From: a bacterium
GTDB lineage: Bacteria > Bacillota > Clostridia > Oscillospirales > Acutalibacteraceae
Assembly: GCA_963620555.1 (NCBI GenBank)
Contig: CAVFAN010000009.1
Span: 12,375-76,374 of the forward strand
Length of the DNA: 64,000 nt
Reading direction: 5' to 3'
Position numbers and translations under genes: made by a program. This document shows positions 1 to 64,000 of the stretch, piece after piece (within the stretch, counting starts at the first letter, position 1; every line of letters starts with the position of its first letter). A model generated the notes under the pieces. The model saw only the letters and a program-made list of their open reading frames with translations. It did not search any database and was not told the origin of the DNA.

Positions 1-124
1 AACGGACGGGGGATACAAATATAAAATATCCGTCCCGTCGAACTGCAAAGCGGATATAATTCTGCCCGACGGAAAAAAGACGACCGTCGGAGCAGGTGAA
101 TATGAATTTTAAGGAGGAAAATCT

Positions 125-1012
125 ATGAAAAGATCGACAGCCGCCGTCATGGCAGCCTTAATCCTGCTGGTGTCGCTGCTATGCGCCTGCGGGAAGGATG
201 AAACAAAAACAAATACCGACACCACCGGCGAAGCGCAGACGAGTGCGGACGGGCAGATAATTGCGGATACGACCGCACTGTCCGAGGATAGCACCGCGCA
301 GGAGGGTGAGACGGACGCAACTCAGTCAGCCGACCCCACAAAGCCCGCCGAGACAGGCGCACAACAGGTCACTGCCGCACCCTCAAAGAGCGCAAACGAT
401 TGGAATAAAGCTGAGATAATCGCCTATTTCAACGCCGGCGCGAACAGGGTCAAGTACAGCGCAAAATCCGTCACCCGCAATTACACCGAGACGAAGAATG
501 ACGCCGACAAGACCGAGCTTCCTAAAGCCATAGACGCGGTAGGCAAGAGTGCGATGAAAACTTTTATGAAGCGCGACGATAAAGCACTCGTCATGACGAG
601 CAAAGAGGATATCAAAACTGTGTTCCCCGTCGGCGGCAAGGACTGGGTCAGCAAGCTCACAGTGTCAGATGTCAAGAGTGCAAAGATAGAGGACAAGGGC
701 AGCGAATATCAGATAATCCTGACCTTCGGCACCGAAGTTAACCCATCGGGCGATAAGGGCTATGCCGCGGCGTTCGGTGTGCTGACCGCCGACATGGTGA
801 ATTTCGATTATCCCGGACTCTCGCTCAGCGACCAGAGGTTTACTTATTATGACGGCACCATCTCGGCGAGATTCGACAAGTCCACCGGCAACATGGTCTA
901 TGCCCACTATGACTATCCCGTTATTATTGAGCTCACGGCGCATCTGCTCGGCTCAAACACAAATGTAAAGGTCGGAATGACGACGATAAACGACTTTACG
1001 ATAAAATATTAA
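125..1012 (+). CDS. Secreted lipoprotein, unknown function (paralog 1 of 3 in window)
   Basis: AAGGAGG upstream of the ATG. The N-terminus MKRSTAAVMAALILLVSLLCAC is a signal peptide with a lipobox Cys, followed by a T/E/A-rich linker. The globular part aligns by eye with ORFs 4976-5821 and 34878-35828. Confidence 0.8.
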   Translation: MKRSTAAVMAALILLVSLLCACGKDETKTNTDTTGEAQTSADGQIIADTTALSEDSTAQEGETDATQSADPTKPAETGAQQVTAAPSKSANDWNKAEIIAYFNAGANRVKYSAKSVTRNYTETKNDADKTELPKAIDAVGKSAMKTFMKRDDKALVMTSKEDIKTVFPVGGKDWVSKLTVSDVKSAKIEDKGSEYQIILTFGTEVNPSGDKGYAAAFGVLTADMVNFDYPGLSLSDQRFTYYDGTISARFDKSTGNMVYAHYDYPVIIELTAHLLGSNTNVKVGMTTINDFTIKY

Positions 1013-1102
1013 AATTCACAACCCGAAAAACAAAATGTCCCGCACATTGCTGTACGGGGCATTTTGCGTATATTAAGCGCTTTCTTTATTTAGTCTTGTC
1101 TG

Positions 1103-1984
1103 TCAGTCGAGAGTCTTGACAAGCTCCTTGAGGTAAGCCTTGAAGCTCTCGCCTATTTCGGGATGCTTGAGAGCAACTTCGCAGTTTGCCTTCATGATGC
1201 CGAGCTTGTTGCCCATGTCGTAACGGATTCCGTCGAAGTCATAGGCAACGAGGTCGCCTCTTGCGCCGAGCTCGCTCATAACATCGGTCAGATACATCTC
1301 CTCGCCGGGCTTTACGTCGTTGAGCCCCTTTTCGAGCATACCGAATACCTCGGGCGGGAGGACGACTCTGCCGAGAATGGCATAGTTTGACATGACCTGC
1401 TCGGGGGTGGGCTTCTCGATTATCTTGTGGCAGCTCATTGCGCGTCCCTCAAGAGGGGTGACATCGAGCGAGCAGTACATCGAAATGAGCTCGTCGGGAA
1501 CCTCCTTGACGCCGACAACGCCCTTGCCGTACTTCTCATATGCTCTGCAAAGCTGAGCGGTCACGGGGTCATCGCTGACTGTCACATCGTCGCCGTAGAG
1601 CACTGCGAACGGCTCGTCGCCGACAAAGCTCTTGCCGCAGAGAATGGCGTGACCGAGACCCTTAGTCTCCTTCTGGCGGATGAAATATATATTGGCAAGG
1701 TTGGCGACCGCCTTGACCTCTTCGTAGATTTTCTCCTTGTTTTTCTTGCCGGCAAGATTTGCCTCAAGCTCAAAGGAGTGGTCGAAGTGATCCTCGATAA
1801 CGCCCTTGCCGCGGTTGGTTATGATGAGTATATCCTCGATACCCGCCGCCACAGCTTCTTCAACAAGATACTGGATAGCCGGCTTATCGACGATGTTGAG
1901 CATCTCCTTCGGAACTGCCTTGGACGCGGGGAGCACTCTTGTGCCGAGACCTGCCGCAGGAATAATAGCCTTTTTGACTTTCAT
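1103..1984 (-). CDS. galU: UTP--glucose-1-phosphate uridylyltransferase
   Basis: The N-terminal KAIIPAAGLGTRVLPASKAVPKEML signature and full-length collinearity match the GalU family. Confidence 0.95.
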   Translation of the reverse strand: MKVKKAIIPAAGLGTRVLPASKAVPKEMLNIVDKPAIQYLVEEAVAAGIEDILIITNRGKGVIEDHFDHSFELEANLAGKKNKEKIYEEVKAVANLANIYFIRQKETKGLGHAILCGKSFVGDEPFAVLYGDDVTVSDDPVTAQLCRAYEKYGKGVVGVKEVPDELISMYCSLDVTPLEGRAMSCHKIIEKPTPEQVMSNYAILGRVVLPPEVFGMLEKGLNDVKPGEEMYLTDVMSELGARGDLVAYDFDGIRYDMGNKLGIMKANCEVALKHPEIGESFKAYLKELVKTLD

Positions 1985-2004
1985 TTTTGCACCAAACCTT
2001 TCAT

Positions 2005-2982
2005 TTATTTTATAAGCATCTCTACTAAATACAACAGTAGGTTGTATACTATAGAATAACCTATATAGCCCGCAAAAGCAAGCAAAATCGATGTTCCGCC
2101 CTTTCTCATCGTCGCCGCCTCAAATGCGCGATCGTCGGGGAAAGCCGCACGAAGCTTCTTGACCTTTGCCGTGACGCTGCGCTTATAGAGAGGATTCGCG
2201 ATAAAGCCGGCGACAACATGCATAATAAGCTGTATGGCGAGCATCGGGATTATCGGTATCATCGCAGACGCCGCGTTTTGGAGAGCCGCCGTTATATCCG
2301 CCTGAGACGAGGTGTATATCGCCTCGGAATATGCCTGATATGCTGTCGTGAAAGCATCCACCTTTGAGGTAAACGGCAGAGCCACGGCGAGCATCAGACC
2401 CATGAATATGAGCCCCTCGCTCCAGAGCTTGCGGAAGAACATCCAATATGGGCTGAAGAAAAACGCCGCCCAGTTGAAGGTTATTTTCTTTTTGTTTTCC
2501 GCCATCGCCTTGAACTTCGGGATATATCTCGCACTTGCCGACTGCACCGTGCAGGCGAGATCCTTGACCTTCGCGCCGTCTATCTCGCTCTCCGGGTCGA
2601 GGGTTATGCCGTAGAGGAACGGATTGCCCGCCTCACCGGCGTTGAAGAACGGGTTGAACGGCTGAGCGCCGCCCGCAGTCAGGGGTGCGCCGCAGCTTGT
2701 GCAGCTGAGCGAATTCGGGGCGTTCTCCGCGCCGCAAACGGGACAGAACTGCGTACTTTTTTTGTTCTCGGTCTGTTCCTCCGGTCGGGGCTCGGCTCTG
2801 TATCCGGCGGCCTCAGGCTGCCAGACATAGCCTTCGGCGTGGCGTGAGGCGTTGACGCACTCGCCCCTCTCGTCCCAGCACGCACGGTGCTGAGGTGTGC
2901 CGCAGACCGGACAGACGACAATATCGTCATCGTGATCGAAGTCCCTGCCGCAGGCGGGGCATTTCTGACCGTTGAAATCCAT
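2005..2982 (-). CDS. Zinc-ribbon / DUF2628-like membrane protein
   Basis: Two CxxC...CxxC zinc-ribbon pairs (CPACG..CPVCG and CPVCG..CTSCG). The C-terminal half is hydrophobic and contains FNWAAFFFSPYWMFFRKLW. ATG 2982 has AAAGGA 6 nt upstream; the track start at 2997 is a GTG. Confidence 0.75.
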   Translation of the reverse strand: MDFNGQKCPACGRDFDHDDDIVVCPVCGTPQHRACWDERGECVNASRHAEGYVWQPEAAGYRAEPRPEEQTENKKSTQFCPVCGAENAPNSLSCTSCGAPLTAGGAQPFNPFFNAGEAGNPFLYGITLDPESEIDGAKVKDLACTVQSASARYIPKFKAMAENKKKITFNWAAFFFSPYWMFFRKLWSEGLIFMGLMLAVALPFTSKVDAFTTAYQAYSEAIYTSSQADITAALQNAASAMIPIIPMLAIQLIMHVVAGFIANPLYKRSVTAKVKKLRAAFPDDRAFEAATMRKGGTSILLAFAGYIGYSIVYNLLLYLVEMLIK

Positions 2983-3370
2983 ATTTTTTCCTTTCACCTT
3001 TCCGATGGATACTGTTCTCCATCTTCCGTTCCGATTATATCACAAACACCAAAGATTATTGTAGACGAAATTGAGATAAATTTCAATTATTATGTGAACA
3101 AATAACGATTTTTAGCCGATTTTTTATTTTTATAGCAAAAGCCCTGTGAGACATTACCTGTCGTCCCAGTCCCGCCTCATGTTTTACACACAGACGGGCT
3201 TATCCGTATGCAACTGCTTTGTAAAAAAGCTTGTGCCGCCGGCGGCGGCAGCGGTGCGTCGAGTCGCCGCACCCTACCAAGGCTCAAAGAAGCAGCACTC
3301 GCGCCGCAGAGCGGCAAAAGCCCCCCCGAGAGGGGCTTTATCTATAATCTGTAATCTATAGTCTGACGTC

Positions 3371-4930
3371 TCACTTTACATTTCTCCACAGCGTTCTGTC
3401 GAGCGAGCGGTACTGCACCGCCTGCGAGATATGGTCGGAGTTCACCGCTTCGCTGCCGTCAAGGTCGGCGACGGTGCGTGCGATGCGTAGGATTTTGTCA
3501 TATGCTCTCGCGGACAGCTCAAGCTTTTCAAACACTTTTTCGAGCAGGATCATGCCCTCGGGAGTCGGGCGGCAGAATTTTTTCGTCTGCGCCGCGTCCA
3601 TCTTCGCGTTGCATGAAATGCCGCTGCCCTTGAGACGCTCGGTCTGAATTGCGCGTGCCGCGTTGACCCGCTTTCTGATATCTGCGGAGCACTCCTCCTG
3701 CGAAGTGCCGGACAGGCTCGCAAACTCAACGGGCGGCACCTCGATATGAATGTCCAATCTGTCGAGCAGGGGTCCCGAAAGGCGCGAAAGATACCGCTGA
3801 ACGGACTGCTGGGAGCAGGTACATCTGCGGGTCGGATGACCGTAATATCCGCAGGGGCACGGGTTCATCGCGCAGACTATCATTGCCGAGCACGGATACG
3901 ACAGCGACGCGGAGACGCGTGAAATGGTTATCTTCGAGTCCTCCATCGGCTGGCGCAAAACTTCCATAGCCTGGCGCGAAAACTCCGGCAGCTCGTCTAA
4001 GAAGAGCACGCCGTTGTGCGCCAATGATATCTCACCCGGGCGCGGAATAGTACCGCCGCCGGAAAGTCCTGCGGGCGAAACGGTATGGTGCGGTGAGCGG
4101 AACGGTCGCTGAGTCATCAGCGAAACGCCGTCGGGCAATGCGCCCGCGACTGAATAGAGCTTCGTCGTCTCAAGGCTCTCTTCAAAGGTCATATCCGGCA
4201 ATATTGACGGCAGACGCTTTGCGAGCATACTTTTGCCCGAGCCGGGCGGACCGACCATGATTATATTGTGACCGCCCGCAGCGGCTATCTCAAGCGCACG
4301 TTTTACCTCCGCCTGCCCTCTGACATCGCGAAAGTCGGGCGCAAATTCATCCGGCGCGTAGCTGTCCCTGAAATCGTCGAACCTCGCGGGTTCTGTTATC
4401 TCTTCGGCGCGCAGGTGCTTTATCAGCTTTTCGACGCTCCTGACGGGAATAACCTCGATACCCTGAACGACCGAGCTTTCGGCAGCGTTCTCCGTCGGGA
4501 CGAACACGGTTTTTATGCCGCTCTTTGCGGCGGTTATGACCATGGGCAGCGCACCGTCAACGCGGCGGACGAGTCCGTCAAGCGACACCTCGCCGATAAA
4601 TGCCATGCCGTCGGAGTCAAAGCTTATCTGCCTGCCGGCCTTGAGCAGAGCCATGAGAATGGGCAGATCGTATACCGAGCCCTCCTTGCGTGTGTCTGCG
4701 GGCGCTAAATTCACCGTAATGCGGCTGACGGGAAAGGCAAAGCCCGTATTTTTAATCGCCGAGCGAACTCTGTTCTTCGCTTCGCTTATCGCGGCGTCGG
4801 GCAGTCCGACTATATCGAATCTCGGCAGACCCTGCGAGAGATCCGCCTCGACCTGAACCATGTAGCTGTCCATGCCGAAAAGTCCCATGCTGTTTATCCG
4901 TGCAAACAAATTCATACCCCCATTTGCCAA
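3371..4930 (-). CDS. comM: YifB/ComM family Mg-chelatase-like AAA+ ATPase
   Basis: Walker A GPPGSGKS, a ChlI-like core, and N- and C-terminal domains typical of the YifB/ComM family. TTG start with a GGGGGA RBS 7 nt upstream. Confidence 0.92.
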   Translation of the reverse strand: MANGGMNLFARINSMGLFGMDSYMVQVEADLSQGLPRFDIVGLPDAAISEAKNRVRSAIKNTGFAFPVSRITVNLAPADTRKEGSVYDLPILMALLKAGRQISFDSDGMAFIGEVSLDGLVRRVDGALPMVITAAKSGIKTVFVPTENAAESSVVQGIEVIPVRSVEKLIKHLRAEEITEPARFDDFRDSYAPDEFAPDFRDVRGQAEVKRALEIAAAGGHNIIMVGPPGSGKSMLAKRLPSILPDMTFEESLETTKLYSVAGALPDGVSLMTQRPFRSPHHTVSPAGLSGGGTIPRPGEISLAHNGVLFLDELPEFSRQAMEVLRQPMEDSKITISRVSASLSYPCSAMIVCAMNPCPCGYYGHPTRRCTCSQQSVQRYLSRLSGPLLDRLDIHIEVPPVEFASLSGTSQEECSADIRKRVNAARAIQTERLKGSGISCNAKMDAAQTKKFCRPTPEGMILLEKVFEKLELSARAYDKILRIARTVADLDGSEAVNSDHISQAVQYRSLDRTLWRNVK

Positions 4931-4975
4931 TGAAAAGTCCCCCGAGCTGCCTCGGAGGACTCCCTTCAGTTTTTG

Positions 4976-5821
4976 TCAGTCTGCCTCGGCAGTGGTCGTG
5001 GTCGAAGGATCGGTCCAGTCCATCTCGTACTTGTCGCCGTAGGTGTACTCGAACGAGCAGGGAAGAGTGCCTATTTCGGCAAGGGTGCCCTCGCCGGTTA
5101 TTGTGGTCGTGATCTTCTCGGTTCTTATGTACTCGACGGAAGCAACGGTGTTATCCTCCGTGTTGATGACGCAGATTATCTTGCACTCGGTGTAGGTCAG
5201 GGACTCGATATCGGTGAAGCTGAGATAGCCCTTGAGCTTCTCTCTGAACTCCTTGACAGCTGCCGCCTTATCCTCCTCGGATCCGAGATTGAATGCCTTT
5301 TTGACAAGCTCGACATCGGGCTCCTTTATGACGAGGGTCAGCGTGCGCTGGCTGTTGTCGTCGTTCGCCGTTATCTCGGCGGACTCAACATCGGCTGCGG
5401 TCAACTGGCTCGACCAGTTTTCACCGGATACGGGGAAAAGGGCGGTCAGATCGTCGCCGTACTTTGTCTCGGCGTTTCTGCTCTTTTCAAAAGCACTCCT
5501 TGTGCCGTCGAAGATGTACTTCTTGAGGGTGGGAACGGCCTTTTCAAGCAGGGTATTGCGCTCGCCGTCCTCTGTGCCGCAGATGACGTTGGAGACATTC
5601 TCGGTGCTCTGGAACTTCTTGACAGCGGGCTTTTTGACCTTGACGGCGTTTATTACGCTGTTGTAGTAGTTGACCATTGCCTCCTTGCCGACGGGCATCT
5701 CGGACATCGCGGTAACGGTAGTCTCCTCAGTGTCGGTGGTGCCGGCGTCGCACGCCGCGAACGAGAAGAGCATTGCTGCTACAAGTACGAGAGCGCATAC
5801 GGCATAGATCTTTTTCTTCAT
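4976..5821 (-). CDS. Secreted lipoprotein, unknown function (paralog 2 of 3)
   Basis: The N-terminus MKKKIYAVCALVLVAAMLFSFAAC is a lipoprotein signal. It shares motifs with ORF 125-1012, for example LFPVSGENWSSQLTAADVESAEI against VFPVGGKDWVSKLTVSDVKSAKI. Confidence 0.8.
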   Translation of the reverse strand: MKKKIYAVCALVLVAAMLFSFAACDAGTTDTEETTVTAMSEMPVGKEAMVNYYNSVINAVKVKKPAVKKFQSTENVSNVICGTEDGERNTLLEKAVPTLKKYIFDGTRSAFEKSRNAETKYGDDLTALFPVSGENWSSQLTAADVESAEITANDDNSQRTLTLVIKEPDVELVKKAFNLGSEEDKAAAVKEFREKLKGYLSFTDIESLTYTECKIICVINTEDNTVASVEYIRTEKITTTITGEGTLAEIGTLPCSFEYTYGDKYEMDWTDPSTTTTAEAD

Positions 5822-6017
5822 GAAGGTTTAATCCCCTTTCTTTATTTAGCGGAAGCGCACAAAACCGGATTATGCTGCGCCGCAGTTCCGCTGCTCTTTA
5901 GACTGAATTATTATAACATATTAATTTAAATTATTACAGTAAAAATTAGCAGTACCGCCTATTTTTGTCATATTTATTGAAAAACAGGCGGCATATTTGG
6001 CTATAATATACAAACAA

Positions 6018-7259
6018 TCAGTTTGAAAGACCCTTTTCATCGAAGAAAAACGCAGTCTCAAGCGCAACGCTGAGGATGGTTTCTATCGTTTTTATGTCGA
6101 GATTGTCCGCAGTGTCGAGCCTCGTGTGGTAATATCTCGCCGGAGCGGGATCCATTGCGGCTATCGAAACGGCCTTCATACCGGACTGAGTGACTGCGGC
6201 GGCGTCGGTCGCGCCGAAGAAAACGCTTTTGTAGGGCATGTCGAGCCCAGTCTGCTTTGCCGCCTCCTTGACGAGCGCACACGCGCTCCCGTCGTTCCTG
6301 ACGGTGCCGGTGAGGTCGCGGGAATATATCGCCATGAAGTCGTAATCGCGTATGGTGTCGAGACCGACAAACACGGTTTCAACATCGCCGAGCTCATCCT
6401 TGTGCGCCTTACAGAAGGCCTTTGCACCGCGCAGTCCCGCCTCCTCCGAGCCTGTGAGCACGACCCAAACCTCGGTGTTTTCAAAGCGGATGTCGTGCTG
6501 CTGCATATATTTGACGACCGCCATTGAAATAAAGCAGCCGGTCAGGTCATCGTTTGCGCCCATGACGGGTCTCTTCTTGTTTTCAAAGAAGAGCGCAACG
6601 AAGAGGATCGGTATCCACGCGAGGAAGACGTATCTCAGAATATTGAGCGCACCGCTGTCCGCCATGGAGAAGCCGTGACCTGCGGCGATAGCCCAGATGT
6701 TGAGCACGAGCCCGAGCAGGATGCCGACGAAGCTCAGACCGATTATCGGAACGAGCAGCTTCGGTCCGCCGTAATAGGTGAATCTCCATTCGTTGGCGCT
6801 GTCCGAATGACCGGAAAAGATTATGCGGCGCTTGACTTCGCCCTTGGGCTTTCTGACGGCAACGACATTGTGCGACGTCTTTTTGGGGAAGAACGGGTCG
6901 AGCATCTTTTTGTAGAGCAGGAACTCCGCGATTGCGAATATCAGCGAGAGTGCGCTGAGAATCAGCGATATGACGCTCATGCCGAAGAAGAAAAGGACTA
7001 TGGCGGCAATCATCATTATGCCGTCCGCCAGTATCCAGCCGAGGAACGCGCCGGGATGCACGTCAAAAGGCTCGATATCCACCTTGTCGCACGCACCGTC
7101 GAGCTCGGCAGCCATGAGCTTCTGAGCCGCGTACTCCTGCTCGCTGCCGGCGGGTCTGGGACCGACCTCCTTGCAGATTTTTTTTATTCCGCGAGCTGAG
7201 AAATTTGTCATCTCTCTGAGCGCGGACGGATAGTTTTTGACACTGTCCTGAGCTTTCAT
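6018..7259 (-). CDS. Membrane-associated M28 family Zn-peptidase
   Basis: GSEEAGLRGAKAF and GHSDSANEW motifs of the M28 family, with internal TM helices. The likely true start is ATG 7259 (MKAQDS...) with AAAGGAG upstream. The 90-codon extension in the track has no RBS. Confidence 0.8.
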   Translation of the reverse strand: MKAQDSVKNYPSALREMTNFSARGIKKICKEVGPRPAGSEQEYAAQKLMAAELDGACDKVDIEPFDVHPGAFLGWILADGIMMIAAIVLFFFGMSVISLILSALSLIFAIAEFLLYKKMLDPFFPKKTSHNVVAVRKPKGEVKRRIIFSGHSDSANEWRFTYYGGPKLLVPIIGLSFVGILLGLVLNIWAIAAGHGFSMADSGALNILRYVFLAWIPILFVALFFENKKRPVMGANDDLTGCFISMAVVKYMQQHDIRFENTEVWVVLTGSEEAGLRGAKAFCKAHKDELGDVETVFVGLDTIRDYDFMAIYSRDLTGTVRNDGSACALVKEAAKQTGLDMPYKSVFFGATDAAAVTQSGMKAVSIAAMDPAPARYYHTRLDTADNLDIKTIETILSVALETAFFFDEKGLSN

Positions 7260-7374
7260 TATGAAACTCCTTTCGCCTTTTGAATTCCGCCGCAGGTTTG
7301 ACACGGCAGATTTATTGTGATATATTTGTGTCACAGCCGGAGGACTGTTGAAACCTTGTTGGGAGATATGGAAA

Positions 7375-8244
7375 ATGAAGAAAAATATTCGCTCGATACT
7401 TGCGGTCATACTCGCGGTGATACTTGTCGCGCTCGTCGGCACATACGCTATCCTCAAGGTTCGCTCAAAGGGCAGCAAAACACCGACTGAAGCTTCAAGC
7501 GAGTCGCAGACCGAAACAACGCAGAGCACTGCGCCGGAAACGACCTCGCAGGAGACGGTGACTGAAACCGAGAAGACGACGGCTCAGCAGACGACCGCAA
7601 AAGCCTCTTCAAACGGAACCACGGAATATGCCTACGCATATGCGGGCTTTTCGCCGAAGGTGACGAAGATAGACGAGGACAAGTGGTATCTGACCCTTGT
7701 CAACCGAGATTATATTCTGCCCGAAAACTACACTGTCAAAACCGCGCAGACCGTTGTCGATATCTACGGCGGATACAGCTACGGACTGCTCGATTACCGC
7801 GTCGCCCCGCACTATATTGAGATGTATAACGCCGCGCTTGAGGACGGGATAAAGCTCTCGCCCCTGTCCGGCTACCGCTCGATAGCGCATCAAAAGAGAA
7901 ATTTCGAGGCGCGTATCAATCTCTATATGAATCAGGGATACAGCAAAAAGCAGGCGACGATAATGGCGTCGGAGATAATCCTGCCGCCGCAGACGAGCGA
8001 GCACAACGCGGGACTGTGTATGGACATTCTCTCGATATATGAGAGCTTCGAGAATACGAAGGAATACAGATGGCTCCAGGAGCACGCCGCGGATTACGGA
8101 TTCGTGCTCAGATATCCCAAGGACAAGCAGGACATCACGAACATCACCTTTGAGCCGTGGCACTGGCGCTATGTCGGCGTCGAAGCCGCCAAGGAGATGA
8201 AGGCGAAGAATCTGTGCCTTGAGGAGTACCTCGGAGTGGCATAA
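7375..8244 (+). CDS. VanY/M15B D-alanyl-D-alanine carboxypeptidase, membrane anchored
   Basis: LSGYRSIAHQ, SEHNAGLCMD and EPWHWRYVG motifs of the VanY family. N-terminal TM helix followed by a T/E/S-rich linker. Confidence 0.88.
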   Translation: MKKNIRSILAVILAVILVALVGTYAILKVRSKGSKTPTEASSESQTETTQSTAPETTSQETVTETEKTTAQQTTAKASSNGTTEYAYAYAGFSPKVTKIDEDKWYLTLVNRDYILPENYTVKTAQTVVDIYGGYSYGLLDYRVAPHYIEMYNAALEDGIKLSPLSGYRSIAHQKRNFEARINLYMNQGYSKKQATIMASEIILPPQTSEHNAGLCMDILSIYESFENTKEYRWLQEHAADYGFVLRYPKDKQDITNITFEPWHWRYVGVEAAKEMKAKNLCLEEYLGVA

Positions 8245-8441
8245 AAATATTATAACGGGCTGCCCGGAGGACACTCCGAGGCGGCTTTCGCTTTGCTCAA
8301 GGCGATAGGGGGTAGGCGGTAGGCGATAGAAAAGGACACGCCTTGAACCGCAGCCTGATTCCTAAGTCCTGTCGTAGGGACAGTCCTTGCGGCAGTCCGT
8401 TATCGGCGCAGTCGATATAAAATAAAAGCCTCCCACAAATA

Positions 8442-8459
8442 AAGCCGCATATGCGGCTT
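8442..8459 (-). terminator. Intrinsic terminator after the prfB-cyclase-sugar transferase genes
   Basis: Perfect palindrome AAGCCGCAT/ATGCGGCTT. On the minus strand it is followed by TTTATTTGTG, immediately after the stop at 8463. Confidence 0.55.
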
Positions 8460-8462
8460 GTT

Positions 8463-9044
8463 TTATTCCTTATGATTCATTCCGCCCTCGACAACATCCT
8501 TGCCGGTGAGCACGACCCAAATGGTGCGGAAGAATATTTTTGCGTCGAACAAGAGAGATCTGCGCTCGATATATTCGCGGTCATATTCCGCCTTTTCCTC
8601 ATCGGAGAGGCAGTCCCTGCCGTTGACCTGCGCCCAACCGGTCAGCCCCGGACGGACGGAATATACTCCGTATTCGCGGCGCAACTCTCGGATATGGCTC
8701 TCCTCGGGAATGAGCGGACGCGGACCGATGAAGCTCATGTCGCCCGTGAGAACGTTGAACAGCTGCGGCAGCTCATCGAGGCTCGTCCTGCGCAGGAACT
8801 TGCCCGAACGGGTAATAAACTCATCCGACTGCTCGAAATTGGCGGTCGAAATATTCGGAGCACCGTTTTTCATTGTGCGGAATTTTTTTATTTTGAACAG
8901 CTTGTCGCCCTTGCCGACCCTGTTCTGCCTGAATACGACAGGCATTCCGTCGTCGCAGATTATTATCAGGCAGATAACAAGCATCAGCGGAGACAGGAGA
9001 ATAATAGCCAGCAGGCTGAGCAAAACGTCCAGAAAACGCTTCAT
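8463..9044 (-). CDS. Bacterial sugar transferase (undecaprenyl-phosphate hexose-1-phosphate transferase type)
   Basis: Single N-terminal TM helix plus KFRTM and [13 protein letters not shown] motifs of the WbaP/EpsL/PglC-type small transferases. Confidence 0.9.
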
Positions 9045-9087
9045 TAAGCAGAACACGCCTTTCGTTTATTGCAGATACGGCACAGCG

Positions 9088-9690
9088 TCAACGGCTGCCC
9101 CAGAAAATATAATCGCTGATAAGCACCGCACGCACGGGTGCGCCCTCAAGTCCGCCGAGCTTCACAGGTGCTGCAAAGAGATAGTAGCTGCCGGGGACAA
9201 CCTCACTCAGGTCAAGTCCCTCGAGCACGCAGATTCCCGCTCCCAAAAACGCCTTGTGGGGTGCAGCCTGATCGCCCTTTATGCCTACGGAGAGGGAGTC
9301 CGTGCCGATGAGCCTTAGCCCGATGTCGGCAAGCTCATCCGCCGCGCTGCTGTGAAAATACGCCTTGCCGCCGCCCTTTATGAGCAGGCGTTCGCATTTC
9401 TGCGGGAATTTTTCGTTGATATCCTCGCCCGTTATCGCGCCCTCGGGCACCTCTATGACCGTGCACGGACCGATAAACGGCTCGAGCGGCACTTCGTCGA
9501 TGCTCGCGCCGCCGTCGATAAAATGCAGGGGCGCGTCGGCATGGGTGCCGGTGTGTACGCACGAGAAGAGCGTGGACAGGTTGCAGCTTGAATTTTCTCC
9601 TATCCGGCTGACAAACTCCGCATGCGGCAGAGGGTCGCCCGGATACACTTCGGTTTTCAGCACATCGCGCGAAATGTCGATAATGTTCAT
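9088..9690 (-). CDS. Cyclase family protein (kynurenine formamidase-like)
   Basis: [12 protein letters not shown] metal-binding motif of the putative cyclase/arylformamidase family. Confidence 0.85.
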
Positions 9691-9694
9691 GTCA

Positions 9695-10810
9695 TCAGTC
9701 CTGGTTCTTGAGCGACTCCATCTTGAGATAAGCGTTGATGAAGCCGTCTATGTCGCCGTCCATAACGGCGTTGATGTTGCCGTTTTCAAAGCCGGTGCGG
9801 TGATCCTTGGCGAGGGTGTAGGGCATAAAGACGTAGGAGCGGATCTGGCTGCCCCAGCCGATCTCCTTTTGATCACCCTTGATATCCTCGATTTTGTCAA
9901 GATGCTCGCGCTCTTTTATCTCGAGGAGCTTCGATTTGAGCATCCTCATAGCGACCTCGCGGTTCTGATGCTGGCTGCGCTCGATCTGGCATGAGACGAC
10001 TATGCCGGTCGGAATGTGCGTTATACGCACGGCGGACGAGGTCTTGTTGACCTTCTGACCGCCCGCGCCGCTTGCACGGTAGGTGTCAACTTTCAGATCG
10101 TCGGGATTTATTTCAACTTCGATATTGTCGTCGATTTCGGGCATGACCTCAAGAGAAGCGAAAGATGTGTGTCTGCGTCCGGATGAGTCGAACGGGGAGA
10201 CGCGGACAAGGCGGTGAACGCCCATCTCGCCCTTGAGATAGCCGTATGCATTCTCACCCTCGACGAGCAGAACTGCGGATTTAAGACCCGCCTCGTCGCC
10301 GTCAAGGAAGTCGAGCATGCTGACCTTGAAGTCGTGCTTCTCGCCCCAGTGCTGATACATACGAACGAGCATCTGCGTCCAGTCCTGAGCCTCGGTTCCG
10401 CCCGCGCCCGCGTGGAAAGTCAGCAGTGCGTTCTTCGCGTCGTATTCGCCGTTCAGAAGCGTGCTGAGGGTCTGCTTCTCAAGCTCGTCCTCAAATTTTG
10501 TAACACCCTCGCGGCACTCGTCGAACATGGAGAGATCCTCCTCCTCGTCGGCGAGTTCTATAAGGGTCATCGTGTCGTCAAAAGCGGTCTCGAGCGAAGT
10601 ATAAGCCGCGACCTTGTTTTTAAGCTGGCTTATTCTCTGGAGCACCTTCTGCGAATTTTCGATATCGCCCCAGAATTCCTCTGCGGCGGTCTGCTCCTCA
10701 AGCCTCGCAATCTCCTCTTTTAACGCGTCAAGACCGAGTGCCTCGCGCAGCTCGGAGAGCTTCTGTTTATTATCGTTGAGCTCAAGTCTCAACTCTTCAA
10801 ATTGCAGCAT
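9695..10810 (-). CDS. prfB: Peptide chain release factor 2
   Basis: SPF and GGQ motifs in a single uninterrupted 371-aa frame. The usual frameshift position reads CTT GAC in frame. Confidence 0.95.
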   Translation of the reverse strand: MLQFEELRLELNDNKQKLSELREALGLDALKEEIARLEEQTAAEEFWGDIENSQKVLQRISQLKNKVAAYTSLETAFDDTMTLIELADEEEDLSMFDECREGVTKFEDELEKQTLSTLLNGEYDAKNALLTFHAGAGGTEAQDWTQMLVRMYQHWGEKHDFKVSMLDFLDGDEAGLKSAVLLVEGENAYGYLKGEMGVHRLVRVSPFDSSGRRHTSFASLEVMPEIDDNIEVEINPDDLKVDTYRASGAGGQKVNKTSSAVRITHIPTGIVVSCQIERSQHQNREVAMRMLKSKLLEIKEREHLDKIEDIKGDQKEIGWGSQIRSYVFMPYTLAKDHRTGFENGNINAVMDGDIDGFINAYLKMESLKNQD

Positions 10811-11165
10811 ACAAAAACCTCGTTATCAAAAAAGTTAATTTTACACACATTACATTATACAAAAAGTAACGCATAAAGTAAAGCAGAATTTGATATGACG
10901 CGCAAAATGCCTCCATGCATATTATCTGCAAGCACCCGCTGATAAACGCCTCGGTCGATGTCCTCGCGTTCGGCTCGGTTGTATATGCTCTGCCGCGTTT
11001 TCTCACCGCAGTGTTCGGCAGTGTAGAGGGCGCGAACTACGCCGTGAACTTCGCCGACTGGGCGCATTTCGCAAACGGCAATGTCTATCTGCTCATTTTA
11101 ATATCCACGCTCGCGGTTTCAGTATCATTGCTCGCGGCAGGTATTGCAAAACTGCGCCGCACGCG

Positions 11166-11194
11166 TTGACACACGGCAGATTATGTAATATAAT
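11166..11194 (+). promoter_or_regulatory. Sigma-70-type promoter
   Basis: TTGACA (11166-11171), a 17-nt spacer, then TATAAT (11189-11194). Confidence 0.55.
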
Positions 11195-11242
11195 ATACCA
11201 AAATCGTATGGATTTTTCCGAACCTGAACGGGTTTATTTTTC

Positions 11243-11273
11243 GCCATGCACCTTTTCGGTGCGTGGCTTTTTT
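11243..11273 (+). terminator. Intrinsic terminator inside the 5' leader (attenuator or sRNA end)
   Basis: 10-bp stem GCCATGCACC/GGTGCGTGGC with a 5-nt loop, followed by TTTTTT. It lies about 50 nt downstream of the promoter -10 and just before the membrane-protein start. Confidence 0.65.
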
Positions 11274-11274
11274 G

Positions 11275-11997
11275 ATGAAAAGAGGGGTTATTTTGAAAAA
11301 CGGGAAGCTGAAAATTCCGAGCGAAGTCGTTTATATCCTCGCCGTCGCCCTGCTCTCGCTCGCGGTCGCAATGCTCACGGCGGCGAAATTCGGCGTGTCG
11401 ATGATAGTCGCGCCGGCGTATCTTTTGAGCCTGAAAGTCGGAATTCTCACATTCGGCCAGGCGGAATATGTCATTCAGGCGGGGCTGTTTATTATCTTCT
11501 GCATCGTCATGCGCGGATTCAGGGCGGTGTATCTCTCGTCGTTCGTGACCTGTCTTATCTACGGCGCGGCGCTCGATCTCTGGCGGCGCATCCCGTTCTT
11601 TGATCCTACCGTCACCCCGCCCGGGAGCATGTCCATGCCGATAAGAATACTTCTTTTTATCCTCGGCGTGCTGCTGACCTCGTTCTCGGTCGCGATGTTT
11701 TACAAAACATATCTTTATCCGCAGGTCTACGACTTCTTCGTCAAGGGTGTCAGCGGAAAGTTCGGCATAAAGCTGTCGCGCTTCAAGACCTGCTTCGATT
11801 TATCCTGCCTCGCGGTGGCGGTGATAATGTCGCTCACGTTTTTCAGGCGCTTCGAGGGTATCGGCTGGGGCACGCTCGTTATCGCGCCGATAAACGGCAC
11901 GATAATCGGCTTTTTCTGCCGCCTGTTTGATAAATATTTCGACTTCCCGCCGCTGTTCAAAAAATTCGCCGCTCATTTTGAGCTCGAAAAAAAGTGA
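11275..11997 (+). CDS. Multi-pass membrane protein (YczE/YitT-like, DUF6198-type)
   Basis: Six to seven hydrophobic helices. The start is uncertain: ATG 11275 or TTG 11293 (AGAGGGG RBS 5 nt upstream). The track start GTG 11263 lies inside the terminator stem. Confidence 0.72.
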   Translation: MKRGVILKNGKLKIPSEVVYILAVALLSLAVAMLTAAKFGVSMIVAPAYLLSLKVGILTFGQAEYVIQAGLFIIFCIVMRGFRAVYLSSFVTCLIYGAALDLWRRIPFFDPTVTPPGSMSMPIRILLFILGVLLTSFSVAMFYKTYLYPQVYDFFVKGVSGKFGIKLSRFKTCFDLSCLAVAVIMSLTFFRRFEGIGWGTLVIAPINGTIIGFFCRLFDKYFDFPPLFKKFAAHFELEKK

Positions 11998-12232
11998 TGC
12001 AAAAGCTCTCCGCTAAGGGGAGCTTTTCGTATATGTGCAATATTCAGCCTTTGTGGAGTACGGCGGCACGGCTTGCTGCACTATTTTTATCCACCGCGTG
12101 TCTGTATCGGCTTCGCCGATATCGGACAGCCGCGAGGGCTGTCCCTGCGCAGTGCGAGCCGCGAGAACTGCGATTCACCGAAAGAACTCTCCGAAAAAGA
12201 GTCTTTGTTCACAAAAAGTTTTAAATTTTACC

Positions 12233-12265
12233 CCTTGACTTAAAGTCAGCTTCAAGGTGTATTAT
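12233..12265 (+). promoter_or_regulatory. MerR-type promoter/operator
   Basis: TTGACT (12235-12240), a 19-nt spacer, then TATTAT (12260-12265). The spacer carries the nested palindromes CCTTGA..TCAAGG and GACTTAAAGTC. Confidence 0.6.
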
Positions 12266-12296
12266 ACGATTGAAAAGTGACAAAGGGGGCGTCGGA

Positions 12297-12647
12297 ATGA
12301 CGATAAAAGAAGTCAGCGAAAAATACGGCGTCTCGTGCGACACCCTGCGCTATTACGAGCGCGCCGGGGCTATTCCTCCGGTCTCGCGCTCCGCGGGCGG
12401 GATTCGCCGCTACGATGACGAGGCTATCAGATGGATAGAGCTCGCGGTCTGCCTGCGCGGCGCGGGTATACCGATAGAATCGGTCGCCGAATATGTCCGA
12501 CTATATAAAATGGGCGACTCGACAAAGCCCGAGCGGCTCGAGCTCCTCCGCAGGCACAGAGCGGAGCTCATCGCGCAGAGAGACAGCATCAACGAGGCGC
12601 TCGAACGCCTCGATGCGAAAATAGAACGGTACGAAAAATCCGAATAA
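12297..12647 (+). CDS. MerR family transcriptional regulator
   Basis: N-terminal HTH MTIKEVSEKYGVSCDTLRYYERAG followed by a C-terminal coiled coil. Confidence 0.9.
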   Translation: MTIKEVSEKYGVSCDTLRYYERAGAIPPVSRSAGGIRRYDDEAIRWIELAVCLRGAGIPIESVAEYVRLYKMGDSTKPERLELLRRHRAELIAQRDSINEALERLDAKIERYEKSE

Positions 12648-12665
12648 ACAGAAAGGATGATCGGC

Positions 12666-13277
12666 ATGAAAAAGATAGTTTGCCTGCTTCTGAGCGTGCT
12701 GCTCATATTCTCGTTGGCGGCATGCACATCCGGCGGCAATGACACCGAAACAGTCGGCACTGCAAACACAAATTCGACAGAACCCGCGCAGGGCAAGGTG
12801 CTCGTCGTCTATTTCTCGGCGACCGGCACTACTAAACGCGTAGCCGAAATGATCGCGAAAGCGACTGACGCGGACATTTTCGAGCTGACCCCGGTAAATC
12901 CGTACACATCGGACGATCTCGACTACAACAACCGCGACAGCCGGGTATACCAAGAGCACGATGACCCCGCGAAGCGCGACATCAAGCTCACCGCCGACAC
13001 GGTTGAAAACTTCGCTCAGTATGATACAATATATATCGGATACCCCATCTGGTGGGGCGAGGCGGCGTGGCCTGTAAATAGCTTTGTCAAGGCGAACGAC
13101 TTCAGCGGCAAGACGGTTATTCCGTTCTGCACTTCCGCTTCGTCGGGCGTCGGCGACAGCGCAAAGGAGCTCGCGGCGCTCGCCAAGGGCGGCAGCTGGA
13201 AGGATGGGTCGCGGTTTTCTGCCTCGACCGACAGCAGCGAAATCATCAAATGGATAGGCGCGGACAACGCGCGATAA
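12666..13277 (+). CDS. Lipoprotein-anchored flavodoxin-like protein (Flavodoxin_4 type)
   Basis: Signal peptide and lipobox MKKIVCLLLSVLLIFSLAAC. Flavodoxin motifs VLVVYFSATGTTKRVAE and YIGYPIWWG. Confidence 0.85.
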   Translation: MKKIVCLLLSVLLIFSLAACTSGGNDTETVGTANTNSTEPAQGKVLVVYFSATGTTKRVAEMIAKATDADIFELTPVNPYTSDDLDYNNRDSRVYQEHDDPAKRDIKLTADTVENFAQYDTIYIGYPIWWGEAAWPVNSFVKANDFSGKTVIPFCTSASSGVGDSAKELAALAKGGSWKDGSRFSASTDSSEIIKWIGADNAR

Positions 13278-13296
13278 AGCAAGGAGGAAATATACA

Positions 13297-14412
13297 ATGA
13301 ACACATTCCTTGAGGTAAAGAAAAGGTTCGGCCTCGGCTGCATGAGACTGCCCATGGACGGCGAAAAGGTCAACTGCGCCGAGTTCACAAAGATGGTCGA
13401 TGAGTTCATGGCGCAGGGCTTCAACTATTTCGACACCGCACGCGTCTATCTCGGCGGTCAGAGTGAGACCGCCATTCGCGACTGCGTTGTCAAGCGCTAT
13501 CCCCGCGAGAGCTTTATCCTGACCGACAAGCTCTCCGGCGCGCTGTTCAACAGCGAGGAGGAAGTCCGTCCGCTGTTCGAGAAGCAGCTTGAGAGCTGCG
13601 GAGTCGATTATTTCGACTTCTATCTCATGCACGCGCAGACCAAGACGATATTTGAAAAATACAAGAAGTGCCGCGCCTATGAGCAGGCGTTTGCGCTGAA
13701 AAAAGAGGGCAAAATAAAGCATGTCGGAATCTCTTTCCACGACACCGCCGATGTCCTCGACGAGATACTCAACGAATATCCCGATATTGAAGCGGTTCAG
13801 ATCCAGCTCAACTATATCGACTTCGACGATCCCGCCGTTCAGGCGCGTCTCTGCTACGAAGTTTGCTGCAAGCACAACAAGCCCGTTATAGTCATGGAGC
13901 CGGTCAAGGGCGGCAGCCTCGTTAACCTTCCCGAGCGGGGCAAGGCTATCCTCGACGGGCTTCACGGCGGCAGCGCCGCGAGCTACGCCATCCGCTTTGC
14001 TGCGGGCTTCGACAATGTGTTTATGGTGCTCTCCGGCATGAGCAATATGGCGCAGATGAATGACAACCTGTCATATATGAGGGACTTCAAGCCCCTCGGC
14101 GAGGAGGAGAAGCAGGCGATAGCCGAGGTCTGCGATGTTATCCGCTCGACCCATCTCATTCCCTGCACCGCGTGCCGCTACTGCACGGACGGATGCCCGA
14201 AGCACATTCTCATCCCCGACCTGTTCTCGTGCATGAACGCAAAGCAGCTCTACCGCGATTGGAACTCGGATTATTACTACGAAGAGGTCTACACAAAGAA
14301 CCACGGCAAGGCGTCCGACTGCATCGGATGCGGCAAATGCGAAAAATCATGTCCTCAGCACCTGCCCATCCGCGAGTTGCTCAAGGAAACAGCCAAGACC
14401 TTTGAGAGCTGA
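13297..14412 (+). CDS. Aldo/keto reductase with C-terminal 4Fe-4S domain
   Basis: AKR fold in the N-terminal 280 aa. Two Cys clusters, CTACRYCTDGCP and CIGCGKCEKSCP. AAGGAGG RBS. Confidence 0.9.
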   Translation: MNTFLEVKKRFGLGCMRLPMDGEKVNCAEFTKMVDEFMAQGFNYFDTARVYLGGQSETAIRDCVVKRYPRESFILTDKLSGALFNSEEEVRPLFEKQLESCGVDYFDFYLMHAQTKTIFEKYKKCRAYEQAFALKKEGKIKHVGISFHDTADVLDEILNEYPDIEAVQIQLNYIDFDDPAVQARLCYEVCCKHNKPVIVMEPVKGGSLVNLPERGKAILDGLHGGSAASYAIRFAAGFDNVFMVLSGMSNMAQMNDNLSYMRDFKPLGEEEKQAIAEVCDVIRSTHLIPCTACRYCTDGCPKHILIPDLFSCMNAKQLYRDWNSDYYYEEVYTKNHGKASDCIGCGKCEKSCPQHLPIRELLKETAKTFES

Positions 14413-14550
14413 GAGACGGAATAAATTACCGCTCGGACGGGCGGGGTTATAAAGACAGAACCGACCGCAGCGAAAACCGATGCGGTCGGTTTGATTATGC
14501 CGGTAAAAACGGGGCCGCGCTAAATGCGACAGCCCCGAACAGAATATTTG

Positions 14551-15603
14551 TTAGCCTCTCTCTTTCTCGAAAGAAATGACTTTTCCGCTTTTTGCGTTTA
14601 TCTTGTACTCATACTCGAATCCGCCGCATTTGAATTCAACATCATAGTGCGCGATGAGCGAGTCGGTGTCAAGCTCGGCTTCAAGCTCCGTGACCTGCGC
14701 CTCGGTGAGACCCGCGTGGTCGAGAGCGGCTTTCTTCGCGGCGTCTGCGGAGATATACTTCGATGTGTCGGCGGGCTTTGAATCGTCAAGCTCGCGGTCA
14801 AAGTCGATTATTTTGCCGTTTTTCGCATTGACTTCAACCTCGTACTCATAGCCGCCGGAAACGAACTCAATATCGTAGTGTGGGGTGAGGTCGTCGGCGT
14901 CAAGCTCCGCTTTCTTGAAAGTTACTTTTGAAGCGTCGAGAGAAGCTCTCTTGAGCGCGGCGGATTTCGCCTCCTCAACGGAAATGAACTTCGAGGTGTC
15001 AACTGAGGGCTTCTTATCCTCAGGCTCGCGGTCGAATTCGAGAATTTTCCCGCTCTTTGCGTCTATCTCGAACTCATACTCACAGCCGTCCGAGACGAAC
15101 TCGATATCGTAGTGAGGGGTGAGATCGTCGGCGTCCAGTTCGGCTTTCTTGAAAGTGACCTTTGAAGCGTCAAGTGAAACTTTCTTGAGGGCTATTGCCT
15201 TCGCCTCATCGATGCTGATATAGCCGGAGACGTCAGGCTGGGGCTTTGAGGGCTTAGAGGCGTCGGCGGGCTCGACTTCCTTTTTGAGGATGCTGCCGTC
15301 CGCAACCGCTATCTCGTAGTCGTATTCGTTGTTTGCGGCGGTGAACTCGATATCATAGTGGGCGACAAGATCGTCGCTGTCGAGCTTCGCTTCGGTGAAC
15401 TTCGCGTCGGCTCTTGCAACGCCCGCATCGGCGACTGCAATGTCTATTGCGGCATCGAGGCTTATCTTTACTTCCTGCTGAACCTGTCCGGAGCCGCCCG
15501 AACCCGTATCTGGCTTATCCTGCGGCGGCGCGACCGCAGAGAAGATAGCCATAATGACTGACATGAGCGCGACTCCTATGGATTTGAAAATACCTGCAAA
15601 CAT
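14551..15603 (-). CDS. Membrane-anchored protein with five tandem PepSY domains
   Basis: N-terminal TM helix followed by repeated I(S/D)x(D/E)EAKxxAL...DDLxxHYDIEF...GKI modules. Repeats 2 and 3 (DNA about 14791-15219) are nearly identical with a 234-bp period. Confidence 0.85.
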   Translation of the reverse strand: MFAGIFKSIGVALMSVIMAIFSAVAPPQDKPDTGSGGSGQVQQEVKISLDAAIDIAVADAGVARADAKFTEAKLDSDDLVAHYDIEFTAANNEYDYEIAVADGSILKKEVEPADASKPSKPQPDVSGYISIDEAKAIALKKVSLDASKVTFKKAELDADDLTPHYDIEFVSDGCEYEFEIDAKSGKILEFDREPEDKKPSVDTSKFISVEEAKSAALKRASLDASKVTFKKAELDADDLTPHYDIEFVSGGYEYEVEVNAKNGKIIDFDRELDDSKPADTSKYISADAAKKAALDHAGLTEAQVTELEAELDTDSLIAHYDVEFKCGGFEYEYKINAKSGKVISFEKERG

Positions 15604-15847
15604 AGTAACCGTCCTTTCTTATCGGGATCGTGTCCCTTAGTACACCTATATGATAACCCGCGAAAATTAAAGAAAGATTAGAGCGCAAAAATTTTTTGGA
15701 AAGTTTTTTACTTGTAAAAGCGGTAAGCTGTGGGGCGGTAATTTGGGATTTGTCCATCGCCGCTGCCAAACAATATAAAACAGCAAAACCGATTGCGGCA
15801 GAAAAACTGCAGCAACCGGTTCATCTGTTTATGCTATTATACCGCAG

Positions 15848-17467
15848 TCAAAAGGTCACGGTGAATTCGCTTCCCTCGCCGTAAACGGAGGAGACGGAGA
15901 CCTTGCCGCCGTGGAGTGCCGCTATCTGCCTGACGAGCGAGAGCCCCAAGCCGAATCCGCTTTCGCGGCTGCGGGATTCGTCTGCGCGGTAGAATCTGTC
16001 CCATATCTTCGGCAGATCCGCTTTCTTTATTCCGATTCCGTCATCCTTCACCGAGAGCGTGATGCCGCTGCCTTTTTTGAGCCTGACTTCAATGTGCCCG
16101 CCGTCTCTGCCGTATTTGACGGCGTTCGAGAGCAGATTTTCGAGCATCAGCGATATCAGCTGAGCCTGCGCGGGAATCGTAATGCCGCTTTCGATATCCG
16201 TAGTGAGCGTGATATTTTTTGCGGGGACAAAATCGGCGCATATTTTTTTGATGAGGCCGCTCAGGTCGGTGTCCTCGAGCTTGTAGCGCTTTTCGCCCCG
16301 TTCGGTGCGCGAGAGCGTCAGCAGAGCCGTGACGAGCTTCGTCATCTTGTCTGTCTGCTCGTCTATCGATGAGAGCGCCTCAAGAGTATCCTCTTCACTC
16401 GCGCTGTCGGATAGAGCGTATTCGCATTCCGCCTTTATCACGGCGAGCGGCGTGCGCAGCTCATGAGAGGCATCGGAGGTGAATTGCTTTTCGTTTTCAA
16501 ACGAGGTTTGGAGTCTTGCAAGCATGTCGTTGAAGGTCTTGGCGAGAGTGTATATTTCGTCTGCGCTCTTCTCCATCTCTATGCGCTTCGAGAGGTCGGT
16601 TCCGTCGGTTATCTCGTGCGCAGAGCGGCATATATTCTCAACCGGCTTCATCGTTTTGCGAGATATCAAATACGCCCCGACGGCGGCGATGACAATAAAC
16701 GCCGGCAGAAGGTATATGAAACTCCTGTTTATAGCGTCGAACGCACTCTTTGCGGCGTCGGCGTTGATGAATCCGCGCACCCAAACCGGGGGATAGGTCG
16801 AATTGTCGCATATGAACTCGACCTTGAAAACCGTTCTGTCCGTGTTTGCGGGCAGCTCAACGCTCAGCGAGCTGACCTCGTCTCGGGTCAGACCCGCGTG
16901 CTCGAGAGCGATATCAATCGCCTTCTCGCTGTTTATCCCGTCCTTGAACTCGGTGATTTTGTAGACCGGGTCGCTGAGTTCGGACATCGCGGTGTCCGCC
17001 TCGTATTTGATTATCTTCCCCGAAAAGGCGTCAATTTCATATTCGTATTTGTTGAAATCGAGACGGGTGTCGTAATAATAATATTTGCTCTCATCCGTCT
17101 CAAAGGTTCCGACCTCGCCGTTTTTGAGATTCTCGCTGTTTATCAGCGCGGCAGGGGACTCGCCGTCGATATATCTGCCGCTCGAGTCAAAGACATTGCA
17201 GTAGACCTCATCGACAAAAAAGGCAAAATCGTTTTCAATTTCGAGGATGCCGTTCTTGTATTCTATCTCGTCAACATTGCGCTCGACCGTGCTTATCAGC
17301 TCATTCTGCAGGCGTGAATCGGCAATCTGCGAGCCCGTTATCAGTATTCCGCCGATGCCGAGCGAGCTGACAACGGCGATGAGCAGGGTTATCCACACCG
17401 TTATCCGCAGCTTGAACGAAGAGCGATGTGCGGCTCTTGTTTTTTTATTTGATGACATAGCCTGCAC
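15848..17467 (-). CDS. Sensor histidine kinase with extracytoplasmic PepSY-like domain
   Basis: Two TM helices, a HAMP domain, the H-box SHELRTPL, and the N and G boxes (GFGLGLS). Confidence 0.92.
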   Translation of the reverse strand: MQAMSSNKKTRAAHRSSFKLRITVWITLLIAVVSSLGIGGILITGSQIADSRLQNELISTVERNVDEIEYKNGILEIENDFAFFVDEVYCNVFDSSGRYIDGESPAALINSENLKNGEVGTFETDESKYYYYDTRLDFNKYEYEIDAFSGKIIKYEADTAMSELSDPVYKITEFKDGINSEKAIDIALEHAGLTRDEVSSLSVELPANTDRTVFKVEFICDNSTYPPVWVRGFINADAAKSAFDAINRSFIYLLPAFIVIAAVGAYLISRKTMKPVENICRSAHEITDGTDLSKRIEMEKSADEIYTLAKTFNDMLARLQTSFENEKQFTSDASHELRTPLAVIKAECEYALSDSASEEDTLEALSSIDEQTDKMTKLVTALLTLSRTERGEKRYKLEDTDLSGLIKKICADFVPAKNITLTTDIESGITIPAQAQLISLMLENLLSNAVKYGRDGGHIEVRLKKGSGITLSVKDDGIGIKKADLPKIWDRFYRADESRSRESGFGLGLSLVRQIAALHGGKVSVSSVYGEGSEFTVTF

Positions 17468-18110
17468 CCCTTACGGTGTGAATGAGTTTGATATCCTCGC
17501 CCTCGTCGATCTTCTTGCGGAGATATCTGATATATACATCGACAACATTAGTGCCGCCTTCGTAGTCGTAGTTCCAGATGTGATCCTCGATTTTTTCGCG
17601 GCTGAGCACAACGCCCTTGTTCATCGCGAGGTAGCACAGCAGCTCGTATTCCTTTGCCGAGAGTGATATCTCCCTGCCTGCGCGCTCAACGCGCCTCGAC
17701 GCTGTATCAACCGTCAGGTCGCCTACGGAGATTACACCTGTCTTTTCCCCGTATTTTTTTCGCGTCATGACGCGCAGCCTCGCCGAGAGCTCGTCAAATG
17801 AAAACGGCTTTATCAGATAGTCGTCAGCGCCGATGTCGAGCCCCGTGACCCTGTCCTCAATGCTGTCGCGTGCTGTCAGAAACAGCACCGGCGTGCCGAT
17901 GCCATGCGCCCGTATCCTTTTGACAAGCTCGAACCCGTTTATTATCGGCATCGTGACATCGAATATCGCCGCGTCATAGTCGGTCGATGTTATTAAATCA
18001 TATGCCTCGCCGCCGTCAAAGCAGCCGTCCACGCTGTAACCCGCAGCCTTGAGCTGCTTTGTGATTATCCTGTTGAGACTCTTCTCGTCCTCGGCAAGCA
18101 GAATACGCAT
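17445..18110 (-). CDS. OmpR-family response regulator
   Basis: The start MRILLAEDE at ATG 18110 has a GGAGGG RBS. Receiver domain plus winged helix ending RGAGYVIK. The stop overlaps the kinase start. Confidence 0.93.
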   Translation of the reverse strand: MRILLAEDEKSLNRIITKQLKAAGYSVDGCFDGGEAYDLITSTDYDAAIFDVTMPIINGFELVKRIRAHGIGTPVLFLTARDSIEDRVTGLDIGADDYLIKPFSFDELSARLRVMTRKKYGEKTGVISVGDLTVDTASRRVERAGREISLSAKEYELLCYLAMNKGVVLSREKIEDHIWNYDYEGGTNVVDVYIRYLRKKIDEGEDIKLIHTVRGAGYVIK

Positions 18111-18129
18111 TTGATCACCCTCCGATATA

Positions 18130-18174
18130 ATTATACGGATTTTATCATAGCGTGTAAAGATTAAACGAAGATTA
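18130..18174 (-). promoter_or_regulatory. Promoter of the two-component operon with direct-repeat box
   Basis: On the minus strand: TTTACA, a 17-nt spacer, then TATAAT. An 11-bp-phased direct repeat TAATCTTCGTT/TAATCTTTACA overlaps the -35, as expected for OmpR-type autoregulation. Confidence 0.45.
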
Positions 18175-18233
18175 GAAAATCGGGTGTGGGTATAAAAATA
18201 ACACGAACACCGCAAAAGCAGTATTCGTGTTAT

Positions 18234-18355
18234 TGGTGGAGACGAAGAGGATCGCTCGGCGCACTGCCGTGCGCCGACACGCACGCGGACTTTCCGACCG
18301 TCCACCGGACGCTCGGAATTCTGCTTCGCAGAACCGTCCTGTTCGCTCCTCTTCT
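18234..18355 (-). ncRNA. Candidate structured RNA ending in the tRNA-Ala 3' acceptor strand plus CCA (copy 1)
   Basis: On the minus strand the 122-nt sequence runs AGAAGAGGAGCG...CGATCCTCTTCGTCTCCACCA. An 8-bp closing helix GAAGAGGA/TCCTCTTC encloses three internal hairpins. It is followed by the same terminator as the tRNA. Confidence 0.3.
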
Positions 18356-18397
18356 AAAAAAATAACACGAACACCGCAAAAGCAGTATTCGTGTTAT

Positions 18398-18519
18398 TGG
18401 TGGAGACGAAGAGGATCGCTCGGCGCACTGCCGTGCGCCGACACGCACGCGGACTTTCCGACCGTCCACCGGACGCTCGGAATTCTGCTTCGCAGAACCG
18501 TCCTGTTCGCTCCTCTTCT
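18398..18519 (-). ncRNA. Candidate structured RNA ending in the tRNA-Ala 3' acceptor strand plus CCA (copy 2)
   Basis: Identical to copy 1, shifted by 164 bp. Confidence 0.3.
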
Positions 18520-18561
18520 AAAAAAATAACACGAACACCGCAAAAGCAGTATTCGTGTTAT

Positions 18562-27798: not shown

Positions 27799-28968
27799 AT
27801 GAGTCCGATAATCGTTTCAACTTTCGGCGCGTTCACCGCGCTGCTGCTGGTTTTCGCTATTTCTGAGATACTGGCAAAGGTGACAAAGGGCTGGGTTCCG
27901 TCAGTGCTTGTCATCATGATACTTATGCTCGTCGGCTTTTCGACCGGGATTTTCCCGAAGACCATTATAGACGACGCGGGCGTGTCGGACGCGCTGTTCA
28001 AGGTCGCCTGCGGTCTGCTCGTCACCCATCTCGGCACGCTTATAAGCAGAAAAGAGATGGCGGCGCAGTGGAAAACGGTCATAATTTCGCTCATGGGCGT
28101 TGCCTCGATAACTATAATCTGCCTGACTCTCGGCACTGCACTCTTCGGCTTCGATAACGCGATTGCCGCGGCTCCTCCGCTCGCGGGCGGCGCGATAGCA
28201 ACCGCGATGATGTCGAGTGCCGCGACCGAAGCGGGCAAGACCTCCGCCGCCCTTGTCGCGATAGTCTGCCTCTCCCTCCAGGGGCTTGTCGGCTATCCGC
28301 TGACCTCGTTCTGCCTGAAGAAGGAGACAAAGAGACTCACAAAGCTCTACAGAAACGGCGAGTTCAAGGCGTCAACCGCCGCCTCCGAGGATAAGAAGGA
28401 CGAAAAGAAGAGAGCCACAAGCACCACTATTATCCTGCTCAAGCTCGCGCTCATCACTCTCGCGGCTTACTGGATCGACTATGCCACAAAGGGCTATGTC
28501 CCGATGTATGTCGTCTGCCTGCTGCTCGGCTTCGCCGCTCACGAGCTCAAGCTCGTTGAGACCGACGCCCTCCATGAGGCGAGCTCCTACGGCTTCGTTA
28601 TGACCGCGCTGATGATGGGTCTGTTCAAGACTCTCGCAAGCTCCGGCACCGACGGCATCGCGTCCGTCGTCGGCATTTCCGCCGCCCTTGTCGCTCTCGC
28701 GGCAGCGGCAATGGCACTCATGGCTCTGCTTGCAAGCAAGATATTCAAGCAGTCGTTCTTCATGTGCTATGCGATAGTCCTCAATGCCTTTTCCGGCTTC
28801 CCCATAAATATGCTGATAACCACCGAGGCTATCAACATAAATACCGAGGAGGGCGACGAGAGAGACAACATCACCGCTGAGATTATGCCCAAGATGCTCG
28901 TCGGCGGCTTCGTCTGCGTGACGATAGTCTCCGTCCTGCTCGCTGGTATTCTCGTAAGATTCATGTAA
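27799..28968 (+). CDS. Polytopic membrane protein, putative transporter
   Basis: About 10-11 hydrophobic helices. It starts 30 nt after the amidohydrolase stop, and a terminator follows at about 28984-29018. Confidence 0.7.
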   Translation: MSPIIVSTFGAFTALLLVFAISEILAKVTKGWVPSVLVIMILMLVGFSTGIFPKTIIDDAGVSDALFKVACGLLVTHLGTLISRKEMAAQWKTVIISLMGVASITIICLTLGTALFGFDNAIAAAPPLAGGAIATAMMSSAATEAGKTSAALVAIVCLSLQGLVGYPLTSFCLKKETKRLTKLYRNGEFKASTAASEDKKDEKKRATSTTIILLKLALITLAAYWIDYATKGYVPMYVVCLLLGFAAHELKLVETDALHEASSYGFVMTALMMGLFKTLASSGTDGIASVVGISAALVALAAAAMALMALLASKIFKQSFFMCYAIVLNAFSGFPINMLITTEAININTEEGDERDNITAEIMPKMLVGGFVCVTIVSVLLAGILVRFM

Positions 28969-29135
28969 TTCAATTTATTAAAATGCTCCCCGAACCGAAC
29001 AGCGCGGGGAGCTGTTTTTACATCTAAAGGTCAGAGAAACAGTAAAAATTTAAAGAATAACGATAAATATTTATTGACAATCTTAAAAAGCCGTGCTACA
29101 ATAGCCTCGCAAACCAAAGAAAAGAGGTATGTAAA

Positions 29136-29642
29136 ATGACAGATATCAAGAAAATGAAAACGGAAAAAATCGTCCTCAACGGACTCGTTATTGTCGGCAT
29201 CGTGCTGACCGTGCTCGCGGTTCTCGGCTCTCCGTTTGTTATTGCCGCAGTTATAAAAGCGGGCGCATTGTCGGCTCTGCCGCCCTACACATGGATTCTG
29301 ACCACCGTGTCCGTCTATGTCTGCGCCGTGCCGTATATGGCGGCGCTTATAGAACTCAAGCTTATCTGCTCGCGGATTTTCACGGACAAGGCGTTTTCGC
29401 TCGGCACGGCGAAGAAGTTTCGCAATATCGGCATCTGCGCATTTGCCGAGCTGCTCGTGTTTGTGATAGACCAGGCGGTGCTCTGCTCGATGCTCGGTAT
29501 GTATGATCTCATGGGGCTTTACTATCTGCCGGTTTTCGTGTTCGTGTTCGTCTGCGTTGTCGCGGGAGTCCTTGCGTTCGCGATGGGCGGCGTGTTCAAG
29601 CGTGCGGCGGTCATCAAGGAAGAGAACGATGAGATTTTTTGA
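29136..29642 (+). CDS. DUF2975-like membrane protein
   Basis: Four TM helices, followed by a YozG-type HTH gene, which is the usual pairing. Confidence 0.72.
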   Translation: MTDIKKMKTEKIVLNGLVIVGIVLTVLAVLGSPFVIAAVIKAGALSALPPYTWILTTVSVYVCAVPYMAALIELKLICSRIFTDKAFSLGTAKKFRNIGICAFAELLVFVIDQAVLCSMLGMYDLMGLYYLPVFVFVFVCVVAGVLAFAMGGVFKRAAVIKEENDEIF

Positions 29643-29657
29643 CGGCGGGGTGACGGT

Positions 29658-29876
29658 ATGATAGTTATAAATCTGGATGTTATGATGGCAAAAAGAAAAA
29701 TGTCGCTCACAGAGCTTGCCGACAGGCTCGGCATGACAATGGCGAATGTTTCAAATTTCAAGAATCACAGGGCAAAGGCCTTTAGATTTTCAACTCTCGA
29801 CTCCCTCTGCGAAATTCTCGACTGCCAGCCGGGCGACCTGCTCGAATATGTTCCGGGAGAGAGCGAAGAAACATGA
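29658..29876 (+). CDS. XRE/YozG-type helix-turn-helix regulator
   Basis: The sequence MAKRKMSLTELADRLGMTMANVSNFKNHRAKAFRFSTLDSLCEILDCQPGDLLEY is a full YozG-like HTH. Confidence 0.88.
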   Translation: MIVINLDVMMAKRKMSLTELADRLGMTMANVSNFKNHRAKAFRFSTLDSLCEILDCQPGDLLEYVPGESEET

Positions 29877-30361
29877 GAATACGAAAAACAGTTTCTGTTA
29901 TAGCGGCAATTTGTCTGCTTGCGCTTTCACTCTGCGCCTGCACCTTCAGGAGCAAGGATCCGATTATAGCCTCACTCGGCAGGGCAATGTCGGTGCAGAG
30001 GTACAGAGTCAGCGGCTTCGGCGATTCGACTGACTATGGGATCTACACTTTCCCCGGCGCGAAGCCGGAGGAGAGCGAGTATTTTGAACCTGTGACCGCC
30101 GAGAGCAAGAATGAACTGCTCGGATATATCGACAATTTTGAGAATTGGGTCAATGTCATTCGCGAGGAAGATGATGATAACGCGCTTGTTGTGAACTGTC
30201 GTTTTTCGCGCGCCGATATCGATGAGAGCGACTATCTCTATATCAGCGACCGCTGCGGCGAACCGACAGGCGAAGGAGTCTATTCAAAGTACGACAGCTA
30301 CAATGTCTACTTCTTCGATTCGCAGACCGCGGCACTGTATTATTTTCACAATAATATATAA
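29873..30361 (+). CDS. Lipoprotein, unknown function
   Basis: MRIRKTVSVIAAICLLALSLCAC lipobox. The start overlaps the HTH gene stop. Confidence 0.7.
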   Translation: MRIRKTVSVIAAICLLALSLCACTFRSKDPIIASLGRAMSVQRYRVSGFGDSTDYGIYTFPGAKPEESEYFEPVTAESKNELLGYIDNFENWVNVIREEDDDNALVVNCRFSRADIDESDYLYISDRCGEPTGEGVYSKYDSYNVYFFDSQTAALYYFHNNI

Positions 30362-30466
30362 CAGGAAAAATAATTGAGGCTTTTCAGTCCGTTTCTGCGT
30401 TTTCACGGTTGAAAATCATATGAAAATGCATTAAAATAGATGTAGAATCTATGAGGAGGACTGACT

Positions 30467-31180
30467 ATGGAAGACTTCAGACATATGCCTCTTGAAAACA
30501 TACAGAACTGCCGCGACCTCGGCGGATATCCGATAAAGGGCGGCGGCTTCACAAAATACGGCAGGCTTCTGCGCTGCGGCAGACCGCGTGCTGCCACGCC
30601 GAAGGATATGGAGTTTTTCCGCAAATACGGGATAAAGAATGTTTTCGACCTGCGCGGCGATTCCGAGGCGATATCCATGCCGTCGGAGTTTGCCGAGCAT
30701 ACGGGCGTAAATTACTACCATTTCTCCCTGCTCGAAATAAACCCCGCGTCGCCGCATATGGAGATGATGATGCCGGAGGTGTATGTGACGAGCCTCAACG
30801 AGTGCAGAGACAACTATGCGCACCTGTTCTACGAGCTTTCGCGTGTCGATGCTCCGACCATGTTTCACTGCTTCCTCGGCAAGGACAGGACCGGCATAAC
30901 CGCCGCGCTGATACTGCATCTGACCGGCGTGTATTTTGAGGATATAGTCGCGGATTACCGCATATCCTCGACATATCTTGAGCCGTTTTACCGCCGTGAG
31001 ATGGAGAGAAAGACGGGGCTTGTCCACGAGAGCGATATGGCGCACCTCGGCTCGCCGTCGGAGAATATAACCGCCGTGTTTGAATATCTTTCGCGCCGCT
31101 ACGGCTCGGTCGAGGACTATTTTCTCTCCGCAGGACTTACCTCCGATGAGATAGACGCGGTGGGCAGGATACTCAGATAA
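30467..31180 (+). CDS. Protein-tyrosine phosphatase (Y_phosphatase3 type)
   Basis: CX5R active-site loop HCFLGKDRTG. Confidence 0.85.
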   Translation: MEDFRHMPLENIQNCRDLGGYPIKGGGFTKYGRLLRCGRPRAATPKDMEFFRKYGIKNVFDLRGDSEAISMPSEFAEHTGVNYYHFSLLEINPASPHMEMMMPEVYVTSLNECRDNYAHLFYELSRVDAPTMFHCFLGKDRTGITAALILHLTGVYFEDIVADYRISSTYLEPFYRREMERKTGLVHESDMAHLGSPSENITAVFEYLSRRYGSVEDYFLSAGLTSDEIDAVGRILR

Positions 31181-31246
31181 ATATTTGCATTAACAAAACC
31201 CTCCGTCCGGCAATCCCGACGGAGGGTCAATATTTTATTCGGCGGA

Positions 31247-31792
31247 TCAGACCGATGCGAGGAAGGCGTCGGTGTCGGTGATCTCCGCGCCGTAGGTTTC
31301 CTTGAGATACTTCAGACCGTACTCGTAGTCCTCGGCGGTGAAGGAGTTCGTCGCGTCTTTGATAACAACAATGTCGTAGCCGAGCTGATAAGCGTCGGCG
31401 GAGGTGTGGCGCACGCACATGTGGGTGTGCAGTCCGGTCACAACAACGGTGTTGACGCCGAGCTCACGGAGCAGGAGGTCAAGGTCAGTGTGGAAGAATC
31501 CGCTGTAGCGTCTCTTGGGAACAACATAGTCGCTCTCGCAGAGTCCGAGCTCGGGAATGACTTTCGCGCCCTCGGTGCCCGCTATCGCGTGGTCGCCCCA
31601 GAGCTTAAGCTCGTGGTCTATGCCCTTGAGATGAGCGTCGTTGCAGAAGATAACCGGTATGTTTTTTTCTCTTGCGCCCTTGAGCAGCTCGGCGGTCTTG
31701 GGAACTATTGCAAGACCTCTGTCGCATTTGAGCGCACCGGTGACGAAATCGTTGAGCATATCAACGACAAGAATTGCATACTTCTTTTCCAT
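31247..31792 (-). CDS. Isochorismatase-family cysteine hydrolase (nicotinamidase-like)
   Basis: LVVDMLNDF and VVVTGLHTHMCVRHT motifs. Confidence 0.9.
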   Translation of the reverse strand: MEKKYAILVVDMLNDFVTGALKCDRGLAIVPKTAELLKGAREKNIPVIFCNDAHLKGIDHELKLWGDHAIAGTEGAKVIPELGLCESDYVVPKRRYSGFFHTDLDLLLRELGVNTVVVTGLHTHMCVRHTSADAYQLGYDIVVIKDATNSFTAEDYEYGLKYLKETYGAEITDTDAFLASV

Positions 31793-31964
31793 GATATTTT
31801 CAGCTCCTTGTGTGTTATGGTTAAATTATACCGATTTAAGCTGCGGGTGTCAATGACGATAGAAACAAAGAAAGCTCTCCTTTTCGGCGGGCTTTTGTGT
31901 GATATAATTTATTCATATCAATTTCCCGGGAAACGGAGAGTTTGAAATTTTTTTGATTTGCCTA

Positions 31965-31993
31965 TTGACAGGGTAGGCAATATGTGCTATATT
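31965..31993 (+). promoter_or_regulatory. Sigma-70-type promoter of the cysK leader
   Basis: TTGACA (31965-31970), a 17-nt spacer, then TATATT (31988-31993). Confidence 0.55.
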
Positions 31994-32039
31994 GTATCCA
32001 ACATAGCGCCGAGGTAGGCGTATGAAGGGAGAGAATGTT

Positions 32040-32153
32040 ATGAAAAAGACCGCCGTAAACCGAATGAACCGCCGTAGCCGCACCTGTTGTCAGTGCGCGT
32101 GTTTCTCCGTGTCTTTTTCCGAGATGTCCTCCGGATGCGGGTCGTTGAACTGA
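32040..32153 (+). CDS. Cys-rich leader peptide (37 aa) upstream of cysK
   Basis: AAGGGAG lies 8 nt before ATG 32040. The translation is MKKTAVNRMNRRSRTCCQCACFSVSFSEMSSGCGSLN, with four Cys in six consecutive codons (32085-32102). The stop codon lies inside a hairpin just before the terminator. It falls below the 60-aa cutoff of the ORF track. Confidence 0.5.
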   Translation: MKKTAVNRMNRRSRTCCQCACFSVSFSEMSSGCGSLN

Positions 32154-32173
32154 CCCGACAAAACGGCTTTTTG

Positions 32174-32208
32174 GCCGGGGGCACTCATCGGAGCTCCCCG
32201 GCTTTTTT
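32174..32208 (+). terminator. Intrinsic terminator in the cysK leader
   Basis: Stem GCCGGGG/CCCCGGC followed by TTTTTT, 48 nt before the cysK ATG. Confidence 0.78.
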
Positions 32209-32255
32209 ATTGCGCCGAAGCACAACTTTAACTGATTTCAAAGGAGTAATTCACT

Positions 32256-33188
32256 ATGTCAAAGATTTATACCTCAGCAGACCGGCTTATAGGCAACACC
32301 CCTCTTCTCGAGCTGACCCACATTGAAAAGAAATACGGACTCAAGGCGAAGGTGCTCGCAAAGCTTGAGTATTTCAATCCCGCAGGCTCCGTCAAAGACA
32401 GAATCGCCAGAAAGATGCTCGACGACGCAGAGACGGCGGGCAAGCTCACCCCCGATTCCGTTATCATCGAGCCGACCTCCGGCAACACCGGCATCGGTCT
32501 CGCCTCCGTCGCCGCCGCACGCGGCTACCGCATAATTATCGTTATGCCCGACACGATGTCAGTTGAGCGCCGCCAGCTGATGAAGGCATACGGCGCGGAG
32601 CTTGTGCTCACAGAGGGCGCAAAGGGCATGAAGGGTGCTATTGCCAAGGCTGACGAGCTTGCAAAGGAGATACCCAACAGCTTTGTGCCCGGTCAGTTCG
32701 TCAACCCCTCGAACCCCAAGGCTCACTATGAGACCACGGGTCCCGAAATATTCGAGGACACCGACGGCGAGGTCGATATCTTCGTCGCAGGCGTCGGCAC
32801 CGGCGGCACCATAACGGGCGTCGGCGAGTATCTCAAGGACAAGAAGAGCGGCGTGAAGGTCGTTGCGGTTGAGCCCGCGACCTCGGCGGTGCTCTCGACA
32901 GGCGTTGCGGGTGCGCATAAGATACAGGGCATCGGCGCAGGCTTCGTGCCCGATGTGCTTGATACGAAGGTCTATGACGAAATAATCCCCGTCAGCAACG
33001 AGGACGCGTTCGAGACGGGTAAGCTTATCGGCAAGAGCGAGGGCGTGCTGGTCGGCATATCCTCCGGCGCCGCCGCTTATGCAGCAATAGAGCTTGCAAA
33101 GCGCCCGGAGAACGAGGGCAAGACGATAGTCGTGCTCCTGCCCGACACAGGCGACCGCTATCTGTCAACTCCGCTTTTTCAGGACTGA
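32256..33188 (+). CDS. cysK: Cysteine synthase A (O-acetylserine sulfhydrylase)
   Basis: [12 protein letters not shown]-lysine motif, the TSGNTG loop, and full-length CysK collinearity. Confidence 0.95.
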
Positions 33189-33253
33189 TAAATAATTTTT
33201 CCGCAGGCTTCGGCTTTTCCGTCGGTGCTTTCGGGCTTTTCGAGAGGAAGAAT

Positions 33254-34342
33254 ATGACCTTTAACCCCGATAACCCGCGCCGCAAGGCACTCATCGCGAT
33301 GAGCGGCGGGGTGGATTCGTCCGTCGCCGCATATCTCGCTAAAGAGAGCGGGCTTGACTGCATCGGCGTGACGATGAAGCTTTTTGACAACGAGGACGCA
33401 GGGATCAGCCGCGAAAAGAGCTGCTGCTCGCTCGAAGATACGGAATATGCGCGGGGCGTCGCCTACAGACTCGGGATGCCGTATTATGTCTTTAATTTCA
33501 CTGCGGATTTCAAAGAGCAGGTCATGCGCCGCTTTGCCGAAGCCTATGAGCGCGGCGCGACCCCGAACCCCTGCATAGACTGCAACAGATATCTGAAGTT
33601 CGACCGCCTCTATCGCCGCGCAAAGGAGCTCGGCTGCGAATATGTTGTCACGGGTCACTATGCGCGAATCGAAGAAGAAAACGGCAGATTCCTGCTGAAA
33701 AAGGCTGTTGACCCAACAAAAGATCAGAGCTATGTGCTCTATTCAATGACGCAGGACGAGCTGAGGCATACGCTTTTTCCGCTCGGCGGCATGACGAAAA
33801 CGCATACGCGGGAGCTTGCACACAAGCTCGGCTTCTATAACGCCGACAAGCCGGACAGCCAGGATATCTGCTTCGTGCCGGACGGCGATTACGCCTCATT
33901 TATCCGCTCGTTTACGGGAAAAGACTATCCGCACGGAGAGTTTGTTGACAAAAGCGGCAATGTGCTCGGCGGGCACAGGGGGCTTATAGGCTACACCGTC
34001 GGTCAGCGCAAGGGACTGGGAATATCGCTGGGTGAGCCGAAATATGTGACCGCCCTGCTGCCCGATGAAAATCGCGTCGTGCTCGGCGGCAATGAAGACC
34101 TGATGAGCCGCGACTTAGACGCGAAGAATTTCAATTTTATCGCCTTTGATAACCCGCCCGCGGTGTTCCGTGTGAGTGCGAGGGTCAGATACAGGCAGGC
34201 GGAGCAGCCCGCGACCGTGCGCGTCACGGGCGAAAATACTGTGCATATAACATTCGACGAGCCGCAGCGGGCAATAACCAAAGGTCAGGCGGTTGTCGTC
34301 TATGACGGCGATGTAGTTATCGGCGGCGGAGAGATCTGCTGA
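33254..34342 (+). CDS. mnmA: tRNA 2-thiouridine(34) synthase
   Basis: SGGVDSSVAA PP-loop and full-length MnmA collinearity. Confidence 0.95.
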   Translation: MTFNPDNPRRKALIAMSGGVDSSVAAYLAKESGLDCIGVTMKLFDNEDAGISREKSCCSLEDTEYARGVAYRLGMPYYVFNFTADFKEQVMRRFAEAYERGATPNPCIDCNRYLKFDRLYRRAKELGCEYVVTGHYARIEEENGRFLLKKAVDPTKDQSYVLYSMTQDELRHTLFPLGGMTKTHTRELAHKLGFYNADKPDSQDICFVPDGDYASFIRSFTGKDYPHGEFVDKSGNVLGGHRGLIGYTVGQRKGLGISLGEPKYVTALLPDENRVVLGGNEDLMSRDLDAKNFNFIAFDNPPAVFRVSARVRYRQAEQPATVRVTGENTVHITFDEPQRAITKGQAVVVYDGDVVIGGGEIC

Positions 34343-34364
34343 GCGCGAAACGGAGGTAATTTTT

Positions 34365-34766
34365 ATGATGATATCAACGCGGGGACGCTACGCTCTGAGG
34401 GTGCTCGTTGACCTTGCGGAGCATAGCGGTAGTCTTGTCCCGATGAAGGATGTCGCGGCGCGCCAGGGCATCTCGAAAAAATATATGGAGCAGATAATGG
34501 CTCTGCTCGTAAGGGACGGATATGTTGAGGGCGTCCACGGCAAGGGCGGCGGATACAGGCTCGGCAGACCGCCGGAGCAGTGCGTTGTCGGCGATATCCT
34601 GCGCCTGACCGAAGGCAGCCTCGCTCCCGTGGCGTGTCTCTCCTGCGAGGAGCCGTGCGGGCGTACGGACAGCTGCCGCACCATCGGGATGTGGCGCAGA
34701 TTCGAGGAGATAACGAACGAATACTTTGACGGCATAACAATAAAAGACCTGATGAAAACCGAATAA
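34365..34766 (+). CDS. Rrf2-family transcriptional regulator (IscR/CymR-like)
   Basis: STRGRYALRVLVDLA winged-helix N-terminus. Three Cys (CLSCEEPC...C) suggest an Fe-S ligand set. Confidence 0.9.
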   Translation: MMISTRGRYALRVLVDLAEHSGSLVPMKDVAARQGISKKYMEQIMALLVRDGYVEGVHGKGGGYRLGRPPEQCVVGDILRLTEGSLAPVACLSCEEPCGRTDSCRTIGMWRRFEEITNEYFDGITIKDLMKTE

Positions 34767-34877
34767 AAGAGAAGGTGCTGTCGCATTTAGATGCAGAAGA
34801 ATGCGACAGCACCTTTTGAATATGAAAAGGCTCCCGCCCGTTTGGGTGAGAGCCTTGATTCTGTTTTGTGTCGGGGA

Positions 34878-35828
34878 TCAGCCCTTTGCGCCGTTATAGC
34901 CCTGCTTGTTGTTGCCGATCTTAACGGTGTAGTCAACCTCGCCGTACATGTTCTTAACATTGGCGGTGATACCGAGCTTGAGTTCAGCCTCGCTGATGCT
35001 GATCTTAACGAGATAGTGATAAGTACCGTTGACTATCTTGCCGGTGCTGTTGTCAACGCGAGCGAAGATGTAAGAGTTGGTGTAGGTGAGCTTAACATTC
35101 TCCTTGCCGCTCTTGAACTCTGCGCCGAGCTGGGTGAGAGCCTCATCTATGCTGCCGAGGGTTCCGACGCCGCGGGCAACGGGACCGCCGTTCTTGGAGT
35201 CACCGTTGGGACCGTCAGTCTGATCCTTGATGTAGATGATGTAGTCGGTGTACTTGCCGTCCGAAGAGGAGATAGCCTTAGCGGACTTGACGTCGCTGCC
35301 CTTGAGGTCGGAGTGGCTGGCTGCGGGGACATAATCGGTGTCGGTGGAGTTGTTCTTCAGAACTCTGTTGATGATGGGGGATGCGACCTTGAACAGATTG
35401 CCTGTCGCGCCGTCGCCGGTTACCTTGCCGTTGTTGCCGAGAACCATGGTCTGAACGCCTGCGGGTGCGGGATGGGTTGCCTTGCGAGCCTTGACATAGT
35501 CGGCGACTATCTCGTCAACGGTCTTTGCCGCTGCGGGAGTGCTGCCGCCCTGAGAGCCGCCGCTCTGGCTGCCGCCGGATTTTGCAGTAGTCTCAACGAC
35601 CTTGCCGGAAGCGTCGGTGACAGGCTCGGTCGAAGCGTCGCCGCTTGCATCCGTGTTGTCTGCCTCGGAGGCGTCTGCGGGAACGGTAGAGCCATCGCCG
35701 TTGTCGATGACCTCTCCGCCTGCGGAGGAGGGATCGGTTGTGGTCTCGCCGTCTTTCTTGTCGCCCTTGCAAGCCGCAAAAGCAAAGACCATAGCGAGAA
35801 CCATGATGAGTGCGAGAATTCTCTTCAT
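34878..35828 (-). CDS. Secreted lipoprotein, unknown function (paralog 3 of 3)
   Basis: MKRILALIMVLAMVFAFAAC lipobox and a low-complexity linker. The C-terminal domain shares DLKGSDVKSAKAI with the two other paralogs. Confidence 0.8.
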   Translation of the reverse strand: MKRILALIMVLAMVFAFAACKGDKKDGETTTDPSSAGGEVIDNGDGSTVPADASEADNTDASGDASTEPVTDASGKVVETTAKSGGSQSGGSQGGSTPAAAKTVDEIVADYVKARKATHPAPAGVQTMVLGNNGKVTGDGATGNLFKVASPIINRVLKNNSTDTDYVPAASHSDLKGSDVKSAKAISSSDGKYTDYIIYIKDQTDGPNGDSKNGGPVARGVGTLGSIDEALTQLGAEFKSGKENVKLTYTNSYIFARVDNSTGKIVNGTYHYLVKISISEAELKLGITANVKNMYGEVDYTVKIGNNKQGYNGAKG

Positions 35829-36056
35829 TTGGTTGTGCTCCTTTAAACATTTTTCTTGATTTTGTGAATAAATCGCTTCACAGTAACTTCAGTGTACTCT
35901 AAAGTGACCAAAAAGTCAAGAAAAACAACGCTGTAAATTATAACAATTTTGTAACAAACTGTTTAAATTTGCTTGACTTTCGGGTGCGGGCGCATATAAA
36001 ATGTACACAGAGATTTAAAAAGCACGAGCCGCAAGGCGAAAGGAGACGGACAAAAT

Positions 36057-38216
36057 ATGCTTGAGAGAAGCGAATGGATAAGAGGGTGCGAAAAGAATCT
36101 GCGCGGCGGAACGGTGTTTTTGAAAAGCTTTCGGTGCGCCGCCGAGGTTGAAAAAGCAATATTGGAAATAACCGCGCTCGGCGTATATGAGGCAAAATTA
36201 AACGGCGAGCGTGTAGGCGACTTTATTCTCGCGCCGGGCTGGACTTCATATTCAAACAGGCTTCAGGTGCAGAGCTATGATGTGACGGATATGCTGAAAA
36301 CCGAAAATTCGCTCGAGGTGACGGTCGGGCAGGGCTGGCGAGCCCTTGCGAGTAAGCGCGACGGCAGCGACTTTTTGGGCTACCGCGACACGGCTCTGAT
36401 TGCCGAGCTATCTGTTTCCTATGCTGACGGCAGGACGGAGCGCATCGTCACCGACAGCTCGTGGACCGCACGCGAGAGCAAGCTGAGATATACAAATATA
36501 TATGACGGCGATATCTATGACGCGACTTTCAAAGCGGGGAGCGCGAGACAATGCATCTGCGTCGATCTCAAAAAAGATATGCTTATCCCGCAGGAGGGCG
36601 AAAAAATAATAGAGCATGAGCGGATGCCTGCCTTGCAGGTTATAAAAACTCCGGCGGGCGAGACGGTCATTGACTTCGGTCAGAACATGACGGGCTATGT
36701 CGAGTTCAGGATAAAAGGCACTTTAGGTGCGCAGGCGACAATCTCCCACGGCGAGACGCTCGACCGCGACGGCAATTTTTACAACGCCAACTACCGCTCG
36801 GCGGACGCGCAGATAAAATTTGTCTGCGACGGCAAGGAGCACATATATAAAAGTGCGCTCACCTTCTTCGGATTTCGCTATATCCGCCTTGAGAACTGGT
36901 CGGATGAGGTGAAAAAAGAGAATTTCACGGCAATAGTCGTCCATTCGGATATCCGCAGGACGGGTTATTTCGAGTGCTCGGACGAGACGGTGAACAAGCT
37001 TTTCAAAAATATAATATGGGGGCAGAAGGGCAACTTCCTCGATGTCCCGACCGACTGCCCGCAGAGGGACGAGCGCCTCGGCTGGACGGGCGACGCGCAG
37101 GTATTTGTCCGCACGGCGAGCCTTAATTTCGATGTTGAGCGCTTCTTCAAAAAGTGGCTTCACGACCTCGCCGCCGACCAGGGGCGCGACGGCTGTGTGC
37201 CGCATGTCATACCGAATGTATTTGACGACATGGGCGGCTCGAGCGCGTGGAGCGACTCGGCGGTCATCTGCCCGTGGGAGATATACAGAACCTACGGCGA
37301 CAAAAAGGTGCTCAAAGACCAGTTCGATTCGATGAAGGCGTGGATAGACTGGATGCGCGAGCGCAGCGAGAACGGAAAACGCTCCGGCGGAGCCCACTTC
37401 GGCGACTGGCTCGGGCTCGACTCACCGGAGGGCAGCTACAAGGGCTCAACTCCCGAAGACCTAATCGCCACGGCATACTATAAATATTCGACCGAATTAT
37501 TTATAAAGGCGGCGCACGCGCTCGGCAGAGATGTTTCGGAATATGAGAATATCCCCGCAGAGGCGGCGGAGGCGTTCCGGCGCGAATATATGGAAAACGG
37601 CAGAGTGAAAAACGCCACGCAGACCGGCTGCGTGCTCGCGCTGTATTTTGACATCACCGACAACAGGGCGGCGACCGCCGCTCAGTTAAACGAGCTTGTG
37701 AAGCGCGCCGGGCATCTTGAAACCGGCTTCGTCGGTACGCCCTATCTTCTCCATGCGCTCAGCGACAACGGCTGCGCCGAGACGGCATACGACCTTCTGC
37801 TTCGGCGTGAATACCCCTCGTGGCTCTATCCCATCTCCAAGGGCGCAACGACCGTCTGGGAGCACTGGGACGGCATTAAGCCCGACGGCACGATGTGGAG
37901 TACCGACATGAACTCGTTCAACCACTATGCCTACGGCGCGGTTGCGGACTGGATGTACGGCGCGGCGGCGGGAATAAACTCCGACCCCGACCGCCCGGGC
38001 TTCGAGCATATAATCTTCCGTCCCGTGACCGACAGGCGGCTCGATTTCGTCAAGGCTTCGATTGACACCAGCCGCGGCACGGTCAAGAGCGAGTGGAAAC
38101 GCGAAAACGGCAGGATAAAATATATCTTCACCGTCCCCGAGGGTTGCTGCGCTTCTGTCGTTATAGGCAAAGAAGAGCATGAAGTCGGAGCGGGTACGCA
38201 CGAGTTTTTTGAATGA
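36057..38216 (+). CDS. Alpha-L-rhamnosidase (GH78)
   Basis: DCPQRDERLGWTGDAQVF catalytic-domain signature. The 719-aa architecture is typical of bacterial GH78 enzymes. Confidence 0.9.
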   Translation: MLERSEWIRGCEKNLRGGTVFLKSFRCAAEVEKAILEITALGVYEAKLNGERVGDFILAPGWTSYSNRLQVQSYDVTDMLKTENSLEVTVGQGWRALASKRDGSDFLGYRDTALIAELSVSYADGRTERIVTDSSWTARESKLRYTNIYDGDIYDATFKAGSARQCICVDLKKDMLIPQEGEKIIEHERMPALQVIKTPAGETVIDFGQNMTGYVEFRIKGTLGAQATISHGETLDRDGNFYNANYRSADAQIKFVCDGKEHIYKSALTFFGFRYIRLENWSDEVKKENFTAIVVHSDIRRTGYFECSDETVNKLFKNIIWGQKGNFLDVPTDCPQRDERLGWTGDAQVFVRTASLNFDVERFFKKWLHDLAADQGRDGCVPHVIPNVFDDMGGSSAWSDSAVICPWEIYRTYGDKKVLKDQFDSMKAWIDWMRERSENGKRSGGAHFGDWLGLDSPEGSYKGSTPEDLIATAYYKYSTELFIKAAHALGRDVSEYENIPAEAAEAFRREYMENGRVKNATQTGCVLALYFDITDNRAATAAQLNELVKRAGHLETGFVGTPYLLHALSDNGCAETAYDLLLRREYPSWLYPISKGATTVWEHWDGIKPDGTMWSTDMNSFNHYAYGAVADWMYGAAAGINSDPDRPGFEHIIFRPVTDRRLDFVKASIDTSRGTVKSEWKRENGRIKYIFTVPEGCCASVVIGKEEHEVGAGTHEFFE

Positions 38217-38304
38217 CAAATTCCCGACTTGCGCGGCTTTCGGTGAGTCGGGAAATAAATTTCAGAAAATTTTGAAAATCTTGTCCGACTTTGCAAAAAA
38301 TATA

Positions 38305-38333
38305 TTGACAAACCGCTTTTGATATAATATAAT
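38305..38333 (+). promoter_or_regulatory. Promoter of the tRNA cluster
   Basis: TTGACA (38305-38310), a 17-nt spacer, then TATAAT (38328-38333). Confidence 0.6.
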
Positions 38334-38367
38334 AATCAAGCTCCGTCAGATGACGGGGCTCACATAT

Positions 38368-38444
38368 GGCGGCATAGCTCAGTTGGCTAGAGCATTCGGT
38401 TCATACCCGGAGTGTCGTTGGTTCGAATCCAACTGCCGCTACCA
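38368..38444 (+). tRNA. tRNA-Met (anticodon CAT; the Ile2 alternative is not excluded)
   Basis: Cloverleaf with D-arm GCTC/GAGC, anticodon loop TTCATAC, T-loop TTCGAAT and an encoded CCA. Confidence 0.9.
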
Positions 38445-38448
38445 ATTT

Positions 38449-38523
38449 GGCCCGGTGGTCAAGAGGTTAAGACACCGCCCTTTCACGGCGGTAACACGAG
38501 TTCGATTCTCGTCCGGGTCACCA
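38449..38523 (+). tRNA. tRNA-Glu (anticodon TTC)
   Basis: GGCCCGGTGGTCAAGAGGTTAAGACACCGCCCTTTCACGGCGG... has anticodon loop CTTTCAC and an encoded CCA. Confidence 0.92.
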
Positions 38524-38535
38524 GAGCCACCAAGC

Positions 38536-38596
38536 AGATGTCGCAATCGGCAGATCAGAAACTCGTTCGGTCTGGATTTTGACATCTTTATTTTTT
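38536..38596 (+). terminator. Terminator-like hairpin between tRNA-Glu and tRNA-Val
   Basis: Arms AGATGTC and GACATCT enclose a structured 38-nt loop and are followed by TTATTTTTT. Confidence 0.45.
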
Positions 38597-38597
38597 A

Positions 38598-38674
38598 GGA
38601 CGCGTAGCTCAGCTGGTTAGAGCGCCTGCTTCACACGCAGGAGGTCCACGGTTCGAGTCCGTGCGTGTCCACCA
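38598..38674 (+). tRNA. tRNA-Val (anticodon CAC)
   Basis: GGACGCGTAGCTCAGCTGGTTAGAGCGCCTGCTTCACACGCAGG... has anticodon loop TTCACAC, T-loop TTCGAGT and an encoded CCA. Confidence 0.92.
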
Positions 38675-38681
38675 AAAGTAA

Positions 38682-38724
38682 AAGCCCCGAAAGCGTTGAT
38701 ATACAACGGCTTTGGGGCTTTTTT
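38682..38724 (+). terminator. Intrinsic terminator after tRNA-Val
   Basis: Long imperfect stem AAGCCCCGAAAGCGTTG/CAACGGCTTTGGGGCTT followed by TTTTTT. Confidence 0.8.
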
Positions 38725-38819
38725 GTTTTGAAAATCGGCGCGTTTTTATATTTCTCGTACAACCTCAAAAGACCTGGTTTTCTGACGGTTGCTAACAAAA
38801 ATCTAACAAATTTTTTAGG

Positions 38820-39878
38820 TCAAATCGAGTTGACGGCGTCCTTGAGCTGCGCCATCTCAATGTGGGTGTAGCGCTTGGTCGCCGCGTCAGAGACCTGACC
38901 CATAAGCTTTTGGATTCCCCATTTGTCGATGCCGTTGCGGTAAAGCATCGATGCAAAGGTGTGCCGTGTGGCGTGCGGAGTCAGGCGCGGCAAGCCGAGG
39001 GCTTCGAGTGTCGGATAATACCACTGATTCCGGAAATACTTGTCGGTCACGCGGACGAGCTTGCCGCGGTATTCCTTGCAGACGATTGTCGGACCGTTTT
39101 TATCAAGCCACTTTTGCAGATACGGCATGACCTTGTCCGAGACCGGCACGATTCTGTTCTTGCCCGCTTCGGTCTTTTCGCCGCCGGTCAGAGTGTGATT
39201 TTCCGGATCCCAGCTAAAGCGTGTGAGCGACAGAAACTCGTTGATTCGCCATCCGGTGTAGCACATAATCACTATCAGGTCGGCATACATAAAGCCCTTT
39301 TCCGCCGCCTCTTCGAGTTTGTGCAGTTCGAGATCAGAAAAAGGCGTCTTTTCCTTTTCTTCCATTTTCGGAAGCGTCGTAAACGAGGCATAGTTTTTTG
39401 ATATGACATCCGTCTGCACGGCGTAGTCACAGAGCATCCCGGCAAAGACCTTTGTCTTTTGCACCGAGGACACAGAAAGCCCGTCCTCGTATGCCTTGGT
39501 TATCACCGCCTGATAGTGCGCTGTCCGCAGGTCTTTTACTTTGTAGTCGCCCAAAACAGAAAGGCGGTTTTTCCATGCGCCGAGATAGGTGTCGCGGGCT
39601 TTTTTGGATAAATTTTGAAAACGCTGAAGCTTGACAAACTCTTCGTATAGCTGCCGGAAAGTCATTTCTTCGGCAGGAGCCGGAACAAGCGCGGTCGGCG
39701 ATTCGTTCCACGCACCGAGGGCGGTCATTGCTTCCGCACGCGTTCCATAGTAGCCGATGACCGTTCTTTTTTTTGATATGCTGTCGGCGACGAAGTGCGC
39801 CGGGGTTACTGCGATCCACGGTTTGCGCCGCTTGCCGCCGAGTTTGTATACAGAACCGTATCCGTTTGGATTTTTCAT
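38820..39878 (-). CDS. Phage tyrosine integrase
   Basis: C-terminal catalytic region with HATRHTFAS and a terminal Y (RYTH). N-terminal arm-type DNA-binding domain. AAAGGAG RBS. Confidence 0.93.
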   Translation of the reverse strand: MKNPNGYGSVYKLGGKRRKPWIAVTPAHFVADSISKKRTVIGYYGTRAEAMTALGAWNESPTALVPAPAEEMTFRQLYEEFVKLQRFQNLSKKARDTYLGAWKNRLSVLGDYKVKDLRTAHYQAVITKAYEDGLSVSSVQKTKVFAGMLCDYAVQTDVISKNYASFTTLPKMEEKEKTPFSDLELHKLEEAAEKGFMYADLIVIMCYTGWRINEFLSLTRFSWDPENHTLTGGEKTEAGKNRIVPVSDKVMPYLQKWLDKNGPTIVCKEYRGKLVRVTDKYFRNQWYYPTLEALGLPRLTPHATRHTFASMLYRNGIDKWGIQKLMGQVSDAATKRYTHIEMAQLKDAVNSI

Positions 39879-39897
39879 AAAAATACCGCTCCTTTGC

Positions 39898-39926
39898 TTG
39901 TACTTTTCCGGAGCGGGTGATATAAT
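39898..39926 (+). promoter_or_regulatory. Candidate extended -10 promoter facing away from int
   Basis: TTGTAC, a 17-nt spacer ending in TGA, then TATAAT (39921-39926). Confidence 0.4.
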
Positions 39927-39932
39927 ATATAT

Positions 39933-40004
39933 ATCAACTCACTCTGTCGTAGGTGTGGTTTGATGCACTGCCCGTTCCTGTTCCCGCAGGAGCGGGTCTT
40001 TTTT
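39933..40004 (+). ncRNA. Candidate ~70-nt sRNA between int and the lysogeny operon
   Basis: The promoter above is followed about 55 nt later by the hairpin CCCGC-AGGA-GCGGG and TCTTTTTT. This terminator is only functional in the plus orientation, and no plus-strand ORF is present. Confidence 0.35.
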
Positions 40005-40683
40005 ATTTGGAGTATTTAATAATAAAGTGGAAGCCCCAAGTCAGTGGCTCGTCATAATCGTATTTGTGCTCACACTCATAATCCTCGTTCTCGCCATCGT
40101 CGTTAAGGTCATAATCGTCGTCCTTCGGCACGTCTCCGCCCACAATTTCTGCACCGCACAGATCTACAAAGCGGTCCATGTTTTTTGCGGCATATTTCGC
40201 GTCACGGCGCGAGAGGTTGCCAACCTGACAACCGTTGACAACAACCTTGAAAGCCGGCTCGCCTTTATATTCATACGGTTCAAGCTCAAGTTGAAGCTCT
40301 TTGTCCTCGAACGGCGGATCTTTATAATACATCTTTTCAATTAATTCTTGGCGGCTTGTGCCGTCGTCATTGTTAAAAGTCACTCCGACAGTTTTGACAG
40401 GATAAAATTCATATTTTTCAGCGGGTCTTGGTGCGGGAGCGGGCACCGGCTCGGTCTTTTGGGCGGCTTCGGCCGTCTTTCCTTTTTTTGACGGTTTTGA
40501 CAGGCGGAGAAACAAAAAAACCGCGCCGACCAGAAGCCCCACAACGACAATACCAAAAATAGTAAAGTAAAGCGCCGGATGGGCACTTTCCTTGATTTTT
40601 TCGATAAGCGTCATTATTCCGCCGAGTAAAAACATTACCGCGATAATCAACACCCAGTTTGCTTTTTTCTTACCTTTTGCCAT
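40003..40683 (-). CDS. Membrane-anchored HIRAN-like domain protein (lysogeny-module accessory gene)
   Basis: Two N-terminal TM helices and a P/A/K-rich linker. The domain VKTVGVTFNNDDGTSRQ...LELEPYEYKGEPAFKVVVNGCQVGNLSRRDAKY resembles HIRAN, followed by an acidic tail. AAGGAG lies 9 nt before ATG 40683 and abuts the CI stop. Confidence 0.7.
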   Translation of the reverse strand: MAKGKKKANWVLIIAVMFLLGGIMTLIEKIKESAHPALYFTIFGIVVVGLLVGAVFLFLRLSKPSKKGKTAEAAQKTEPVPAPAPRPAEKYEFYPVKTVGVTFNNDDGTSRQELIEKMYYKDPPFEDKELQLELEPYEYKGEPAFKVVVNGCQVGNLSRRDAKYAAKNMDRFVDLCGAEIVGGDVPKDDDYDLNDDGENEDYECEHKYDYDEPLTWGFHFIIKYSK

Positions 40684-40696
40684 TTTTAACATCTCC

Positions 40697-41350
40697 TTAG
40701 CTTATTTCTCTGACAAGCAATCTCGGAACGCCGAGAATATGATACAGTTCCACATCTGCGCCTTTCAGCTCCTTCGGCTGATATTCGGGGTTTATGGGGC
40801 TGAGTCTTACCATATCATCAAAGATATCAATGCGCTTGAGTGTGGCGCACTCGCCGTCGTATATGACTGCGCCGACATCACCATTCTTCTCGATGTAGTT
40901 CTGTTTCAAAATAAGTACTTTGTCCTTTTCGTGGTAGAGCGGGTACATCGAGTTCCCGTGGACTTCCAAAACAAAAAAGTCATTTTTGCTGCGTCCTTTT
41001 AGGTATTTTTTCGGGACATCTATGACGCCGCTGCTCCAATCTTCAATTGCGATTTCCTCATATCCTGCGGCAATAGAGCCAAGGACGGGAAATGTTACGA
41101 CATCATCGGTGACTGTTGGGGAAATAAGATTAAGCGGATGCATTGGTACATCGGCGCCCATAAGCCACGGTATAGAAACGTTTAATGCGTTAGCGAGCTT
41201 TTCAATGGTGTCTTGCGTCGCTTTATATTTACCTTTTCGATATTGGCTGATAGCTCCTTCGTTGACTTTGGATAGCCTTGAGAGTTCAGATGCTTTCATA
41301 TTTTTGTAGCGCAGTGCATCATTTAGTCTATCTTTAAATGTTGATTTCAT
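40697..41350 (-). CDS. CI/LexA-like phage repressor (XRE HTH + S24 peptidase)
   Basis: HTH MKASELSRLSKVNEGAISQYRKGK. AG cleavage region (SIAAGYEE). Ser/Lys dyad context HGNSMYP...DKVLILK. Confidence 0.92.
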   Translation of the reverse strand: MKSTFKDRLNDALRYKNMKASELSRLSKVNEGAISQYRKGKYKATQDTIEKLANALNVSIPWLMGADVPMHPLNLISPTVTDDVVTFPVLGSIAAGYEEIAIEDWSSGVIDVPKKYLKGRSKNDFFVLEVHGNSMYPLYHEKDKVLILKQNYIEKNGDVGAVIYDGECATLKRIDIFDDMVRLSPINPEYQPKELKGADVELYHILGVPRLLVREIS

Positions 41351-41381
41351 AGGATCACCCCATACATATTATAGTGCACGC

Positions 41382-41455
41382 CTTTAGAAATTGCAATAAA
41401 AATTTAGATAACTAAAAGTTTTTTTAAAAAAGCCCTTGACTTTAGAAATCTAAAG
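41382..41455. promoter_or_regulatory. Operator cluster in the CI-Cro intergenic region
   Basis: Perfect 7-2-7 palindrome CTTTAGAAATCTAAAG (41440-41455), imperfect TTTAGATAACTAAA (41403-41416), and half-site CTTTAGA (41382-41388). Confidence 0.6.
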
Positions 41456-41464
41456 ATTTATACT
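41436..41464 (+). promoter_or_regulatory. Early rightward promoter (PR-like)
   Basis: TTGACT, a 17-nt spacer, then TATACT. The spacer is occupied by the perfect operator palindrome. Confidence 0.6.
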
Positions 41465-41481
41465 GGAAGCACTGAAAGGGG

Positions 41482-41703
41482 GTGCGTGATGTGGCCGCTT
41501 ATAAATATGGTGCGTTAAAGGACAGAATGAGAGAACTGGAAATAACGCAGGAAAGCCTTGCGGCGCTTGTGCCGATAGGGTACACGTCTCTTAATCTTAG
41601 CCTTAACAACAAAAGAAATTTCCGTCAAGATGAAATGGTGGGAATTTGTAGAGTGCTCGGAATCTCGCTTGCCGAGATAGACCGCTATTTTTTTGCACAT
41701 TAA
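41482..41703 (+). CDS. Cro/antirepressor-like small HTH protein (DUF739-like)
   Basis: ITQESLAALVPIGYTSLNLSLNNKRNFRQDEMVGICRVLG is HTH-like. The start is uncertain among GTG 41482, GTG 41491 and ATG 41527. Confidence 0.72.
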   Translation: MRDVAAYKYGALKDRMRELEITQESLAALVPIGYTSLNLSLNNKRNFRQDEMVGICRVLGISLAEIDRYFFAH

Positions 41704-41719
41704 CTTTAGAAATCTAAAG
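41704..41719. promoter_or_regulatory. Fourth copy of the operator palindrome
   Basis: An exact CTTTAGAAATCTAAAG immediately after the cro-like stop codon. Confidence 0.55.
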
Positions 41720-41746
41720 AGTATAAACGAGAGGAGCGGAATCAGC

Positions 41747-42031
41747 ATGCGAAAACCTACGACAGATGAGATCCTCGCCATTGACGGCAGCGTGCCGGTC
41801 GAAATGGCGGCGCGGTACCTCGGCCAGTCGAAAGACTTTATTTACTGCGCGATGCAGAAACAGGTCTTGCCGATTGGCACAGCGTACCTGCGCGAGAAAG
41901 AGTGGTGCTACGATATCCGACCGCAGGCACTGGTCGAGTACAACGAGCACGGCGGTGTGAAGCGCTACATGGCGCTGGAAGACCACCTGAGAAAAGTAAT
42001 CAGTTGCACGGTTGAGAAACTGTGTTCTTGA
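41747..42031 (+). CDS. Phage protein, possible excisionase-type DNA-binding protein
   Basis: GAGAGGAG RBS before ATG 41747. VEMAARYLGQSKDFIYCAMQ resembles a short HTH. Confidence 0.55.
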   Translation: MRKPTTDEILAIDGSVPVEMAARYLGQSKDFIYCAMQKQVLPIGTAYLREKEWCYDIRPQALVEYNEHGGVKRYMALEDHLRKVISCTVEKLCS

Positions 42032-42057
42032 AAAGAAAAAGAAAGGAAGAAAAGAAA

Positions 42058-42393
42058 ATGATCGAGAGTTTAAGAAAGACCTGCGAAGACTATCAGCGCG
42101 CGTGCTGCCGTCACGATGCCGAAGAAATGACAAGGCTTTCCGGCAAGCTTTGCATAATGCTTGCGCAGGAGATTATGATGGCATTCGGCGGAGTCAGTAT
42201 CGCCAACAGTGTCGTGATTTTGTCCGCTTGCAATTTGGCGGCGATATTTGTCAAGGACGCCGGGAAAAAATTCGGGCTTTCCGCCGAAACATTGGAAGCA
42301 GGGGCGGACGAACTTGCGGAGTTCGCGAACAAAAACACCACAAGAATAATGGTCAAAAGACCCGTCCGCAAGGAGGTGGACAGCGATGACTAA
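42058..42393 (+). CDS. Phage hypothetical protein
   Basis: The ORF has an RBS and is packed tightly against its neighbours. No recognisable domain. Confidence 0.55.
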   Translation: MIESLRKTCEDYQRACCRHDAEEMTRLSGKLCIMLAQEIMMAFGGVSIANSVVILSACNLAAIFVKDAGKKFGLSAETLEAGADELAEFANKNTTRIMVKRPVRKEVDSDD

Positions 42394-42922
42394 AGACTTG
42401 CTTATCATCGGCGCGGTCGTCGCGCTGGTGGCGATTATGATACTCGCGGCATTGCCGGAGATAACGAGCGCGATGCCGGAGGTCTACTATGTCGAGCCGA
42501 CCGAGCCGGAAACAGCGACGGAAGCTGAGCCGGAGACGGCTTTGCAGTCAACTGCAAGCGTCAGATACGCCCTGACCGCCGCCGAGCGCGATGAAATCGA
42601 GCGGGTAGTCATGGCAGAGGCGGGAGCCGAGCCGTACATAGGTCAGATGGCGGTTGCCCAGTGCATCCTTAACGCCTGCGAGCAGGAAAATGTGCGCCCC
42701 GCCGAGATTGTCAAGCGGTACGGCTACACCGACAAGCGACCCGAGCCGACCTACAAAGTCAAAAGCGCCGTCTCCGATGTATTTGACGACGGCGATGTTG
42801 CGACGGACGCCGAGATTCTATATTTTTATGCACCTGCGCTGGTAAGCAGCGCGTGGCACGAGTCGCAGACATATGTCTGTACGATAGGCGGACATAGATT
42901 TTTTGAGGAGGCGGGAAAGTGA
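42386..42922 (+). CDS. TM-anchored SleB-like cell-wall hydrolase
   Basis: N-terminal TM helix. ERDEIERVVMAEAGAEPYIGQMAVAQCILN matches the Hydrolase_2/SleB signature. Confidence 0.8.
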   Translation: MTKDLLIIGAVVALVAIMILAALPEITSAMPEVYYVEPTEPETATEAEPETALQSTASVRYALTAAERDEIERVVMAEAGAEPYIGQMAVAQCILNACEQENVRPAEIVKRYGYTDKRPEPTYKVKSAVSDVFDDGDVATDAEILYFYAPALVSSAWHESQTYVCTIGGHRFFEEAGK

Positions 42923-43314
42923 ATAATAACCTCTATATAATAGACGAAAACGAGGCCGAAGTCCTCGACCGCTACGAGGGCACACTCGCCCAAAAGAACG
43001 ACCCGTACAGATATGACACTCTACCCAAAGATGACCTTGCGCTGCTCTGCAGAATCAAGGATAAGAGCAACGACTTATTCGTTCGGCGTTATGAGGCCGC
43101 GAGAGCAGTCATTGATATCATCTCGAGGCAAGTCGGCATTGACCCTGACACCTCAGGTCTGTCACTATACTACCCCGATTTGGACGGCTCGTCCATAATA
43201 GCTCGAAGAATCGAGGAGTGGGTCAGCCGTTCCGGAGACAAGGCCGTGCTTAAAAAGCGAGTGCAGGAGCTTGAACAGGAGAATTTGACGCTTCGCTCGC
43301 TGATTTTAAAATGA
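42919..43314 (+). CDS. Phage hypothetical protein (C-terminal coiled coil)
   Basis: The start overlaps the upstream stop, indicating translational coupling. No recognisable domain. Confidence 0.6.
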   Translation: MNNNLYIIDENEAEVLDRYEGTLAQKNDPYRYDTLPKDDLALLCRIKDKSNDLFVRRYEAARAVIDIISRQVGIDPDTSGLSLYYPDLDGSSIIARRIEEWVSRSGDKAVLKKRVQELEQENLTLRSLILK

Positions 43315-43327
43315 GTGGAGGTCGCCA

Positions 43328-43585
43328 ATGACTAACGAAGAGGTCAAGCAGGCGCTTGTCACCGGCAAGCCGGTCATATACTTCGTGCCGCTTGTCGGCG
43401 ATGTCAGATACGACAGAGTGTCTGCGGTTATATATCGCATCATCAACGGCGAGCTCGCAGTGACCGCTGAGCTTGAGGACAAAAAGGGCAGGCTGACGGC
43501 AACGGTCCGCATCGACCGCCTGCGATTCGAAAATAAGGAGGACAAAGAAAATGATACTGAAATTTGCAATTCAAACGGTCTTTGA
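43328..43585 (+). CDS. Phage hypothetical protein
   Basis: 85-aa ORF with GGAGG upstream. Confidence 0.55.
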   Translation: MTNEEVKQALVTGKPVIYFVPLVGDVRYDRVSAVIYRIINGELAVTAELEDKKGRLTATVRIDRLRFENKEDKENDTEICNSNGL

Positions 43586-43718
43586 AATCGCCCTCGTCAT
43601 ACTTATCATCTACGGCTTTATCCGTGAGGACAAGCTTATCGCCTTTGAGGACAGAGTCAGAGCCAAAATCAGAGCAAAGAGGAGCGGGCGCGATGCAGGT
43701 ACTCGAAAAGGCAGCTGA
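43551..43718 (+). CDS. Small single-TM protein (55 aa)
   Basis: AAGGAGG lies 10 nt before ATG 43551. The translation is MILKFAIQTVFEIALVILIIYGFIREDKLIAFEDRVRAKIRAKRSGRDAGTRKGS. It is below the track cutoff and overlaps both neighbours. Confidence 0.4.
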   Translation: MILKFAIQTVFEIALVILIIYGFIREDKLIAFEDRVRAKIRAKRSGRDAGTRKGS

Positions 43719-43917
43719 CGCGCCGGGGAGCGGGCGAAAGTGGCGCAGGAAAAAGGTTTGCGAAAGCTGCCATTGGCTGCGGAAAATCGACTGTGTAGGC
43801 GACGGCTGGGACGGGAAGTGCTGCACCTATACCTACAACACCGACCGATTCCGCGAGATTCCCGCGACGGATGATTGCTGCGCATATTATCTCAAAAAGA
43901 AAGGAGCGAGAATGTAA
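43693..43917 (+). CDS. Small Cys-rich phage protein
   Basis: AAGAGGAG RBS. Eight Cys in 74 aa (CESCHW...CVGDGWDGKCC...DDCC). Confidence 0.5.
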   Translation: MQVLEKAADAPGSGRKWRRKKVCESCHWLRKIDCVGDGWDGKCCTYTYNTDRFREIPATDDCCAYYLKKKGARM

Positions 43918-52553: not shown

Positions 52554-54264
52554 AGCGACTTTGCACGCTGAGCGGGTGGTCTCCGGGCAGGAGCCGTCCT
52601 GCCTTACGCACCGCATGGCGTGTGAACGACACCTGAACGAGATCGCCAAGCAAGGCACGAAAGAATTTCCGTTTGTGTGGTGCCCGGAGAAATCGGAGAA
52701 GATACTGCGATATGCTGAAATGCTGACGATAGCAGAGGGCGCGCAGCCGCGTCCGGTTCGGCTGCATGACTTTCAGTGCTTTGACCTGGGCGTGCCGTTT
52801 GGATGGGTGCATGCCGAGACGGGCTTCCGGCGCATCCGCCGAAAATATAAATCCGTCGCGAGACAGAACGGCAAGACCTTTGAAAACGGAATCACCGGGT
52901 CATATATCGCGAACTGGGGCGGATATAACTTCGGCAAGCTTTTCACGGCGGCGACGAAAAAGCGGCAGGCGCGAATCGCATGGGAAGAAATCCAGAAATT
53001 TATAACGGCCGACAAAGACCTGCAGGCGTTGTTTGACGTCAAGGACTATAAGAGTCTTATCATCGCCAAGCGCACCGGATGTACGATTGAGGCACTGTCG
53101 AGAGAGAGCGGGCTTGACGATGGATTCCGCGCAATCTTCTGCTCGGTCGACGAAATTCATCAGCACAAAGACAACGGAATTTATAAAGCTTTGTACAACG
53201 GTCAAGCCTCGCTTGACGAAGCTTTGATATCGATGATAACCACGCGCGGAAAAAGCCTAAACAGCTTTTGCCGCGAGATGGATGATTATTGCCTGCAGAT
53301 ACTTGCCGGTACGGCGGAAGCCGACGACTTTTTTGTTGACATTTACACACTGGACAAAGAAGACGACCCGTTTGACGAGAGCGTGTGGTATAAGGCGAAC
53401 CCGCACCTTGTGACAGTGCCGAGCTCGCTCGAACAGCTCCGCCGCGATGCACAGACGGCGAAGCAAATGGGCGGCTTTGAAATGTCCGACTATATGACGA
53501 AGCGCCAAAACCTGTGGTATGAGTACGGCGACACGCAGTACATCACGCCGAATGAGTGGAAGCTCGGTCGGACGGAGCTGACGATAGAAAATATGCGCGG
53601 TCGCAGATGTTTCGCCGGACTCGACCTTTCGAGCGGCGGAGACCTGACCTCGCTTGCGCTGCTTTTTCCGCTCGACGACGGCAAGCTATATGTCTGGTCG
53701 CACTCGTACATTCCGGCGAAGCGACTTGAAGAACATATCATCACGGACACCGCGCCTTACGATGTGTGGGCTAAGTCCGGATTGCTTACGCCGTCCGAAG
53801 CGGTCGGCGGTCTGAAAAACGATTATCTGCAAATCGTAGCGGATCTGAAAGAACTGCAGGAAAAGTTTGAAATCAACATCGCCTGCATCGGATATGACCC
53901 GCACAACGCAGATGCATTTTTGGAAGAACTTGATACGCTCGGCGCGCCGTTGCTTGAAGTAAAGCAGTCGGCGCGTTTTCTGTCGGACACGACGGTAGAT
54001 TTTGCGCTTGAAGTAAAAGCCGGGAATGTGCTTTACGACCAGCGGAACGCGCTGATGTCGTGGTCTATTGTCAACGCGAAAAAGACGAAGAACTCTTTTG
54101 GCGAAATCAAAGTTGACAAGGAAGTGAACGCACGGCACGCGCGCATCGATGTCGTCGATGCTATTATCGACGCGCATGTCGCGTATCGAAAATCCAGCAA
54201 GGAAGAGACGACGGACTATGAGACGGTGGTCGAAGATTATTTGAAGAAAATGGGGTGGGCTTGA
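52516..54264 (+). CDS. Terminase large subunit
   Basis: Terminase_1-type ATPase and nuclease collinearity. The start is uncertain (52516 TTG, 52525 or 52537 ATG) and overlaps the TerS end. Confidence 0.93.
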   Translation: MTRMRAVMRVQDRATLHAERVVSGQEPSCLTHRMACERHLNEIAKQGTKEFPFVWCPEKSEKILRYAEMLTIAEGAQPRPVRLHDFQCFDLGVPFGWVHAETGFRRIRRKYKSVARQNGKTFENGITGSYIANWGGYNFGKLFTAATKKRQARIAWEEIQKFITADKDLQALFDVKDYKSLIIAKRTGCTIEALSRESGLDDGFRAIFCSVDEIHQHKDNGIYKALYNGQASLDEALISMITTRGKSLNSFCREMDDYCLQILAGTAEADDFFVDIYTLDKEDDPFDESVWYKANPHLVTVPSSLEQLRRDAQTAKQMGGFEMSDYMTKRQNLWYEYGDTQYITPNEWKLGRTELTIENMRGRRCFAGLDLSSGGDLTSLALLFPLDDGKLYVWSHSYIPAKRLEEHIITDTAPYDVWAKSGLLTPSEAVGGLKNDYLQIVADLKELQEKFEINIACIGYDPHNADAFLEELDTLGAPLLEVKQSARFLSDTTVDFALEVKAGNVLYDQRNALMSWSIVNAKKTKNSFGEIKVDKEVNARHARIDVVDAIIDAHVAYRKSSKEETTDYETVVEDYLKKMGWA

Positions 54265-55493
54265 TGCCTTTGTTTAAGAAAAAAAGTGCAAGCGACCAGC
54301 AGACGGTCGAGCGGCAGGCGCTGCTTGATTTTCTCGGGATAAGCGACGACGGCGAGGCTCTGGGCGAAGCTACATATTTCGCCTGCTTGAAAATTTTGTC
54401 TGAAGCCATCGGAAAGATGCCGTTTAAAATCATGCGCACGACAGCCGGAGGCGGAATCGAGACGGCGAAGAAGCACGAGCTTTACCGCCTGCTTGCAATC
54501 CGTCCGAATCCGTATATGACCGCGACGCATTTTTGGTCAACGGTCGAAATCAACCGAAACCACTACGGCAACGCGTATGTTTGGATAACGGGAGCGGGCA
54601 AGAACACGAACCTGTGGTGCCTGCCGCCGGAAAGTGTGGAGATATACTGCGACGATAAAGGAATCTGGAACAGAAAGAAAGGTGCTATTTGGTATCTTTT
54701 CCACAATCCGAAAAGCGGCGAGACTGTCAGGATTCCACACGACAGCATTATGCATTTCCGCACATCCGTTTCTTTTGACGGTGTCGCCGGGCTGAGCGTC
54801 CGGGACCAGCTGAGCACAACGCTCGGCGGGAACATGCGCGGGCAGAAGATGTTAAACGAGATGTACAAAAACGGCTTTACCGCAAAAGCCGTTTTGCAGT
54901 ACACCGGCAACCTGAACGACGAACTCGAAAAGCGATATACCACGAAGATTGAAGAGTACATCACCGGAAAGGTCGACACGGTCAAAAATCTTGTGCCGAT
55001 TCCGGCGGGCTCGACCATTCAGCCGCTGAATATGAAACTCGCGGACAATCAGTTTATCGAGTTGAAAAAATACTCGGCACTGCAGATCGCCGCCGCCTTT
55101 GGAATCAAACCGAATCAGATCAATGACTATGAGAAAGCAAGCTACGCCGCCGCAGAGCAGCAGCAGCTTGCTTTTTATATTGACACGCTTTTGTACATCT
55201 TGAAGCAGTACGAGGACGAGGTCACCTACAAGCTTTTGAGCGATGAGGATATCGCGAGCGGGTACTTTGCGAAATTCAACGCGGCGGTCATTCTCCGCGC
55301 CGACTTTAAGACGCAGCTTGAAGCTATGGCGACCGCAGTGCAAAACGCCATTTACACACCAAACGAGGCACGCGCCTATTTGGATAAAGGCGAGCGTCCG
55401 GGCGGCGACCAGTTGATATGCAACGGCTCTATGCTGCCGCTGACGCAAGCCGGAATTCAGTACACCAAAGGAGGTGAAAAAAATGAAGATTGA
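54264..55493 (+). CDS. Portal protein (HK97 family)
   Basis: ATG 54264 overlaps the TerL TGA. The size and sequence pattern match HK97-type portals. Confidence 0.92.
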   Translation: MPLFKKKSASDQQTVERQALLDFLGISDDGEALGEATYFACLKILSEAIGKMPFKIMRTTAGGGIETAKKHELYRLLAIRPNPYMTATHFWSTVEINRNHYGNAYVWITGAGKNTNLWCLPPESVEIYCDDKGIWNRKKGAIWYLFHNPKSGETVRIPHDSIMHFRTSVSFDGVAGLSVRDQLSTTLGGNMRGQKMLNEMYKNGFTAKAVLQYTGNLNDELEKRYTTKIEEYITGKVDTVKNLVPIPAGSTIQPLNMKLADNQFIELKKYSALQIAAAFGIKPNQINDYEKASYAAAEQQQLAFYIDTLLYILKQYEDEVTYKLLSDEDIASGYFAKFNAAVILRADFKTQLEAMATAVQNAIYTPNEARAYLDKGERPGGDQLICNGSMLPLTQAGIQYTKGGEKNED

Positions 55494-56181
55494 CAAATGC
55501 GCCATTGTCAAGAGCCTTGAGCTTGACGATGAAAAAATGGCGAAAATTAACGCCTGCACGCTGAAAGAGCTGACTGCCGAAGAGGTATTTGCCTTTAAGA
55601 TGGTCGCCTGCGACAACGAGATTGACCGCGACTTTGAGGCGTTTTCCGGCGAGACGCTTGAACAGCTTGCCGAGCTGTACAAAGGCAAAACCGTCATAAG
55701 CGACCATATTCCGCAGAGCACAAATCAGTGCGCCCGGATTTTTGACGCTGAGGTTATAACCAGTTCCGGCGAGACCACCAAGACCGGCGAAGAGTATAAG
55801 CAGCTCGTTTTGCACTGCTACTGCATCAAGGCAACGAGCGGGCAGCTCATCGCCGAAATTGAAGGTGGCATCAAAAAGGAGTGCAGCGTCGGGTGTAGCG
55901 TCAAGTCTGCGCAGTGCTCTATTTGCGGCGGCGATGCCAGACGGTGCGAGCACTATCGCGGCAAACAGTACGACGGCGCGCTTTGCTTTTATAAGCTTGT
56001 CGGCGCAGTTGACGCTTATGAGGTCTCTTTTGTCGCCGTTCCAGCCCAACGCACGGCGGGCGTGACCAAGGAGTTCGAGGGCGGGGAACCGCCCGAAGAA
56101 AAAGAAAAGTCCACAGACTACACGGATGCCATACGCATCCGTGAAAATTTTATCTACACGGAGGAATCAAACGATGAATAA
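55483..56181 (+). CDS. Prohead maturation protease (HK97/S78-like)
   Basis: AAAGGAGG lies 8 nt before ATG 55483. The pattern DNEIDRDFEAF ... YEVSFVAVPAQ is typical of prohead proteases. Confidence 0.82.
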   Translation: MKIDKCAIVKSLELDDEKMAKINACTLKELTAEEVFAFKMVACDNEIDRDFEAFSGETLEQLAELYKGKTVISDHIPQSTNQCARIFDAEVITSSGETTKTGEEYKQLVLHCYCIKATSGQLIAEIEGGIKKECSVGCSVKSAQCSICGGDARRCEHYRGKQYDGALCFYKLVGAVDAYEVSFVAVPAQRTAGVTKEFEGGEPPEEKEKSTDYTDAIRIRENFIYTEESNDE

Positions 56182-57310
56182 GAAAATGAGAGACCTACTT
56201 GCCAAAATCAAGTCCAAGACCGAAGAGGCAAGGCAGCACAACGAGGCAGGCGAGGTTGACCTTGTCAAGGCTTGCCTCGACGAGGTTGACACCCTCAAGG
56301 GCGAGTACGAGACCGAGAAGCGTCTTTTTGAGGCGGAGCAGGACGAGCTCGACCCCAAGGAGCATGGCGACAACGGCGGTGCGGATGTCAGCGAAGAGAA
56401 GAGCTTTGTCGAGTACCTGAGAAAGGCGGCATCGTCCGGCATGTCGCAGGGCGCGAACGGTGCGATTATCCCGAAAACTATCGCGAGCAAGATAATCACC
56501 GATATTATCAACATCTCGCCTATCGTCGAGAGGGCGACGAAGTACTACACCAAGGGCGCACTGTCGATTCCGGTTTACGGCACCGACGCAAGCGCGGATT
56601 CTCCGACCGGAGACATCGCCGCAGCATATCAGGGCGCAGAGTTTACCGCGCTGACTGCAGGACAGGGCAAGTTTACGAGCGTTGACCTTTCCGGTTATGT
56701 CCTCGGCGCGCTGACCGTCATTTCCAACAAGCTCATCAACAACACCGACATCAACATTGTCGCAAAGGTTGAGGAGCTTATGACCGAGGCTTTCCGCGTA
56801 AAGCTCGAGCGCGAGCTTATCCACGGCACGAGCGGTAAGATGACCGGCGCGGTCTCGACTACCAACAAGATGACGCTGACTACCTACGCGCTTTCCGGCA
56901 TCACCTTTGATGTCCTTATCGAGATGCAGGCAATGGTGCCGCAGATCTACCAGTCCAATGCGATGTGGATTATGAGCAACAAGACCTTTACCGCGCTCAG
57001 AAAGACCAAGAACTCGCAGAACGACTACATTATGAAGGACATCGAGACTGGCTTCGGCTGGAAGATACTCGGCTCGCCTGTCTATCTCTCCGACGCAATG
57101 GACGAGGCAACCGTGCAGGAGGGCTTCCCCGTCCTCTACGGCGACTTTTCGGGCATGGCGCTGAAAATCGCGAAGCAGCTTGAACTGCAGGTGCTTAACG
57201 AGAAGTACGCCGACAAGAACGCCAAGGGCGTTGTCGGTTGGCTTGAAGCCGATTCCAAGGTCGAAAACAATCAGAAGATTGCCGTGCTGCAGTCCGGCAA
57301 GGCCGGCTGA
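56174..57310 (+). CDS. Major capsid protein (HK97 fold)
   Basis: N-terminal delta-domain-like coiled coil followed by the capsid core. GGAGGA RBS before ATG 56174. Confidence 0.92.
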   Translation: MNKKMRDLLAKIKSKTEEARQHNEAGEVDLVKACLDEVDTLKGEYETEKRLFEAEQDELDPKEHGDNGGADVSEEKSFVEYLRKAASSGMSQGANGAIIPKTIASKIITDIINISPIVERATKYYTKGALSIPVYGTDASADSPTGDIAAAYQGAEFTALTAGQGKFTSVDLSGYVLGALTVISNKLINNTDINIVAKVEELMTEAFRVKLERELIHGTSGKMTGAVSTTNKMTLTTYALSGITFDVLIEMQAMVPQIYQSNAMWIMSNKTFTALRKTKNSQNDYIMKDIETGFGWKILGSPVYLSDAMDEATVQEGFPVLYGDFSGMALKIAKQLELQVLNEKYADKNAKGVVGWLEADSKVENNQKIAVLQSGKAG

Positions 57311-57323
57311 GGCGGTGTAAGCA

Positions 57324-57620
57324 ATGACCGTATCACTGGCGGAGGCGAAACGCTTCCTGCGTGTTGATGACGATGTTGACAACGCAATGATAAAAGGCTT
57401 TATCGACGCGGCCGAGAAATTTCTCTCGGCTGCAGTCGGCAGCGACTGCGACCTTAACGATCCGCGCGCACAGTTTCTTGTGCTCGTCGCCGTGCGTGAT
57501 ATGTACGACGGCGGCGAGCTGAACCGCACGGTGTCGGCTAACACCGAAAAGCTTTTTAACAGTTTTGCGCTGCAGCTTAGAACGGAGGCGGGTGCCGATG
57601 TATCTGAAAAACAGAATTGA
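57324..57620 (+). CDS. Head-tail connector (gp6-like)
   Basis: The N-terminus LAEAKRFLRVDDDVDNAMIKGFIDAA is typical of gp6-like connectors. Confidence 0.85.
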   Translation: MTVSLAEAKRFLRVDDDVDNAMIKGFIDAAEKFLSAAVGSDCDLNDPRAQFLVLVAVRDMYDGGELNRTVSANTEKLFNSFALQLRTEAGADVSEKQN

Positions 57621-57906
57621 GGTCGCCTATATCTACAAGAGCGGGCAGGATGCCGACGGTTACGAGAAAAATACCGAGCGGCGCTTGCCGCTGTGGGCGC
57701 ATGCGGAGTCGTCAAAGTCGAGCGAGTTTTACGAAGCGGCGCAGGTCGGCATGAAAGTCGAGCGGGTCTATGCCGTGCGCTCGCGGTCTTTTGACCGCCG
57801 CAGCAAGTTTGTTTACGACGGCGAAACAAAGCTGCAGATAACGCGCGTCTATGACCGTCTCGACGGTCTGACGGAACTGCACTGTTCCGATATGAAGGTG
57901 GACTGA
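57598..57906 (+). CDS. Head closure / head-tail adaptor protein
   Basis: The start MYLKNRIEV... and the size and position fit the Phage_H_T_join family. Confidence 0.78.
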   Translation: MYLKNRIEVAYIYKSGQDADGYEKNTERRLPLWAHAESSKSSEFYEAAQVGMKVERVYAVRSRSFDRRSKFVYDGETKLQITRVYDRLDGLTELHCSDMKVD

Positions 57907-57907
57907 A

Positions 57908-58348
57908 ATGGGAAAGTTTGATTTTGAAATCGACCCGGCTTTTTTACGAAGTCTCGGCAAGCTGTCAGATGTCGATAAGTATGCGCCGCAGATGGTCAAT
58001 GCTGCGGTGCCAATCCTCGAAAAGCGAGTCAAAGCCGAGCTTGCGAAACATCGCAGAACCGGAACGATGATTAACAGCGTCAAAAAGACACGCGCAAAGA
58101 GGACAAAAGACGGCGCATATATCGCCACGGTCAGACCGACCGGGGTCGCGACGCAATACATCAACTCAAAAGGCGAACTTAAAGAGCGTAAAACACCAGT
58201 CCGCAACATGGAAATTCTCGCGCACATGGAGTACGGCACGAAAAAACAAGCACCGACACCAATCCTGACGAAAGCTCTGAACGACAGCAAGAGCGAGTGC
58301 GAGCGGGCAATGGCCGAAGCGTTTAAGAAAGAAACGGGGTTAAAGTGA
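57908..58348 (+). CDS. HK97 gp10-family tail-component protein
   Basis: RRTGTMINSVK-type motif and position in the tail module. Confidence 0.82.
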   Translation: MGKFDFEIDPAFLRSLGKLSDVDKYAPQMVNAAVPILEKRVKAELAKHRRTGTMINSVKKTRAKRTKDGAYIATVRPTGVATQYINSKGELKERKTPVRNMEILAHMEYGTKKQAPTPILTKALNDSKSECERAMAEAFKKETGLK

Positions 58349-58695
58349 TGAATGTAAATCAGCTGATAAGGTCCGCGCTCGGCGACCTTGGAATGAAAAT
58401 ATATCCAAATTTTTATTCCGGCGACGATGAGGAATATATCACTTTTTCCTATCTTGACGAGCGGCCGGAGTTTTGGGCGGACAATGAGCCGATATATGAC
58501 GGCACATATGTGCGCGTGTCGCTGTGGACGCGGAATAATCCGCAGAAATACAAAAAGCAAATCAGAAAACGGCTCCGTGCGGCGGGCTTTACGGTCACGT
58601 CAACCGCGGAGCTGTACGACGAAGAAAAAAACTATGTCCAGATTGCGGTCGATGCCGAAATCGAGGGCGTAGTCAATGACGAGGAGGACGATTAA
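58345..58695 (+). CDS. Tail completion/terminator-like protein
   Basis: Assigned from its position between gp10-like and the major tail protein, and its size of about 116 aa. Confidence 0.6.
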   Translation: MMNVNQLIRSALGDLGMKIYPNFYSGDDEEYITFSYLDERPEFWADNEPIYDGTYVRVSLWTRNNPQKYKKQIRKRLRAAGFTVTSTAELYDEEKNYVQIAVDAEIEGVVNDEEDD

Positions 58696-58698
58696 AAA

Positions 58699-59286
58699 AT
58701 GGCACAGTTTAAAGCATCTCTGCCTATTTTCGCGCCGATTAAGTCTGAGACTGACTCGGCGATAACTTATGAAAACGGTGCTTTTGTCGGCAAGATGGTC
58801 AAGACCGAAGTCAAGCCGAATAAGGTCGAAGGCTCGCTCTATGCCGATGACGCGCTGGCGGAGTATGAAACAGAATTTAAAGACGCCGACATCACTCTTG
58901 AAACGTCAACCATCCCGGTCGAGGTTTTTGTGAGCATGTTCGGCGAGACCAAGACGGAGGGCACCGGCACGAGCACGCCTAAACCGACCGTGCTGACTTC
59001 AAAGGAGAGCGACGCACCGGCATACGGCGGCTACGGCTTTGTTTCCGTCGAGGTTGTGGACGGCGTCAGAAAATATCTGGCCTATGTTGTCCACAAAGTA
59101 AAATTCTCGCTCCCGAGCGAGACGCACACCACCAAAGGCGACAACATCACCTTTAACACCTCGTCGCTCGAAGGCAAGGCGATAGCGGACAAGTCCGGAG
59201 CGTGGCGCACCAAGACCTATTACGCCACCGCCGCCGAGGCAATAACCGCACTTAAAACCAAGTTCGGAATCTCAACTTCCGACTAA
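58699..59286 (+). CDS. Major tail protein (phi13/TP901-1 type)
   Basis: The N-terminus AQFKASLPIFAPIKSETDSAITYENG and its position before the chaperone and tape-measure genes. Confidence 0.85.
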   Translation: MAQFKASLPIFAPIKSETDSAITYENGAFVGKMVKTEVKPNKVEGSLYADDALAEYETEFKDADITLETSTIPVEVFVSMFGETKTEGTGTSTPKPTVLTSKESDAPAYGGYGFVSVEVVDGVRKYLAYVVHKVKFSLPSETHTTKGDNITFNTSSLEGKAIADKSGAWRTKTYYATAAEAITALKTKFGISTSD

Positions 59287-59333
59287 AAAACCAAAAGGAG
59301 GAGCGGGCGGGGAAACTCGCCCGCACATCTGTT

Positions 59334-59765
59334 ATGAATGCTATCATATGCGAAACAAAAGAAAGACGAGTTCCGCTGACTATCGGCGGAAAGACATATA
59401 ACATCGCGCTGACGCTTAACTGCATAGAGCAGCTGCAGGAGAGATACGGCGAGCTTGAGAACGTCTTCGAGGCATCGAGCGAGGTCAAACAGCTTAAGTG
59501 GATCCTTGCCGTGCTTATCAATGACGCGGTTGACGCCTACAACGACGACCACGAGGACAAGCTCGAGCATGTCACCGAGAGCTATGTCGGCAGAAAAATC
59601 GACATAGGAAACATCAGCGAGTACACCAATGTGCTGATGCAGACTTTCGGCGTGTCGCTTCCGACCGCCGAGGAGCTGCCGGAGGACGATGAGCTGAATG
59701 CCGCCGTTGACGCTGTGGCGGAGGCCGAGGGGCTTGACGAGCTAAAAAACAGCGCAGCCGAGTGA
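59334..59765 (+). CDS. Tail assembly chaperone (G-like)
   Basis: Acidic 143-aa protein immediately upstream of the tape measure gene. Confidence 0.75.
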   Translation: MNAIICETKERRVPLTIGGKTYNIALTLNCIEQLQERYGELENVFEASSEVKQLKWILAVLINDAVDAYNDDHEDKLEHVTESYVGRKIDIGNISEYTNVLMQTFGVSLPTAEELPEDDELNAAVDAVAEAEGLDELKNSAAE

Positions 59766-59923
59766 CTGTTGATGTGGATCTGTGGATATTCCGCGCGACA
59801 GCCTTACTCGGCTTCCCGTTTACAAAGGCGTGGCGGTTAACATTGCGGCAACTGTCAAGCCTTTTTGAAAATTATTGCATATGGCACGGATTATTAAAAA
59901 AAGAGGAGGTGGAAGATGACTAA
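59744..59923 (+). other. Putative -1 programmed frameshift site and T-extension of the tail chaperone
   Basis: The slippery heptamer A_AAA_AAC (59744-59750) is in the correct zero frame. The -1 frame stays open for 57 codons and stops at TAA 59921-59923, overlapping the tape-measure ATG. Confidence 0.6.
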
Positions 59924-62229
59924 TGGCGGGAAGCATAGCATATATGCGAGGTTCAATCGTACTTGACGGCGAAGCTGATTTTAAAAAAGCCGTAACTGAT
60001 ATCAATAAAAGTTTGTCAGTGCTAAAAAGCGAGATGAAGAAGAATGACGCCGTTTTTTTGGAAAATAAAGACAAAATGCAGCTGTGGACATCACAGGGCG
60101 AAGTGCTTTCTGAATCCGCGAAGCAACAGCAAGAAAAGATTAATATGATAAAAATCGCGTTGCACAACGCGAATCAAAAATACGGCGAAGGAACAGAACA
60201 GGTACGAAGCTGGACCTTAAAGCTGAACAACGCAGAAGCCGAGCTTGCCAAGACCAAAGCCAGATTGAACGAAGTCAACGAAAGTTTGGAAGAAGCCAAG
60301 GAGAAAAAACCGGAAACGGCTATTGAAAAGTTTGGCGCGGCGCTGAAAGGCACGCATGACAAAATTGACGCGTTTAAAGAAAAAATCAATGTCTTTGATA
60401 AGCTGAAAAACAAGTTAAACGACGCGAAGGAACGTTTTAATTATTTCCGCAAGGGAACCGATGAAGTCGGAGATGGCCTTGAAGATGCCGGTGAGAAGAG
60501 CTTAAAGTTTGGCGACCGTATCAAGGCAAATGTCATAAGCGACATCATTGTCGGCGGCTTGAAAAAAGTCGTCTCGGCTTGCAAAAGCATCGCAAAGGGC
60601 GTTGTGGACTTTGTTAAAGATTCCGTTTCCGCTTTTGGCGAGCTCGAGCAGAACCTCGGCGGCTCGGAGGCGGTCTTTGGCGCGTATGCCGACTCTGTTG
60701 TCGCCAAAAGTAAAGAAGCCTATAAAAACATGGGTGTTGCTCAAAGCGAATACCTCGCGACGGCGAACAAAATGGGCTCGCTGTTCCAGGGCTCCGGGCT
60801 GTCGCAGGAGCGCAGCCTTGAGCTGACCACAAAAGCTATGCAGCGCGCGACCGACGTCGCGTCCGTCATGGGCATTGACACATCGCAGGCGCTTGAGTCT
60901 ATCGCAGGCGCGGCTAAGGGCAACTTTACAATGATGGACAACCTCGGTGTCGCGATGAATGCGACGACGCTCGAAGCTTATGCCGCCGGAAAGGGAATTA
61001 ACTTTGTATGGAATAAAGCGTCGAACGCCGAGAAAGCCGAGCTTGCAATGCAGATGTTTTTTGAGAAAACAGAGCAGTATGCGGGCAACTTTGCGCGCGA
61101 AGCCGAAGGAACGCTGACCGGATCTATCGGAATGGCGCAGGCGGCAATACAGACGCTCAAGGAAAATCTCGGCAACAGCGAAGCCGACCTTGAGCCGATG
61201 ATAATGAATCTGCTTAACTCTGTCAAGGCGGTCATTCGAAACGCCGCGCCAGTCGTGCAGAATGTTATCAACGCGATTTTGGAACAGACGCCGTTACTGC
61301 TTAAAGCAGGCGCGCAGATGGTTAACTCTCTGCTCGACGGCCTTGTCTCCAACCTCGCGCCGATACTCTCCGGTGCGGTTGATGTCGTCTTTACCTTAGT
61401 CGATGGCATCGTCGCAAATCTCGACCCGATCATGCAGGCGGCGGTCACGCTTATAGTCGTGCTCGTCGGCGCGCTTGCGGACAATATCGACAAGGTGATA
61501 GATGCGGCGTTTACGCTCGTGGACTCACTCGTCAACGCGCTGCTTAAAGACGACAATCTTTCAAAAATTCTAAACTCGGCGGTCAGACTGGTGATAGAGA
61601 TATCAACCGGGCTTATCGCAAATGCTCCGCGCCTTATCACGGCGGCGTTTCAGCTGATCGGCGGCATCGTCAAAGGCTTATGGGATAACAAGGGTCTCGT
61701 CGTTGACGCAATCGTCAAGGTCTGTAAAGCGATAGTCGAGGGCTTCAAAAACTTTTTCGGCATACACTCGCCGTCAACTGTTTTCGCCGGACTCGGCAAG
61801 AATTTACTTGAAGGTCTGTGGAACGGTATCCAGAACATGAAGGACTGGCTTATCCGAAAAATCAAGTCTCTCGGCTCTGCCGTCACAGACGCGATGAAAT
61901 CGGTGCTCGGCATACACTCGCCGTCGACCGTTTTTCGCGACCAAATCGGTAAGAACATGGCTCTCGGCGTTGGCGTCGGTTTTGAAACCACCATGCGTGA
62001 TGTCGCGAAGAGAATGACCGACTCCATTCCGATGGATGTCGATATAAACGCGACCGGGAATTTCACCGCGCGTCGAGCGCAGGCGGCAATTAGCGGCGGC
62101 AATAAGGTTTATAACTTTAATGTCACCATAAATGCCGCGGACGGCGGGGGCGACGTGAGAGCCCTCGCTTCGCGCATCGCCGAAGAAATCTACGACGAGA
62201 TGCGCAGAAAGGAGCGGGCATATGCCTAA
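59923..62229 (+). CDS. Tail tape measure protein
   Basis: 768 aa, with an N-terminal coiled coil, A/G/L-rich helical repeats, and a duplicated GIHSPSTVF motif. Confidence 0.93.
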   Translation: MAGSIAYMRGSIVLDGEADFKKAVTDINKSLSVLKSEMKKNDAVFLENKDKMQLWTSQGEVLSESAKQQQEKINMIKIALHNANQKYGEGTEQVRSWTLKLNNAEAELAKTKARLNEVNESLEEAKEKKPETAIEKFGAALKGTHDKIDAFKEKINVFDKLKNKLNDAKERFNYFRKGTDEVGDGLEDAGEKSLKFGDRIKANVISDIIVGGLKKVVSACKSIAKGVVDFVKDSVSAFGELEQNLGGSEAVFGAYADSVVAKSKEAYKNMGVAQSEYLATANKMGSLFQGSGLSQERSLELTTKAMQRATDVASVMGIDTSQALESIAGAAKGNFTMMDNLGVAMNATTLEAYAAGKGINFVWNKASNAEKAELAMQMFFEKTEQYAGNFAREAEGTLTGSIGMAQAAIQTLKENLGNSEADLEPMIMNLLNSVKAVIRNAAPVVQNVINAILEQTPLLLKAGAQMVNSLLDGLVSNLAPILSGAVDVVFTLVDGIVANLDPIMQAAVTLIVVLVGALADNIDKVIDAAFTLVDSLVNALLKDDNLSKILNSAVRLVIEISTGLIANAPRLITAAFQLIGGIVKGLWDNKGLVVDAIVKVCKAIVEGFKNFFGIHSPSTVFAGLGKNLLEGLWNGIQNMKDWLIRKIKSLGSAVTDAMKSVLGIHSPSTVFRDQIGKNMALGVGVGFETTMRDVAKRMTDSIPMDVDINATGNFTARRAQAAISGGNKVYNFNVTINAADGGGDVRALASRIAEEIYDEMRRKERAYA

Positions 62230-62932
62230 AACTTTCACTTTCAATTCAAAAAAATCGAGCGACCTCGGCCTTGTGGTGCAGGGGGCAACAATCAACAAAA
62301 CACCGGCGCGACCGTATGATCTGCAAAAGATTCCCGGCCGCGCCGGACTTTTGATAATCGACTCGAGCATCGACGACCTTGAAAATGTCGAAATCACCTA
62401 TACAGTCGGCTGCAAAGATATCGCGGCAAACCGTGACGCTGTCGCGGACTGGCTTTTTGGCAGTGCGGCATATGCCAAACTGACGGACAGTTCCGACGCG
62501 AGCAGTTACCGTATGGCAATCTGCACGAGCGGGCAGGATTGGGACGAGCAAATCCGGAACTTCGGCACGGCAAAGCTGGTATTCAGCTGCAAACCGTTCC
62601 GCTTCCTGACTTCCGGCGACACTAAAACGACGCTGACGGCGGCAGGAAAAATCACCAATCCGACGGCTTATTCCGCACTGCCATATATCAAGATATACGG
62701 CAGTGGAAACATCACGCTTTCGATCGGCGGACAGTCTTTCCCGTTTTTAAACATCAGCAGTTACATCGAGTGTGACAGTGCTCTGCAGCTGGTCTATACC
62801 GGCGCGACCGGAAAGTCGGACAGAGCTAATTTTGACAGCTTTCCGGTGCTGTCGCCCGGAGAAAATTCCGTTAGTTGGAGCGGCGGAACCGTAACAAAGG
62901 TCGAGATCGTGCCGCACTGGAGGCGCTTATGA
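62222..62932 (+). CDS. Distal tail protein (Dit, Sipho_tail family)
   Basis: Position after the tape measure gene, and the N-terminus TFTFNSKKSSDLGLVV. Confidence 0.85.
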   Translation: MPKTFTFNSKKSSDLGLVVQGATINKTPARPYDLQKIPGRAGLLIIDSSIDDLENVEITYTVGCKDIAANRDAVADWLFGSAAYAKLTDSSDASSYRMAICTSGQDWDEQIRNFGTAKLVFSCKPFRFLTSGDTKTTLTAAGKITNPTAYSALPYIKIYGSGNITLSIGGQSFPFLNISSYIECDSALQLVYTGATGKSDRANFDSFPVLSPGENSVSWSGGTVTKVEIVPHWRRL

Positions 62933-64000
62933 TACCGATACTTTATAAGCCGGACGCAAAAACCAAAATCGGCTGGCTTGCCGAGGCGAGTGACTGCCAG
63001 TGTACGGAGGAGCGTAACGGCGTTTTCGAGCTGGAATTTCAATATCCGATGCTCGGGCGATATGCCGCTGACCTTGTCATTGACCGATATGTCAAGGCAA
63101 AGCCAAACGCGACCGCCGCAAATCAGTTTTTCCACATCCGCAAAGTGTCAAAACCTATTAACGGCATGTTTACCGTCAGCTGCGAGCACATCAGTTATGC
63201 ACTTTCCGGCTATCCGGTACCGACCGTTTCGGCATCCGGCAATGCGCAAGTCGCGATAAATGCCATATTGACCGCCGCCAAAAATCAGCTCGGCACGGAC
63301 ACGGGCTTTTCTGTGGCGACGACCGATATCACTCTGTCGTCGTCAATCGAGCTGACCAATGTCTCGGCGCGCGCCGCGCTCGGCGGAGTGTCCGGCTCCG
63401 TCCTCGACATCTACGGCGGCGAGTACGAGTTTGACAATTACACGATAAAACTGCACAAGGCACGCGGCAAAGACCGCGGCGTCAGAATCGCATACGGTCG
63501 CAACATGACGGAGTTAAAGTGCGATATCGATATGGACAGCGCATACACCGGCATATATGGCTATGTCAAAAACGACAATGTCGACCTGCATAGCTATAAG
63601 GCGGTGACAAACTCAAGCGGTATAAACACAAAAACGCTGATACGCGATTTTTCGTCTGATTTTTCGGGCGGCGACAGCGAAATCACGCAGAGCGGGCTTG
63701 ACTCGGCGGTGGCAGCATACGCGGCGGCGAATGATATCAACTCGCCGACTGTGTCAATGACCGTGTCCTTTGTGGACTTGTCGCAGTCACCGGAATACGC
63801 GAGCTTTTCCGCGCTCGAGTCGGTCAGCCTTTGCGATACGGTGCAGATTTACCACAAAGACCTCGATATCAATATCAAAGCAAAGGTAATTAAAACCGTC
63901 TATGATGTCCTGCGCGAGCGGTACACATCTATTGACCTCGGCTCGCCGCGCGCGAATTTTGCCGATGTCATAAAACAGACGGTCAGCGAGACCAAAGACC
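62929..64000 (+). CDS. Tail-associated protein (Tal / prophage tail endopeptidase family), 3'-truncated by the window
   Basis: An open frame runs from ATG 62929 (overlapping the Dit TGA) to the window end, starting MIPILYKPDAKTKIGWLAEA...NGVFELEFQYP. It is absent from the ORF track because no stop codon lies in the window. Confidence 0.85.
   Translation, partial: MIPILYKPDAKTKIGWLAEASDCQCTEERNGVFELEFQYPMLGRYAADLVIDRYVKAKPNATAANQFFHIRKVSKPINGMFTVSCEHISYALSGYPVPTVSASGNAQVAINAILTAAKNQLGTDTGFSVATTDITLSSSIELTNVSARAALGGVSGSVLDIYGGEYEFDNYTIKLHKARGKDRGVRIAYGRNMTELKCDIDMDSAYTGIYGYVKNDNVDLHSYKAVTNSSGINTKTLIRDFSSDFSGGDSEITQSGLDSAVAAYAAANDINSPTVSMTVSFVDLSQSPEYASFSALESVSLCDTVQIYHKDLDINIKAKVIKTVYDVLRERYTSIDLGSPRANFADVIKQTVSETKD

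Follow-up and report, generated by a model that had tools for sequence, protein, structure and literature searches.

How cysteine synthesis is controlled in Firmicutes has usually been answered by reference to T-boxes, S-boxes and CymR, and leader-peptide attenuation has been held to be mainly a proteobacterial and actinobacterial mechanism, poorly fitted to organisms in which RNA polymerase outruns the ribosome. The cysK leader of a Clostridia bacterium of the family Acutalibacteraceae raises the question of whether such a mechanism operates in this group as well. That leader was read directly from the sequence of a window of 64,000 nucleotides (the whole stretch of DNA that was analysed, in whose coordinates all positions are given; every feature described lies on the + strand). 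The analyses described below indicate that the cysK-mnmA-rrf2 operon is probably governed by its leader through transcription attenuation of the classical, ribosome-mediated kind, with charged tRNA-Cys as the signal sensed.

The cysK leader and its upstream reading frame

The operon begins with cysK (coding sequence 32256-33188; 32240-33188 including its Shine-Dalgarno (SD) sequence, AAAGGAG, at 32240-32246), which was identified by a match of 452 bits to TIGR01139 (cutoff 351), and continues with mnmA (33254-34342; NF001138, 422 bits) and a gene for an Rrf2-family regulator (34365-34766). An earlier note on this DNA had described that regulator as CymR-like. Its product passes the Rrf2 superfamily model only and, when compared with NCBIfam, fails both the CymR model (NF047409; 87.8 bits, cutoff 195) and the IscR model (102.6 bits, cutoff 207.55), so that the assignment to the family stands and a closer kinship with CymR is not established. 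Among 160 related cysK loci (those of the best 80+80 matches, which yielded 127 upstream regions after dereplication), an rrf2 gene adjoins cysK in 96.

Upstream of the operon lies a sigma-70-type promoter (31965-31993), consisting of TTGACA at 31965, a 17-nucleotide spacer and TG-n-TATATT ending at 31993, which matches the consensus at 11 of 12 positions with an extended -10 element, and which is invariant in an alignment with two orthologous leaders, L081 (CysK 96% identical) and L082 (92%). The position of this promoter would place the transcription start near 32000, and a leader counted from that point is approximately 256 nucleotides in length. Overlapping the -35 hexamer is a palindrome, TGCCTATTGACAGGGTAGGCA (31959-31979), that represents a candidate repressor operator; CCTATTGACAnnnTAGG, with up to two mismatches, is present in 24 of the 127 dereplicated upstream regions, as compared to 0.14 in shuffles. 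The palindrome probably constitutes a second, initiation-level layer of control by a repressor. A link between it and the neighbouring rrf2 gene was sought in their co-occurrence, and was rejected as not significant (12/24 versus 63/103, P = 0.36). The leader RNA would itself begin with a 5'-terminal stem-loop (CAUA-CGCC ... GGCG-UAUG, 32002-32024) that appears in every predicted fold and is conserved in orthologues, and that may act as an mRNA stabiliser or as a second operator.

Within the leader is a short upstream reading frame (uORF, 32040-32153) of 37 codons, running from an ATG at 32040 to a TGA at 32151-32153, encoding MKKTAVNRMNRRSRTCCQCACFSVSFSEMSSGCGSLN, and preceded by an SD sequence, GGGAGAG (32027-32033), that is conserved in orthologues. 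Four cysteine codons fall within six consecutive codons of that frame (TGT at 32085, TGT at 32088, TGC at 32094 and TGT at 32100, corresponding to codons 16, 17, 19 and 21), in the order TGT TGT (CAG) TGC (GCG) TGT; a fifth, TGC, is found at 32136. The cluster (32085-32102) is invariant at the nucleotide level in an alignment of the window with its close orthologues (hereafter A1), and is the proposed site of ribosome stalling. The earlier note had described a leader of about 255 nucleotides, a 37-codon frame with a good ribosome binding site, and four cysteines in six codons, and in each of these respects its description was reproduced.

Runs with at least four cysteines per six codons occur at 3 of 127,966 six-frame positions in the window, and the uORF's is the only one of the three to fall in an open, ATG-started frame; no other cysteine-rich regulatory uORF was found upstream of genes in the 64-kb window. 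TGT accounts for 12% of the cysteine codons in the window's genes versus three quarters of those in the cluster (P = 0.007), and UGU is both rare and wobble-read.

Alignment of related leaders, which the earlier note had suggested as a check, demonstrated that the uORF and its cysteine cluster are kept in 18 of the 18 distinct orthologous leaders found. L081 and L082 each retain the frame with seven cysteines (six in 10 codons in the former, six in 11 in the latter), and all five of the window's cysteine codons are invariant in both while neighbouring residues change. The uORF tolerates in-frame deletions, of 12 nucleotides in L082 and of 9 nucleotides in three of 15 further distinct leaders of the lineage, all of which keep it. 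Strain-level changes in the uORF are mostly non-synonymous outside the cysteine codons; the CysK variants of the lineage are each found on hundreds of contigs. The uORF is the sole frame conserved in L081, L082 and those 15 leaders, and frames in other registers or on the opposite strand of the orthologous leaders are not conserved. An alternative start at ATG 32022, giving 43 residues, was rejected because its frame is broken in L082, and 32040 is therefore taken as the real start.

The uORF is absent from the gene calls of the source genome and of 20 related contigs (all of those for which calls were available), and the annotation of the source genome instead places a 32-residue antisense frame at this site. 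That antisense frame was considered together with the other minus-strand and other-frame candidates, and was set aside with them for want of conservation.

Alternative helices and a proposed mechanism

The uORF's stop codon is contained in a hairpin (32136-32160, dG -11.4) whose core pairs GGGTC (32139-32143) with GACCC (32152-32156). This hairpin is retained in orthologues through G-U and sequence changes (83% of cells paired), and the same arrangement of a nested hairpin and stop codon is seen in L004, the leader of another cysK locus. It is followed by an intrinsic terminator (32173-32208), which consists of a hairpin at 32173-32203 (dG -19.4) and a U6 tract at 32203-32208, and which is conserved in orthologues with 91% of cells paired and one compensatory pair; the terminator escaped a simple scanner solely on account of a loop and bulge larger than that program allows. 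A strand inside the uORF, UGUCC(U)CCGG (32125-32134, 'region 2'), is complementary to CCGGGGGCA at 32175-32183 in the 5' arm of the terminator, and the resulting antiterminator, whose core joins CCTCCGG (32128-32134) to CCGGGGG (32175-32181), would enclose the nested hairpin. These complementarities can be read directly from the sequence.

All three structures had been proposed previously, as a stop codon within GGGTC..GACCC at 32139-32156, a strong terminator at 32174-32208, and pairing of CCTCCGG with CCGGGGG, and the present analysis recovers each of them, the nested hairpin and the antiterminator in extended form. The conservation of the alternative helices, also raised in the earlier note, was upheld for the terminator and, within A1, for the antiterminator, in which 25 of 27 cells are paired and L082 carries two compensatory pairs, in a comparison of three diverged sequences only for which a shuffle control was not significant. 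Controls slid by one to three columns pair 33-54% of cells. The helix is weakened in the abundant L081-type sister lineage, where uncompensated changes (GG to AA) abolish its two lowest pairs. The energy of the window's antiterminator duplex is dG -18.3, versus -13.8 +/- 2.2 for shuffles.

For the window lineage, folding favours the terminator over the antiterminator by 2-9 kcal/mol, even when a stalled ribosome is included, and the switch would therefore have to be kinetic, as is that of the E. coli trp operon. Folding of the whole leader with the ribosome masked was discarded, since it produced unrealistic pairings across the ribosome, and folding was therefore restricted to RNA 3' of the stalled ribosome. 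Under these conditions the antiterminator appears before the 3' arm of the terminator exists, and in L004 and in a further leader, L031, it remains the most stable fold once the RNA has reached its full length; in constrained folds of the whole leader it likewise precedes the 3' arm, even without a ribosome. In the untranslated, full-length fold, the uORF's SD sequence (32027-32033) pairs with 32125-32132 (a '1:2' pairing). The notion of a conserved '1:2' anti-antiterminator was rejected, as that pairing, although predicted for both the window and L081, is removed by the 12-nucleotide deletion in L082.

Transcripts of a sister lineage were found among pig-gut metatranscriptome contigs, which start 16-58 nucleotides downstream of the equivalent of the predicted start site, and continue through the uORF and the terminator into cysK. 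These contigs are a direct observation of co-transcription of leader and gene, and demonstrate transcription and read-through, the level of termination being beyond their reach. The window's own leader was absent from public sequencing runs (best share of words 0.18-0.24), and contigs examined for evidence of its RNA yielded nothing but DNA variants and a single adapter-flanked insert of 107 nucleotides.

The leader contains three elements by which an attenuator is recognized: a short reading frame led by an SD sequence, a cluster of codons for the end product of the pathway, and a terminator between that frame and cysK. From them we infer, on the strength of sequence, that the uORF is translated, that ribosomes stall within it, that the two structures compete kinetically, and that the outcome responds to cysteine. 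Transcription would begin near 32000, and a ribosome would load at the SD sequence at 32027-32033 and translate the 37 codons. If Cys-tRNA were plentiful, that ribosome would pass the cysteine cluster and region 2, melt the nested hairpin, and reach the stop codon at 32151, where its footprint and bulk would hold region 2 off the 5' arm of the terminator; the terminator at 32173-32208 would then form, and most transcripts would stop short of cysK. If Cys-tRNA were scarce, the ribosome would stall with its A site on a cysteine codon between 32085 and 32102 (most often a rare UGU), and its leading edge would lie some 10-25 nucleotides short of region 2. Region 2, left free, could then pair with 32175-32183 over the nested hairpin and so sequester the 5' arm, allowing read-through into cysK. 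The palindrome over the -35 hexamer would probably add control by a repressor at initiation. The direction of this proposed regulation, in which stalling leads to more cysteine synthase, fits cysK. In Bacillus subtilis, translation is for the most part not coupled to transcription, and if the same holds here, the timing of the switch would be demanding.

Recurrence upstream of cysK and competing explanations

Short reading frames that are led by an SD sequence and an ATG and that contain tandem cysteine codons were observed directly in 19 of the 127 dereplicated cysK upstream regions (approximately 15%); the corresponding counts were one for the antisense strand and 0.67 +/- 0.88 for dinucleotide shuffles. 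Judged by sequence, they appear to follow two designs. Class A would combine a long poly-cysteine uORF with an antiterminator and a terminator, as in the window; its cysteine-rich uORF, antiterminator strand and terminator are all found in L004 (MKSKLNSVCCECCMCACVAVPAIPETI), L031 and L045, none of which can be aligned to the window's leader. In all six class A leaders, the best partner of the terminator's 5' arm starts 13-24 nucleotides past the last clustered cysteine. When four leaders were treated as separate lineages, the shuffle P values for the antiterminator were 0.034, 0.008, 0.008 and 0.248 (Fisher combined P 3e-4), with modest individual duplex z-scores of -0.7 to -3.6. The stop codon of L031 is one nucleotide from its terminator, a poor fit to a simple attenuator model.

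Class B leaders have uORFs of 11-27 codons, no terminator, and an invariant core of CGA-UGU-UG(C/U) (Arg-Cys-Cys) in which both leading codons, CGA and UGU, are rare; they are found at 14 loci or more, and constitute the majority of the cysK leaders with tandem-cysteine uORFs. A search for an RNA fold common to them, using RNAalifold, gave no pairs. It is conceivable, at somewhat less than an even chance, that the tandem-cysteine uORFs represent a widespread and undescribed form of cysK control in gut Oscillospirales and in metagenome-assembled genomes of the same cysK clade, existing in two designs and replacing the cysteine T-box of Clostridium, and that class B could be a new sensor based on slow decoding or arrest.

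The prevalence of class B leaders bears on the strongest rival to an attenuator, in which the uORF would still sense cysteine by stalling and its output would be cysK translation, mRNA stability or Rho-dependent termination, with the hairpin and U-tract acting as a constitutive partial stop or as a stabiliser. Such an output would suit the many tandem-cysteine leaders that have no intrinsic terminator (those of class B, at least 14 loci), has a precedent in a mycobacterial polycysteine short ORF (sORF) that unmasks a ribosome binding site (10.1101/834739), and is compatible with a window-lineage terminator that dominates thermodynamically in every modelled state. It is rendered unlikely by the leaders of the window, L004, L031 and L045, in all of which the uORF is followed by a strong terminator, with the strand complementary to it at a constant spacing from the cysteine codons, and by the SD sequence of cysK, which is outside any stable predicted helix.

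A second possibility is that the terminator and antiterminator respond to a different effector, whether a protein, a tRNA or a small-molecule riboswitch of a class yet to be described, and that the cysteine-rich frame is incidental or secondary. Searches with Infernal against Rfam gave no match to the T-box (RF00230) in 31800-32400, either at the gathering score or at E <= 10, and neither the leader nor the 19 related ones, searched at gathering scores, contained a T-box, SAM or other family; the failure of the earlier note to find T-box or S-box motifs is consistent with both results. For SAM and other sulfur riboswitches the leader returned only SAM-SAH at 11.3 bits (gathering 40, E = 9.1), which is noise, and the permissive search of the leader otherwise gave terminator-like noise (anti-hemB, 20.7 bits, gathering score 49.5). 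Rfam covers described families only, so a novel aptamer is possible, and the nucleotide invariance of CTGTTGTC and of GTCCTCC could reflect a constraint at the level of the RNA in addition to that of the codons. Against these considerations, the frame survives deletions of 9 and 12 nucleotides and cysteine codons have been gained; three leaders that cannot be aligned have cysteine-rich frames and share no RNA sequence or fold; the enrichment of tandem-cysteine uORFs is specific to strand and frame; and the folding energy of the whole leader is ordinary (z = -0.58). This explanation is thus regarded as improbable, more so than an alternative output.

Less probable still, and in our estimation very much so, is a functional cysteine-rich small peptide (engaged in metal or sulfur binding or in redox chemistry, or serving as a RiPP precursor) that is merely co-transcribed with cysK. 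A good SD sequence and conservation within the lineage would be expected of such a peptide, and the conserved residues are the cysteine positions, as in metal-binding peptides. Its length (27-43 residues) and its non-cysteine residues nevertheless drift rapidly, to the point that the leaders cannot be aligned by eye, and the neighbouring genes include none for modification or export. No scorable homologue was found among 5.8 billion predicted proteins, in a search that required common 5-residue words, of which the peptide has too few, and that is therefore of low sensitivity. A peptide function would also leave unexplained the terminator after the frame, the antiterminator within it, and its rare cysteine codons. 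Finally, a fortuitous reading frame in a terminator-bearing leader can be almost wholly discounted, common as short frames are in GC-rich intergenic DNA, given that approximately 0.006 such cysteine runs are expected per 256-nucleotide leader, and that the frame is conserved and recurs in 19 of 127 regions versus 0.67 in shuffles.

Relationship to known systems

The trp, his, leu, thr, pheA and ilv operons of E. coli and Salmonella contain the classical leader-peptide transcription attenuators. The window's leader resembles them in its promoter-proximal short frame with clustered codons for the end-product amino acid, in its predicted, mutually exclusive antiterminator and terminator helices, in the position of the terminator before a biosynthetic gene, and in the proposed sequence of stalling and read-through. 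It differs from them in its amino acid (cysteine) and host (Clostridia, Oscillospirales), in having no sequence homology to them or Rfam leader family, in the placement of its stop codon in a hairpin nested within the antiterminator, and in a non-conserved '1:2' pairing for which the SD region of the uORF itself supplies the partner.

Several systems that use cysteine codons or respond to tRNA-Cys are closer in function. In mycobacteria, leaderless polycysteine sORFs, first predicted in PMC1262725, form a 'Cys ribulon' (Canestrari et al., 10.1101/834739), in which ribosome pausing at cysteine codons is the sensor and a response to cysteine has been demonstrated experimentally (10.1101/834739). 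Those sORFs, like the present one, are rich in cysteine codons and lie upstream of cysteine-metabolism genes; they belong to another phylum, are leaderless, and have no terminators, acting by unmasking a downstream ribosome binding site, whereas the uORF described here would have a 5' untranslated region of about 40 nucleotides (with the start near 32000) and an SD sequence, and is accompanied by an intrinsic terminator, a putative antiterminator and a cysK SD sequence outside stable predicted helices. In Rhodobacterales, the cysS gene is preceded by the uORFC-8-2 motif (Brewer et al. 2021, PMC8632094), which has been predicted to be a ribosome-mediated attenuator and likewise has tandem cysteine codons (positions 14-15 of its uORF) followed by an intrinsic terminator. 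It controls a Cys-tRNA synthetase gene in alpha-proteobacteria rather than cysK, and has only two cysteine codons, which lie inside its first stem and are dominated by UGC instead of UGU; the motif has no Rfam model, and this comparison was made by description alone.

Within the Clostridia, the cysK-cysE operon of Clostridium perfringens is preceded by a cysteine-specific T-box (PMC2940859), and shares with the window's operon the gene, the proposed signal (tRNA-Cys charging) and the proposed output (regulated premature termination). The T-box binds uncharged tRNA directly and is independent of translation, and the window's leader, with no detectable T-box, would be a functional replacement of that element and not a relative. 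Firmicutes do have terminators controlled through a uORF, with other amino acids or effectors and other genes: bacilli carry a His leader ahead of hisZ and of hisS paralogues (PMC2965389), and antibiotics are sensed by attenuators such as that of msrD (PMC10314930). No such case is reported in Oscillospirales or with cysteine as the signal. The earlier note regarded a trp- or his-style cysteine mechanism as unusual in this setting, a view that is supported insofar as none was found reported for Clostridia, and that is qualified by the known or predicted cysteine leader peptides of Actinobacteria and, ahead of cysS, of the alpha-proteobacterial Rhodobacterales (PMC1262725, 10.1101/834739, PMC8632094).

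If the attenuator is as proposed, ribosome-mediated sensing of amino acids would be extended to Clostridia, in an abundant gut lineage of Acutalibacteraceae and Oscillospiraceae; a compact, testable cysteine-responsive element would become available for organisms with few genetic tools; and dozens of unannotated regulatory small reading frames would be flagged. With rare codons fixed in these elements (UGU, or CGA-UGU for class B), it could be tested directly whether the sensitivity of such a sensor is tuned by the codons chosen. Should class B also prove to be a sensor, ribosome-based sensing of amino acids would be common in a clade of the Firmicutes, where it has generally been thought to be disfavoured.

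A conserved Cys-rich reading frame ahead of cysK

The cysK leader contains a 37-codon, Cys-rich reading frame (the uORF; MKKTAVNRMNRRSRTCCQCACFSVSFSEMSSGCGSLN) on the forward strand, extending from an ATG at 32040 to a TGA at 32151-32153 and preceded by a Shine-Dalgarno sequence, GGGAGAG (32027-32033), approximately 40 nt after the predicted transcription start. Four Cys codons fall within six (codons 16, 17, 19 and 21, TGT TGT. TGC. TGT; 32085-32102), and a fifth lies at 32136. Direct reading of 31500-32700 bore out every leader element that the earlier note had listed, including this frame with its good ribosome-binding site and clustered Cys codons, the hairpin holding its stop codon, and a strong intrinsic terminator. 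Runs of at least four Cys codons in six occupy 3 of 127,966 six-frame positions in the window, only that of the uORF sits in an open, ATG-started frame, and the chance expectation of such a run is about 0.006 per leader; Cys makes up 1.7% of residues in the window's long ORFs, and no other intergenic, Shine-Dalgarno-led, Cys-rich ORF was found ahead of a gene in the 64 kb window. Elsewhere, a Cys-rich ORF of 59 or 67 residues with 11 Cys (…CTHFNCNHRRGSYCCFQCQKIGTCKNPCYNSPLKCG…; 48357/48381-48560, forward strand), surrounded by mobile-element- or phage-like ORFs (about 47000-50000), appears to encode a small Cys-rich protein in its own right, not a leader.

Related loci (L numbers) were collected with the CysK protein as query, taking the best 80 from GTDB species representatives and the best 80 from metagenomes. 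Orthologues of the whole leader came from two metagenome loci, L081 (CysK 96% identical; uORF peptide MKKTAMNRMNRCNCACCQCACFVMSFSDMSSKCGSLN) and L082 (92%; MKKTAVNRMNCRNCVCCRCVCFFYTSSECGF), in both of which the window's five Cys codons are invariant and two more are present; the L082 uORF carries a 12-nt in-frame deletion, and a later 1-nt deletion shifts its stop by only a few nucleotides. CysK variants with 96-99% identity were each found by protein search on up to hundreds of contigs, those with names being labelled Acutalibacteraceae or Oscillospiraceae, and 20 further contigs yielded 15 more distinct leaders. Conservation of a Cys-rich uORF, which the earlier note had made a test of its reading, held in L081, L082 and all 15 of these, three of which have a 9-nt in-frame deletion and one of which has lost one tandem Cys and retained six others. 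Between strains, most differences replace amino acids away from the Cys positions. This combination, with the frame and regulatory codons constrained and the remainder free, is what a leader peptide would be expected to show and a functional small protein would not.

An alternative start at ATG 32022 was rejected since it is out of frame in L082, leaving 32040 as the start, and the leader's antisense and other-frame ORFs were rejected as broken in relatives. Gene calling for the source assembly (GCA_963658255.1) missed the uORF and annotated a 32-residue antisense ORF across the proposed attenuator (32090-32188, reverse strand; L161 1335-1433), which has no conservation in L081 or L082. One public run contains a 107-nt insert from within the uORF (32048-32154) with Illumina adapter on both sides.

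The gene that follows (Shine-Dalgarno sequence 32240-32246, start 32256) encodes a CysK of family TIGR01139 (452 bits against a cutoff of 351), and downstream lie mnmA and a gene for an Rrf2-family protein (34365-34766). The earlier note had called this regulator CymR-like; the family assignment stands but the likeness to CymR is not established, as the protein misses the CymR and IscR equivalog cutoffs alike. Its sequence includes a C-x2-C-x3-C-x5-C stretch (VACLSCEEPCGRTDSC) characteristic of Rrf2 proteins that bind clusters, and rrf2 adjoins cysK, in varying orientation, in 96 of 160 related loci. In L082 (+1188..+1439 from the cysK start) and L177-L181 (1700-2089) mnmA is shortened, giving a 129-residue product or an 84-residue match, with cysK and rrf2 intact; the tRNA thiolase gene may be decaying or losing a domain. 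Upstream of the leader, L162-L181, which represent the abundant sister lineage, have a corA-family gene on the same strand and the window has a divergent isochorismatase-family gene, so that promoter, leader and cysK occupy different upstream contexts.

Predicted competing structures and a proposed mechanism

The uORF stop codon lies within a forward-strand hairpin (32136-32160, dG -11.4), followed by the intrinsic terminator (hairpin 32173-32203, dG -19.4, with a U6 tract to 32208). The potential pairing noted earlier between an ORF-internal segment and the terminator 5' arm was confirmed and extended: region 2, UGUCC(U)CCGG (32125-32134), is complementary to CCGGGGGCA (32175-32183), and the resulting antiterminator helix would enclose the stop-codon hairpin. 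In an alignment of the window, L081 and L082, 25 of 27 antiterminator cells are paired, against 33-54% when the helix is slid by 1-3 columns, and L082 contributes two compensatory pairs (U-A to C-G and G-C to A-U); for the terminator the figure is 91%, and one pair is compensatory. The two lowest antiterminator pairs have been lost from the L081-type lineage, and with three sequences the shuffle controls for antiterminator and terminator pairing are not significant. The whole leader has no unusual folding stability (z = -0.58), and a pairing of region 2 with the uORF Shine-Dalgarno region in untranslated RNA is not kept in L082.

When only RNA 3' of a ribosome at the Cys cluster was allowed to fold, the predicted antiterminator preceded the terminator 3' arm in the window, L081, L082, L004 and L031, and in the latter two it was still the minimum-energy structure at full length. 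Moving the modelled ribosome to the stop codon leaves the 5' arm free, and the terminator forms. For the window lineage, the terminator state remains favoured by 2-9 kcal/mol even while the ribosome is stalled, so that the choice between the two has to be made kinetically. The segment that pairs best with the terminator 5' arm starts 13-24 nt past the last clustered Cys codon, just past the leading edge of a stalled ribosome, in six of six leaders combining a long poly-Cys uORF, an antiterminator and a terminator (class A), and five of these partner strands end 7-19 nt short of the stop codon, inside or beside a terminating ribosome. Shuffle tests of this partner strand, counting four leaders as separate lineages, gave P values of 0.034, 0.008, 0.008 and 0.248 (combined 3e-4).

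Under the proposed mechanism, that of a classical ribosome-mediated attenuator, a ribosome supplied with ample Cys-tRNA would reach the stop codon and hold region 2 off the terminator arm, and transcription would end near 32208. When Cys-tRNA is scarce, the ribosome would stall at 32085-32102, region 2 would pair with 32175-32183, and polymerase would proceed into cysK-mnmA-rrf2.

Related leaders and codon choice

The same design precedes cysK in L004 (MKSKLNSVCCECCMCACVAVPAIPETI), L031 (MKKLCNRIMTRMCMPECICRCCTVYKCKLSSDASCGSYLAYFF) and L045 (...AMCCARMLSARACLCGKVHLPQLRCCNA), where uORF, terminator and cysK follow in that order and nucleotide alignment of the leaders with the window's is not possible. 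In L004 the antiterminator, GCC-A-UUCCGG/CCGGAAGGC, likewise surrounds the stop-codon hairpin; in L031 the stop codon adjoins the terminator, a weak point for the model. The L031 peptide partly resembles the window's (an MKK start, NR..M.R and a C-terminal CGS), and common ancestry is therefore possible.

Among 127 cysK upstream regions dereplicated at 85% identity, 19 contain short ORFs with a Shine-Dalgarno sequence, an ATG and tandem Cys; the antisense strand has one, and 100 dinucleotide shuffles gave 0.67 +/- 0.88 (maximum 5). Most belong to a second design (class B), with uORFs of 11-27 codons, Shine-Dalgarno-led and approximately 40-125 nt upstream of cysK, that share an invariant core, CGATGT(T/C)G, encoding Arg-Cys-Cys, in the context (F/Y/L)-R-C-C, or Arg-Cys-Arg. 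Tandem-Cys members are L008, L016, L020, L024, L070, L085, L089, L096, L102, L103, L105, L107, L128 and L130, and single-Cys variants are L012, L053, L023, L025 and L084. Most class B leaders have no terminator and no RNA fold is shared among them (0 consensus pairs); in some, a CAACAT(C) that could pair with the core by complementarity lies downstream of it.

Bacteria normally possess one tRNA-Cys, with anticodon GCA, and UGU is decoded by wobble. TGT accounts for 34 of 274 Cys codons (12%) in the window's genes versus three of the four clustered uORF codons (P = 0.007), and all 14 tandem-Cys members of class B use TGT for their first Cys. The Arg just before it is encoded by the rare CGA at 19 of 19 class B loci, CGA representing about 5% of Arg codons in neighbouring long ORFs. 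Slow codons make sense in a stall sensor; a nucleotide-level constraint of another kind is a possible explanation of the same bias.

Promoter, expression and relation to known systems

A forward-strand promoter close to consensus, matching at 11 of 12 positions (TTGACA at 31965-31970, 17 nt, TG-n-TATATT to 31993), points away from the divergent isochorismatase-family gene and predicts a start near 32000. Centred on its -35 hexamer is a palindrome, (T)NCCTATTGACAnnnTAGG(N)A (31959-31979), found in 24 of the 127 dereplicated leaders versus 0.14 in shuffles, among them L004, L005, L012, L024, L025, L027, L029, L031, L033, L036, L040, L045, L048, L051, L060, L073 and L076, and including MAGs labelled Clostridia and Treponema. 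It is probably a repressor operator that adds an extra layer of control; across the 127 leaders it shows no correlation with an adjacent rrf2 gene (P = 0.36). At the transcript 5' end lies a small conserved stem-loop or palindrome, at 32002-32024 in the window and as the block AACCTAC-N6-GGT(A/T)GG right after the -10 in class B leaders, which could be a 5' hairpin that stabilises the mRNA or a second half-site of an operator, related to the CCTA/TAGG palindrome.

The window's own leader was absent from the public runs searched. L081-type contigs in four pig-gut metatranscriptome assemblies have their 5' ends 16-58 nt past the predicted start, with upstream DNA on separate, thinner contigs, which supports the promoter assignment; uORF, terminator and cysK lie on a single contig in two assemblies and on consecutive contigs in the other two, showing that read-through transcripts exist in that lineage, with DNA carry-over possible; these contigs have no bearing on regulated termination.

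Rfam 15 at gathering thresholds returned only tRNAs in the window, and a permissive search of 31800-32400 gave sub-threshold noise, the best match being an sRNA model on the terminator alone. Consistent with the T-box and S-box motifs that the earlier note had failed to find, no T-box or SAM-type aptamer was detected by Rfam in this leader or in 19 related leaders. Cys-rich leader peptides predicted upstream of actinobacterial cys operons (PMC1262725) are without terminators, unlike the window's, and those of Mycobacterium smegmatis have been shown to attenuate translation in response to cysteine (10.1101/834739). In Rhodobacterales, a tandem-Cys uORF that, as here, comes with a terminator has been predicted upstream of cysS rather than cysK (PMC8632094), and for bacilli there is a predicted His leader peptide (PMC2965389). 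For Clostridia, full-text literature searches turned up no Cys leader peptide. A Cys T-box controls cysK-cysE in Clostridium perfringens, in contrast to the cysK leader described here, and the same paper points out that other clostridia without the T-box must rely on other mechanisms (PMC2940859). The element lies outside the T-box, S-box and mycobacterial leaderless-sORF families; the earlier proposal of a Cys attenuator is supported by the comparative evidence, on which the element is predicted to work like a leader-peptide attenuator.
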